Below, one piece after another: positions 1 to 64,000 of a stretch of DNA of 64,000 bases (position 1 is the first letter of the stretch; each line of letters opens with the position of its first letter). Source of the stretch: Mayamaea pseudoterrestris (lineage: Eukaryota); the NCBI GenBank assembly GCA_027923505.1, contig BROI01000002.1, positions 1,240,001-1,304,000 on the forward strand. The letters are read 5' to 3'. A program made the translations under genes and the position numbers. The notes below the pieces were generated by a model. The model was given only the letters and a program-made list of their open reading frames with translations, had not been told where the DNA came from and did not search any database.

Positions 1-3000
1 ATTCCAGGAACGTTCGAACGTGAGAAGAAAGCTGAAGGTCCAAGCAATTATCTGTCTCCTGCTCATCGTTCCGCATAACTAGATCGTGGGATAAAATCCA
101 ATGCGTTTCTGTTTCGCTGCTTGAGAATGGATAAACTTGTCGCGAAAGAAGGTTGTCGCTTGAATGAGCATCTCCACTACTACGTGGCTTGACTTGCAGC
201 TTTTCGTTAGACAGCTCTCCAGCATACATATCCCTGTACTGTTTAATCATTGAATCTCTTAGAAGAGCCGTGTCCTTATCGGTGGTAAAATTTTCAAACA
301 AGTTGTCACAGGCAGAGCTGTCATCACTCCTCGAGAAGTCCGACATTTCACGGATCAAGTTCGTCACCATCGGATCACTCGATTCTTTTACCGCAAATGC
401 CCATACATTTCCTATCAATTGCCTGATTTCTTGTCTAGCCATGGACTGAATGATAAAGGAACGCTCTAGACAAAATAGATCAGCAAGAATTTGGGGGCTG
501 TTACCGGCTAGGTCGTCGTCTGTGAACTCGAGGCATTGGAAAGTCTGGTTAATGTAAGTCGACGCTTCGCCTCCGTTACGAATAATATCGTCCTGGAGAA
601 GATAAGGAAGAAGCTTGTCGACCACCCTGATCTTAAGCGGTTCCGACCAAGCTAACGCAGCCACGCCTCGGAGTACATTGTCTTGAACTTCTTTAATGAA
701 GTTCCGAGTTGGGCTTTTACAGTCTGTCCCAGCGACTTGCCGCAAAACCTTGTAGAAGCCAAATAGGACGTCGTCTGCCCAATGAGAGAAGCCGATCTCT
801 GCAATAGATTCCGAAAGTAAAAGGGGTGCCATTGAGGCTAGCGATCTGCAAGTCTCAACCAAAAGGTTTAATAGCTGTAAGTCGACAACGCCGTCGCTGG
901 GTACGCATAAGCGTGATGCAATACATAGCAGCGATCCAAGTCCGCCGCTCTCTGCGGTCTCTTTACAGCCATGAATTAACAACTCGCGAATATCCCCCGA
1001 CGCTTCACGTTTCCTCTGGTGTTTTGGATCAGCTATCGGATCTAAAATGTTGGCAAGGCCGCAAACTGCTTCGTGAAGATCTTTGAAACATTCGTCGTTC
1101 AGGTCTTTCAGTCCCTGCGACTGGTGAAGTTCCTCATCATGTCGACTAAGGCATTGTTTGAGGGTGACTCCCAGCGCTTTCGCCGCTCCTATGCGACAAA
1201 GTAGGCTGCGTGTTTGCCGTCGCGTGTTTGTGTCTTCGCTTAAAACACGAAGCGCCTCAACGGCAACTGACCTTAACTTCTTTTCCTCTGATAAAGCCAT
1301 TTCGACAAAATGGTTAATAGCACCGCTGTCAATAATTTGTCTGGAAGTGAGCATCGTGTAAGATAAATCACAATATGTCATTGCATTGTGAAGAAAATTA
1401 TAACTGCATGACTTACTGAACGACCACATCCTGCTTGTCGGACGAAGCAAGCAGGAATATTTCCAGATCATCTTCACCAAACACATTCGCTCGTGTAATA
1501 GCACCCGCTGCTAGCTTCAGGAGAGCTCTGCCGGCAAAGAATGCACCTTCCTTCCGATCACGATGCTCGCACAAAAACTGAATTAGCGGAGTTACGCCAT
1601 TGGCCTCGACAACAGCTGCCCGCGTGTGGGGAGCAACGCAAAGTGACGATAGGATACGAGCAATTGCAAGTTGAACATCTCGGGGAAAGCCATATTCGTT
1701 CTCGTCGAACAAGGTGACTATTCCTTGGAGTACGCCTTCATTGACCATTTGTGAGTGTATCCAGCCGGCCATATATTTGTCCTCAATCGAAGTCAAATGG
1801 CTTAATGCAGACGACGCTGTGCGTATCTTTTCTGGGTCTTTGGATCGAATCCATTCAACAATAATGCCCAAAATGCCTTCCCGCACAGCAATTGGCCTCG
1901 CTGCCTCCACGGCACAAACTTGTTCCAGAAGTGTGCACCGCCAGCTATTCAGGTTTTCGCCATTCTCATCAATTGTGCTTATTTCGTCCCTTGCCATGTA
2001 GATGATAAGTGTCACAGTAATCTCAAGCAACTCTTGCATCTCAATCGATTCGCGACGTTGATCGAACATGCCACCACCAGTGTTTGCGGTAAAATGCCCG
2101 TAGTTTGCGGCACTTGCACTTGTTGTAGGAACGGCCCCATCACCATTTCCGTCCGTCAGCCTGAGCGGGCCAGCGGTCCCTTTCTCCAACATTGGCTCCA
2201 CCTGATTGATCCAAAACAGAAACAATCCCTTCGCACCAGCTTTAAAAGACTCATCGCGACTAATGACTTCACCGCGCGGTTCAATGGTTCGAGCATTACT
2301 CAACAGTCGCAAACAATCCATAATCTTTAGACCTAAACTGGGTGGTGTCTGCGACCCAACAAACGACGGCAAGAGATAAGCGACAGCCAGTGCAACCACC
2401 ACTTTGAGCTCATGACTAATTTCGCGGATCCGAAACACGGCAAGCAACGAATGCATGCCACCAGAAGATCGAATTTCGTCACGAACTTGAATGTTTTCCT
2501 CGGATGCCACCGCGTCGGCGTTGCGGGCAAAGGCCATGAGCGCCAAGGCGGCCTCCAAGCGTTTCCAGTCCTGCTGCGATCGAAGCATGCAAATGAGACT
2601 GAAAACGTCCTTGTTGTCGACGAGCTGTTCAACGTCAATCGCAGGCGTCGACGGTTCGCTGGGCACTGTACTACTGTCTGGCGCTTGACTAATCACCATG
2701 ACGCCATCATTAATACTTGCTCCATTGGTTGTTGCTTCTTCTTCTCGTTGATGCGCAAAATAATCATCCATTGAATCATTCGACGTCAGCGCCGGCAGCG
2801 ACGAGTACGACGAATTTGTCACATGACTCGTTGACCGTCCCAACGTTTGCTCTCCAGCCGCCGCTTCTATTGACGAACACGTTTCCGTAGCAACATCAGG
2901 CGCCATTGGCACTGCCGCATCTCGCAATGCGCATCCTTTGCGAATGGCGTTTAGCAAGTAGTCATTGACTTCAAATAGCTCTTCGACCGACTCTGGATGA

Positions 3001-3917
3001 GTGGAAATTTCGCGAATCAACCGTTCCTGACAACCTTCGCAGTCGCTCAGTAGATTGGTTAAATAGTCGAGCAAGTGGGCTGGCACCTGCGGCAGCGCAC
3101 AAAAGTCCAACAATTCTCGCGCCGCGGTGCGGGCGTCCGACGCCACTGTTGATGACTGACTTATTGTACTACTACTAGTAGTATTGTAAATGGTGGCTGA
3201 CACTTCCCGCTTTTCCTCCTCATCGGTATCATTGCGTGGCGCCGATGGAATCGAGTCTAGTTTGGTGGGTGCCATGGGAATGCCGCAAAAGGCTGATGCG
3301 GTTGATTCCTGACTGACTAGTACTTGTTGCAAATGTTGTGGTTGGTATGTAGCTGCTGCTGATGATGACGCTGCTGCTGATGACGCTTGCATTGATCGAG
3401 GCAAGGACATGTTGATTGCTTCGCCGCCGCTGCCATTAGCCACCAATGGCGCCGACACTGGCACTTGCTGTATTGCTCCAGCACTCAGTGAAAAGCCATC
3501 GTTATCGTCGTCGTCTCCATCCAAATCTAGTCGAGCGTTTGTCGAGCGCTTGCCAAAGAGTGGTCCACTGTTACTGCTTGCGGACAAGGATGATTGCGGC
3601 TGCTGACTAGCTTGCAGTGGTAGTGGCATTTGTTGCGGATGTATTGGATGCACTGGCGGCAATGGTGGCGTGGAGGTTACTACGTCCACAGACGCCAATA
3701 ATTCAAAATCATCAATATCCTCCGTCTCCTCCAGCTCATGGTGTCCACTGGACGACGACTTGCGTCCAAACATGACGGCGCGATTGGAGAGAGGTTGAAT
3801 GACCAAGCCACTGGGGTAGTTGGTGACTGGTTTGGATGGTGAGACTGGAGAGACATTGCTGTTGTGAGTGCAGTGAAAGGCCGAGACGCGGGGATATGTA
3901 ACTGGTGTCGTTGCATA

Positions 3918-3978
<61 letters not shown>

Positions 3979-4478
3979 AGATTGTCTCCATTACTGCTAA
4001 CAAATGCATTATCAGTAATGCCAGTGCTGCTACTGCTGCTCCTCCACGGCACTTGAGGCGTTGGAATGTCATGCAAAGTCGGATACAAGGGTGCATTACT
4101 GCGAATGCTGGAGCGCAGATTGGAAAAGTCGAGACTCGACGATATTACGTCTGCCATGGGAGGAGTGTCTCCGTCACTGGCCCGCCGATTATTAGAAGCG
4201 AGTTGAGGAGCAGGCAGTGGCGACGATCGACCGGGGCTGCTGGCAGTGCGTGAGACTGCTGTAGTTGTTACTGGTAGAGATTCATGGTGACTGCTTGTAG
4301 TCGTTGGAATAGCTAAATGTTGTTCGATACCTTGGTCGTTGACTGGTGCAGCCGCAGGGACTGAAAGATTGGGTGGATTCTCATTGGAAAATGTTCGACT
4401 GCTGCTGCTTGCAGAATTGTTGTTGTCACTGCTGGTGCTCGTTTCTCGTCGAAACTTTTGGGGAAGTAATCGTCTCAT
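1..4478 (-). CDS. Large low-complexity/GAT-like/armadillo-repeat protein, 3'-truncated by window edge
   Basis: ATG at 4478; exon 4478-1417, GT-AG intron 1416-1341, then reading frame continues (QIIDSGAINHFVEMALSEEKKLRSVAVEALRVLSED) toward position 1. ARM-like units (GGMHSLLAVF, EGILGIIVEWIRS, ANGVTPLIQFL) and a GAT-like helix (VEELFEVNDYLLNAI). Confidence 0.8.
3921..3977. repeat. (CTG)19 microsatellite encoding Q19 in the minus-strand ARM protein
   Basis: Pure CTG run read directly; matches the Q19 tract in the ORF translation. Confidence 0.95.
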
Positions 4479-4729
4479 GTTACTGCTATAAAAAGCTATA
4501 TACTACTAGATGGTTTGCGCCTTGCAGGTCAGTCCCTGTAAGCAATTGTGCATCATGGTGGAAGGCAAACCAGTGACGCGACGGAACTGAAAAGATCCGT
4601 CGTAGCGGTACTGTCATGCTTTTCAGTCTTGCGTGCGACAAGTGGATGCCGCGCCGCGATCATCCATTCTGTCACAACATCGAATCGAATCCTTCTTTTT
4701 GCACCTGTCAAATCTTCCTATAGTCGAAA

Positions 4730-5697
4730 TGATGAACACTCCAAGTATTCAGCAGCAGCAGCTAAATCAATCCATCTTGCTGTTTGTCGTAGTCGCCGGC
4801 GTGACGACAGCTGCGCTCCTCAGCAGGCGGAGTCGAAGAAATACGTCTAGCAGCGACACGAATAAGCCATTCAGCATGAATGAAACGTCACCACCCTTTC
4901 AGCATGTGGCGCAAAATATTGTTCCAGATCTGCAAAACTACTTGAGCAACGCCGAACAGCTCCTGCTCTACGCCTTGTACAAGCAAGCCACGGTGGGTGA
5001 CGCTCCACTAAAAGCTCCACCAGTGTACCACGCTGTCGCTCACGCCAAGTACAAGAGCTGGAGCAGCTTGAGAAACATGAATGCTAAAGAGGCGCAGGAG
5101 AAATACGTCTTTGCCGTGCGGCAAATGCAGGAGCGCGTCAGTGGAAACAATGGCAACGGCGACGCGGAGGAGGACGCCTATCACTTTTACGACGACGACG
5201 ATACGCGCAACATGGCACCCGTGCAGAGCCGACCCGCCGTGGAGGAGGATGATGATTTGCACGAGGAAGAAACAGGCGACTCTACAAATAGCAATGCACC
5301 ATCAGCCAACGTTTTTGCAACTCTCTTTGCCGCCGCCGCCCGAAACGACGTGATTACGTTGCGAGAGACGCTCGAGGCCAACACAAGCATTGACGTGAAC
5401 CAAGCGTGTCCACGTGGACAAACCATGCTGCATTTGGCGTCGGACAAGGGTTCACTGGCAGTCGTAGAATACTTGCTGCACAAGTACGCGACAACAATCA
5501 ATGTGAATGCGTTTGACGCGCATGGCATTTCAGTGCTGCAAACGGCCGCCATTGCCGGACACTTGGACGTTTGTCGGTTGCTGCTGGAGGCGGGAGCAGA
5601 TCCCCAACAGTGCGACCATGACGGAGACTCGGCCAAGTCGTGCGTCATGGAGGATGGAAGTGACGAGTTGAAGGCGTTGTTTCGAGAGTTTGATTAA
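4730..5697 (+). CDS. Membrane-anchored acyl-CoA-binding protein with C-terminal ankyrin repeats
   Basis: ACBP motif LLLYALYKQATVGD...AKYKSW; ankyrin motifs GQTMLHLAS and GISVLQTAAIAGHLDVCRLLLEAGADP; N-terminal hydrophobic segment ILLFVVVAGVTTAALL. First ATG about 4730 (the ORF track starts at GTG 4633). Confidence 0.9.
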
Positions 5698-5839
5698 GAG
5701 TAGATGTATGCATGTCGACTCAACTATTAAACAAAGAATACTACCATCTATAGATTAGAATGTGCTCCACTATGCTACGCTGGCAATGCATAGAGAAAAG
5801 ACGAGAATCACATAATACGAAACCCATGACTCCCCTCAC

Positions 5840-6765
5840 CTAGCAGCATCCCGCTTGCACTCGCCCCGAACCACCCTGCTGCTCATCCGCCAATCGCACC
5901 GTTCCACCCTGACTCGCTCCATTGGTACTTGCATTATCCACCGACGCATTTCCAATTCCCTGATTCTCAAATTCATCAATACGCTTATGTTTAATAGTCG
6001 TCGCCAGCGCCGAAAACATCTTTTCCACGTTCAGGCCGGTCAGTGCCGACGTTTCGAAAAACTGCACGCCGTACTCGTCCGCCAGCTGCTGGCCCTCGTC
6101 GGCCGAAACGACGCGATCATTCTCCAAATCGCACTTGTTGCCGCAGAGTACAATGTCGCAGTCGGGTGGTGCCCGCGTCTTGATGTCGCGCATCCAACCA
6201 ATCACGTGGTCGAAGGAAGGGCGGTTCGAAACGTCGTACGTGAGGACGAAACCGTCGGCGCGGCCGAAGAAATTGGAGGTGAGGCTGCGGAAACGCTCCT
6301 GGCCGGCAGTGTCCCAGAGTTGGAGGCGCATGGGGGCTCCTTCAATCTGAATTTGTAGAATCATTGTGTAAATGTTTTGAGTAGTTCGAAAATGGAGTCG
6401 TCGAGGAGATGAAGAGAACGACATTGATGAGTCGCCTGCAGTCCCAATCAGCAATCATCAGTACAATGCTTCAATAATTTACCTTGACCATTTTGTCTCG
6501 ATAGTCGACGCCAATCGTCGTGACAAACTTGGTCGAGAATACGTTTTGATCGAATCGAAGCACCAGCTGCAAAATTGAGTGAAATAGATTGAGGCGCTGG
6601 CTCGAGCGAGATTTCATTTTATTCAACACCAGCAGCAGCCACTACAGTACGAACCGACGTTTTTCCACATGAGCTATCACCAACGAGCAAAATGCGAACA
6701 ATGTAGGCTCCCTTGGCTCCCATTTGGAGGGGACGAGGCGTGGCGACAGTCGAAGAGTCGGTCAT
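5840..6765 (-). CDS. Rab family small GTPase (Rab8/Sec4-like), 3 exons
   Basis: Exons 6765-6655, 6566-6483, 6346-5840 with GT-AG introns. Spliced motifs: GDSSCGKTS, FVTTIGVDY, WDTAGQERF, GNKCD, FETSA and C-terminal CC prenylation site. Confidence 0.93.
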
Positions 6766-7178
6766 GCTGTATGCTGTAGTTAAAAGTAGCTCCAACGTTT
6801 CAAGCGTTCAAATTTTATCGGGCTCTGCGCAAATTGCTGTTCAAGGATTGTAACGAAATAGTAGTTGTATATTTGGATATACTGTAGTGCTTGTTGACTG
6901 TAGTGATAGAGGAAGGACAACAGATGCAGCAATGATGATGATGGCAAAAAGGCGTTGGCCAATGGCGGATCGATGTTGCAACGCCCAAAAAAGGCTGGAC
7001 GCGCGCGCACGGCATTGGATCATGGAAGTGACGTAGTTTTCAGTACCGCTTTGACTATGGAATTAATGATGCTCGACCATGGAGAAAGTTTGACTTTCGT
7101 GCCGACAATCCAGCTGCGACGTTGACGTATTGGAAGTGAGGCTATAACATGACAAGAAACTTATATTTCCTGTAGAAG

Positions 7179-9547
7179 ATGGAAGAAAATGAAAGCTCGA
7201 GTAGCTCTTCCACTTGGAGCATAGAGGACGACGACCCTTCGAGTGGTGCACCAAGCGCCGAAACAATTTCACTCGACAATCCTCCTCGTACATTTACCAG
7301 AACGCACAAGACGAATGATAATGGTTTGAATGAGTCTACTGATGATATAACTAGCGTTCCTGCTGACCAGGAACGACAAATATTGCTGCTCATGCTGCTG
7401 GCGCAAGTTTGGTGAGTTTCATGAGTGACTCATATTTCCCTTCAATCGAATGTTATTTGATCAAGCTCAATGGACTTTTACTGGAGAAAATTCGTCTAAT
7501 TTGTTCATTTTCTTCTATTCCAGCGCCCTTCACGATCCTACTCCTCGAACCTTTACCGTTCATGTGTTGGAGCTTTTCGAACGAGGCATTCTTGATCGAC
7601 AATCCATCCATTTTTTGTACGATTTAAACTTGGTTCCAGCAATCACTCCTCCACAAGTACTAGCCTTGACAGCAGCAAATGAAGAAAAGGAAGCTACGAG
7701 CAACAACGACAATATTGATACCTTGACTGTCAAAGCACCGAATCATGCACGCTTTCCTCATAGATCGGCCGAAGTATCGGCCATTCGCGCCACGTTGGAG
7801 CAACTCGAACACCAGCGACTGTTGAACAAGGCTACTAAACAATCATCATTATCTACTGCAAAGCACGGCGCTCCATCTTCGTCTCCACCACGAGTCTTAA
7901 ATCACCAAACATCCTTCGCCGCCGACCAGTATCCACTGTCACTGTCGCGCTACCAGCGCGAATTCTTGCAACGGCGCCTCCTTGCCTCAGGCTCCTTTGG
8001 TCAAGTCTTTTGCGCCACACATTACATGGATGGGCGCGACTACGCCGTCAAGCGCGTGGCCTTTGCGGCGTCGGGCTTTTCGAACGACTCCGTGCAGCAA
8101 GGTGATGTATAATGCTTGTTTGTGTCGCAAGCCATGTTACCGTTTGTCTCATGCAGATTTTTTTTTCTACGCTACAGTCATTCGCGAAACGCAGTGTCTT
8201 GCCTTGTGCGATCACCCAAACGTAGTGCGATACTACACGAGCTGGCTGGAACCTAGCTGGATGACTGGTTCGTCAACCGCCTCATCTGACCATGAGCCGC
8301 ATCAACGACTACTGACAAACGTTCAAAAGCTCGTGTCGGCGGAAGGTTTGTCGGACGACTTGACGGCGGACTTTAGAGACTATTTTAAAATATCGAATGA
8401 CACACCAGTTCACAAGCAAAGGAGATATTCGTTTGGCGATAGCCTCAATGTTGGTGACGAGGAAAGCATTTGGACGACTGAACAGGACCAATCCAAGGAC
8501 GACTCGTATTTGAACAGTCATTCTCGGCAGCGACCATCTTATTTACAACTCAACAATCATCAACATCATACTAAAGCAGCAACCTATCAATATCAGATAT
8601 GCCTTTTTATTCAAATGGAGCTATGCGAAACTCTTACGCTTGCTGATTGGATACGAAACCGCAATCGCGCGTCCACATGCCGCTCCGTCGCAAATCGCAT
8701 TGCCAACGTGAGCGCCATATTCAGGCAGCTCGTATCTGGCTTGGCTCATGTGCACGACAAGAACATTATACATCGCGACCTAAAGCCAGCCAACATTTTT
8801 GCATGTTCGCGCTCTAGCAACAGCGAAGTGGCAGACCATTTCAAACTCGGCGACTTTGGACTGAGTAAGCTTATGAAATCGTCGTCTTTGTTTGATGACA
8901 TGGCTCAAAATAGTCTCCAACTGGTGGAACGCGGCAATGCTACGATTAATCGACAACTCGGCACGTCATTGTTCCCTGGTGCTGATTCTGGCTGGCACGA
9001 TCCTCTGACAGCGGGCGTTGGAACTGCTTCGTACGCGGCTCCCGAGCAGGTTGCCTCACGGGCGTATGGGACTGCAGCCGACATTTTCAGTTTGGGATTG
9101 ATTCTGCTCGAGCTTTTGTGCAGTTTTACCACCGAGCATGAGAGGCTCATGACATTTAGTGACTGTCGTCATCGAAGGGTTGTTCCGAACGAACTCGAAG
9201 CATATCCTCTGGCAGCTGAAACGATTCTGCGGTGCACTGATCCAGATGCGAGCAAGCGACCGAGGGCAAAGGAATTGATGAATATTGATTTGATGGAAGG
9301 TGCGACGTGCTTTTTGGAGTCAACGACATTTGACTTACCCCGGCAGCTGCGCGCGAAGGACGTTTTGATAGCGAAACTCACAAGCGATTTAGAAGCGAAG
9401 CAACAGCTTATTGACGATCTTCACCAGCAGGTACACGCACTGAAGTGCAATAATATGAGGAGCGAGGGAACATGTTTTCCGAACGCCTCCAATCATTCAT
9501 CATCCAATCGCGAGTCATCGTCTTCAAGCGACGACGATGAACTTTAA
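7179..9547 (+). CDS. eIF2-alpha kinase, HRI-like, 3 exons
   Basis: Exons 7179-7411, 7524-8101, 8178-9547. Motifs SRYQREF, GSFGQV, DYAVKR, HPNVVRYYTSWLE, kinase insert, LFIQMELC, HRDLKPANIF, DFGLS, GVGTASYAAPEQ, FTTEHER; C-terminal coiled coil. Confidence 0.9.
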
Positions 9548-9616
9548 CGTAAGCACCGTCACACACGACCTAACTTTTACTCGCATAACTATCATAAATG
9601 CAAAAACTTAAATTGT

Positions 9617-12574
9617 TCATGGTGTTCCACTGCCGTAAATGGCTTCTTCTTCCGCAACAGCTTCCTTCTCTTCCTCAAACTGTCGAAACAACCGCTTGAA
9701 TTCTGCCAGCGAAATTTGTCCGTCGCCATCCATGTCAACGTAATCAAGCAATGCTTTGATCTCTTCCATCGGATAGTCGGGGTCCATCTTGTGCATTAAT
9801 ATCCGAACTTCGTCAATACTTAACACACCAGTTTGATCGATATCGGCATGATGAAATGCAGCAACAATATCGTCATCCGAGTATCCCCTATTATTCGCCA
9901 GCGAGTACTGCTTGACTGCTTTCTTAAAAATTCGCTTCCGGCACATGTTCAGCAGTGACGATTTCATTTCGGGACTGGCTTCCACAACCTGTAAAAAGTC
10001 GTCGCCTTTCATTTTGTACAACCGGCAAACATCTGATGCACAAGTAACGGTTGATCTGCAAAAAAGCACGAAGCATGAGATTACATGACGTCCATAACTG
10101 ACATGAAGCGCGTTGGCAGTGACTTACGAGCGAGGACGATTAAAGAGCAAGCTCGATTCGCCAAACGAGTCGCCAGACGTGTATTTATGAACGACCCGCC
10201 CAGCATGGGACACAATGAGCTCGCCTGGATCACAAAAAAAGCGTGAGCAAAATCACGCCAGCGCGATAACAAAATACATATTGTATCGCATCAACTCACC
10301 ACCATCATCATCTGCAACTCGGTACATTGCGTTGCCTAGATCCCCTTCATTGTAAATCACATCGCCCTTTTTGTACTTTTTCAAAACGACATTCTTTTGC
10401 AATCGTAACAGATTCTTGGCGTAATTCAACGTCCGCGCTCGCCACTTAAGTGTCAAATCACTCCGGACTGACTTGCTGACGCCCAAATACCTGTCAAAGT
10501 CTGCTCGCTTGATCTCAATAACATCAACCGGCGTGCTGCACTTTGCCGTTGTAAATCGAGTGGCATCCTTATTTAATAAGCTGCCCTCCCCGAAAAAATC
10601 ACCGCTTCTCAAAATAGCGACAAGCTGGCCTTTTCGTGTTTGTATTTCAACCTTTCCAGAATTGATAAAGTACATGGCATCGCCCGGATCACCGGCATGA
10701 AAAATGATATGACCTCGCGGGTAGTGGCGCTGGTGGAGACCAGAGAATAGCTTGTTAAAGCGCGATAGTGACAGCGGCTGCTCTCCGTCCCCATTAGTTG
10801 ATTCGAGAAACTCTTGTGTATCGCGTGACGATAGATTTGACCCAGTCTTTTCGTTCGCAACGCGGCCCAAGTCGTCTGGGGTGACAAATCCCTTGCCTTC
10901 CGCGTCAAACACCGCAAACGCTCGTTGCAAAACGTGAATTGCTGCCTCGCCATCCCTTTTTGACTGGTTCACTTTAGCTTCTGAGAATCTCGCGTCGCCA
11001 TAACTTTGGCTCACCAACACTGTAAACATGCTAGCCTCCAATCTGTCGCGTGTATCCTTGAAGCGAGAAAGCTTCTTGTCCGAATCTGGCATCTTTTCTG
11101 TAGTTGCAGTCTCTCCTCGGACCCACGGGTGCTGAAGCATCTGATACGCCGTCATTCGCTTTCGGGGATCCTTTTCCATCAAGCGTGCAATCAAATCGAC
11201 GGCCGATTTCGACAAATGACCTACAATCTCTTCGTCGAGTGGAGGTCGTGGATCCTTTCGAATACGTTCCTCAATCTCATCGTCCGTTGACGTTCCCTGC
11301 AAGTCAAATGGATGCACACCAGTCAATGCAATATACAGTATGACACCAACCGCCCACATGTCCATGGGCGCATCGCAAATAAGACCCTTTTTGAAGCGCT
11401 CGGGCGCCCAGTACGCCGTCGTTCCGGTCGAATTGGCCGACTTTGTCACTGGCTTTTTCCGTCCACCAAAGAAACCAACGTCATCCTCATCCGCGTGCAC
11501 CACGGCACAACCAAAGTCTATCATTTTGATGGTTCCGTCGAGTCGGTTCTTGGTGCTCAGCAGCACTGTGTGTAAAGTATAAAGTGTTGTGTGTGAGTGA
11601 CAAACTGCAAAAATCATGACCACCGACAGTCTCATACTTGTACAACACGCTAACGACTCACAATTCTCCGGTTTCAAGTCCGCATGTACCACTCCGATAC
11701 CATGCAGAAAGGCCAAGGCGCTCGCCACTTCGTACATTAACCGCGCGGCATCCGCCTCGGAGTAGGCTCCAAAGTTGATCAAATGTTCAAACATTTCTCC
11801 GCCCGAAACCAAGTCCAAAATGAGATAGAAAAAGTTGTGATCCTCGTACATGTCCCGCAATCCACTAATGTTGGGATGACCGCCCTGGTCGTAGATGCGT
11901 AGCAACGCCGATGTTTCCGTCTTGAAGCCAGTGGATGTGGTGAAGCGACGTGAAATCTTTTTCAAAGCCACCTTTGTATGATATGGCAGCGAGCAAAGCA
12001 TCATGTGAGTCAACGATCAACGACTCTTCAATCATATCCAAACAATAGTCATTACTCTTTTTTCTGGTTTGTCTGTTTAATGATGCACCAAAACTACAAT
12101 AATACGAAACACACTTACCTTTTCACCCGTCGATTTGAGCCGCGCCGGATGCACGCTTCCATAGGCGCCTTCCCCCAGCACCGTCTCCCAATCCACCGTG
12201 TACTTGTCTTCGAGCGACCGCTGCTTCAAAGATCTCATCTTTTTCAAGTTAACGTTGCGTGGAATGGTGGGCAGCCGCGTAATTTCGGCGCCCGTGTGGT
12301 GGTCCAAGCGCTGCGTCGCAGCAGAAGACTCGCAGTCAGTAGTGTTGTTGGTAGTGTTTGTGGCAATTGCGACAGACGACACAGCTGCAGCGACTAGCGC
12401 ACACTGTAAAACGTAGTCTCTGTAGTAGTCGTCATTGTGATGATTGTATGACGATGCATTTGCAGCCAGGCATCGGACCAAGGGTCTTCGAAGAAGCATC
12501 TGCTGTTGCTGCAAGTTCCTTCGACTGACAAGCTGCGCCCGCGCCGCGGCTGCCCGAAGCACGGAGCTACTCAT
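9617..12574 (-). CDS. CaMK/CDPK-like Ser/Thr kinase with EF-hands and two cyclic-nucleotide-binding domains, 5 exons
   Basis: Exons 12574-12119, 11971-11662, 11565-10300, 10224-10128, 10055-9617, all GT-AG and in frame. Kinase motifs GEGAYG, VALK, HADLKPEN, DFG, APE; EF-hands FDAEGKGFV, DIDQTGVLSIDE, DMDGDGQISLAE; cNMP motifs FFGEGSLL...R and SFGESSLLFNRPRS. Confidence 0.9.
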
Positions 12575-12867
12575 GTCGTTCCAGTGCTTGCTGTAGATTG
12601 TATCAAGTTGTTTGTCTATCGAAAGCAAAGCTAGTCACACATATTGGGTTACAATGCCTTCCTTCCATTCGTCGATTTGCGCTGTTTGCGCGCCTCCGAT
12701 CGATGCCGCAATCCACGATTCACTAGTATGGCTGAAAGAGTACTAAATCGCAGCGTGTCCACGTGCGACATACCATTTTCATTATCGCTTCCACTTCAAC
12801 CGCGCCGACGCGCCCGAAACCACACAAAATAATCGCGGCGCGCAACTCGTTCCAATCCAAAATCACC

Positions 12868-14349
12868 ATGGCGGCGGCAACCGTTTCCATGAGCCGGCGC
12901 TGTAGCGCGTTATTTCTTCTCCTGGCGTCTGCTACAGTCAGCTCCTTTACCATACAGTCACACTCGAATCATGCTAGACAATCACATCAGCAATTAATGG
13001 CAGCAACCGCAGCATCATCTCACAGCGTCGAAACGCTCACCATTCCACCCATGACGCGCCTCGAGGGCACTGTGACGCTACCCGGATCAAAGTCGCTCAG
13101 CAACCGCTGTCTGCTACTGGCCGCATTGGCGGAGGGAGACACGCGCGTCGACAATTTGCTGGATTCCGACGACATTACCTACATGCTGCAGGCACTGGAC
13201 CAGCTGGGTGTAAACGTGGAGCGTCACTCTAAAGACAGTGTCACCGTCACGGGCCAAGCGGGACCAATCAATGCGCCATTGAGCGATGAATCCATTTGCA
13301 ACTTGTTTCTAGGCAACGCCGGCACGGCCATGCGACCACTGGCCGCCGCCCTCTGCATGGGCCAGGGAAACTTTGTCTTGGACGGCGTGCCGCGCATGCG
13401 CGAGCGACCGATTTCCGACTTGGTCGACGGACTGGTGCAACTCGGCGCCAACGTTTCGTGTGCTGACACGGGATGTCCGCCCGTCACCATTCACGCGTCT
13501 GGTCCGTTGCATGGTGCAAGTTGCGAGATTTCGGGCAAAATGTCGTCGCAGTTTCTGTCGAGTCTGCTCATGGCGGCGCCTCTCATGAATGGCGACGTCA
13601 GCATTGGCATCAAGGATCAATTGATTTCGGCGCCGTACGTGTCACTCACCATGGGTCTCATGAAGCAGTTTGGTGTCAATGTCGTCGTGAACGGCAACAT
13701 GGACGAGACTCCGTCGTTTCACATTGCCGCGAACGAACGCTACGTGAGTCCGGGTAACATCTTGGTCGAGGGCGACGCCTCGAGCGCCTCCTACTTCATG
13801 GCGGGCGCCGCCATTACCGGCGGCACCGTGACGGTGCGCGGGTGCGGCTCGGATTCGGTGCAGGGCGACGTCAAGTTTGCTCACGTCATGGAGCAAATGG
13901 GAGCGACTGTTGTTTGGGCGCCCGATAGTATCACGGTTTCGCGTGACGCAGACACCCGCCTCCAAGGCGTCGACGTGGATTGTGGAGACATTCCCGACGC
14001 CGCCATGACGCTGGCCGTGGCGGCCCTGTTTGCCGATGGTTCCACCACCATTCGCAACGTGTACTCGTGGCGCCTAAAAGAGACGGAGCGCATGAAGGCC
14101 ATTGTGGCGGAGTGCACCAAACTGGGTGCCTTTGTTGAGGAGTTTACCGACTACTGCGTCATTCATCCGCCACAAGACAACAAGTTGAACGACAATGTGT
14201 TGATTGAAACGTACGATGACCATCGCATGGCCATGACGTTTAGTTTGGCGGCTTGTGGAGGTGTGAATGTGATCATTAACGATCCAGGTTGCACGGCCAA
14301 GACGTTTCCAACGTACTTTGACATGCTGGAGAGTATAGCGACGCATTGA
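12868..14349 (+). CDS. aroA: Plastid-targeted 5-enolpyruvylshikimate-3-phosphate synthase (EPSPS)
   Basis: LPGSKSLSNR, LGNAGTAMRPL, SSQFLSSLL, VEGDASSASY, RLKETERM, DDHRMAM; N-terminal signal peptide ending VSS-F (diatom bipartite presequence). ATG at 12868 or 12889. Confidence 0.97.
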   Translation: MAAATVSMSRRCSALFLLLASATVSSFTIQSHSNHARQSHQQLMAATAASSHSVETLTIPPMTRLEGTVTLPGSKSLSNRCLLLAALAEGDTRVDNLLDSDDITYMLQALDQLGVNVERHSKDSVTVTGQAGPINAPLSDESICNLFLGNAGTAMRPLAAALCMGQGNFVLDGVPRMRERPISDLVDGLVQLGANVSCADTGCPPVTIHASGPLHGASCEISGKMSSQFLSSLLMAAPLMNGDVSIGIKDQLISAPYVSLTMGLMKQFGVNVVVNGNMDETPSFHIAANERYVSPGNILVEGDASSASYFMAGAAITGGTVTVRGCGSDSVQGDVKFAHVMEQMGATVVWAPDSITVSRDADTRLQGVDVDCGDIPDAAMTLAVAALFADGSTTIRNVYSWRLKETERMKAIVAECTKLGAFVEEFTDYCVIHPPQDNKLNDNVLIETYDDHRMAMTFSLAACGGVNVIINDPGCTAKTFPTYFDMLESIATH

Positions 14350-14513
14350 ATGTAGCTAAACAAAGAGTAAAATTGTTTTATAGATTATGTCTTGTGAATC
14401 TTTTTCTATTGATGAATTATAAAACAGGGCTGATCGTCCTGTCGATTGTAAAGTAAAAACGTGTCGAGCACCAACTTGCAAAAAGGTACTCGACCAACAA
14501 GAACCAACCCAGG

Positions 14514-16010
14514 CTATACAAGCTTGCTGCCCGTGGCGCAAGTCTCGCTGGCGCGGGTCAATAAATTATACGTTGACCTCATGGCCAATGGTGAAGGCTC
14601 TCTGACCTCGTCCTGAGTCTCACTTGTCACAATTCCCATGACCCACGGATGCTTGAGCATTTCCGACGCCGTCATGCGCTTGCTGGGGTCCTTGTGCATT
14701 AGTTGCGCCAACAAATCCACCGCCGACGCGGACAAGTGTCCCACCATGTGTTCATCCAACGGCGGACGCGGATCTTCGAGTAGCTGCCGTTCAATCTGCT
14801 CATCCGTCGCCACACCCGTCAAGTCAAACGGGTGCAATGCGTTGAGCATGATGAATAGAATGACACCAACGGCCCACATGTCCATGGGAGCGTCACATGT
14901 GTTACCCGACTTGAGAAAGCGCTCGGGCGCCCAGTATGCCGTCGTGCCCGTCGAGTCGGCTGTTGGATAGTGTTGCTTTTTGGTGTTTGACCGAGGAGAT
15001 GGAAGTGCATCGTCATTGTCGCCCTGCACGACGGCACATCCAAAGTCAATGAGCTTCAAGTTACCATCTTGTCTGGAGTGACTCGATAGTAAAATGTTTT
15101 CCGGTTTGATGTCGCCGTGTACAATCTTGAAATTATGTAAAAACTCCAAGGAGCTTGCCAGTTGCTTTATCAAGCGAGCCGCGTCCGCCTCGCAAAAGGC
15201 GCCGTTGGTGACAACGTGGTCCAGCATTTCTCCGCCGGCCACCAGTTCCAGCAAGACGTAAAAGTGCGAATCGTCCTCGTACTGCAGGAATCATCAATGA
15301 GGGAGAAGATGAGTAAAAATAGTGGATAAAGAACTCAATCAACAGCAAAAGCAATGACTCAACGCACCATGTCGAAAACGCGGTTAATGTTTGGATGACC
15401 ACCCTCCTCGTAAATGCGCAGCAAGGCGGACGTTTCATTCTCAAACTCGGCCGTGCTGGTAAACTTGCGAGAAATCTTCTTCAATGCAACCTGCCACATA
15501 GAAAATACACAAACGTTAGTGACTGACTGACTCGTTCCGAATTCCAGTCACAGTACCGCTGCTCAAACGTACCAACTCTCCAGTCTCCTTAATGTAGGCT
15601 GGATGAACACACCCATAGGAACCTTGTCCAAGCACTGTATCAAAGTCGACAACGTACTTGTGCTCCAACGTTTCTGATGACTGCAGTTGTGGCTGGTGGT
15701 GTAACAATGACTGCACCGAGTCATCATGATGACTGGACGAAATGCACGATTTCTCCAAAAGAGATTCGCACTTGGCGTCACTTGCACCAGCGAGAGCAAT
15801 GGAAGCAATCGTAGCTGCTGCGAAACAGGCCAGTGTAGCGTTGCTGCTGCCAGACTCGTAGAAATGACCTTGGAGTGCGACTGATGCATCGGAGGGAGAA
15901 GAAGCAGCTGCAAGAGAGGCCAGCGATCGCACGCCCCTCGCCTGCTTGAGGCTTTCCCTAGCATGATATCGAGATGCTCGAACGACGGTTCGTAGTATTA
16001 TACAGCTCAT
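14514..16010 (-). CDS. Kinase-only paralog of the 9617-12574 CaMK-like kinase, 3 exons
   Basis: Exons 16010-15573, 15490-15368, 15281-14514. GQGSYGCVHPA, VALKKISRKF, HGDIKPEN, DFG, STGTTAYWAPERF; stops shortly after the kinase domain. Confidence 0.88.
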
Positions 16011-17028
16011 GATTAGTTACGTTGTCCAGTAACTAGCGAAGGAAAAAGGTAACTGCTTTTGTGCTGCAAAGCGAATCGTTCACCATTCGATTCGCACTCT
16101 CGTCGAACGACGGTTTATGGGACTGGTGGCTGTGCTCGCCTCGCTCGCCACATCCAAGGGCTTCCACAGTCATAAGGCACGGCCTGCGCGTTTTCCACGA
16201 CCGACGCAACGCCCCAGATTGACGTCATGATTCTCCGCGAAGTGTTCGTTGGAATTCCTCCGTGTTTCCATGTCGTTCCGAAATAGCCGTCATTGCTTTC
16301 CAAACATCACCAACTTACACAGTTGTCGAACTTGTCGATGCTGCCTTTCTGAATGCAGCATCGGCAAGCCGAAAGAGAGAATGACGTGAATGCATGCCAA
16401 ATGCTGCTACCAGTTTGGCGTGCCAAAGTGGTAAAGTTGGAACGCGCACACCTTTAGAAGATCATTGAGTACCAACTGTAAAGCCCAAAACCTGCGACGC
16501 ACGATGCGCCAGTGTGGCTGTCGTAAAAGTACAATTATAAAATATCGAAGTGGCAAGAAATAATGACACAACAATCATCTTTTAAGATATGCGGGAAGGT
16601 GGAGACCAACTGGTACATACTCTGTGTCTCTGCGGCGCCACAGACCCATTGGCCATCAACCAACTGCTGCATATATTGAACCGGAACGGACAAGCTGGCA
16701 GGCCGGACACTTATAGTCTGCAGTGGATCAAGCATATACAAAGATCCAGTAAACTCATTGTAGCAGCCTGTCCTTCTCTGGGCCGAACAAGCTCTGCTAA
16801 CGGATTCGTGTAATCGCTTCAACGAGTGTCACTTCGCTGCGACGACCTCCCAGAGCAAGCTCACAGCAATATAGTAGGTTTGTTCTATGAAATAGGTATA
16901 GTGGTCCGTACAAACATTCGATTGCATGCCATGTTAGCAATTACCGGCAGTATATTTCTTAGATGTTGATCGTTGTCATGATGTTTGCCTTGGCGCGCAA
17001 CAAAGGTCTCGATTTTGACAAGGGATGA

Positions 17029-18015
17029 TCAGCCAATCCACTGCGGAAACCGGGGCTGCCTGTAATAATGATCGAATTCTCCATCAAAACGAAGCTTGAT
17101 CTCAACTTGTGTGTCGTTTACTGTCAGGAAACGGAGGACACCGCTGTCGCAACAATCCAATTTCTTCCCAGACCTGATAAAGCTTGTGTGATGACGAAAT
17201 GCATGGCGAACTGAATGCGCATGGCTGCATACCACTAGACCAAACAAAGTATGACTGATAAACTGATCTTCAGCCCCATTGAATGTCGGTCTATGAGAAG
17301 TTAAAAGGTGATTGATACTTTTAAAACGCATCGATGAGAGCATATTATATGCCACTCGCTGGCTTCCGGCCAGATCCATCGAATTATCACAATGAACTCG
17401 CACAGTGAGCCCATTCACCCTGTCGTCCAACCGTGTGACACTATTATACATTTCATCCCACTTGTCTTCTTTTGTTGTCCCGTTAGTGTCGAGCTTTGCC
17501 TTCACAGAATAGCCATCATATACGACCACGTCGTGATTTTGCAATAGTTCCCCTGTCCTCTGCATTGTCCTTTCGCTTTATATAAAGGACTGTCTTCCTC
17601 GACGAGAGCACCATTATCAAGCGCAATCAATCCGGGTAATAAATCGTCGATCAATGGCTGTCGACTAAATTCCTCGGCATCTGACCAGCCACGGTGTACA
17701 AGTTGCTCCGCCCCCTCCGTCAATAATATTGCATATTCCTTCGCGCGACAGCGGCAATGCTTTCAGCGCTTGCTGGGCAAATTCCATGTCCGCCTTTTCC
17801 TTGAGTGACTTGTTCATTAGACGAAGTGAGAGAAGCTCGTCAAAACCGCAAAAACCAAGAATTAGCTCAGTCATTGAGGGTTCGCAGAGAAACTGCGGCG
17901 TTTCGCCTTTCCGTGGTGGCCATGACTCTCTTTTTTCATCTTTGGCGCTCTTGTGACTTTGTTTGCGGCGCTTCGCACGAGGCTTGGAAGCATCACGGGG
18001 TTTGATGCGCGGCAT
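17029..18015 (-). pseudogene. Disrupted F-box-like gene (compensating frameshifts or an unrecognised intron)
   Basis: F-box-like PSMTELILGFCGFDELLSLRLMNKSLKE in ORF 18015-17665. ORF 17565-17029 is in the same frame, separated by several stops and bridged by a protein-like alternate frame (17723-17502) that begins near a G-run. Confidence 0.5.
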
Positions 18016-18184
18016 GGTGCGTGCTAGTTGCTCATAGCGTGTAATGATGGAGCGTCCGGTAAAACGTCATTTTCGCCGAAACTGTCGCACCGTTTCTAAC
18101 ATTTAGTCGTGGATAAGACTTGATTGGCGCAAATGCGCGCGTGCAAAACAAGGCTATGCTTGCGCGCCAACGGATCGCCAAAAT

Positions 18185-18285
18185 TACTTTCAGACGTTGT
18201 CTGAATCAGAAAGATACTTTCAGACATTGGCTTAATAAGAAATGTACTTTCAGACACTGTCTGAAAGTGAAAGATACTTTCAGAT
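18185..18285. repeat. Left subterminal 30-bp-period array of E1
   Basis: Units TACTTTCAGAC... at 18185, 18215, 18245 and 18275; core palindrome TTCAGAC-N3-GTCTGAA. Confidence 0.9.
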
Positions 18286-18887
18286 TTTATTTAATTAAGC
18301 CTGCGACTAAAAGCGAACTCAATGATATTTTTGAGGCTCATGATTGGTCGTGGAGGCAGCTGTTTCCTGTAAAATGTCTCGATGGTATGACTGCCGCCAA
18401 CCAAGTTTTCGACGACGACGACCATGGCACCTTTCGACAAGCACTGACCAGCCATACAGCTTGTTGCAATACATGTTATAAATGCATTTCGTGTCAGGAA
18501 GCTTGCTCAATCACATGGAACCTGGCAATATAGTAAAGATTTCCCAGGAAAAGGACGATGTGTTGGCTGCATGAAGCGGACCTGGCGCCTGGCGCCCCCA
18601 TGAACACAAATCGTGTCGTCGCGAGCTCCACAGGCCCCTCACGACCAAACCAACTTGACAGATCCAATCGCCATATATTATTTAGTCTATTTTGAAGGTG
18701 AAATTATTAGAATTGGCTTTTTGTAGGTTGAGGTGACAGTGGTAGTGCTTGTAAGCGTTTGCACGGCAGCGAGCGTTGTCGAAGGCCTCAAGTTCACCGT
18801 CGTGGATGGCTGCGCATGATAAATGACTTTAGTGACTATTGATATTTACTGAATCTGCCAAAAAGTACTTTAAATGTCATAGTAACT

Positions 18888-19002
18888 TACTTTCAGACAT
18901 TGTCTGAATCAGAAAGATACTTTCAGACATTGTCTGAATCAGAAAGATACTTTCAGACGTTGTCTGAATTAGAAAGATACTTTCAGACATTGTCTGAAAG
19001 TA
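18888..19002. repeat. Right subterminal 30-bp-period array of E1
   Basis: Units TACTTTCAGACATTGTCTGAATCAGAAAGA at 18888, 18918 and 18948; last unit at 18978 is the full palindrome TACTTTCAGACA-T-TGTCTGAAAGTA. Confidence 0.92.
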
Positions 19003-19438
19003 GCAAATCGCAGACTCCGAAACAGCTGGACGAGCTGGCGCGTCGCGCCGGTGTGGCTTTCAACGGATATTCGAAGCGTTAACGGAAACTTGAGTGCCAG
19101 TATGACATTTAGTGACGAAAAGTCATTTTACCGGACGCTCATGGTTTCGGTGGTTTTTCTGCGATCCGCCGAAGGTTGCCAGTCGCATCAAGTACCAATA
19201 AGACTTGAGTCACATTTTGCAACCGTTGAGATCAGGCGCGCTCGTCAGGGAGTCTGGCTTAATTAGGTCAAGTGCCGGCGAGCCGAGTTAATGGCTGGAC
19301 TCGCTTTCTTAAGTATCCGTGCGCAGTGGCACCGATCGATCTTTCTCATCAAGATGGATCCGGAATTCCATCAGATCCCCTCACATTGCATACAAGCATA
19401 CCCCAGCTGTTAACCCGCAACCATTGCACAGCTTTAGC

Positions 19439-22345
19439 ATGAGTCTCAGAGGAAGCTCTTCACCTGATCCAACTGCCTCCCAGTCATCAGCCAATCGCGT
19501 CATTATTGCCGAGCCAAAGCCGGCGGCGCAGTCGCAGCTTGCAGAACGCCACAGCCCCCAACATGCCATTGCTCATCCCCACGTTAAGTCCTGGACATCA
19601 ACCCGGCATGCTCCAGCCACTAGTTTAAATCGAACACTTGCCATTGCGCTATCAACGACACCCCGCTTGGACCGCGGCTTGAACGTTTACAAGGCCACGA
19701 CGCGCGGTCGCTGGACGCCGCGTGTTCTCACACTCAGTCAAGATTAGCTTGCCTTGTTTTGCACCAAGACTCGCATCGCCTCGAATCGACTTGGCGTCAT
19801 GCTGCACCAAGTGCCACTGCCGTGGCTGACCCGCAAGGGCGGCTTGACTGGCTTTTGGACGCCGCAGGCGCTGCGTGACACGTACGTTCAATACTTGGAC
19901 GTGGCCGACTTGGCGAGCGTGCATCATGGAGTCATTTGCTCGAAAAAGTTGGAACTGATGCGTGAAAGCACTAGATTGAATTTATTACGGACTCCATTGG
20001 CGTTTGCAACGAGGGAAAAGCCTCCGCAGGATTGCTTGGTGGATCACTTTGTCACGATTGTGCATGGGAGACACCAAACGCTCGACGTATGGGTTCCTGA
20101 CGAACAAGATCGCGACGAATTGGTCAAGACGGTCAAAATCATGATTGCAACCTATCGGCAAGCCAAAATGAACATTTCCAATGATGAACTACTGTTGCGC
20201 TACATTTGGTTCGACATTGATGTGAACCGCGACGGCGAAATTAGCAAGTCGGAGTGGCGCCGCATTCTGCAGCGCATCAATTGGCATCACAAGGACCCAA
20301 AGAAACCCTACAAGAAGGCTGCCAAGAGGCTTCACACGCACCACTTGACGTACGTGCAAGTTGTTGACTTGCTTCATCAGCTCAAGAATGAGCCGCAACC
20401 GAGTATGGAAAACCAAATTTGGAACCAAGTGTTCGGAGCGAACAAGGATGTTGTGACGGCCGAGGAGTTTCTCGAGCACTTTTACTGCGCAAAGCAAATG
20501 GAGACGGATGCGACGCTCGAAAGTGTCACGCAACTGTTTACAACCTTGAATGGCATGGAGCTGAGTCGGACAGACGCGGCTGCCAATTCTGATCCCTCCC
20601 TCTTGTCGCGAGCGCGGTTTGACATGTTTCTGCATTCCGAAATGAATAGTGCTTACAATCCACTATCGCTGGCAGAATCATCGACACCCTTGAATGAACC
20701 ACTGTCGCGATACTGGATCAACACGAGTCACAATACGTACTTGTCGGGCGATCAACTCGCGTCGGCGAGCTCAGTGCAAATGTACAGGGTGGCCCTGCAG
20801 CGAGGCTGCAAGTGCTTGGAGCTGGACTGCTGGGATGGCGAAGAGACGGACACTGGACGATGTCGACCTGTGATATTTCATGGTCATACCCTTACATCCA
20901 AAATACTCTTTGAGGATGTGGTTCGAGTCGTTCATTCCTACATGCTTGACAACCCAACAACGTATCCAGTAATTCTGTCGCTGGAGAATCATTGCTCGCA
21001 CCCGTTTCAGAGCGAAATTGCGAAAACGCTTAAAGATACACTGGGTAACTTGCTCTACGTGCCGAGCAAGGAGGACAAGACTGGCGAGTTGCCGTCACCC
21101 GAATCACTTCGCGGCAAAGTTATCATTAAAGGCAAGCGCCCACCCGAGCCAGAGGACGACGAAGTTGCAGCTCTCATGACGAAAAACGACGACGCGGACC
21201 AATATGATGACTCTCCTTCAACCTCAAGAACGGACATTGACCCAGATGTGTCGGAAGCACCGACTGCTGCATCGCCGACGAGTGCAGGCGACGCAGGAGT
21301 TGGTCTAGTGAAACCGCTTCCAAAAATTGTTTCCGAGCTTGCTAAACTCACGCTCTTTCATGGAACAAAGCACAAGGACTTTTACGCGTCCATTATGGAA
21401 CCGCCATCGAACATGCACTCGATTGGCGAAACAAAAATTGGCAAAATTCTTGCCAAGAGCCCGGCCAATATTACAATGTGGCGCCTGTATAATGTCCATC
21501 ACATGACGCGCACGTATCCGGCTGGTACTCGCGTTGACTCATCCAACTACAATCCAATTCTGGCGTGGTACTTGGGCTGTCAATTGGTGGCGTTGAATTA
21601 CCAAACCAATGATTCGGCGTTGATTTTGAACGATGGTCTTTTTCGACAGGGAGGTTGCAGTGGATACGTTCGAAAACCAGACATTGTCATGGGGCGTTCG
21701 CCCGAGCCCAAGCGCGTTACCAAAGTCACAGCAGAAGAGAAACCTGACGAGCCGCGCGATCTTTTGGAAGAAGTAATGGACGGATTCGAAGAGCTAGCTT
21801 GCGGCGAAGAGGCGACCAAGCGGCTCATTGCCAGAATCTCGGATGATCCAGCCAATGTGCTACTAAAGTTTGAAGAAAGGGAGTTATCACTGAAAGACAA
21901 TGATGCTCCGCTGAGTATCAAAATTCGAATTTTGTCTGGAAGCTGTTTGCCCAAATCGAGTGGTGACAAGCTTGGCGAAACGATTGACCCATACGTGACC
22001 GTCTCGATGCACGACGTCAAGCGCGGTGCAGATGCCAAGACTGCCTTTGCTTCGCAGTCGCATAAGACGGCAACTATAAGCGACAATGGATTCTGTCCAG
22101 TTTGGAATGAGGCAACGTTCACTGAGTTCTTGGTATACTCGCGACATGTTGCAATGGTTCAATTCGACCTGTGGGAGGAAGATGTGGACTTTAATGATAA
22201 ATTGGCGCATGCAGCGATCCCTATTCAGCATCTTCGGCCCGGCTACAGGTCCATCATACTGTATGACTCCAATAATACAAGAGTCGGTCCATTTGGGTTT
22301 GCGACGCTGCTAGTGGAGATTGATATTGTCGAAATCAATATGTAG
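19439..22345 (+). CDS. Phosphoinositide-specific phospholipase C (PH-EF-X-Y-C2) with one in-frame TAG at 19745-19747
   Basis: X box YWINTSHNTYL, GCKCLELDCWDG, HGHTLT, ILSLENHC; Y box TRTYPAGTRVDSSNYNP, GCQLVALNYQT; C2 domain DPYV...NGFCPVWNE; EF-hand DVNRDGEISKSE. ORFs 19319-19747 and 19754-22345 are in the same frame. Confidence 0.9.
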
Positions 22346-22456
22346 CATGGAAAAACATGACTCTGAGCAGATTGCATTTAATTATAGTGTCTTTTACTGC
22401 ACGTCAGTTGTTTTACTGTTAGTGATAACGCAGATACAATATGCTTTGCACCGCCA

Positions 22457-24367
22457 CTATACCGCACTTAATTCGCAGCACGGCGTCGCCAAACAGCACG
22501 ATCCGTACACATCGTTCGGCAGCTCTTGGTAAAGCTCATCCAATGTACTGTTGTAACATTGCGAATGGAGGAACCAATTAAGTGTTGCTTCAAAGGCTGG
22601 TCGCTTTTTATTCTTGGCAAGCCAGTTGGCATGAAACAATATTGGTTTGATTGCATCTTTTTCGCGCATGTAGCGGGTGATCTTGGCGCCCTTTTGAAAA
22701 GCGTACCCATTCGGAAAGAGTTCGGCGGCATCACCAAGTACTTTGACGCGCAAACCATAGCTACTCATGTGTTCGTTCACAAGCACCGTCATGATCGCCT
22801 GATGACTCTTGGTCGTCAGGACGTGGTCTCCCAGTCGAGCAAAGACGTTGAATAAGTGCATTGTCCGAGCATTGTGACGAACATAGTAGAGACCTGTATT
22901 GGCGGCAATGGGACGGAAACGCTCTGGGTGATGATAGCCGTCGTGTTGGAAGTACATGTCAAAGACTGCCGTGTCGGGATTGTTTGTCGTGTTGCGAAAG
23001 AATGGAAGCGGACTCTGGTACCACGCAATATCAACATCCTGAAATAATACGTCGTAGCCAAGCAGCAATGTCAAATGCACGCAGTAAACCTTGGCCATCA
23101 TGACGGAAGCAAACGTTGCATCGGAATAATTGTGTGCGGCTTGCAGCGGCATGCTTCCAAAAATGGCGTCGTCGGCAAACACATGCAAACCCAGTGCCGT
23201 GGCAAGCTTGTTCGTGTGCGCGTCCGTGGCAAAGACGACAATGCGATCAAGGTCCTTTATTCCACGCGCTCGTGCGGCGCACACAAAGTTGGCGAGAAGA
23301 TTGGCTTGTCCGTAGTTGCAGACCATGACAATGACGAGACGATCGTCAAGATTTCCGTCAGCATCAATTGCGGCACGTTGCAGAATGGGTTTTAGTCGTT
23401 GCAAGGCACTGGGTATCGCAGCATGATAGGTTGATAGTGCTTGGTTACTAGCATCAACATGCTCCGGTATGATCTCTTCCAAATCGGGTCGTGCAGCTGC
23501 ATACCTCCATGACGCCGCTGACGAATCTGCATCGGAAGCATTACTAACGTCTCTTTCCACTCGTTGCTTCTCAAACTTGTGCACATGCTGAGACTCCCAC
23601 TGACTCATAATGGCGATACACTCGGAATCCTTGCGAACCTTTTTCTTGCGCCGATAAATCTTTTTGGTGGGTTGCGTCAAGACAACTTTGACGGTGTGGC
23701 AGTTGGAAAAGGCGTCGTTTACCGACAAGACGGGTGAAAGCGTATTATAAATACTGGAAACACTTGCATCTGCATGAGCCGTCATACTAGTGGGAAGACT
23801 CTTATCGGATCCGTAGAGCACCAACACGTGTTGCGCAAACGGCGTGGTTGGATCGAGCGCCAATCCCAAGTCTAAATGCTGACTAAAGTCGTTTCGATCT
23901 ACCCTCGTCATGCCAGACACCAAGTCGCGAATGGAATCGTCAAACAGTAGCGATTGTTGGAGCTGTTTAATGGTTTGTCTTGTTGATGTTTGAGCAGATT
24001 GTGATGCAGAATGCGTTTGCTCGACATAGGTGTCGACTGTACATGGCGTCGGTACGCACGAAGGACAAGTTATGCATGCAGGGCATGACAAAGCACTGCG
24101 AGACGAATCTGCTGTCGTCGCATTCATTATTGATTTAAGTCCAAGTTTGCTATTTTGATGATCATAATCATCGTCGTCTCCAAGACGAATAATGGCATCC
24201 ATGCCGAGTCCGATTTGACGGTCCAGCAACGCTCCCACCATCAGCCCAATGACAAATGTGAAATATGGATTTGTATGACGACACGATGTAAGTAGTTTTC
24301 CATGTCGTTTCCTTTGTAGAGCAGCGACCATGTTCCCGTGAATGATGGAATGGTTCGATGAATCCAT
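22457..24367 (-). CDS. Type II membrane nucleotide-diphospho-sugar transferase (GT77-like)
   Basis: N-terminal TM (YFTFVIGLMVGALL); MAKVYCVHLTLLLGYDVLFQDVDIAW (DxD motif), ANTGLYYVR, HQ motif, FHANW. Confidence 0.85.
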   Translation of the reverse strand: MDSSNHSIIHGNMVAALQRKRHGKLLTSCRHTNPYFTFVIGLMVGALLDRQIGLGMDAIIRLGDDDDYDHQNSKLGLKSIMNATTADSSRSALSCPACITCPSCVPTPCTVDTYVEQTHSASQSAQTSTRQTIKQLQQSLLFDDSIRDLVSGMTRVDRNDFSQHLDLGLALDPTTPFAQHVLVLYGSDKSLPTSMTAHADASVSSIYNTLSPVLSVNDAFSNCHTVKVVLTQPTKKIYRRKKKVRKDSECIAIMSQWESQHVHKFEKQRVERDVSNASDADSSAASWRYAAARPDLEEIIPEHVDASNQALSTYHAAIPSALQRLKPILQRAAIDADGNLDDRLVIVMVCNYGQANLLANFVCAARARGIKDLDRIVVFATDAHTNKLATALGLHVFADDAIFGSMPLQAAHNYSDATFASVMMAKVYCVHLTLLLGYDVLFQDVDIAWYQSPLPFFRNTTNNPDTAVFDMYFQHDGYHHPERFRPIAANTGLYYVRHNARTMHLFNVFARLGDHVLTTKSHQAIMTVLVNEHMSSYGLRVKVLGDAAELFPNGYAFQKGAKITRYMREKDAIKPILFHANWLAKNKKRPAFEATLNWFLHSQCYNSTLDELYQELPNDVYGSCCLATPCCELSAV

Positions 24368-24546
24368 CACGGAACAAACCTGTCACGCTTTATCGTAGCG
24401 GTACTTAACAAGTCGTAAAGGTACTGAATCTTTCGTCGCGATCCACACAACACGAGACTTATTATTGATCGGCCATGGAAGGATTGCCGCTGCTTGCTGC
24501 CCTCATTTATCTCCTTGCTCAGTCTCTAACTCGTATTTCATCAAAC

Positions 24547-25350
24547 ATGAGTAACGAATCACTTTCACCTCCTCCTCCTATTAGCAGCAGCAATAGCAAC
24601 AGTCGCCCCCAGATTCTCCTCATGGGCGACTCGCTGACGCAGCTTGGTTTCGAAGGATGGGCTTCCACACTGGCCAACGTGTACCAGCGCCGCGCCGATG
24701 TGCTCAATCGAGGCTACTCGGGCTACAACACCAAGTTTTACCTGCAACTGCCGGTGGAAACTCTCGACAATGTCGTTTTGGTAGTCATTTTCTTTGGAGC
24801 AAACGATGCGGCACTATTGGAGCAGGATGCGCATCATCACGTGCCAGTAGAATTATACAAGGAGAATCTGAAAACACTATACGAGCGCACGAGAAGTTCC
24901 ACCAATTGCAACAACATTTTGTTCATTACACCGCCTCCGGTCCATCACGAGCAGCGACTCGCCTACCAGAAGCAACGCTACGGCGCAAAAGCGACGGGCG
25001 TCTTGGAACGAACCTTGGATCACACGCAGCGGTACGCAGCTGCCTGCCAGCAAGTGGCGAATGAACTAAACGCTCCGTGCTTGGACTTGTTCAACGTCAT
25101 GCTGCATGCCAATAAAGACTATGGAATCTACTTGAGTGACGGCTTGCACTTTAGCGTTGACGGACATGAGCTCGTCGGCGAGCAAGTGCTGCGTGCCATT
25201 CAAACACACTTTCCGCAACTGCACGTGGAGCAGGATGCGGCGACGGGTCAGTGGTGCAACCGCAGCTCCCAGTGTCAAGGTCTTTCGAGCCAGGGGCCGT
25301 ACCATGATGAGATTGACGCTAACAATGTGGCAAAAGCGTTTACAAAATGA
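24547..25350 (+). CDS. IAH1: SGNH/GDSL esterase, isoamyl acetate-hydrolyzing esterase-like
   Basis: GDSLTQ, DVLNRGYSGYNT, FFGANDA, ITPPP, DGLHFS; ATG at 24547 (alternative 24475). Confidence 0.9.
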   Translation: MSNESLSPPPPISSSNSNSRPQILLMGDSLTQLGFEGWASTLANVYQRRADVLNRGYSGYNTKFYLQLPVETLDNVVLVVIFFGANDAALLEQDAHHHVPVELYKENLKTLYERTRSSTNCNNILFITPPPVHHEQRLAYQKQRYGAKATGVLERTLDHTQRYAAACQQVANELNAPCLDLFNVMLHANKDYGIYLSDGLHFSVDGHELVGEQVLRAIQTHFPQLHVEQDAATGQWCNRSSQCQGLSSQGPYHDEIDANNVAKAFTK

Positions 25351-25727
25351 GCGAGCAGAGAAAAGACAATAGAGACGAATCAAACTCAAACCTGTCTCAA
25401 TATAGATCACTAGTGCATGGTTGCTGCATATCTTACAATATCCTACAATACTCTTGTCGAGGTTACGGTAGTTCCGTCACTGAACCTATGGGGCACTGTG
25501 TTATCGACCAATGCCTGGCATTTCAAAATATGAGTCATGCAAGTATCACAATGACCGGCAATGCAAAAGATGAGTCATTTCTGTGACCATCGAGGGCTGA
25601 CGGAGTGAGGTGCCCCGACCACCACACAAAATCGATTACCGAGAGCCTCCATATCTCACAACAAAGGATCTTGTCAGCATCAAACAGTATTACAAGTAGT
25701 AAATACATACTGCAATATAACAAGATT

Positions 25728-25934
25728 ATGGACAACTTTGTGAAAAAGATTCCTGGAAGTCCACCATTGAAAGCCTTTGTTTGTGCCGCGTGCATTAGCG
25801 CCGCCTTTGCCTACCCCGTCTTTCGCACTCAAGACAAGACCAAGCAGGGGCACGACTTGTTTTCGCAGGAAAAACCCGAGGCCATTGCGTCGGGCCAGGA
25901 GCGAGCCAGGCGGGAGCAGCGCAAGAATTTTTAA
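25728..25934 (+). CDS. Small (68 aa) single-pass membrane protein of unknown function
   Basis: MDNFVKKIPGSPPLK, hydrophobic AFVCAACISAAFAYPVF, then GHDLFSQEKPEAI and a charged tail; coding-like codon usage after an A-rich leader. Confidence 0.65.
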   Translation: MDNFVKKIPGSPPLKAFVCAACISAAFAYPVFRTQDKTKQGHDLFSQEKPEAIASGQERARREQRKNF

Positions 25935-25948
25935 TAAAAACGAACAAC

Positions 25949-26334
25949 ATGATGGATGACGACGAGCAGCGCAAGGCGTTTCAAGCCTTCATGCTCGGAG
26001 GCAACAAGCAAGCGTTGCAGCAGTCACCTTCACCTTTACAGTCATCGCCATCACCATTAACAAGTCCATCAACCAATAAAAAACGCAACCATGCTGCATT
26101 TCGTCGCAAATATGCCAGTGCGCTCGCCGCCTTTGACTCTTGCTTCTGCAAGCACTGGCTCGACGCGGATGACCAGCTGCTGGCCTGCGTCGGATCCATT
26201 GCCAATCTGCGACAACGCATTTTCGTTTCCAGTCGCGCGTTAGTGTTGCAAAAAGCAGAAGATGCAAATCGTGAAGATGACCAAGATTTGCGAATGCGTA
26301 CTTGCTACAAGAGTCACGGATATCGCCAAGTCGT

Positions 26335-26365
<31 letters not shown>

Positions 26366-26809
26366 TACTGCCTGTCGCGTGGCGACTTGGAACTGACCCT
26401 GACGGACGAATTGCTGCAGCACGAGCGCATGACGAGCTTGGCGCGACGATTAATTTCGTCGTTGCACCAAGACCAGGAAACGCTTGGTCGGCGATTGGAG
26501 GAGCTACTGCTGATGCTGCACTTGGATGAGGAACCTGCAACGGAATTTGCAGCAATGTTGGACGAGCGTCGACAATTGTATTTGGCAACGTCGCACGAAC
26601 TCTATCGCAAGCAACGACTGTTGCAGCAACTATTCGACTCGATTAGTGATGACATGCTGTTTCAGGAGGGTTTGGAAGCAAACGATAATGACGCGAGTCC
26701 AAGGCGCGTGGCGAAACAAATTGCGAAAGTTTGGTCGCGATTATCCTCCACCAGTCATTTATATTGCTACAAGGAGCTGATTGAGAAATTAGATGTGCGA
26801 AATAAATAG
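25949..26809 (+). CDS. Hypothetical coiled-coil protein (weak resemblance to C1orf109/AIRIM by eye)
   Basis: 286-aa ORF with ACAAC-ATG start; helical segments WLDADDQLLACVGSIANLRQRI and HELYRKQRLLQQL; poly-S tract. Confidence 0.7.
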
Positions 26810-27260
26810 CGATGAACAATAGTTTTATATATGTCGAGGTCGTTGTGTGTAGATCTTTTTCGTCGTACATAAGGATCAAACACTGCCGGTAGGTGTTCAT
26901 TGTCGTAGGTGCGATATTCGTCTGATCATTTCCGCGTCTGGGTCACATCGCTTATCATTGGCTACAAAGGCTTCATTATACCAAGATCAAAACTTTTATG
27001 CAATTATAACAGTTAACCAAGATTTGGTTTTGTATTTATCGCCAAATTAGTGCCGGTACGACATTTACTTCGCGCACCACCACGTTGTGAACATTCATCG
27101 GCCGTCGTTGCTCGACGCTCCTCATTCATCCTGCTGTTAATCATCACTTTTACATTCTCAATTTGCGATATAGAAGCGAGTTACAGTAAGATTGATACGA
27201 AGTAAAAAAAATCGTTTTGCGATTGCAAGAACAAGCTGAACGACAGCCGCCATTTTCATC

Positions 27261-27782
27261 ATGAGTCATTTGTTCCGATCACTCCTTCCTTCCGTCACAA
27301 AATCTCACTCGGAGAGACGCATACTTCGAACCAATCCGCATCACTTGTTCAATATTATTAATGACGTTGACAAATATCATACGTTTCTGCCGCTCTGCAC
27401 GCGATCCAAAATAATTTGGAGGAGCAGCAATGAATATCGCGCCACGTTGACCGTCGGCCTTCCGCCGCTGCTAGAGGAAACGTACACTTCCCACGTTGTC
27501 TCCAATGCCACGCGCCTCATTGTGACGGCCAAGAGCATCCAGAGTCACCGTTTCAAAGCCTTGTCGAGCGAATGGAAGCTACGTGCGACTGACAATGAAG
27601 ACGAGTGCTTGGTGGATTTTAACGTGTCGCTCACCGTTAGCGATCCGTTCATTGTGGCGACACTGGATCAAATACTCCAGCAAGTGGCGGGAAAACAAGT
27701 GGATGCCTTTGAAAAGCAATGTCAAAGGGTTCCATTTGCATCAACAATGGGAACAGTCGCTCAACTTGGTCCGAAGCAATGA
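27261..27782 (+). CDS. COQ10: Coenzyme Q-binding START-domain protein
   Basis: HSERRIL, LFNIINDVDKYHTFLPLCTRS, ATLTVGLPPLLEETYTSHV, FKALSSEW, DAFEKQC. Confidence 0.88.
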   Translation: MSHLFRSLLPSVTKSHSERRILRTNPHHLFNIINDVDKYHTFLPLCTRSKIIWRSSNEYRATLTVGLPPLLEETYTSHVVSNATRLIVTAKSIQSHRFKALSSEWKLRATDNEDECLVDFNVSLTVSDPFIVATLDQILQQVAGKQVDAFEKQCQRVPFASTMGTVAQLGPKQ

Positions 27783-28300
27783 GCACTAATGTACACTGAT
27801 ACTCGCACTGAAACTGGATCACGCTGGCTGCATATCGCCATCACACGATAAATGAAAGGCTGCTATGTAAAGAAGCAAAAGAATATGCTTTCCTGACCGC
27901 AGCCGTTGATCGCATTGTTCATCTTTTATCTTTGAAAGGCAAAGGCAGAGCAGTGTCTAGCAAAATGCAAGCTCAAAACTTTAGATTATAGCGGCGGTGA
28001 ACACATTTTTAAATGCAGTGGGTTCAAATTGTGAGTTATAAGAGTTTCATTTTCGTTGTCTTTCGTGAATTCCTAGAGTATGCAGTAAATGCGTCGTACA
28101 ACGCTTGTCTGCTATTCCATCGAAATTTTACGCTGGACATTCGCGCACTTTCATTTTCGTTTACGCTAACGCCGTGAGAATGATTTTCGCAGATGCTCCT
28201 ATTAAGAAAGTAGGCGCACACGTCGCTGGTATGGCCTGTTACAGTCACGCTACACTCGTACAGAAGAGCACTCGCCTCGTCCTCCGCTCTTATACAGGTT

Positions 28301-29872
28301 TCAGCTCCATAATTTCAAAGTCTTGTCAAAGCCACTCGTCACGACTGTCGTTCCGAGCAAACCCACTCCAGTCACCTTGCCGTCATGCCCGTGCAACTCA
28401 TTGAGCATCTTCCAGCTCCGACTGCTCCATAGCTTGACGGTTCCGTCAAACGAACTTGATGCTAGAAATTCGCCAGTCTCATCAAACTTGAGACTAGTGA
28501 TCAAGTTGGAATGCGCCGGAACATTGACTGCCAGTTTCCGCTGCCTTAAATCCCAAATCTTGAAGGTTCCATCGTCACCCGCCGTTGCCAGCTGAAAGCC
28601 ATTGACTGGATGAAACTGTGTTTGCAGCACCCGCTTGGCATGTCCCATGAAATGGTGAATCGACTTGCCGGTCCGCAAATCCCAAAGATGCGTGACACCG
28701 CTAAAGTCCGTCGTGGCCACCAGGCTGCCGTCGGAATGCATGCCAATGCCGTAACATTCGCGCAAGTGGCCATCCTGCAGCAGCAACTGCTGGCCCGTCT
28801 CCAAGTCCCAGAGTCGCCACGAGTAGTCAAAGCTAGTGGTGGCGGCATGTTTGTGTAAGGGATGGAAGGCGACTTTGCAGAGACGAGCGGCATGTCCGGC
28901 AAAGGTTGCTTGGTGCGATAACGAGTACGCTGGTTCCTGGTGTTGCTGCTTTTTGTCGGCATCCTTAGCCTCGTCCATGACGACATCGCTCTTGGTAATC
29001 TTCCATAGCTTGGCCGTCTTGTCGAGCGACGTTGTCGCGAGAAATACATTTTCAGCAGCAGTCGCCACCATGTCCAAGTGCATGATGCGATCCTCATGAC
29101 ACAAGCTTTTGCGTCCCAAGGGCTGCAGCGCGGCCGAGCTCGCGTCCCATAGCTTGATGGTACCCGTCCAGCTCGCCGTCGCGACGAGAGGAGTGCTATG
29201 AAAGGCATTCGATTGGCAGCAGGCAATGCTTGACAAGGTTCGCGTGTCGCCGTACTGGGAACCCTGCAAGGCTATTTGACGAATCGTCTTGTAGGTTTTC
29301 AAACATGACTGGTCCATGCGAAATAGTTCCGACGATGCATCCGATAATTTTGCATCACTCGCTTCGTTTTCTTCGTTCACTTGCAGCTTTCGCTTCTTGT
29401 CCTGTCGCGCCAGTGCGCGCAAGCTTTTCTCTCGCTCCAATCGCTCGCGCGCTCGCTGCAGTGAAAACTTGGCAATCTCAATGCGAGCATCCACGAGCGC
29501 CTGCGAGGCTCTCGTATACTTTGTCACATTTTCCTCGCCCTCATATTTGATCGTGGCGGTTGAAAGTGACGAAGAACCGACTAATCCGCCTTGTTGCTGC
29601 TGCTGGCGCTTGATGAGTTCAAGTCGCAGTCGATCACGTATGTTTGCCAAATTTTCCCCAAACAATCTCACTGGCAATCCAAGTTTTCGCAAAACGTCTC
29701 GAACCTCGTTGGGAAGCGTTGGAACGTCGACCAGTGCGTTCGTTGGATCGGCGGCCAATCGCTTGAGTTCAATCTGAGACAGCTTGGCCTGGTGTTGCTC
29801 GTAGTGCATTTGCGAGGCGGACGAGAGCGGCAGTACTTCTGTTGCGCCGGAATGATGCTGATTAAATGACAT
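28301..29872 (-). CDS. PRP4: U4/U6 snRNP protein Prp4 (SFM domain + 7 WD40)
   Basis: VPTLPNEVRDVLRKLGLPVRLFGENLANIRDRLR; SQYGDTRTLS; WD40 repeats including SFDYSWRLWDLETGQQLLLQDGH. Confidence 0.95.
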   Translation of the reverse strand: MSFNQHHSGATEVLPLSSASQMHYEQHQAKLSQIELKRLAADPTNALVDVPTLPNEVRDVLRKLGLPVRLFGENLANIRDRLRLELIKRQQQQQGGLVGSSSLSTATIKYEGEENVTKYTRASQALVDARIEIAKFSLQRARERLEREKSLRALARQDKKRKLQVNEENEASDAKLSDASSELFRMDQSCLKTYKTIRQIALQGSQYGDTRTLSSIACCQSNAFHSTPLVATASWTGTIKLWDASSAALQPLGRKSLCHEDRIMHLDMVATAAENVFLATTSLDKTAKLWKITKSDVVMDEAKDADKKQQHQEPAYSLSHQATFAGHAARLCKVAFHPLHKHAATTSFDYSWRLWDLETGQQLLLQDGHLRECYGIGMHSDGSLVATTDFSGVTHLWDLRTGKSIHHFMGHAKRVLQTQFHPVNGFQLATAGDDGTFKIWDLRQRKLAVNVPAHSNLITSLKFDETGEFLASSSFDGTVKLWSSRSWKMLNELHGHDGKVTGVGLLGTTVVTSGFDKTLKLWS

Positions 29873-30432
29873 TTTGAGATGTCTTGTGTGAATGCTACTT
29901 TATATGAATGGGGCTGAATAAATATTATAAAGTATGATCGTGGTGAACGTAACTACACCAAGTCTCACTTTCTCACGCGTCCTTCCATGGTGACGATGCA
30001 TTCGAGGTTAGTACCGGACGGACATTATGCAAGCTTAGCTACCCATGCTACATTGTCCTTGTTAGAGTGCCCACAAAGAAGCTGAAATAATAATGTGCCC
30101 AATCAAATTTTAGCTACTGCTGCAAGCTACAAATTCTATATATATTTAAAGAATGTTGAAGCATCACTGTCACAGGTAGTCGTATTGGTTGATATAGCTC
30201 TCGTTTTCGCCAATTCAAACTAGATAGAACAAGGCCTGCGAAATGGATAACGATCGGAATCGGGTTCAACCGTTAGTGAGCGAGTTGTCCGACTGCACCG
30301 CATTCTTTGCAGTGAACATGTAATCATGCCAGTCTTCTGTAGCCTTTATGTTCATGCCAACAATGTCATTCAGCACTATCTGCTGCTGCTGTTTACTAAA
30401 GAATTTCACCACTAGTCCGTAGCAAGGCTGCT

Positions 30433-33405
30433 TTACAATCGAATGTTCAAATCAACCAAATCTTGCTCAAGTGCCTTGATTGTTGTCTCGCGTTGTGAGA
30501 CGGGCAGTTTTTCGAGAAAATCTTTCAATTGCTGCGTGCGCCTTGCGCGTTGAGCCGCATGAAACTCTGCGATCGTACCATAATAAGAACCAGCTCTTTT
30601 TATATTCATTGGGCACGCTAGGACATGTGCATGGGCGTCTGATCCACAATCTTGCAGGCACCAACCGCAAAAGCTACATGGACAAACTCCACAGCGAATG
30701 GCAAAGCAGCCATCAAAATCGAAAAAGGCTTGTTGACATCTCGGACATCGGAGCGTCAAAATTTCGTCAATCACGCGCATACGGAGCTTGTCGGGTGGCT
30801 GGCTGGCAAAACGATAATCTTTGCATGTCATGTTGGTGTGACTCGCTTTGCATTGTAAACAAATCTCAATTGAGCAAGTCGAGCACTTTGAAACAAGCAT
30901 ATCTTTTGCAACCACGTAAACACCTGGGCACGTTGGAGTGATGCAAAATTGTAGTTTCCCAGAATTTGCTCGTACATGGCAGTCCAAAGCAAGGCGCAGT
31001 AGATTATTGAGTGTTGCCTCATCAAGGCTTGATTGCAAATCGCGCAATAGCAGCCCTTTGTCGCAATCATCAGCAAGGCATGTAAGTGGAAAGTCCCGAA
31101 TACTGCCTGAGCCAACCCATGCATCAAAGCATTCTCGGCAGTAAAAGTGTCCGCAATCAACTCGTACCGGACTGTCGGGAGTACAGAAGCATACCGGACA
31201 CAGTGCGTCCGAATCAATCTTGCCGTCGTCGCTGACACATTCGCCGCGAACTAGCTTGGCGACAAAAGCTTTGATACGACGAGTCTCCATATCTCCTCCT
31301 TCGACAAGCAACGCTCGATTCTTGACATCAATCGAAACTTGTCGTACCTTAGTTTCGGCTATGATCATATCAAGCGCCGAACGCCCTTGCAACACCAGGT
31401 GTTGGAATTCATGCTCGGCAATTGGCACTGCCTGCGTCGGCGTCAATGCATCGGTGCAATGACTTAAAACATTCTTGATCGTTGCCATTCGATCCCTGTC
31501 ATTACCAAATACGCGGATCTGCTGACGCCTTCGATCGCACCATACGGCGGCGTGCATCGACGAAAGGCATGCGGGAATGGCTTTTTGGAATGTAGCCGAG
31601 GATGTGTAGCGATTCCAGAGAGCAGCATTGCCACTTTTTGGATCGCGAACAACTTCTCCTTCAATCAGCCGACCAAGCCGTAACTTTACAGCATCAATAT
31701 GTAGTTGTTCGTCGGCAGTGATGGAGATAGTTCGGAATAAACTGGACTCATACAAGTGATAGCGAATGCCTTGCAACTGATCTAACTCGGCAAACATTTT
31801 TCTCTTCAGCGCATCAAACACAGGGATAGGCAAAGGGTATTTTATAGAGAAGAGACGCTGCACGAAGAGCTTGCCTCCACCAAGCTCCGGAATAGATTTT
31901 TGCTGCGCGAATTGGCGGCAAGCAAAGTCGGCCGTCTCTGCTGTCTCAAACCAAGCCAGCGCCTTTCGCTTGAGATCATCCTTCTGCCTTTCTTTGTTTA
32001 AATTACTTGCGACGTCAAAGCGCACCACGTTTCCACATTTCTGAAGGATTTGCCGCACCAACAAGCTAGCTTCGGATTCTTGGAATGGCAAATCTCCCAA
32101 AGTGACCGATTTCACCTTACCCTTGCCGTGCCGCTCAAACGACATTCTGAGTTTATCTGCAGTAGCAGTCTCTCCCAGATTGCCGACCCAGACAATGTGC
32201 TCCGTTATCACTTTTGTATATGGAACATGAATGTGCCGCGTTTGGGGCTTGTACGATGTCGTAATTGGTCGGCCACAAAATTGTTTGCCATTCGCTTCCC
32301 TCGTCGCCCGTATCGCGCCATCGGCCGCATGAAAATAGATCCACGCACAGCGCGACGGAGCATACCATTGGACCTTGACGGGTACGCCTGCGTTGTTCTT
32401 GCTGGTCGAGCCGCTTGGTTGCTTTTGGACAACGGAGACGAACGAGTTTTCCAAAGCCTTTGAGCGACTACCTTTATCTCTGACTTCGCCATTTCTGACC
32501 CACGTCTTGACGCAGGTGCCATGCAGCGCCGTGGCAGCCTTGATTGCATCCTGTGCGTCCGCCATCTCGGCCATGACAAACCAGCACTGCGGACGATTCC
32601 GATCCACGTCAAGTAGCAGGCGCTGCACTTTCCCAAAAGGCTCCAATCGATGCCGCATGTCCTGTTCGGAAACTGGTAGCTCTCTGGGAATATTGGTGAC
32701 AATGATTGACTTGGCCAAGTGTTTCTGCGTGTCAGCCTTGTCATTGCCAAGCACGAGTTTAAAAACGCTAGCACCAGGACCAAATTCCACTTGAATTCCC
32801 TCGTCCAGTGCAATCATTTCAGTCTCTTTGCTAGCATTATCCTGATTAGCATCTCCACCGTCATTTGGCGCAAACTGCATTGCCAGCGCGGCATCGTGGC
32901 GAAACGGACAAGCAAGTCCGTTCCGACAAGCGCCGCGCAGAAAGAATCGACAGAGGTCTGGCGGCGGCGGCAGTAAATTAATGGTCGACTGTTGCGGAGC
33001 AAACTCTGGGGCAAAGGCCGTTAGCTTGGGTTGCGTTTGAAATATTGGACCCGTTGGAACAACTGTCGATTGCCGCGGAGCAAACTCGGGAGCAAAGGCC
33101 GTTAGCTTGGGTGGAAACATTGGAATTGCCGTTGACTGCTTTGGAACAAACGCTGGAGCCGCAGGCTGTAAACATTGCTGCGTCGACGTAGACTTAGGCT
33201 GCAGCGCTGGAGCAACTGGAGTAGTTCCCGACTGCCCAGGAATAATCGCTGAAGCAAAGGGCGTCAACTCAGGCTGCAGCGTGCTTCCAATATCAAAAAT
33301 CGAACTACTTGACGGAGCAGTATACATCAAACCTTGAGTTGGCGACGATGCTAATTTGACTCGACTTGTCCGTGTCGGCGCCCACTCTACCGCAGTGGGA
33401 TCCAT
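30433..33405 (-). CDS. RBR (RING-IBR-RING) E3 ubiquitin ligase with PAM2-like motifs, CCCH finger, RRM-like and KH-like domains
   Basis: CRFFLRGACRNGLACPFRH (CCCH); RRM-like segments IIVTNIP and VWVGNLG; RING1 CPVC...CGHFYCREC; IBR FCITPTC...C; RING2 CPRC...DGCFAIRC...FCGWC. Start taken at MDPTAVEWAP (ATG 33405); the ORF is open further upstream to 33510. Confidence 0.88.
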   Translation of the reverse strand: MDPTAVEWAPTRTSRVKLASSPTQGLMYTAPSSSSIFDIGSTLQPELTPFASAIIPGQSGTTPVAPALQPKSTSTQQCLQPAAPAFVPKQSTAIPMFPPKLTAFAPEFAPRQSTVVPTGPIFQTQPKLTAFAPEFAPQQSTINLLPPPPDLCRFFLRGACRNGLACPFRHDAALAMQFAPNDGGDANQDNASKETEMIALDEGIQVEFGPGASVFKLVLGNDKADTQKHLAKSIIVTNIPRELPVSEQDMRHRLEPFGKVQRLLLDVDRNRPQCWFVMAEMADAQDAIKAATALHGTCVKTWVRNGEVRDKGSRSKALENSFVSVVQKQPSGSTSKNNAGVPVKVQWYAPSRCAWIYFHAADGAIRATREANGKQFCGRPITTSYKPQTRHIHVPYTKVITEHIVWVGNLGETATADKLRMSFERHGKGKVKSVTLGDLPFQESEASLLVRQILQKCGNVVRFDVASNLNKERQKDDLKRKALAWFETAETADFACRQFAQQKSIPELGGGKLFVQRLFSIKYPLPIPVFDALKRKMFAELDQLQGIRYHLYESSLFRTISITADEQLHIDAVKLRLGRLIEGEVVRDPKSGNAALWNRYTSSATFQKAIPACLSSMHAAVWCDRRRQQIRVFGNDRDRMATIKNVLSHCTDALTPTQAVPIAEHEFQHLVLQGRSALDMIIAETKVRQVSIDVKNRALLVEGGDMETRRIKAFVAKLVRGECVSDDGKIDSDALCPVCFCTPDSPVRVDCGHFYCRECFDAWVGSGSIRDFPLTCLADDCDKGLLLRDLQSSLDEATLNNLLRLALDCHVRANSGKLQFCITPTCPGVYVVAKDMLVSKCSTCSIEICLQCKASHTNMTCKDYRFASQPPDKLRMRVIDEILTLRCPRCQQAFFDFDGCFAIRCGVCPCSFCGWCLQDCGSDAHAHVLACPMNIKRAGSYYGTIAEFHAAQRARRTQQLKDFLEKLPVSQRETTIKALEQDLVDLNIRL

Positions 33406-33588
33406 AACGAGAGCAAACAACAAATTTAAGGCGGATGGCTTTGACAGTCTACGAGTATGATTCTTTTGTACCCAACTTTTTGCAACTAGCTTGAGAGCTG
33501 ATGCCATCACGCAGTTCTGTCGTGGATCTTCGATCCGTTTTTCTTAAGTGTGACGTGTCGCAGCGTTAGTTAAACCTCGTCTGTACAG

Positions 33589-34754
33589 GAGCGTCCGGAA
33601 AAAGCGCTGAATCGCCAAAAATATCGTTCCGGTACTTAATTCCAATCGTGCAAATCATTACTTAGGCAAAATATGCGCGCGCGCATAGCCAGGCTTGGCT
33701 GGCGCGCAACAGCTGCTCAAATCGCCGCTTAAGCGGCCCGCTTAGCTAAGCGGGCCGCTTAAGCGCCACGCTTAGCCAAGCGACCCGCTTGCGTTGACGA
33801 CGGAATGTGTTCCTTCCACCAACCATAAAACATACGGTTGCAAACCTTTAAAGTATCTGTTCTACTATTACCATGAATGGTCTCTTTAATGCTGACTTGA
33901 TGTGTTATAAGGGCTCGAATTGATTGGAATGAGTCGGCAGCAGCAGGAACGAACGAGCGAGGCAATCAAAACGGAGCGTTTTAAAGCGCACTTTGGATCG
34001 ATGCCTGTCGTGTATGCAAGCATTTGGAGAGACTTGGTGACAAGCGACCTTCCAAAGGCTCGAATTGATCCAGTCAAAGCTCGTGTTGAGCAGGCTAATC
34101 AAAATCATAAAGGCGAACCAAGATGGGACGGATCTGCTGCGTCGGCATTCCTTTCCGCAGATTTTGACGAGTACATTGCTCAGCAGCGCAAGCCAATAGA
34201 GCTTTATATGTCACGGGACGAATACTAGCAATTCACGTCAAAAAGGATCTACCAGTTAGAGAGAATCCGCAAGTTTTTGACGGACTATGGCGGTCGGAAA
34301 CAAAGGAAGGCGCAACGCCACAAACGTTGAATAATGGTCTCGCAAGCTGCAAGGCAGATGCCGGCACGTAACTTTTTACATTTTAGAAACATATTAGTTA
34401 TTGAAGAGTGATTCATGTTAATTTTATGCTGTCTACATTGCGGGATCAAGGTTCGTTTGATGCTCGTACATGGCGCATTTTTCGGTCGCATCGATATGTC
34501 AAGTAGGTGCGTTAGTATGCCACTTAGTGTACTAAGCGGGCCGCTTAGCTAAGCGGCCCGCTCGCTTAAGCGTGCCGCTTACGTAAGCGGCACGCTTAAG
34601 CGGCACGCTTAGCTAAGCGTGCCGCTTAGTTGAACCATCGAGTGATGGCTGGCGCGGCGCGCCTGCCCGACTTGCAACGGATCGCCAAAAGTTTCAACAG
34701 ATAATCTGTACCGATGCGACATTCGCGCTTTGAAAGCGCTTTTTCCGGACGCTC
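33589..34754. mobile_element. Internally deleted PIF/Harbinger-like transposon, element E2
   Basis: Perfect 20-bp TIRs GAGCGTCCGGAAAAAGCGCT; 3-bp target duplication CAG (33586-33588 and 34755-34757); GCTTAAGC/GCTTAGCTAAGC palindrome arrays at about 33724-33792 and 34533-34628; decayed coding remnant inside. Confidence 0.9.
33873..34331 (+). pseudogene. Decayed transposon coding remnant inside E2
   Basis: MNGLFNADLMCYK, then a frameshift, then GLELIGMSRQQQERTSEAIKTERFKAHFGSMPVVYASIWRDL, joined to GEPRWDGSAASAFLSAD...KPIELYMSRDEY*QF. Both motifs are recalled from diatom transposon-associated ORFs (not searched). Confidence 0.6.
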
Positions 34755-34757
34755 CAG

Positions 34758-35225
34758 GGACATCCGAAATTTGAAAGTAACCTGGATGTGTACAGCTCGT
34801 GGTGCGACATTTCTGATTGCCAACGCGTTTGACCGCAACGCATGTCAACGGCACGTCCGGCGCGAAGAATTGAACCCGCGCCGGCAAGCATCCACATTCG
34901 CCACTGAAAATTGGCGATCGTCTTAAGATGCGTCTTAAGACGCGTCTTAAGACCCGTCTTAAATTAAGACCCGTCTTAAAATATATACAGCAACGAAGAT
35001 AAGTTTATCTTAAGGAAACGTCTTAAGACGCGTCTCAATTCAAGACGCGTCTTAAACGATCTTAAGGCTAAATATTTCGCATTCTGCGATGCACGAGTCA
35101 GAGTTCCCACGCCAGCCGATCCATTATTGGCACGCGCGGGTCCTTATCCGTTGGCAATGGGACTTGATCGCCAAAATTAGCGCGCCAAACTGAGAACCGG
35201 TACGATCGCCTGTTTTCACATGTCC
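34758..35225. mobile_element. 468-bp MITE (PIF/Harbinger-like), element E3, abutting E2
   Basis: Imperfect TIRs GGACATCCGAAA / GGACATGTGAAA; CAG on both sides (34755-34757 and 35226-35228); TAAGACGCGTCTTA palindrome array at about 34920-35065. Confidence 0.78.
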
Positions 35226-35353
35226 CAGCTGCGATCTCACATTCATCAACCGCGACGGCGCGGTTCCATCGGCATGCCTTCCAACCATGGCACTCTTTCG
35301 CATCAAGGGACTGACGACGACGAGCACTTCGCCGTTCATATACCGTAGCATTC

Positions 35354-35518
35354 ATGAAACAACATCTACTAAAACTATTTTTGCTACTCCAATCCATGCT
35401 GCTGATTCCTCCATCAGCAGCAGCTGCTTCCTTTATTGTGACGCGAATGTTGCGGCAGCAGATCAAAAGGCAAACGAGTATGACTTTGAAACGAAAACAA
35501 TCATTCACGTCAAGGAGC

Positions 35519-35551
<33 letters not shown>

Positions 35552-36571
35552 GACTTTTCGACAAGTTACACGCTCCACGACTCATTTTCTCCGTCACTGT
35601 GCGCCAAATATGACGCTTTCATTCTTGATCAGTTTGGCGTCCTGCACAATGGCCAGGAGGCCCTGCCGGTCGCCCTAAAGTTGTGCCGTGACTTGTTTCA
35701 ACAAGGTAAGCAGCTTGTTATACTGAGCAACACGTCCGCGCCAGCCGACAAAGCGCTCGACAAGCTGGAGCAGCTTGGATTTCAGCGCCAATGGTTCGTC
35801 GGAGCCGTCACGTCGGGTGAGGAAGCGGCCAAGTACATTAAGCGTCAGTATACTGCAAGTACAGTCAAGGCACTCACGTTCACGTGGGACGCTCGCATTC
35901 CCAACAATCCGCGACTAACGGCCTTGCCAAGTGAGTTCATGACACTGGCGGGCAATGTCGACTACGCCGCGTCCGTGGAGGAGGCTGACTTTTTGTTGCT
36001 GCACGGGTCGCAAGTGTGGCAGCGCAGCGAAAATGACTGCACGTCACTCGACTACATTGACACTGGTGTTTCGGAGACGGTTGACGCGATTCTCGAGCAA
36101 TGCTTGCAGCGCCGCTTGCCCATGGTGTGCGCCAATCCCGACTTCGTTGTAGCGACACCCAGTGGTGGTGTGGCCTACATGCCGGGCGGCATTGCGGCGC
36201 GCTACGTCGAGTTGATTGCTGCACAAGAGACTGCAAGTGACGACGAGCCCATTTCCATTCACATGTTTGGCAAGCCAGAGCTAAAACACTTTGAGGCTTG
36301 CTTGAAACTGCTGGATTTGCCGGCCCCCAGGGTGGCGCACGTGGGAGACTCCTTGCACCACGACGTGGCGGGTGCGGCGGCAGCCAATATTGATAGCGTT
36401 TGGATTACAAACACGGGAATTCATCATCAAGAGTTAATGCGAGTACAAGGTTTTGACAGCAACAATGAGCTTGACGAAATCAAACTGCCAAGTGTGCCAG
36501 CACTCGAGCAAGTCATGCGCGACGCTGGAAACATTGTTCCGACGCATGTCGTTCCAGCCTTTTTGCAGTAA
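35354..36571 (+). CDS. HAD-superfamily subfamily IIA hydrolase, probably plastid-targeted
   Basis: FILDQFGVLHNG, ILSNTS, VTSGE, CANPD, MPG, GKP, HVGDSLHHDVAGA; signal peptide ending AAS-F followed by an S/R-rich transit-like region. Confidence 0.9.
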
Positions 36572-37257
36572 ACGAAACAACAAGGCGAGCAAGCCAAGCA
36601 AGTTAAGCGAGAGTCAGCTTGATGGTGCGACTGACGACAACGACAAGACTTGGTTTCAAGTAGACTGGCTGCGGCGTTAATTGCAATGAAACAAACTTGC
36701 CAGCAAGGGGCTTGCAGTCGACTTTCTATTCGTGTACTCATGCGCATGCCTACCACTGGCATGCTAAGATGAAAATATCGGACATGAGTGTACAAAACAT
36801 GATGAACATAAGTTGTCTAGTAGCTTACCTTGCTAATGATATATTCGCATTGACTCTTTAAGTATTATTTGTGTTGTGTGTGTGCGTGTATCTGATCATG
36901 TGACTTGACATGTTTGAAATTCCGAAAGGCTGCAAACTTTCAACCTGTTGCGTTAGCAGAACCCACCATGACAGAACCAACAAGCAGCGTCACATTGGCT
37001 GTTTTGAGGAAGCAAAAGGTCAGGTTGTGAATGATAAAACTTGTCAGGGTGGACCCATTTCGCTTACAGTATGAAAACCAATGCGCGATGCAGCGTAGTT
37101 TGTGTGTGATGGTGCGACTTCAAAACATATCGCACCGTTATCGATGCGATGAAACTCGCATCCACAACTTTTTGTTGCCGTCGCTGTCGCTCATCCGTTT
37201 CGAAAGCAAGCTATAGCTTTTTCGACACGTTGCCTTGTCGCTGCAAACAACTTTAAC

Positions 37258-37698
37258 ATGAGCGCATGGTCCGTCATGAACTCCTTTGCTGGCCTTGCCA
37301 GAGACCGCATGTGGTCAGCAGCAGCAAGTCAGCCATCATCATTTCCTTCGTTTCTACAATCACGCAACTTTTCCAAATTTATATCCAAGTCGGCCAAAAA
37401 GAGATTGGTCTTGACGACAAAGCGAGCCCACAAAGGTTTCTACAAGGGCAAGGGAGGTACCAAGGAGGGAAGAATTTCTAGCAAGGGCAAATTCATAGTA
37501 GATCCCTTGAAGCGCATGCAAATTGTTGCTCCAGATTTGACAGGATTCAAGGTACGCTCACAAACGAACAGATAACAATGAGATAGATTATTTTACCATG
37601 TGATAGAGATTTCTTAACCTCAATCTCTTCTTTCTTTACAGTTAAAACCCTACATTGCGTCGAGTGCGTCGCGATTCGCGCCTGAAATTCGTCGGTAA
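37258..37698 (+). CDS. MRPL41: Mitochondrial ribosomal protein mL41 (yeast MRPL27 family), 2 exons
   Basis: Exons 37258-37551 and 37642-37698. Spliced motif LTTKRAHKGFYKGKG...G...VAPDLTGFKLKPYIA; mitochondrial-type presequence. Confidence 0.9.
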
Positions 37699-38393
37699 CC
37701 TTTAACGTTTCTAAGTTAACTTTAGACGTTACGTTATACAAAGCATCATTTTCACAGTGTAATCTAGCATGTACAGTGGCTCCTCGTATGTCGCCAGTTC
37801 CTACGCATGGTCATTTTCATTAACCAAACTTTGTTCACTTGCACTCCGCTGCAACAGCGCTGGCCGATTCTCAACTTTTTTGAATACCATCAAACTGACA
37901 CGAGCAGTAACATTTTACTCCACTGTTCATGTTTCATGCTTGGCAAACCAATTTAGCAAGTGATGTGCATGACCGCCATGCGCATGCATCAGCTAATCCA
38001 TACCCCAAAGGGCGCAAGTTGCCGAGGGAACTTTCTCAAGTCGCTTAGAAGTGACACTGCCGCCAGAAGCAGCGCTTCGTGAACGGTGAGTTCCATGTAG
38101 GAATTCAATGTTTCAAGACCCTGCAAATGGCGCAGCGTCGGAGAGGCTTGCGGTTTCGGGGACAGCATGCCAAGACTGGCTTCATCGGTGGCTCAACGAG
38201 GATGAGGATTGGCTTTGAACAGCACGGACAACGCGAGCATGTTGATGAATAATACTTGAGCTACTGAAACATATCCATTCAGAATTATAATGCATGGCAT
38301 CCTTGTCCAAAGCAAGCACTTCATCTGTCTATAACTTGCCCCAGGCGCAGCACTGAAAAAGTGCTATATACTCGTCTATCGTATACATCGCTG

Positions 38394-40913
38394 TCAATCC
38401 AGCTGAAAGTCGATAAGCTCCAATTTGGGCTGCTTTGGAACTCGTCCAAAAACCTCGCGGGCGTCCTTGCCACCATACACCTCGAAGCATCGTTTCGCCT
38501 CACGATCGGCATCCTCGGCACCATTCGCAAGCTTTGCTCTCAAGGCTAGCGTCGACATGCTTTCCACGTGGCACAGCGTCTCTTGGTTCAATACTCGAGC
38601 GCTGTGCGGAACATGTTCCTGTCGCTCCAATGCCTCCTCCATGCGTTTGCAGACAAGAGCGGCATTTCCCGACGTGCGAGCCCACTGTCGGCGAACGTCG
38701 CATCCCAAACGAAGCGAGAGAGGTTGAGGTTCCTTCTTGGTGCACTGGTTGTAGTAGAGTCGGATTCCGTCAAGATTCTGACGCTGGCGCGAACAATAAA
38801 TAGCCTTTTCTAATATTTGCTTGAGATAAATCTGACAGCCCTCCGAGATTGCAGCCAAAACAGCGTCATCCTCGGCAACATCTTCATTGTACCAGGAATT
38901 TGTTTCAGGCGAAGTCACAGCCGTCATGGCGGGCAAGGCTGATAGTCCTGGCAAGACCGGACCGTCACGACGAGTCAATTCTGGCAGTCGCACGCGAGCC
39001 CAAGCCGTCCGCGACGAGACAACGTTGGAATGCGCCCACCCTGGAACAATAAAGCTAGCACCAATGTCACTCATGGTGAGAGCTTTGGTCGTCTTGACTG
39101 GCGACGGCTGCAACTCGTCCGACATCCACTGCGGCGGTGCAAACATGAGGCGTTCGCCAGTCATCAAGCCAGCCGTCGTCCAGTCAAAGTTGACAGCATT
39201 ATCGACCATTTGCATAAACTCATTGTACTCGCGAGGAGCGCTTGATTGTTGCGTCTCGGTTGTAGGCAATGGATTCGTTGTCGATGCCGCTTTTTTAACA
39301 CCGGGCGAACCAGCTACCTTGCGCGACTGATTGTTCATGGATGAACTAGTGGGAAGGGGCGACTTTGCGGTTGCACCGCCGGCTGGTTTGGACTTGTTAA
39401 ACGCGAACGGCTGCGACGCTTGCTGATGCGGGACGTTGCTACTAGACTTTGGACCACCGGATGACGTTGGTGGGTACTTATTCACGCCTTGCTGCTGCGG
39501 CTTGGCTGTCGAACTGTTTCCAGCGGCAGCTAGCGCCATTTTCCGCTGCTCCATATCCTGCCGCATGGCCGCCATGGATGGAGGCGCTTGTGACGAGTTT
39601 GGCCGTGAGCTTGATGACGGCGGAATCAAATGAGGCTGTTGCTGCGAGCCGCTGCCATTTGGATTCATCATTTGCTGCTGCTGCTGAGGCGGCATCATTC
39701 CACCTCCACTTGGTCCTTGTCCACTTGGTCCTTGTCCATTAGGTCCTCGACTACTACTATTACTTGTACTACTGCCACCACTCCCATCCGCCTTCTTTTC
39801 CTTCTCCTTCAAAAAGTGGTTCAAATACGCTTCCGCTCTCTTCCAATACTGATCACCAACCACTTGACGTAGTCGATGCTTCATACTTGCCGTGACACTT
39901 TCATATCCCCGCTCCTGCCGCTTGTTTCGCTCGGCGCAATCCTTGATAATCGTCTTGACCGTTTGGTGCAAGGTGGGATCCTTGGTTTCCAAGTACTTCA
40001 TCAAGACGCGGGTAAACATGATAAACTTTTCCTTTTGCTTCTTCATTTCGCGGTCAAAGGCAATGCGCTCCGCCGTCCCGGCGGGTGGTGGTGCAGCGGA
40101 TGATGATGATGAAAGTGGTAGTCCGGAGGCGCCGCCAGCGCCAGTGTTAGACGCTGCAGCTGGTCCAGCGTGAACGTTTGACGTTGAGAGAGTTGCGGCG
40201 GATGAGCTTGAAGTAGCTGAAGTGTTATTGCTGCCATTTCCGTAGGCGTAGGGAGGCTGCTGTGGCCGACGGCCTTGTTGTTGCTGCTGCTGCTGCTTGT
40301 GCTTGGACCGCTCAATGATTTGACTCACCGGAGTAGGTGCGTATGGATCCTTGCTACTGCCTGCCTGCATATTGGGCGGTCCTCGATTGCTTTGACTTCC
40401 TTGCGCCGGCGTGGAAGTAACGGAAATCACAGCCTGATGGGGAATTCCTCCGCGAGCGGCCACTGGACGATGCTGCTGTGACGATGCTTGCTGCTGCTGC
40501 ATGCCTGGATGCGTGCTGCTGAAAGCAGATCCTGCCATATTGCTGCTGATCGCCTGATTGTTATTGTTGGAAACATTTGCAGACGCTGGAGCATACATTT
40601 GCGAAAGTCGCATTGTCATTTCGGAAGGTTTCTGCGATTGCTGCTGCTGCGGAGGCTGTCGGGCTTGCTGCTGATGCTGCATGGGTTGAGGCGGACGCAT
40701 TTGCTGCTGAGGCGGATGCTGCTGCTGTTGCTGCGGAGGACGCTGCATGGTAGGCTGTTGCTGCTGCGGCGGCACCTGGACGGATCGTTGCTGAGCCATT
40801 GGCGGAGCTGGAGCCGCTGCAACTGGAGGCTTCTTGGCTTGATCGGAATCGGATTCGTCGCCCGACGAAGAATCGTCTCCAAGCAGAAGATTTTCCATAT
40901 TGTTTCCTGACAT
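38394..40913 (-). CDS. Q/P-rich nuclear protein with C-terminal TAF4-like histone-fold region
   Basis: 839-aa ORF with poly-Q/P tracts; helical domain KEKFIMFTRVLMKYLE...YWKRAEAYL; histone-fold-like DDAVLAAISEGCQIYLKQILEKAIYCSRQRQN; terminal KLELIDF resembles the TAF4 C-terminal motif. TAF4 identity is an inference. Confidence 0.7.
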   Translation of the reverse strand: MSGNNMENLLLGDDSSSGDESDSDQAKKPPVAAAPAPPMAQQRSVQVPPQQQQPTMQRPPQQQQQHPPQQQMRPPQPMQHQQQARQPPQQQQSQKPSEMTMRLSQMYAPASANVSNNNNQAISSNMAGSAFSSTHPGMQQQQASSQQHRPVAARGGIPHQAVISVTSTPAQGSQSNRGPPNMQAGSSKDPYAPTPVSQIIERSKHKQQQQQQQGRRPQQPPYAYGNGSNNTSATSSSSAATLSTSNVHAGPAAASNTGAGGASGLPLSSSSSAAPPPAGTAERIAFDREMKKQKEKFIMFTRVLMKYLETKDPTLHQTVKTIIKDCAERNKRQERGYESVTASMKHRLRQVVGDQYWKRAEAYLNHFLKEKEKKADGSGGSSTSNSSSRGPNGQGPSGQGPSGGGMMPPQQQQQMMNPNGSGSQQQPHLIPPSSSSRPNSSQAPPSMAAMRQDMEQRKMALAAAGNSSTAKPQQQGVNKYPPTSSGGPKSSSNVPHQQASQPFAFNKSKPAGGATAKSPLPTSSSMNNQSRKVAGSPGVKKAASTTNPLPTTETQQSSAPREYNEFMQMVDNAVNFDWTTAGLMTGERLMFAPPQWMSDELQPSPVKTTKALTMSDIGASFIVPGWAHSNVVSSRTAWARVRLPELTRRDGPVLPGLSALPAMTAVTSPETNSWYNEDVAEDDAVLAAISEGCQIYLKQILEKAIYCSRQRQNLDGIRLYYNQCTKKEPQPLSLRLGCDVRRQWARTSGNAALVCKRMEEALERQEHVPHSARVLNQETLCHVESMSTLALRAKLANGAEDADREAKRCFEVYGGKDAREVFGRVPKQPKLELIDFQLD

Positions 40914-41259
40914 TTTATAGCTTCTGATTGGTTAGAAGTACTCAATAGCTAATATACAAAGGAGATGGCTATGTGAGAAGGACACGGCTAAGCTCTCATG
41001 CAATTAGTCAAGTTCATGGTGGAGAGCGCGACGAACGAAGAAACCGCGGATGCGTTTTTCATTTGGCGTCGCACCAGCACTAGAGGTGTCTCTGTGACGT
41101 CAGATGAGAAGCCTTTCGCGGGTGCGCCAAAGTTGCTCGTCCATGGCGTGGACCGGGAACGAGGATCCCTCGACTGGGACGCTATTCCTTCGCTCGCAAC
41201 AACGCTGATCGCCTTTTCGCTAACCTTGCCATTATTATTGCTGCAACAAGACGACTAGC

Positions 41260-42504
41260 ATGGGAAATAATACAAGTCGTCAATTAGGACAAGAGCATCG
41301 GCTTTGGTTGAAGGGTCTCGATCGTCAAGCTCGCAATCAGTTTCTCGTTCCAGCGCGTCAGCGAATGGCGAACAAGTTGGCGAGCGTTGAAGAAAGTAAT
41401 GAAATGCAAATAGACAGAATTTTATTACTTCATATTGCATTGGAACCAGCTGTATTGAAACTGCTGCGGCGTGGAGTAGCAAAGGCTGAGTCGATGGAAG
41501 TATTCAGGGATCGGGAAACAGACAATCACGAAGTAGCCTTAAATTGGAACCCTGCCATGCCAAGCTCTGTTTATACTTACGTGGTAAACTCAATCGCGAA
41601 AATACTGTTGTGTGCGCGACGTTTGACCAGATTGCACTCATGTTGGGATGAACTCATGACGTTGTCAGTGGTGGCCGCCTGTCCCCCACAACTCGAAATA
41701 CTCAGAATCAGAATTAACCGAGCTTTAAGTGCCTACGAAATAGTACAGTTGACGAACGGCATACTCAAACACAAGCAGACACTTCAGCAAGTTGAACTTC
41801 ACACTGAATGGCCAGCGCTGTTTATACATGTCGGGCCAATTCTTGAAACGCTCCCGCACTTGAAAAGATTGTGGCTGGCAGGCCTCGGTAATTCGTTGAC
41901 AAGGATTCCGCCAGACGTGGCTACAGCTATTGGTAGTTTAATACGACATGTCAAACCTGACTATCTTAAACTAATTGGCATGATGGTTGCGTCAAGACAA
42001 GCTTGCGACATCATATGCTCCTCTCTCCAACACGCATCAGTTCACGAGCTTGTCCTGCTTTGCATGCCCTTTATCAATCCATTGCAATTGGCAACAGCGC
42101 TCGCAGAGTCCCCAACCAAGCGCCTGAGCTTGCTCGTCACCGATACCGGTGCCCTCGACAATGAAACTATCGAAGCATTTATATCTACTTTGGCGCACTC
42201 CAAGTCGTCTGAACTTGAAGCTTTGTTTATTAGTACCGATGATACATCCTTAGTCTCTCTAGATTTTTTTGAATCGAAAACCTTTGGCATGGAGAGTGAG
42301 ATTTGCTGTCGAGTGGAGCGTATACTCAATTTGAATCGCGAACGTCGCCTGTCGCTCCCTGTCTTTGAAGGCTTTCATCATATCCTGGAGAGCAATGGTC
42401 CAGTTCAGTTTGCAAACGTGTTCGCGGTCAATCCAACAATTGTCTTTGAATATTTGCGTCGCGACAAGTGGGGTCTGCAAAAGGCAATGCTCGGGTTGCC
42501 TTAA
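41260..42504 (+). CDS. Hypothetical RNI-like/leucine-rich protein
   Basis: 414-aa ORF with LxxLxL periodicity (LPHLKRLWLAGL, LEILRIRI); C-terminal LNLNR...IVFEYLR; MGNNTS possible myristoylation start. Confidence 0.65.
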   Translation: MGNNTSRQLGQEHRLWLKGLDRQARNQFLVPARQRMANKLASVEESNEMQIDRILLLHIALEPAVLKLLRRGVAKAESMEVFRDRETDNHEVALNWNPAMPSSVYTYVVNSIAKILLCARRLTRLHSCWDELMTLSVVAACPPQLEILRIRINRALSAYEIVQLTNGILKHKQTLQQVELHTEWPALFIHVGPILETLPHLKRLWLAGLGNSLTRIPPDVATAIGSLIRHVKPDYLKLIGMMVASRQACDIICSSLQHASVHELVLLCMPFINPLQLATALAESPTKRLSLLVTDTGALDNETIEAFISTLAHSKSSELEALFISTDDTSLVSLDFFESKTFGMESEICCRVERILNLNRERRLSLPVFEGFHHILESNGPVQFANVFAVNPTIVFEYLRRDKWGLQKAMLGLP

Positions 42505-42834
42505 ATTGCCGTTGGTCGTATGAAACAAGACATTATAGCCAAGAAATCATGCTCTCTCTGACATAAGTTCTAAATCAGTAACTATAATTTTAACTTTACT
42601 ACTTCTGCAACATTGGTATGCGTACTCTGCGCTATCTGTTTAGGGCAACAATCGCAAACGCAAGGATCGACAGGCAAGTATTAGGATGGGATAGCTAATC
42701 TGGTAACGGTACGACTAGCATGGCGTCAGCAAATTCCGCCGCGCCTCGCCGCGCCTCGTCACAATCGAACAGAAACGAAAATGAAGGGGAACAACAAGGT
42801 TCAATCCATACCTCCAATGACAAGATACTTATTA

Positions 42835-44437
42835 ATGATGCGATTTCAAGTCTCTCTATTCCTAATAGTTGCGACATTATCAGCGAGTGTTGCCTTTGTG
42901 GTAGCTCCGCGCAATGCTCGGCACGATCGACTCCTTTCGGCGTCAGCCATCACTGCGACAGCCTCCAGTCTAGCAAATCATACCGTTGAAAGCCAATCAG
43001 CAGCTATTCACATGCCTCATGCTTATATCGCTGAGCAGACACGAAGAGACTTTGAGATTTTAGATATTCGTGACGACAAGGCTGATGAAACAAACATTAA
43101 CAATGAGCAGCAGCAGCAACTACATGACCTTGTCTACTTGGACTCGGCCGCCACATCGCAGAAGCCCCGCTTCGTTTTGGATGCCGTCAACTACTACTAC
43201 ACGCACCAAAACGCTAACGTTCATCGCGGGGCGCATTCACTGAGTCGCAAGGCGACCGAAGCCTACGAGGCGGCGCGTGACAAGGTGGCAAACTTTGTGA
43301 ATGCGTACAGTCGCAACGAAGTTGTCTTTACGAGCGGCGCCACGGAGGCAATCAACTTGGTGGCGCAAACCTATGGAAGAGCCTTTTTGAAGGAAGGTGA
43401 CGAAATTGTATTGACCGAGGCGGAGCATCATGCCAACTTGGTGCCGTGGCAAATGCTGCGCGATCAAGTCAAGGTGCAACTCAAGTTTGTGCGCGTCGAC
43501 ACTAGCACTGGCTGCTTGGATTTGGAGCACTTTGAGTCGCTGCTGTCGCACAAGACCAAGTTCGTCTCCTTTCAGCACGTTTCCAACGTTCTTGGTTGCG
43601 TCAATCCGGTGCAACGTATGGTGCAAATGGTGCGCCAGCATGCGTCGCCCGACGCCAAGATTTTGCTCGACGCCTGCCAGTCGGTGCCTCACATGCCGGT
43701 GGACGTGCAAACGCTTGGCGTCGACTTTTTGGCCGCATCAGGTCACAAAATGTGCGGACCGACTGGCATTGGCTTTTTGTGGGGCCGCCAAGACTTGCTG
43801 AACAGCATGCCGCCTTACCAAGGCGGCGGCGAAATGATTGACACCGTCACGTTGGAGCAATCGACGTGGCAGCTTGCGCCGGCGCGATTCGAGGCGGGGA
43901 CTCCGGCCATTGCGCAAGCGGTGGGACTGGGAGCGGCGATTGACTACTTGCAACAGATTGGTATGGATGAAATTGAAGCGTATGAACATGAACTGGCAGT
44001 ATACTTGTTTGATCAGTTGAGCCAAGTACCAGGTATCACTATTCTGGGACCTCAACGCGGTCAAGAGCGAGTCGCACTGTGTGCCTTTGTCCATGAAAGC
44101 GTTCATCCCAGTGACTTGAGCTCGTTCTTGGACATGGAAGGCGTGGCGGTTCGTGCAGGACACCACTGCTGTCAACCACTGCATCACGTGTACGGACACT
44201 CGCATTCAGCAAGGGCAAGCCTATATTTCTACAATACAAAAGAGTGAGTAAACGTGTGTGCTGTTGGAGTGCTGATAACATGTGGATGATGAGATGCGAG
44301 TTCCTAACCAATCTTGTCTATTGCACAGAGAAATTGACGTCTTCATCGACAAGCTTCAAGCGACCATTGCTTTCTTCACTAGCCTAGAGACGACAAACGT
44401 GGACGGTTCGGGGGGAGACTTTGTCCCTTTCATATAG
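42835..44437 (+). CDS. sufS: Plastid cysteine desulfurase SufS, 2 exons
   Basis: VYLDSAATSQKP, NANVHRGAH, EHHANLVPWQ, DACQS, SGHKMCGPTG (PLP Lys), RAGHHC; exons 42835-44243 and 44329-44437; signal peptide ending SVA-F. Confidence 0.95.
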
Positions 44438-45150
44438 CATACATGCCGGCTTAAGTTTAGAAAGAAACTATGTACAAAGCTTGCTTATGTTTGTGATGTT
44501 CTACTTTTGCGTAGAACATTGTGACCAGCACAGGTTCCAACGCCCCAGGAACCCTCGCTATCCATTCAAAAAGCGCCATTGTTTCTCATTCGTCATTATT
44601 ACTTTGTCTCGGTGACTTTGGAAAGGCGGACAATGACGATTGTAGCGACCCATTACTGTTGCTTCGTTCCGAAAATGTGCTGCTGCTTGAAGTATGATGG
44701 CTTTGCCAAAGGTTTGACACTTGCACAATTTCAGCTTGACCACTGGATAGACTCAACAGATTGTCATTCACTTTACCGACTCGCTCCAAAACAGTCCGCA
44801 GTTGACTTGCCATGCTGTAGAAGAGAAAGTATTCGAAATGGAGTCGCGAGTAGTGTGAGTAAAAAGCATTTTCAACCAGATAAAATGATACGGTAGCTCC
44901 CTTTGACTCACTCTTCCAATAGAATCTGCCTCTCCTGTTCAAACACCGCTGTCGTTTCGTCTTGGTCATTTTCTGCGGCAGCGGAAGGAGGGGACGCCAT
45001 GGTGAATGGCACGAAATGAATCTTGCGATTCGAAACACCGACGGCGCGGCGGGCGCGTCAGGGCTTAAGTCTTTTCATGTCACATGCATCGCATCGGTAC
45101 TCAGAACAGCTCATTCGATTTTTCGTCACAATGGAGATTCCGACTTGAAC

Positions 45151-46888
45151 ATGATGATGATGGTCGGCAAAAGGCTTGCTGCAGTTCTCTTTCTTTGCAG
45201 AGTTGTTGCTGCATTCAGCTTTACAACGCTATCTTCTACTAGCGAAAGTCCGTTTGTGCTCAAAATGTCGTCAACGACAGCATCTACCGCCCCAGCTTCT
45301 TGGAGCGATTTGCAGGATCGAGTCGCCAGTACACCCGTAGGAAAGGCTTTGAACGACCAAGTGCAACTGCGAAAGGAGGGATATGGATCACCACATGTGC
45401 AAAATACGCTGCGCATGTTTGATTCGACGGGTGGTGAACCGCAAATTACGCTCTATCGCGATCATGCTGGCTGGTACGTGGCTCGCGACAATGAGCATGA
45501 CATTGTCTATAGTATTCAACGAATGAACTCAATAACTAGTCATCCTTTTGCTATATAGGTGTCCCTACTGTCAAAAGGCCATGCTTTTGGTGGAAGAAAA
45601 GCGCATCCCCATGAAAATTTCCCTCGTTCCCATGCGCAGCTACGGTGACAAGCCGCGCGAGTTTCTGCAAAAGGTGCCAAGCGGCTTGCTGCCGGCCATT
45701 GAAGTAGTCGACGTTGACGGACAGTCGCGCGTCCTTACCGAGTCGCAAGTCATTATGGAGTTGCTCGATGAATGGTATAATGCGGAACAAGGTTTCCGTC
45801 CAATGATGCCAAGCACTGACCAAGATCTGCAGCGATACCAAACGCTGGCGCGGCTGGAGCGAGAACTATTCAGCTGCTGGTGTTCCCTTGTTTTTCGTCC
45901 GGAAATGCCGTCACTATCAGGAGGTGGCAATCCGCTAGGCAAGTTGTTTGGTGGCAGCAGTGACGAGGAGTCCATGTCTGGAACCATGCAAGCCTTTATG
46001 AGGTGTATTCAACGAGTCGATCAGGAACTGGCGGCGACCAAGGGACCGTGGTTCTTTGACGAATACGATTACCCAACAATGATTGATTTCATTTATGTGT
46101 CGCATGTCGAGCGCATGTTGGCGAGTTGCGCCTATTGGAAGGGTCTCAACTTGCGTGATCCAAAGTGGAAGTTGAACGGTTTGACCGCGTGGCTGGAAGC
46201 CTTTGAGAAGCGGGAAGCATATTTGGCGTTCAAGAGTGACTACTACACTCACGTAAAGGATATACCTCCTCAGTATGGCCCTGGATGGGATGGTGGCTTT
46301 GAAAAGAGTCGCGAGGCAATGTCGAAGTCGATAATAGGCCGAGACGGCTCGTGGAGCTTGCCGCTGCCCTTCGATGACCCTCTTCAGCCGCTGTACAAGG
46401 GATTACCATTGCCTCTAACTGTTCTTGAAGCTGTTGGACTTGGGGCTGATGCAAATGGATCGTATGAATCATGCGACCCAGAAACAATGGGTCTAGCGTG
46501 CCGCACCATGGCAGCATGGAAGTTGGCAGGCAATGGTGTCAACGTTGCCACGTTTGCGGCTCGAGGCGGATCAAAGGGTGCCAAGAATCCGCGCACCAAG
46601 TTTGCGGCACCACTTGCCGATCCGTATTGCGAGTCAGACAAGGATATTCAGCCTGTCGTCGACGCTGTTCTACGAGTCGTATGTGGGGCACTTGTTGCAG
46701 GCGAGGTCGAGCTTGAGTCACTATCACCAAGTCTGAAGGCTGCCGTATCTAAAAGCAGCGCAAGTGACGTTGCTTCTAGCCTAGCTTATCTTCGTGATCG
46801 AGTTGGCGTGCCGCGTGATCTGCCTTTGGCATCCGCGAGATACCTGCGAGCATATCTAAATTGGGCGATCGATGAGATATCTAGCTAG
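45151..46888 (+). CDS. Plastid-targeted cysteinyl glutathione S-transferase-family protein (CPYC), 2 exons
   Basis: Exons 45151-45473 and 45559-46888. Splice creates LYRDHAGWCPYCQK; also PMRSYGDKP, GLLPA, TES, YVSHVER, SDYYTHVKDIPPQYG, RVGVPRD; signal peptide ending VAA-F. Confidence 0.88.
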
Positions 46889-46918
46889 GATGCAACTAAT
46901 AAGCATGTAAATATCAAG

Positions 46919-48724
46919 CTAGTTCCTTGCCGTCGAAGCTTCTTGCGTGATTGCTTTTAGGTCGAGTACAAGCACACCTTCATCGCTGATCGATGTGCTC
47001 GCCTCACTGTTACGTCTTGCACTGAATACCAGAAAACGGTCATTCAAAGCCATATGATAATTCTCCAATGGACCCAATACGTTTAGATCGGCATGCCTTA
47101 TGCGGTTCACATAGCGAACGTGAGGAATTGGACCAAAGTTTACCACGCTCCCGTCTATCTCCTTTCCAGGGACATGATTCAAAGTTGAAAACATGTGGGC
47201 ATCTTCTTCGCTCAGTCGAACCTGATAAACTAGCACCAAGTGGCCAATTTGATCATTCGCAAATACGACCAGCCGTCGACCATCAAAGCGGATGCAAGGT
47301 CTGCGCCCTGGGGATATGGGCAATTCAATCAAGGAGACAATCTGATACGACAGCTTGGATTCACCCTTTGATGCATCCGTCGTATACAACCGCTTCCAAA
47401 CCAACATAAAACATCTTGTTCCGTGTAAATAGTGAACTGTTACGAACCCACCCACATGGATCGGTAAATGTTGTGCGACAATCGATTCATCAAGTGGCGT
47501 CGGCCGGATTTGCTCAAATAGGAGCAGCATTATGCTATGCAGCTCATCGAGATCCTTTAGTAAAGCAGGCACGTCCAGAAGCTCCTCAATATAAGCTTGT
47601 CGCAGGTTGTGACAGTTCCAAATTTGTATTTTGTGTTGAGTCGTTACGACAATCAAGCGATTGTTTGTAGGACAAATGTTGATCGTGATTATTCGCTCGC
47701 CAATGTTGAGCTGGCCGTTTGGCGCTGTGTTCGAGAGAGTAACGCAATTTGGGATGCCCTTTTCCATTGGTTGCATGGAGTAGATTTTAATTATTGGTGC
47801 GCCAGTAAGCTGGTCAACCGTTGAGTCAAACGCATTAGAAAACATAACTTGACGTGCTGCACAAATTCTAAGGCAATGGGGTTTCAAATCGAAGAAGCAA
47901 TGAATGCGCCAATCACTAGTCAGCTTGGAATCGTGCTCCAGAAACCAGCAATATAATTCGACAACGTAGACGGGCGTGTCACTGTCAATTAATTCTACAT
48001 CTCGAGCATAGTATATGTCTGATCCAGGTACCAATCCGTTACTAAGGCGAGGGTGAACAAAACATTCAAAACCGGCAACTGCAGCTTCAAGGTTGGGATG
48101 CTCGCTTGGTGGAAAACAATCTAATAGGTTTAAAGACTCGAACGACGGAGCCAACAAAACCTCAAACGAAGCTGCTAACGTTTCTCGGCCTCCCATTGCG
48201 TCCGCTGAACGTTTTCCTAGTAGCGTAGGCTCATCAGCTGTTTCATTAGTTATGACTGCCTCATGCAATACAGACCGCAAGGTCAGCTGACGAGTCCACG
48301 GATCAGCAACTAGCACTTTATGGCTTGATCCTCCCACCAAAGACACATAACTTTCACACAACACGCTCGATGGACCAGTTGAACTGTCTTTTTCAAACGG
48401 GAGGAAGGTCCAGGCGGAGGTAGGAATGCAAGATGGGTTAGCTAAACGGTGCAACGCTTGTGAACATTTGTAGCGTTCAACTGTTTCCTGTTGCAGAAGA
48501 ACGTTGTTTCCGTCCTCATACTTTTCGCTAGCTATTCCAACATCATTTGCAAATCCCAATCGCTGATGCAGTTCCTTCCAAACATCGAGTTGGCCGTCGA
48601 GGGCGCATCCAAGACGTTTACTACTTCCCTTGAATCGATGAGCCGACATGAAATCGAGATGAGAGCAAATTTTCCCCAAAGTTTCGTCGTTTAATACTTC
48701 CATTAGCGGACAAGAAGACACCAT
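46919..48724 (-). CDS. F-box-like protein with probable beta-propeller C-terminus
   Basis: LMEVLNDETLGKICSHLDFMSAHRFKGSSKRL (F-box-like); beta-rich C-terminal half; ATG at 48724 (the ORF track starts at GTG 48811). Confidence 0.7.
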   Translation of the reverse strand: MVSSCPLMEVLNDETLGKICSHLDFMSAHRFKGSSKRLGCALDGQLDVWKELHQRLGFANDVGIASEKYEDGNNVLLQQETVERYKCSQALHRLANPSCIPTSAWTFLPFEKDSSTGPSSVLCESYVSLVGGSSHKVLVADPWTRQLTLRSVLHEAVITNETADEPTLLGKRSADAMGGRETLAASFEVLLAPSFESLNLLDCFPPSEHPNLEAAVAGFECFVHPRLSNGLVPGSDIYYARDVELIDSDTPVYVVELYCWFLEHDSKLTSDWRIHCFFDLKPHCLRICAARQVMFSNAFDSTVDQLTGAPIIKIYSMQPMEKGIPNCVTLSNTAPNGQLNIGERIITINICPTNNRLIVVTTQHKIQIWNCHNLRQAYIEELLDVPALLKDLDELHSIMLLLFEQIRPTPLDESIVAQHLPIHVGGFVTVHYLHGTRCFMLVWKRLYTTDASKGESKLSYQIVSLIELPISPGRRPCIRFDGRRLVVFANDQIGHLVLVYQVRLSEEDAHMFSTLNHVPGKEIDGSVVNFGPIPHVRYVNRIRHADLNVLGPLENYHMALNDRFLVFSARRNSEASTSISDEGVLVLDLKAITQEASTARN

Positions 48725-49195
48725 GTTGAATAGTCTTCTGGATTCTGAATCGGTGAGAGGAAGAAGTGTATTATTCTGACGGAAAGGCGGTGGAGGCCAT
48801 GGTGAAGTCACACGACACGAGCTGTCGTATGTCGCATAGTTACTTAATGAAGACGCGAGTACCGTTTGTTATACTTTTATGTACGGCGTACAACTATACA
48901 CCCTGTAGACTACTCCACGCCAATGTGTATCGGTAGGTCCGAGTTGTATAAAGTCAGCGACTGTTCAAGCGCATTTAATAGCCGCGCTTTTGAAAGCAAT
49001 AAATGATTTCGGTGTGACTGGATGTAAGGTAGTGGCAGGCAGCATTTGGGTAACGGTAGTCGCGCTTGTCTTTCAACAAAATACGACAAAGCTAGATCTA
49101 TTGAATTGTCTCCAAATCCAGATAAATTGAGATACATTAGACTATAATTGGTGAATGCGTTGACTATTCTGTCAATTAACCCTGAACCGACAGAT

Positions 49196-49614
49196 TTATT
49201 TGCCCTCCACGGCACGCTTCTGCTGCAACGCTTGATGCTCGGCAAAACGTAGGCCGACTCTTTGAGTCATTTTAATGTACCGAGATGCGCAGTTATCTGT
49301 GCATGAAATTTCGTATTTATCAAGAGCCTTGGATCGAAAGGATGTCACGCATGAATCAAAGCAGCGCTCGACAAGATTGTTGTACATGCTGTAAGATTGG
49401 TAGAAGAAATAGATATGAGAATCATTTAATCTGATACAGCTATGAGGAAACAGGAACTCTTCATCGCCTTCATCGACTGTCACCTGTCGTTTGTGGTTTG
49501 CTTTCCTTTGCCGAGAATTCTTGCTTACCTGAGCGAGTCTTTCAGCTGCATGTTTTCCATCTCTTTCATAAATTGCTGCTGCTGATGCGGTGGGAGATTT
49601 TGAACGCCTTCCAT
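49196..49614 (-). CDS. TIM9: Mitochondrial IMS chaperone Tim9, 2 exons
   Basis: Exons 49614-49529 and 49388-49196. Spliced QLKDSLSMYNNLVERCFDSC...CTDNC (twin CX3C), RVGLRFAE. Confidence 0.93.
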
Positions 49615-49979
49615 AATTGCAGTGTAAAATCTATGGGTAGTAAGCTTGTAGAGCGTCGACGCTAGCCAGTCGAAAGATGACGGAATGTGAGGCGCGCTCA
49701 TGGTGATCATCCGTTTCGAAAACTCGTGTCTGACCGGTTAAAAATGACGTCATATAGCGAGAACGCCGAGCATACCACTACCGTTCGAAGTAGCTATGCA
49801 CTACAATAGAATACTTTGAACGTTCTTTCTCTCTACCTGTTCAGTAGTCATAAACACTCTACTGCCAGCACATATTTTAACTTGTTTTGCTCAAGGTTGG
49901 CAATAAAACTTATCCTCGCAGCCTGTGTCACCAGCGCTGCGCGTCTCCATGCACGGTATCACATATATATTGCATTCTA

Positions 49980-50884
49980 TCAGGCCGCCATGGCTTCTGG
50001 AAACATGAGGTTTGACATGGTTTCCTTCATCATGTCCATGATAAAGACTGCGCAAACCATTCTTCCGTAGCGAAAGGTCGCTCCGCGATAAAAGGCTGGC
50101 AAGCCATTCTGTCCGTACAGTACCTTGGCCGTCTGCGAAAACGTACCAAAGGTTTGACGCTCAATATCACCCTGCATGCAAGTCTTGATTGTGTCAAAAG
50201 GCTGCGTCAAGTAGCAGGCAAACAAGCCTCCCAGCAAGGCTGCTGGAACGCGCGCTGCATTATTGTTTGGAAACTGTTCCGGATATGTTTCCATAAGGTA
50301 ATGCCGAATCTGTGGAGGCAAACTAAGGTATCCGCAGCACCAAAGTGCTTCTCGAACAGCCATACCATTGAAACCTCGGCCTACATTCATTGGTTTCCTC
50401 GCAACGTCCTTGATTGTTTGCAGCGTGCCGCCTCCAGTTCGCTGCTGCTGAATCATTATTAACTCGAGCGGACTTCCAACCAACGCACTCACTGTTCCAG
50501 CTCCAACGCCACACATCATTTCCTCCTTGAGACTCAACCGGCGATTCACATGCTCCCCCAGGACAGTCTGCTTGAGCTTGCCTCCAACGGCGAACTGAAT
50601 CATGGTGCAACTTCCCATGTTGACGCAATTGGATGCGACACCGCGGTACCAGTGCAAGGGATTCAAGTTGATTTTTTGTTGCTGCTGCGTCATGTTCTTG
50701 GCATAGTTGAAGGGTTGCAATATTAAAACCTAATGTGTAGAAATGAGGCAATGGAACGAGTGAGTTGCCGTGCATCAGTAATTGTTCTGTCACACCAGCT
50801 GCACCCAAATCAACGACTAACCTCAATGACGCCCACCGTCATGCCAACAAGGGCATTTTGACTCTCGTTCAGTTTAGAAGACAT
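49980..50884 (-). CDS. Mitochondrial carrier family (SLC25) protein, 2 exons
   Basis: Exons 50884-50822 and 50729-49980. Three carrier repeats: QPFNYAKN, SPLELIMIQQQ, QPFDTIKTCMQ; YRG motifs. Confidence 0.92.
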
Positions 50885-51330
50885 GGTGATAACGTAATGG
50901 GACAATGGCTGACAAAGCAAGCGAAAATGCCGGAAAGGTCGATGGACGACCACGAAACTTCCTCCAAGGGTGGAGCGGAACGAATGCGTGTCATTCGATC
51001 GCGCCGCAATGAAATCTAAATCGTACCGGCACTCACAGTCACGGAGAGGATATCCGCTCAAACAGTCACTTGTGCAAGAGCCGCTAGCTACTAGCTGACT
51101 GTGAATGCAAGCTCAGCTTTACTGGTATGAAAGCTATATAAACGCTGCAGAAGCAACGCAGCACCTGCTTTTATTATCTCAATGGATGAGCAAAGGAGCT
51201 GCTATGATGGATAGAGTTGCAAAGGTGTGCCGACGAACAGAATGCTAGCACCTCGAGGCATTCCGCACTCCATGCCGCGTTCGATGTAACTCATACAACA
51301 GCAATATATTTCACATATTATAAAAATAGA

Positions 51331-54300
51331 CTAGCGTTCCGTGAGCAACCTTGTTGGATCGGACAATCCGTCGGTCAACAAGTAGTCGGACCGCTGATCC
51401 TTTCCAGTCAAATAGAGTGAGTGGTCCTGCAGCTTGTACTTTTTCCATGCCGGAATGTCGTCGAGAATAAGCTTGAACTTTGGACCATACCCGGGATCGG
51501 TTGTTAGTGTTTTGAGAAGGTCAATGGCGTGTGTCTTGGCAGCGATGGGGTCTTTGACGCTTGCCAACTCGGGATTTTCCAAAATCCTGTCAATCATGAA
51601 GGAACAAAGGTTGCAGCTCAGTGCCTGTTGAAATAGAGAAACTCGACCTTGTGCAGAATGTAGTGCTCCGCAGGTAGAGGCAGCTTGTGTCTCGGCCGTT
51701 AGTTGTGGATCCTCTCTTGTCCGGGCATCAATTCCTGTTCCTTGTACCGCGTCGGGGCGGTATTGCGGACTGGGACGAGGAACTGTTTCAACAACCGGTT
51801 TGGTACTTGGCGCTCCCATTGTTCGGTGGTCGGTGATATCGGATGGCATTCCAACCGATGCATCATCGTACTGCACTCGACTGTGTTGCGTCGCATCCTG
51901 TTGTCCCAGTCCGCCAGAAATTGACTCGACGGCATCGCGCTGTGTATACGAACCGGGCGTACCTGTTGGCCAACCAACCAACGAAGGCGCTGGTTTTTCC
52001 CATCCGATTTGCGGCCGTGGCTGCTGGTCTGAGGCGGCAGCAGGTGATAGCCATATGCCAGGTTGTTCGTGCCTTTGCCCTATAGCTTGTTGTGGAGCGT
52101 GCGCTGAGGGATACTGCTGAGTCGATGACGATAACTGCGGAGCGTATGTAGCATAGCTGTTTGGCTGGTCCGCTGCAGATGATTGAGAACTCTGCATTCC
52201 ATTAATGGGTTGGTGCGAGTTCGTAGAATAGCTGACAGAATCACCAACTTGATAAGCCAAATTCTGTGTTGCAGTTACCGCATGAATGTGTGCAGGTTGT
52301 CCGGATTGGCCATTCCACCCGCCTGAGATAGTCCTATGTTCATTGGTGTGAATCAAATGCGAATAATTCTGTTGCTGCTGCAGGTACTTCGCATCAAGCT
52401 GCTGCTGCGGCTGCGGCTGCTGCTGGACAGGGGCACCGTAAGATGGTGAAAGATTCTGTTGTACAACATTTGGTGGGAATATTGAGTAAGGCTTATACTG
52501 CTGCTGAACCTGTTGCTGTTGTGGAGCAGTTTGAGGGTGAAGTGGATGACTACCACTATACCGAAAATCTTGCTGCTGGATGTACTGCGCTGTGTCATAG
52601 CTTTGGGTTGGCGCATAGCCTTGACTTGAAGATGAAGCAGATATATAGCTCCCTCCATTGTTTGGTTGAGGCATGACAGGTTGCGGCGACGGAGCTGTTG
52701 GGCCTGGCAAACCCATCATGGCAAGTGGATCATCTCCAGAGAGTACCTTTTGACGCACCGAGCCCTCACCAGGTGCCGGTGACGGGGCTGAAAATACATT
52801 CCCCGGCTTCCACTGCGGTGACTTCACATCGCCGATAGCTTTCTTGTACAGCTTTGTTAGAAACTCGATCATTAACCCACACTCTGCGTGCAAAACCTCA
52901 AGCCCGATAGCTTGTAAAGTATATTCGACAATACCAGCCTTGCCGCTAACATCTCCCGTAAGCGCCAATGCCTCAACATTTGTCAAGCGATTTGTGGCAA
53001 CGTGCAGCACCCTCATTATCGACAACAGTGGGGTCCCTGTGTATTTGTTTGCGAGGACTCCAGGCAGCGATGATACACATGTCTGCATGTATCCCCACTG
53101 TGACAGTTTGTCACATAACGGGTCTCGAACTTTGCAAAGGTAAACTATAGCGACTGTGACAAGAAGCAGAACATCCATTTGGTTTGCATCTGAAAGGGCA
53201 GTACAGTTGGATTTCGCAGCAACTGATCCATGACTAGACACATAAAGCATTAGTTCTTCGTCCCATCGTTTCAATAAACTTTCAAGAAAGAATGATGGAT
53301 CGCGCAGGTTGTAGGTGGGCTCTTTCACAAATCTCGACAAGTAAACACCACCAATATAGAGTTCTCTTTCCAGCGCATCATATTTGACGCACATATTTGC
53401 GTCTGGCTTGGTTGAGCGCTTGAAGCAGTCCTGTTCTTTGTGGTTCATGAGACATGCGTCAAGCTGCAGCCCGACGACCTTTCGAAGCTCGCCTCGCATG
53501 ACCGCATCCCAAAGAAGCTCCGGAGAATCAGAGTCCCCGTCGAACAGAGTCACTAGTTGCTCGGGATTGTCCTTTAGAATTATTGTAAGCGTCGAAGGAA
53601 TAAGTCGGTCTAATGTCGCGGTTGCGATTGTGCCTGTCGATGGATCCCACATCAACCGCGACAACACTTTAGCGGCACCAAGGCGCGCAGCGTATATTTT
53701 GGTAAAATCGACATATCCGACTAGAACACCCAAAACTTCAAGCAAGCCACTCGATGACAGTAGAAGATTGGCAACGGACGGTGACGAGACCATGCCTTCA
53801 AGAAATGACCATCCTCTCTTCATTCGCTCTTCGGCGGTGGCGACTAGTGCATGCCCCGACTCTGGTCGCTCCAGAATGGTCAACAATCGCCAAAGTGAGC
53901 CTTCGTGAACAGCTCTGTCGGAAAATTCACGTCTGGACGAGGCAACAGCGAGAATATCACTGATTACTTCGAACAGTTCCGAGTCAACAGAAGCAGGCAG
54001 ACCCAACAACTCCACAAGCACTGTTGCGATACACAGATTGCCGTCAGATAGAATGCTTTCCAGCAAGCCGTCACTTTGGGCTAACGTTCGGAGTGCTTTA
54101 AGCGCCTGCAAAAAGCTAGCCTCCTCGGTGCTGAAAGCAGGCATTACCTCGTTTTCTACGTGAAGTTCCAGTCGCTTCGCGGGTTCAAGAGTGTTGTTAA
54201 TGGCTAGACCAATTGTACGTATAATATCTGCGAGAAATGAAACTGGTTCTGGAACTTGTCCAACGGCTTCGCGACCAATACTATTAAATACGCGGATAAA

Positions 54301-57300
54301 GATGGAGCCGATCTGTATTTCATGGCGAAGTGCTTCAAATTCAAAATCGATGACACAAGAGAGCTCGTCTTCCACTGTGAAGCAAGAATCAGGCACTCGT
54401 GTCCTTGTAATCTCGTCAAGCGTTGCTTCCAGCTGCTTTTTCATTGCGTTATTCCATATAATGTCAGGTTTCTCAATGTTCGAGTTCAAGACATGAAGCA
54501 ACTCAAAAGGTCTTTTATTTCGCAGCAGTCGGCTCACTGACGCCGTCATGAGACGATTTAAACAATCGGTCAATGCACGATTCTTCTCAGTCTCTGGCAC
54601 GGCACCGCATAGTGCAGCAAGAGCACTGACAGCAATTACCGCCTGTAAATTAGTAGCGGCTGCCGAATTGCCAGCTATCGAGTACTCGTCTTCGTCATGC
54701 TCAAGGTGATTATCGTTTGACAGCGATGAATCATAGAGTAAAAGCTTTTGTAGCAAAGGCCAAACAAAACCACTGCCAATAAGTTTTTCTTGAAGTTCCA
54801 AATGTCGCGCCAGTGGCGCAACACATTCCAAAGCATAGCGTACGACTAACGTACTAGCGGTGAGGTCGTTCGTTGCTCGAAAAGCGGTCCCATCAGCGCA
54901 CTCACGAATGTTTCGCAAAAACACAGTGAGTTTCTCGAGTTGCGCTATCGCCGTTCGAGCATTATCAAAATGAGCCAAGCCAGATATAGTCCGCAGCAAG
55001 AAGATGACAATCGAAGCAAGCGTGGCACAAGGAACACGAGAGCCAGCCTCCTCAAGCTGACCCACGCACAAGTCTGTATAGTAAGCGAGAAGTGCCGATA
55101 ATCTGGCAACTCCACCTTGGCGAACCAATTCCTCCGCATTTGGCGGACTTGCTAAGCAGGTGCGGAAAATTAATTCAACCACTAACAAGATGAAGCTAGC
55201 ACGTTCTGGGTCTAGTAAACAGGAGTCTTGCAGGTTCGCCGTCGCCGAAGCCGGGATGAGGATGCAACGCAACAATTCGTCATACGCAGGATACTTATAA
55301 AGACTCATCTCTTTCTCGTAGCGGCGATAAATTATAACCTGCGCCTTAATCAGGATACCCATATTCATCATTTGTGAAATCCCGCCTTCGAATCCTTGGG
55401 CGGCACTGTTCAAATTAGCAAAGTCGTCAGAGCGTTCCAGGGCAGTGCCAAGCCGCTGGCCGCTCTCTAGCATTGGCAGTAAAAGCTCGTATGACATCTG
55501 AATTAAGTGAAACATCTCTCGACCAGTGGGGTTCTTGTCCGGGTGATATTGACGAGCCAACGACCGATATGCCCTTCGAAGCTCTTTTGCTCCGTCACCT
55601 CCGCTTAACTTTAAAATGGTCCTCGCTTTTTCAACCGCTACGTTCAGTTCTTGCTCGTCGCGCTCTGCCTGTTTCTTAAAATGCTCCAGACATGCTTTGA
55701 AGACTTCAACAGGTTTGGAAATTGGCCAGTCAGGAAACCTCGCTTCGTCACAGAGATTAGACAAGTAGTAATTGTGGCAAAACATCTCATTCTTTAATCG
55801 CTCGTATGCAATGCCAGGCATTGGACAGTATTCATACTCAGCGGTGTTGGTTTGGTATAAACGCAGAGGGAAATCACCAAGATGTTGCCTCACCATCTCG
55901 ATCAAGTGCATGCGCATATCATGTGACCAAATAACTTCTGGTGTATCCACATTGCCAACAAACACTTCCGCAAACCGCTCAACTCCGTAGTTGTCTAAAA
56001 TATATAGCAGTCCCTCGGGTATGATATTGCCGAGAATGCTTCGATCTCTCATGCGGAGCTCGTATTTGTCGGTGGTGGCAGCGAAACCAGAGAGAAAATG
56101 CTGCTTCAAGTGCGTAGTGCGCAACAACTTGGCGAGCGCCTTGAAGTCACTTCCCGTGTAGCAACAAGCAAAGAAAAAGGCACCCGTCAAGTAAAATTTT
56201 CGCACCGACTCGTCATTATGCTCCAGTATCTTACATAAAAGTTCCGCAGCATGGTTGACTACTAGGTTGTTGACGCACAGTAATGCTTGGACAATAATCG
56301 AAAGTGGCAGGGCTCCTGTCCCTATATCGGCTGTCGAGGCACAGAGCACTCTCTTTGCCAAAGGTATTGGGTAATATGGCACTCCTTGAGAGTCCAAACT
56401 ACGGTGCAATTCCGTCAGACGTTTTAAAGCCTTCAGCGCTAGCAAAGCAACATCAGTGGGCTTGAATACACCCGACCCTGCATCAGCGTCTCGACATAGC
56501 TGCCAGCGCAACTGCCAAACCTCATCAAGCCGTTTCCATTTGCCAGTGTCGATGTGTGACTCGGTGACTCTGTCCGCTTCCGTTTCGTGATCATAATCTT
56601 CCACGTGACTGCTTGCGACAAGATGGAATGGAGTTAACTCATCGGCCTTGATCATACGCATTAAATCGGAAAGCCGAAATGGTCCCATTACATTTTCAGC
56701 AATTGGTGGGATTTTACCCGGAATGGCAATGAACCAAACAGCCGGACAATTAGCGTCTAGCGAAATCTTCTCGGGTCGCAACGAATTAACATGCGAAATT
56801 GTGGGAGCAATAGCATCTTCTTTGATAAGAGGAGGATTCATCGAACTTGAAGCAAGGGATCGTGCCATAAAAGTTTCTGTCACGCTATCATCAGTGTGTC
56901 CCCAAGCAACAAATTGACACAGCAAGCCGATACTTTCGATGTTTAACAGCTGCTCGGCATTCTCAGGAACATTCGCAAAATTCGTATGATCATCATCAGA
57001 GACCCCAAGAATAACTGCTATGAGCCCCAATAGCCTATGCTGCGTCTCAACGTTTTTCGTGGACGCCATGGAACGTACTAATATCATGACATCCGAAAAC
57101 GGACCAATTTTGGATGCATGAATAGCATATAGGCGATCCATGCAGCGTATGCACATGTTGGCCATTTTATCATCGCGGCCGATTTCGCAAAGAAATTTTC
57201 GGAACAAAAGCTCAAACAGTGACAAAGGTTCATCCCAAGCCCGGATAAACCCATCTCCGGCATTTAGCCACAGCCGCATGTATATGTTCCCAACCATAGT

Positions 57301-60300
57301 TTCATTGTCCAGCGAAGGATACTTCACCTTAAATTGCTGGTGATTCCAAGCAACATTATCGATACCTCGCGCATCAATCTGCCTGGTCATTAAATCAATT
57401 TCACCTTCGAGTGCTATGCGCAGTTCTCTTCGAGTTTGCTGATTCCATATTAAGTCGGGTATGCTGTTATCTGTTAGAATAGCCAAGTGAAAAACGTTTA
57501 GCTGAGAACGACATTTTTGGCTACGGAAGACTGAATACAATCTGACGAGGCTCACCTCGCGTTAGAACATGGAAAAATATTCGAAAATTCTCTTCGCGAG
57601 CTAACGACTTCCTGTGTTTTGCAGTTGCAGCTGCTATTGCTATCCGTTTCCGAAGGCGTGCAGTATTGGTCCCCGCCGTTGAAGGAGCCCCGACGCCTGT
57701 GTGGAGCTTTTCACCATACTGGACAAAAACACGGCCAGACTCATCTCTTATGTTTTCTTCGGCGACGTCGTGCTCCAAATTATCCAATTGATCCTCTTCC
57801 ATTGGACTAAGTAGCGGCATATTCAAATAAGCTAAAAAGCCCGCTGGCACCATTCTTTTCAGCAGACGTTTTTCGTCGCAATCCATCGGGCCCGACATCC
57901 ACAAGCTGCAAAGATAGCGACTCAAGAAACGTTGACCTTCCAAAGGACTGAAAATGGCAGCATAGAAATGATGAAGTAGAATCGAGGAACTGAGCGCCGC
58001 ATCCCGAATAGCCGCAGCGGTTTGAGGAGCATGGTCTGAAAGAAGGTGCAACAACAGCGCAGTATTTTCGATGACGCAAGGAGACTTCGAGCGTAAAGTA
58101 TTCAACATGGATCGATATTTGTCTGACAAGGCCACAATGAAAGCACTAAAGTGTTCCGGAGCTGTTGTATCATGATAGCTGCATAATATATTCTGCAAAG
58201 TGTCGCTGGCCGCCATCAATACTAACTCTGAAACATCGTTTCCAGGGCCGCTGTCCGGGACGGAATGTCTATGCCCTGATGGTTCTACAAGAGCGCCAAC
58301 AATACCATCCACGAGCGGCTGGCCAACGCCTTTGAATATGACAGACTTGTTCACGTACTCGGTTTCGAGATCACGATTTGACAGTCCTGAGAGCAAAACG
58401 TCCAGAACTAGCAGAGCACAAAACTTGCAGAATGCGTCGCGGATACCCCATATTGAAGGCACAGACAACTGAAACGAAGTCAATTCGACGGTGACCTTAT
58501 AGCCTGTGGCGGACTGCGACAACCGGTAAAGCGTTTGAAAAAAGGTTGCAGCAATAGTCTCGGCGTGCATCGTCTCGCGCAAATTTTGAATAGTAGCACT
58601 ATCACTGCTACCCGAACTAGGTTGCAGAAGTCGTCCTATGAGCCCCCACAATGCTCCAACGGCAGCGGAAATGTTCTTGTCAGACTTGGTGCCATCTGAA
58701 AGGCCGTCTCCCGTCGGCAAAACACTCGCATTGAACTCGCGACACGCATCCAATGTAGATTGACAATGTTCGATTAGATCGATCGGACCCTCCTGCTGCT
58801 GCAACGATGCGAATTGACCAGACACATAAGCAAATGACTGCGTCGCATGGTGTTGCACCTTCTTCAGACAGTAATAGGGTATCGAAATTTGCTGAAAGAG
58901 AGACGTCTGGCCAGCCGATGCATCCAATAATTCCCCGGAGGAGCAAAGGGTGTAGCTGCTCGTCGCCACGTCCGAGACATGGATTGTGTAGTTCTTGGCT
59001 AAAGTCGCTGCAGCGTCCATGATTGACACCAACAACGCATCTCGGCAACCGCAGCTATACGCTTGATGTGAGCCATTTTCGAACTCTATTGTTAACTCGT
59101 TCGACTGTCCATGCCGCACCAGCGTAACCAACTCACTCAGCTTGCGGACCGAAACAATACCACGACCATCTCGCTCTACCAAATATCCCAGACCCGTCAC
59201 TAGCAATTCTCTCGTCACAATGCCACCAACCCATCCTTCCGGCGCTCCGACAATTTTGGAGTCATGACGTAGAGTCGACTTGGTCACTTGCCATGTCATG
59301 GCCACCGTTCCAATCGACACATTCTGTCGCACCTTTAACCATTCGTCACTACTTTTAAAGGACTCTTGCATCTGCAGCGACAACCCAAGCAGCGTCATGT
59401 TTTCCGCCATGCGCGTCATGACTTGACTGCGCATCGTGGCATGCGGCAGAAACCAAAGTCGCGACTTGTGCGGCTGCTTCAAAGTCAACACAATGCCAGT
59501 GTCGGCCAACAAACTGCAGGCCAACACGTCAACGAATCGGTAGACTCGAATCGTTTGCTTGGTGGTGCTTGACAGTTCCACAATGCCATATGGTTTCACG
59601 TGCAAGTCGCACACTTTCTGCGTGCCAATGCGCGTCATGCGATTCGCATTGCATACAATCATGGTTTCGCTCGCTGGTAATTGCGCCGATTCATCCTGCA
59701 GCTGCAGTAGGTTGGACAGCACCATGCAACGAGGAACGTTTCCGTGAATACATAATTTGAGCTTCTCGGAAGCAGTTCCAGTCACTTGCAGTAGAATGCA
59801 GTCGGGTTCATTGGGCAGCGCTAGCCAGTCGGTGAGAATGCGATAGGGCCAGCGATTCGTTTCAACGTACGAGTCGGGATCAAGCGTGACAAAGGCATCG
59901 GAATGCAAAGCGAATATGCGCGTGTAGCCGGTTCTCCAACTACGAAGCTTTGTCACTTGATATTGATAATGAGGACGTTGCTGCTGCTGATTATCAGAGC
60001 TACTTGTCGCCCGCCTTTGCTGCATCGCTTGATGGTGCTGCTGCGCCAGCTTTTCCGTCACGTTGAAACCAAAGTTTGGCTCGTTTGGATCCTTTCCCTT
60101 GTTCCAAAATAAGTTTTGAATCTTTCCGGCTAGCTGCGATGCGGCCGGGGTCATGGAGGCAACGGATGACGCCGCTGATTGTGCCAAGGTTGTTGAAGGC
60201 TGCATCGTTTTGGATCCAGCGTCAGTCGTCATCGTCGTTACCTTGGGCGGTGAATATTGCTGCTGCATGCGAGCTGCATGAGGCGGACTAAGCTGCGCCT

Positions 60301-60457
60301 GAAGCACTTGATAAGGTCCTGAGCTTGGCTGCTGCTGCTGCTGCTGCTGTTGACTATAACTGATCGGCTGATATTGTTGCTGCTCGTATGAGGCTTGCTG
60401 CTGATGCGGCGGCCTTCCACCATGCGGAGGCGTTTGAGCGTGCGGATTATGCGACAT
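51331..60457 (-). CDS. DNAJC13: RME-8/DNAJC13 (GRV2-like) endosomal J-domain protein, 2 exons
   Basis: Exons 60457-57556 and 57470-51331. N-terminal VTKLRSWRTGYTRIF; IWN repeats (PDLIWNQQTRRELR, PEVIWSHDMR, PDIIWNNAMK, PELLWDAVMRGELR); GYF-like GPFRLSDL; J domain RRAYRSLARQYHPDKNPTGREMF; C-terminal YKLQDHSLYLT. Confidence 0.95.
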
Positions 60458-60821
60458 CGTATCAAACTGGGCCTATTTTAGTCACGTCCTATATATAAAA
60501 ATCGCCTAGGTATTACTCGGTTCAAAGAAAAAATTGTTCCGTCTGCCGTCTGTATGATATCCACATCATGGTGGAACGAGGACCGCGTTTTGTGCGTTTC
60601 TCGCATGAAAGTCGCACCGTTGTATAGGCATCCCGATACGACACTCTTACTATCTACCTTTCGGTTTCCGCGGGCCTGTATTCGTACAGTACCATAAGTA
60701 CTTGCTAAGGTAAATACCCCATAAGCAAGAAAACAAATGTTAAATTGGGCTGCATTGCTTTAATGTGTTTTATTAAATCATTGTTTACAGTTCATCAGAC
60801 CAATGTTAAAAAAACGCTTTT

Positions 60822-62504
60822 TCAGAAAATGTCACCAGTGCCTCCTCTCACAATATACAGCGACTCGTCGCTGCGAGACCCGCAGAGGAACATGGTACCA
60901 CTTTCGTTCATTGCCAAACTGTCAATGTGGCTAGCAAGTCCATAAGTGTCCTTGAGATCAAGGGCGATTATGCCCCTTGCCGGATCTGCTGGTTCATTTG
61001 CTTCACGGCAAGTTCGTTTCCCACTGGTCGAGAGCCTATTGGAATATGCACTTTCAATTAATGACTTTATATCCAAAATGACAATACTCCGCTGCTTGCA
61101 CGGTGCATTGTACAAATCTGCAAGAGTAGCAAACATGGCCGTTGGTTGATTCGTCGAGGCTGGCTCCACAGAGGTGTAGCCTCCAAGTGGCTGGAAGCAT
61201 TTCGGTGCACGCGTTCCGGTCGGGTTTATAAATGTCATGGTGCGAACGTTTTGCGATATATCAAGAGGTCTTGAGCAATAAAGAATGTCACCATTCGGAA
61301 GAGCCTGCATGTCGCCAAAGAAATAATTATCTTGATGGCTCCTGGTGTGTGAATAGACGGGTTCATGCGATAGGACTGAATCGCGTGGAAAAGATGGCAA
61401 TATAATGCTTGATGGAAGGGCACGCTGCATTTGTCGTATATCCCAAAACTTGATCTCTTCCCGATGAGCTGGATCTTTGTTATGAGTGAGAGTTGCCAGC
61501 ATTTTCTCGGATGTAAAACAAATAGTTTCAAGACACCCCGACAGTGGTTCCGTCGCTGACGCATCGACAACAACGTGGTGGGTTCCATTGCAGCGATCAT
61601 CGTAAAGGCTTATTCCAAAGTAATCCCCACAGCCTCCAACATGAGCAGCAAGCAAGTTTGTTCCTTTGTCCCAAAAGTCCCATGCTCGATGAGAGATGTT
61701 GTACCTATAAAGATCGTGTTCTTCAACTCCTCTCAGCTCGTGCAAACGCGACAATTGATGACTCGTAGGCGACTTTATTTGTCCTTGCAGTGTAAGCACT
61801 AACAAGTCTGGATCATTATTATTGATGCAACTATACCGATCATATCGCCGCACTGGAAACATGGACTGCCAAACACTAGTGCGATTATCCCCCCACATGG
61901 TCCACCTTGCTTGCGCATTTGCAGTCAAACCTTGCTGCATGACAATCTCTCCCTTGTTCCAATCCTTTTGCTGGCTCGCCCATTTCGTTGCTCCAGTTTC
62001 TGTACAAAAGACGCGAAACTGTCCATCGTTCGTTCCCACCGCAAAGGCTTGCCCACGATGAACGCTTTGAATGCGCCGAATTCCGCGACTACTGCCTTGT
62101 GGAGAGGCTGAATGATCGTCGCGGCGACTATCCAAATGACGCGCCAAAACTGTTCCGCAAAGATCACGATTGGAATCGCTTCGCGAGTTTTCGGAAGGTT
62201 CGTGTACGTAATTGCGTCGGCGACGCTTGACCGAGTCGTTTCCCTCGAAAGCGTCATTGACTTGAATCACTGTAATTCCATTCTCATTGCCCGCCAATAC
62301 AATCGGATAGGGATCCAAAAAGGCTGAATGCGTAAAGGCGTGTCCTCGATACAATGCTGCCTGTTGCGTATGCTTTTCTTGTCGCTGGCGAATCAAAGTG
62401 TTGGCGAGTCGACTAGCTTTGCTGCGCGTGGCGGCTTGACTAACTGCTCCAAAACCATGATTGTAAACGGGAGCGTTAAGAGTACAGGCATCGAGAGAGG
62501 GCAT
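60822..62504 (-). CDS. Hypothetical divergent WD40-like protein
   Basis: 560-aa ORF with WD-like strands FAVGTNDGQFRVF, IKFWDIRQ (WDxR) and LAMNESGTMFLCGS. Confidence 0.7.
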   Translation of the reverse strand: MPSLDACTLNAPVYNHGFGAVSQAATRSKASRLANTLIRQRQEKHTQQAALYRGHAFTHSAFLDPYPIVLAGNENGITVIQVNDAFEGNDSVKRRRRNYVHEPSENSRSDSNRDLCGTVLARHLDSRRDDHSASPQGSSRGIRRIQSVHRGQAFAVGTNDGQFRVFCTETGATKWASQQKDWNKGEIVMQQGLTANAQARWTMWGDNRTSVWQSMFPVRRYDRYSCINNNDPDLLVLTLQGQIKSPTSHQLSRLHELRGVEEHDLYRYNISHRAWDFWDKGTNLLAAHVGGCGDYFGISLYDDRCNGTHHVVVDASATEPLSGCLETICFTSEKMLATLTHNKDPAHREEIKFWDIRQMQRALPSSIILPSFPRDSVLSHEPVYSHTRSHQDNYFFGDMQALPNGDILYCSRPLDISQNVRTMTFINPTGTRAPKCFQPLGGYTSVEPASTNQPTAMFATLADLYNAPCKQRSIVILDIKSLIESAYSNRLSTSGKRTCREANEPADPARGIIALDLKDTYGLASHIDSLAMNESGTMFLCGSRSDESLYIVRGGTGDIF

Positions 62505-62751
62505 AATGTCTTATAATAAATTTTGGTGGAAGATGGCTTGGAGCTTGGAGCTTGGTGGAGGATGGATGTTTCCTGCGGCATACGAGTAAGCCTCGTTCGC
62601 CATGGTCGAATGCGGCGAGATGATAAAGTCCACGTCATCATTACTTAAGTCCGTGCAACGGATAACAAACTTTGGAAAACGTCCTTACGTCGTACCGCAA
62701 ACACTTTCGCGGTCGCCGCGCCACCTTCGCGACCCCATCACAACGTCCACC

Positions 62752-64000
62752 ATGACGGAGCTACGAGCCGATGCGCCAGCCTTTACTCCGACTATCATTG
62801 ACAGTCGAACGAATGAATCTCTGAAAACAGTTGGCGGGCGTGTCGAGATGCATCGAGGCGTCAAGAAGAACCATGAGCATCAGCAGTCTTCACGCCATGT
62901 GTTCGGCGATGCCGTTTCGACATCTATCGATGCCAACGTTTTCAAAAATACCAACAAGAAAATGTCCAAACGGTGTAAACGACGATATAGAAGTAAATCT
63001 GTACGAGAATCCTTGGACTGGGTGCATGACCGCGATGCAGCAGTTGCTAATAATGACACGTATCAGCCGCACGAATCAACATGGAGTCATGCAGACTCAC
63101 TTTCGGTGAGCGCCACTTTGCCAGAGGAGGAGCCATTTCCGATACTGGGAACGAGAAAATGCAAACGCGATCCGTTGCTGCATGAAGTTTGGACGCTGAC
63201 GGACCGCATTCAAACAAACGTGGCGAGCGAGTGGAAAAGTCCTTGCACAATCGATGACCAAGCAGCAGCAGCTGACAACGACACGAGTCACACTAGCATG
63301 CGAGATTTTGCCAAGCGACACGGGCTAACATTGCTTTCCAGCTGGAACGATGCGACGTTGCACGGCGACGAAGGTGTCGACAAAGGCGGGAGCGTGTCGA
63401 ACGACGAAGGCAATCATGACGCTGAGCACCCAATTCTGTATTCGCGGAGGCGTATGAATGTTTCCAAACTACGCGACAAAATGTTTGATTCACTCAGCGA
63501 AAGACTACATAATCAGCGCGCTTTAGATGCAGCAGCAGAAGAAAAGACTGTTAAAGAAGAGGCCAAGGTTGCAGCACTGAGTGAAGCTGCATCGACTGTC
63601 GACGAAAGCTACGCTTGGGAGTATGTGCAGACGACAGCTCCGACAGCGTTAGAGTCACTTCCGCCCTTGGATCAAAGCTATCTTGACGCGGCGAATCCGT
63701 TGCACGAGGCGATTGAAAATAACGATGAACAGGCCGTCAGCTTGCTACTCCGCAGAGACGACGACCTTTTATATACTACGACCAGCTGCTCCCCGATACA
63801 ATTGGCCGTTTCGCGAAATCGACCAAACATCTTGCGACTCTTGCTCAAGAATCAGACTGTAAGCTCACTTCCAGCCGACCCAACGTATCCACCAGCTCCG
63901 CACATGGCAGTGAGGCGGGGCCATGAAGACTGTTTACAGCTGCTCCTGTCACATTCGACGAATATTGTTCTGATCAAGGACGAGAAGAGCGGCAACAATT
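62752..64000 (+). CDS. PAM2-motif and ankyrin-repeat protein, 3'-truncated by window edge
   Basis: ACC-ATG at 62752 with an open frame to the window end (absent from the ORF track because there is no stop). Starts MTELRADAPAFTP; ankyrin units NPLHEAIENNDEQAVSLLL, SPIQLAVSRNRPNILRLLL, APHMAVRRGHEDCLQLLL. Confidence 0.85.
   Translation, partial: MTELRADAPAFTPTIIDSRTNESLKTVGGRVEMHRGVKKNHEHQQSSRHVFGDAVSTSIDANVFKNTNKKMSKRCKRRYRSKSVRESLDWVHDRDAAVANNDTYQPHESTWSHADSLSVSATLPEEEPFPILGTRKCKRDPLLHEVWTLTDRIQTNVASEWKSPCTIDDQAAAADNDTSHTSMRDFAKRHGLTLLSSWNDATLHGDEGVDKGGSVSNDEGNHDAEHPILYSRRRMNVSKLRDKMFDSLSERLHNQRALDAAAEEKTVKEEAKVAALSEAASTVDESYAWEYVQTTAPTALESLPPLDQSYLDAANPLHEAIENNDEQAVSLLLRRDDDLLYTTTSCSPIQLAVSRNRPNILRLLLKNQTVSSLPADPTYPPAPHMAVRRGHEDCLQLLLSHSTNIVLIKDEKSGNN

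Follow-up and report, generated by a model that had tools for sequence, protein, structure and literature searches.

The window, a 64-kb stretch of the Mayamaea pseudoterrestris genome, contains two open reading frames in tandem on the forward strand. The upstream frame, ORF1 (25728..25934, + strand), encodes a putative single-pass membrane protein of 68 aa, as judged from its homologues and its hydropathy. The downstream frame, ORF2 (25949..26809, + strand), encodes a protein of 286 aa that is predicted to be all-helical with a CINP/C1orf109-like fold, on the basis of its homologues, an AF2 model and structural matches. The two frames are separated by a spacer of 14 nt (TAAAAACGAACAAC, 25935..25948, + strand), which opens with a second in-frame TAA, so that ORF1 is followed by a tandem TAA TAA, and which supplies the A at -3 for the ORF2 start. 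The same-strand neighbours of the pair are located 378 nt upstream and 452 nt downstream, and the 14-nt spacer is therefore far shorter than the local intergenic spacing. ORF1 is preceded by an ATG-free leader of 155 nt (25573..25727, + strand; the preceding ATG is at 25570), which presumably comprises the 5' UTR and the promoter-proximal region. The start contexts are aagattATGga for ORF1 and aacaacATGat for ORF2, and no ATG is present in any frame across the 218 nt that separate the two start codons. These values confirm the initial annotation, which had described two same-strand ORFs 14 nt apart, an ATG-free stretch of roughly 220 nt between their starts, and GATT-ATG and ACAAC-ATG contexts. 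The coverage of three sequencing runs, all from one study, spans intergenic DNA as well as genes, with two allele-like versions of the contig; these runs look like DNA and are uninformative about transcripts.

ATG-free stretches of 218 nt account for 2.0% of all such stretches in the 64-kb window (Poisson P 0.015). ORF1 contains neither an internal Met nor an out-of-frame ATG. When the window sequence alone was used, shuffling of its codons left it without ATG in 50% of trials, and synonymous resampling did so in 46%. Within the window alone, the absence of out-of-frame ATGs is thus unremarkable given the Met-free ORF1 protein, and the significance of the ATG depletion derives from the family, not from the window sequence.

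For the ORF1 protein, residues 14-32 (LKAFVCAACISAAFAYPVF) form one hydrophobic helix with a mean Kyte-Doolittle value of 1.75, in agreement with the earlier proposal that ORF1 is a membrane peptide. The N-terminus bears a K-K-I-P-G motif, and an invariant GHDLFSQEKPEA motif is present, for which the family form is GHDLFSQ..P. Conservation is concentrated in the membrane helix and a mid-protein motif, not in the C-terminal end, and the length ranges from 68 to 84 codons. The protein searches yielded 15 members (lengths restricted to 37-119 aa) and then, in a wider search, 276 homologues (36-172 aa); the named ones, with Thalassiosira, Cyclotella and Discostella among them, are from diatoms only, and Thalassiosira punctigera and Striatella unipunctata contribute family proteins from their MMETSP transcriptome records. 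A lack of conservation of the 68-aa frame, which the initial annotation had listed as evidence that would speak against its proposal, was thus not found. The exact ORF1 protein was not present in the protein collection searched, and ORF1 is therefore probably unannotated in the source record. A Pfam scan of ORF1 and ORF2 gave no match at E up to 1. The ESM Atlas leads for ORF1, all to small mitochondrial membrane proteins (COX6C, SMIM20, and DUF4748), were weak (scores 0.86-0.91), and were not taken as evidence.

The ORF2 family comprised 10 members, and 296 representatives in a wider search, in which the conserved N-terminal Met precedes an AF..FMLGG motif by about 10 residues. From these homologues, ORF1 and ORF2 are both judged to encode real, diatom-wide protein families, and their conservation as peptides is indirect evidence that both are translated. 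The AF2 model of ORF2 has a pLDDT of 84.8. In a Foldseek search with this model, ranks 1-6 were CINP/C1orf109 chains, with probabilities of 0.82-1.00 but E values of 0.1-0.2. In VIA, ranks 1-4 were likewise CINP/C1orf109 chains (Z 14.6, 13.4, 13.2, and 12.6), the top match being 8cih_A, with 166 residues aligned at an rmsd of 3.0; generic helical bundles begin at Z 12.4, leaving a narrow margin beneath the CINP/C1orf109 chains. An Atlas feature search with ORF2 led to PF15011 CA109-like clusters. Conversely, PF15011 was not matched by any of the 10 ORF2 family members, window ORF2 included, in a scan reaching E 10, in which only scattered coiled-coil noise was observed. Of 46 further members, one exhibited a sub-threshold PF15011 match (E 0.0024, 18.2 bits against a cut-off of 27) and the rest gave noise, so that the curated threshold was reached by none of the members scanned (10 + 46). 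A sequence-profile search of the PDB with the ORF2 family returned no CINP/C1orf109 chain, and only chance matches (E >= 0.5). These model-based comparisons suggest that ORF2 shares, by a small margin, the fold of the solved CINP/C1orf109 structures; ORF2 may represent either of these two paralogous folds.

The conservation of gene order was evaluated in 40 metagenome loci that were fetched through ORF1 alone, and whose ORF1 proteins are 35-59% identical to that of the window over the best aligned segment. In 38 of the 40 loci, an ORF2 homologue lies directly downstream of ORF1 on the same strand, and the order was retained in 30 of 32 distinct sequences after near-identical contigs had been removed. 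The adjacency, for which a comparison with other diatoms had been recommended in the initial annotation, is thus conserved. The two remaining loci, L035 and L036, carry ORF1 homologues without ORF2 downstream, and their next genes are on the opposite strand. In the homologous loci, the spacers measure between 2 and 163 nt, and most are 46-163 nt long and ATG-free; among the 14 relatives measured, four have spacers of at most 17 nt. None of the 38 contigs ends between ORF1 and ORF2. Together with the evidence described below, this arrangement makes it fairly probable that ORF1 and ORF2 constitute an ancient, diatom-wide bicistronic unit.

The same adjacency could also reflect a shared or compact promoter region that gives rise to two overlapping monocistronic transcripts, in which the transcription of ORF2 starts inside or just upstream of ORF1 and the ORF1 transcripts end inside ORF2. 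The ATG-free spacers of 46-163 nt, which resemble an ordinary 5' UTR, would suit such an organization. Spacers of 2, 3, 8, 14, and 17 nt, which occur at five loci in four distinct lineages (the window, L017, L029, and L039/L040, the last with 2-3 nt), are too small for a 3' end plus a promoter, as had been argued from the 14-nt spacer of the window, and the absence of contig ends between the two ORFs also runs against it.

Further evidence on the transcripts was obtained from the contig L024, which is a spliced copy of the genomic contigs L022/L023. L024 is 99.9-100% identical to them outside the removed introns and lacks two introns, both of the GT-AG type, one of 79 nt within ORF1 and one of 222 nt downstream of ORF2. 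ORF1, a 147-nt spacer, and ORF2 are colinear in L024, with the ORF1 stop and the spacer retained and unspliced; the spacer itself contains an ATG. This comparison identifies L024 as an RNA-derived contig of a relative that carries both ORFs. L024 is spliced on either side of the pair and continuous across it, unlike what two overlapping transcripts would give, although, as an assembled short-read contig, it could merge two such transcripts and does not represent one molecule; a single molecule is not provable from assembled contigs. L024 is the only contig with a genomic counterpart proving splicing. The position of ORF1 near the 5' ends of short contigs was rejected as a general argument that these are transcripts. 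L009 starts within intron-like sequence whose terminal acceptor directly precedes the K-I-P motif, and is therefore not a mature cDNA. Separately, L016 carries eight terminal A's about 27 nt past the ORF2 stop, which are suggestive of a poly(A) tail and too short to be counted.

L024 also bears on whether an unrecognised intron, a frameshift or a readthrough removes the stop and joins ORF1 and ORF2 into a single protein. In the window, 37 unscored GT..AG combinations would join the two frames, and the ORF2 frame is open upstream to 25796. Against this, the spliced L024 keeps the stop and the spacer, and a splicing event that fuses the two ORFs, named in the initial annotation as a potential objection, was not seen in it. 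In addition, the position of the ORF1 stop and the initiator Met of ORF2 are conserved in independently predicted proteins, the frame offset between ORF1 and ORF2 varies among the loci (0, 1 or 2), the window has the tandem TAA TAA, and no fusion was found among the ORF1 search matches within the lengths covered (37-119 aa and 36-172 aa). A fused protein is thus very improbable.

The distribution of ATGs between the two start codons was analysed in 15 loci, which we chose for a clear in-frame, intronless ATG start of ORF1 and a located ORF2 start. Between the starts of these loci, 16 ATGs were observed against 112.8 expected, an approximately 7-fold depletion, and eight of the 15 loci have no ATG at all across 218-385 nt; the corresponding values for the 14 non-redundant loci were 15 and 106.8. 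Inside ORF1, eight out-of-frame ATGs were present, whereas synonymous resampling predicts 26.7 (combined P 4.7e-5; since the loci are phylogenetically related, this and the other P values overstate their independence). Over stretches of equal length in the same loci, 117 ATGs were counted in ORF2 and 14 in ORF1, and the 100 nt ahead of ORF1 are ATG-free in all 15. The 25 loci left out of the count comprise those in which the ORF1 start is unclear or split by an intron, those in which the N-terminus of ORF2 was not located, the two duplicates L003 and L021, and the stand-alone loci L035 and L036; many of the left-out loci have 1-4 ATGs from the GHDLF motif to ORF2.

A similar avoidance was seen in the codon usage at the invariant His-Asp of ORF1. 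The His codon is CAC in 24 of 33 non-redundant loci and CAT in nine; since CAT before Asp would create an ATG, CAC avoids one. Across the ORF2 regions of these loci, His is encoded more often by CAT than by CAC (198 and 70, respectively; P ~3e-8 against the His-Asp site). Both stand-alone ORF1 loci use CAT at this site. Overlapping monocistronic transcripts would predict neither the purging of ATGs from every frame of the ORF1 coding sequence nor the relaxed constraint at the two stand-alone loci.

The depletion has exceptions. L002, L019, and L026 have 6, 3, and 3 ATGs, respectively, between the starts, and in nine of 35 loci the ORF1 stop is followed by another ATG before that of ORF2. Across the loci compared, ATG purging holds in most lineages, and is not universal in the family. 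The avoidance that the initial annotation had proposed to look for in other diatoms was found in the 15-locus set as a whole, but not in these three loci. Because several lineages have ATGs inside ORF1, leaky scanning cannot be the universal mechanism, and the tolerance of such ATGs in some lineages is a point in favour of overlapping transcripts. With the short spacers, the contigs, and the ATG purging considered together, we regard overlapping monocistronic transcripts as unlikely.

The positions -3 and +4 are those that matter most in start recognition. Across the family, a purine is present at -3 in six of 14 ORF1 starts, whereas it is present in 12 of 14 ORF2 starts (P 0.046), suggesting that the ORF1 starts are weaker at -3 than the ORF2 starts. 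For the window, the ORF1 start has an A at -3 and a G at +4, and only the T at -1 and -2 is unusual; on a local matrix built from only 23 long ORFs, ORF2 itself included, 21 of these outscore the ORF1 context. The ORF1 start of the window is not plainly weak.

Overall, the best reading of the locus is a bicistronic mRNA on which ORF2 is reached by leaky scanning, to which we assign a probability of roughly 0.6. A single capped mRNA would begin within the ATG-free leader, ahead of 25728, and span both ORFs. Part of the scanning 40S subunits would initiate at the ORF1 AUG to produce the 68-aa membrane protein, whereas the remaining subunits would bypass it, scan 218 nt without encountering a further AUG, and start translation at the ORF2 AUG, which is well placed with its A at -3, to produce the CINP/C1orf109-like protein. 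For Mayamaea pseudoterrestris, we infer that ORF1 and ORF2 are co-transcribed, that both are translated, and that ribosomes get to ORF2 by leaky scanning. The initial annotation had proposed that one mRNA may make both proteins in this manner. The conserved gene order, L024, the ATG depletion, the CAC codon at His-Asp, and the family-wide -3 contexts lend strong comparative support to this proposal, but the support is partial, as the window ORF1 start is not plainly weak and several lineages carry ATGs inside ORF1.

A single mRNA would also be expected if ORF1 were mainly a conserved-peptide uORF that throttles ORF2 in cis and yields no independently functioning protein, ORF2 then being translated by reinitiation or leaky scanning. 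ORF1 is short, lies upstream and is conserved as a peptide, and the 2-3 nt spacers of L039/L040 would suit termination-reinitiation, although ORFs of 68-84 codons are long for efficient reinitiation. The occurrence of ORF1 without ORF2 in two of the 40 loci, next to opposite-strand genes, and the concentration of its conservation away from the peptide C-terminus speak against such a uORF. In a green-algal bicistronic locus, removal of the ORF1 start raised the expression of an ORF2 reporter more than 5-fold, according to the available text of PMC11291117, which means that any translated ORF1 would also act as a throttle. We consider a mainly regulatory role of ORF1 improbable, and retain leaky scanning on a bicistronic mRNA that encodes two proteins as the preferred reading.

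If this reading is correct, it would extend leaky-scanning bicistrons to the stramenopiles, and would imply that small upstream cistrons escape gene finders in diatoms, ORF1 being apparently unannotated here. Diatom engineering would also gain a native short spacer and a design rule for expressing two genes together. Furthermore, an uncharacterised, diatom-wide 68-aa membrane protein would be linked to a probable ribosome-maturation cofactor, which gives a testable functional hypothesis. As a speculation that we hold to be rather unlikely in its entirety, the pair may be a functional module, in which ORF1 is the membrane anchor or regulatory subunit of a diatom CINP/C1orf109-type adaptor of a 60S-maturing AFG2/Drg1-class ATPase and tethers it to an organelle or nuclear-envelope membrane, and in which the bicistron fixes the subunit ratio; leaky-scanning bicistrons would then have arisen independently in the stramenopiles, before the sampled diatom groups diverged.

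Nuclear polycistronic mRNAs are now accepted in green algae, some fungi, red algae, and a few plant loci. The ORF1-ORF2 pair would belong to an already known class, the leaky-scanning bicistrons, and would be new for diatoms as far as the literature was searched. Our full-text literature searches found no report of a bicistronic mRNA of this kind in diatoms, consistent with the statement in the initial annotation that none was known, and the available text of two green-algal studies, PMC7896298 and PMC11291117, mentions neither diatoms nor stramenopiles.

The closest counterparts are the bicistronic and polycistronic loci of green algae (Gallaher et al. 2021, PMC7896298; Dallo et al. 2024/2025, PMC11291117 = PMC11892635), which are compared here as described in the available text of these sources. 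The green-algal nuclear bicistronic loci have short inter-ORF regions and a weak ORF1 context, leaky scanning has been demonstrated for them by experiment, and the addition of an AUG upstream led to the loss of ORF2 expression (PMC11291117). The diatom pair shares with the loci in PMC7896298 and PMC11291117 a small upstream ORF and a very short spacer, which is also 14 bp in REX1S-REX1B. It further shares few or no AUGs before ORF2, an apparently weaker ORF1 context across the family, and a deeply conserved order, and the upstream ORF of the green-algal loci is likewise often a small membrane or organelle protein. In contrast to these loci, the diatom pair belongs to a different supergroup (stramenopiles), consists of other genes, and is known here from sequence alone; in addition, the window ORF1 start has the A at -3 and the G at +4, and the ATG depletion is missing from part of the diatom family.

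For the ORF2 protein, the best structural matches of the model are two proteins that serve the human SPATA5-SPATA5L1 '55LCC' ATPase as cofactors, CINP and C1orf109/AIRIM. The OPNR-OAP1-OAP2 adaptor of plants (PMC12332008, available text) is grouped with them as a putative relative of ORF2. Unlike the CINP/C1orf109 family, the ORF2 members remain below the Pfam threshold and have no PDB profile match.

Like conserved-peptide uORFs (CPuORFs), ORF1 is a conserved peptide encoded ahead of a main ORF in the same orientation, and whenever it is translated, initiation at the main ORF necessarily falls. Unlike CPuORFs, ORF1 represents a membrane-protein-like family of at least 276 members, its conservation is not concentrated at the C-terminus, and, whereas a purely regulatory uORF peptide would exist only upstream of its main ORF, ORF1 also stands alone, at L035 and L036. 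Finally, in the plant CDC26-TTM3 bicistronic transcript, a single mRNA encodes a small conserved protein followed by a larger one, and this arrangement has been kept over a whole major lineage. The diatom pair resembles CDC26-TTM3 in layout and in lineage-wide conservation, and the encoded proteins differ.

Two same-strand ORFs only 14 nt apart, as reported in the initial annotation, were confirmed on the forward strand. ORF1, the small upstream frame, spans 25728-25934 (68 aa), and ORF2, the larger downstream frame, spans 25949-26809 (286 aa). The first triplet of the spacer between them, TAAAAACGAACAAC, is a second in-frame TAA, so that tandem stops terminate ORF1. The neighbouring genes are also on the forward strand: a GDSL/SGNH esterase gene (24475-25350) lies 378 nt upstream of ORF1, and a gene for a COQ10-like START/polyketide-cyclase domain (27261-27782) lies 452 nt downstream of ORF2. 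The 14-nt gap is thus locally exceptional.

The reported lack of ATG between the start codons also held: the 218 nt separating them contain none, whatever the frame, and the 155 nt preceding ORF1 contain none either. Only 2.0% of the 218-nt stretches across the 64-kb window are free of ATG. When the Met-free protein sequence of ORF1 was held fixed, 46-50% of resamplings were equally free of out-of-frame ATGs, indicating that the depletion in the window alone is a weak signal. The three sequencing runs aligned to the window are DNA-like. The allele-like differences listed for run X1 number 34 in 24714-25321 (the esterase gene and its 3' flank) and zero in 25322-26142 (leader, ORF1, spacer and the beginning of ORF2), and they resume at 26143; this could reflect purifying selection or merely a shared haplotype.

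JGI metagenome contigs were searched with the ORF1 family alone, yielding 89 pattern-matching stretches, 40 of which were confirmed, and downstream ORF2 homologues were detected by an HMM of the ORF2 family. The adjacency proved to be conserved: an ORF2 homologue lies immediately 3' of ORF1 on the same strand at 38 of the 40 loci, and in 30 of 32 distinct sequences once near-identical contigs were collapsed. The ORF1 proteins of these loci share only 35-59% identity with that of the window (best aligned segment), which indicates that the linkage is old. Two stand-alone homologues (L035, 503-733; L036, 60-308) lack both a downstream ORF2 and the K-I-P-G motif of ORF1, and their next genes are on the opposite strand, so that ORF1 is able to exist as an independent gene.

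Conservation of the 68-aa ORF had been set beforehand as a test, and ORF1, which has no Pfam match, retrieved 15 homologues as a single query and 276 in a profile search. Family members carry a K-K-I-P-G motif and a hydrophobic helix, and a GHDLFSQ..P block is invariant among them. All organism-named homologues are from diatoms (Discostella, Thalassiosira, Cyclotella, Stephanodiscus, Cyclostephanos and Striatella), MMETSP transcriptome records among them. With one hydrophobic segment (residues 14-32), the window ORF1 product is a small predicted single-pass membrane protein; an Atlas feature search with it gave weak leads only. That ORF1 is mainly a regulatory upstream ORF appears quite improbable. 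The exact 68-aa sequence is absent from a collection of 15 billion proteins, but the exact ORF2 sequence is present there (source NCBI), so that the small upstream cistron is probably unannotated in the deposited genome record. In many homologues, a short intron lies right before the K-I-P-G motif (L022/L023, 4926-5004; also L001, L005, L009, L010, L013, L014, L020, L028 and L030-L034). Since the window ORF1 is intronless, this intron was gained or lost within the family.

ATGs were counted at 15 loci (the window and 14 others) with a placeable intronless ORF1 start and ORF2 start; 25 loci were left out because of an intron-split or unclear ORF1 start, an unlocated ORF2 N-terminus, duplication (L003 and L021) or a stand-alone ORF1 (L035 and L036). 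Between the start codons, 8 of the 15 have no ATG over spans of 218-385 nt, and ATGs there total 16, where the loci's own ATG frequencies predict 112.8 (15 against 106.8 without the duplicate L040). All 15 are free of ATG in the 100 nt upstream of ORF1, and equal-length stretches hold 117 ATGs at the ORF2 start versus 14 in ORF1. With each ORF1 protein sequence fixed and codon usage taken from its own ORF2, 8 out-of-frame ATGs were seen against 26.7 expected (combined P 4.7e-5), 5 of the 8 coming from L002, and the invariant His-Asp of ORF1, where CAT at His creates an ATG, uses CAC in 24 of 33 non-redundant loci (P about 3e-8), both P values being optimistic because the loci are mutually related. 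The His-Asp test concerns a single site and is independent of the selection of loci. Across the ORF2 regions of these loci, His is encoded by CAT 198 times and by CAC 70 times, and both stand-alone ORF1 homologues have CAT at the His-Asp.

For the start contexts, a purine occupies -3 in 6 of 14 ORF1 starts versus 12 of 14 ORF2 starts. The start of ORF1 in the window, aagattATGg, runs against this trend, having A at -3 and G at +4, and its sole unusual positions by a local matrix of 23 ORFs (including ORF2) are T at -1 and -2.

The ATG depletion, His-codon choice and family-wide start contexts are as expected if ORF2 is reached by leaky scanning on a shared mRNA. They are not predicted by a separate ORF2 promoter. 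Overlapping separate transcripts are an unlikely alternative overall. The avoidance expected in relatives was seen only in part: L002, L019 and L026 each contain 3-6 ATGs from one start to the other, the His-Asp is encoded with CAT in 9 of the 33 loci, the first ATG past the ORF1 stop differs from the ORF2 start in 9 of 35 loci (spliced contig L024 among them), and many of the left-out loci have 1-4 ATGs from the GHDLF motif to ORF2. Some lineages must therefore reach ORF2 otherwise, by reinitiation or from its own transcript.

L024 (2,075 nt) matches genomic contigs L022/L023 at 99.9-100% identity, except for two absent segments, both GT...AG in sense orientation: 79 nt within the ORF1 N-terminus, which proves the intron before K-I-P-G for L023, and 222 nt (L023, 6349-6570) beginning about 22 nt past the ORF2 stop, in the 3' UTR. 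These features indicate that L024 derives from a spliced plus-strand RNA; ORF1 and ORF2 are both present on it, with the 147-nt spacer between them unspliced. Splicing that fuses the two ORFs, named in the initial annotation as a refuting outcome, is excluded in this species, and fusion by splicing or recoding is in general very improbable. L024 comes closest to direct evidence of a bicistronic mRNA, with the caveat that short-read assembly can merge overlapping transcripts. Past the 222-nt intron, a further 605 nt of L024 hold no long sense ORF, and such a 3' UTR is unusually long and intron-containing for a compact genome.

Judged from the sequences, a bicistronic mRNA on which ORF2 would be reached by leaky scanning is the favoured reading, with a probability of roughly 0.60. 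The original proposal of one mRNA for both proteins is partly supported, and strongly so by the comparative evidence.

Like ORF1, ORF2 is a genuine conserved gene without a Pfam match. Its family comprises 10 homologues, and 296 representatives in an exhaustive profile search; one member is from Thalassionema nitzschioides. The predicted structure is all-helical and confident (pLDDT 84.8, pTM 0.74). An AGC (serine) codon run at 26326-26374, encoding SSSSSSSSS, falls in a low-confidence loop (residues 121-136) and was flagged as a repeat and skipped in read alignment. In Foldseek, chains of the human 55LCC complex, either CINP or C1orf109, take ranks 1-6 at probabilities of 0.82-1.00 but E values of 0.1-0.2. 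A second structural aligner gave Z 14.6 for CINP (8cih_A), then 13.4, 13.2 and 12.6 for CINP-C1orf109 and 55LCC entries, followed by generic helical bundles (12.4). Independently, an Atlas feature search pointed to PF15011 CA109-like clusters (score 0.94); PF15011 matched one family representative below threshold, and no scanned member reached the Pfam threshold. ORF2 is probably a CINP/C1orf109-type adaptor protein. According to PMC12332008, such proteins of humans and plants are cofactors of the AFG2/SPATA5/CIP111 ATPases, which release Rlp24-type placeholders from pre-60S particles. In the representative P0263, a Utp11 domain occupies the N-terminus (E 3.8e-19). Its gene model has probably been fused with that of an adjacent ribosome-biogenesis gene, though the domain could hint at a functional neighbourhood.

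The initial annotation knew of no such case in diatoms; full-text literature searches likewise yielded no endogenous nuclear diatom bicistron, the matches being 2A-peptide engineering, plastid or viral cases, and two green-algal papers (PMC7896298, PMC11291117) do not mention diatoms. Leaky scanning on a shared mRNA is shown experimentally in green algae in PMC11291117. At the sequence level, the diatom locus shares with the green-algal ones its spacer length, the scarcity of AUGs and the conservation of gene order. By analogy, the pair would be a bicistronic locus of the green-algal type, differing from the algal loci in its lineage, the diatoms, and in the gene pair involved.
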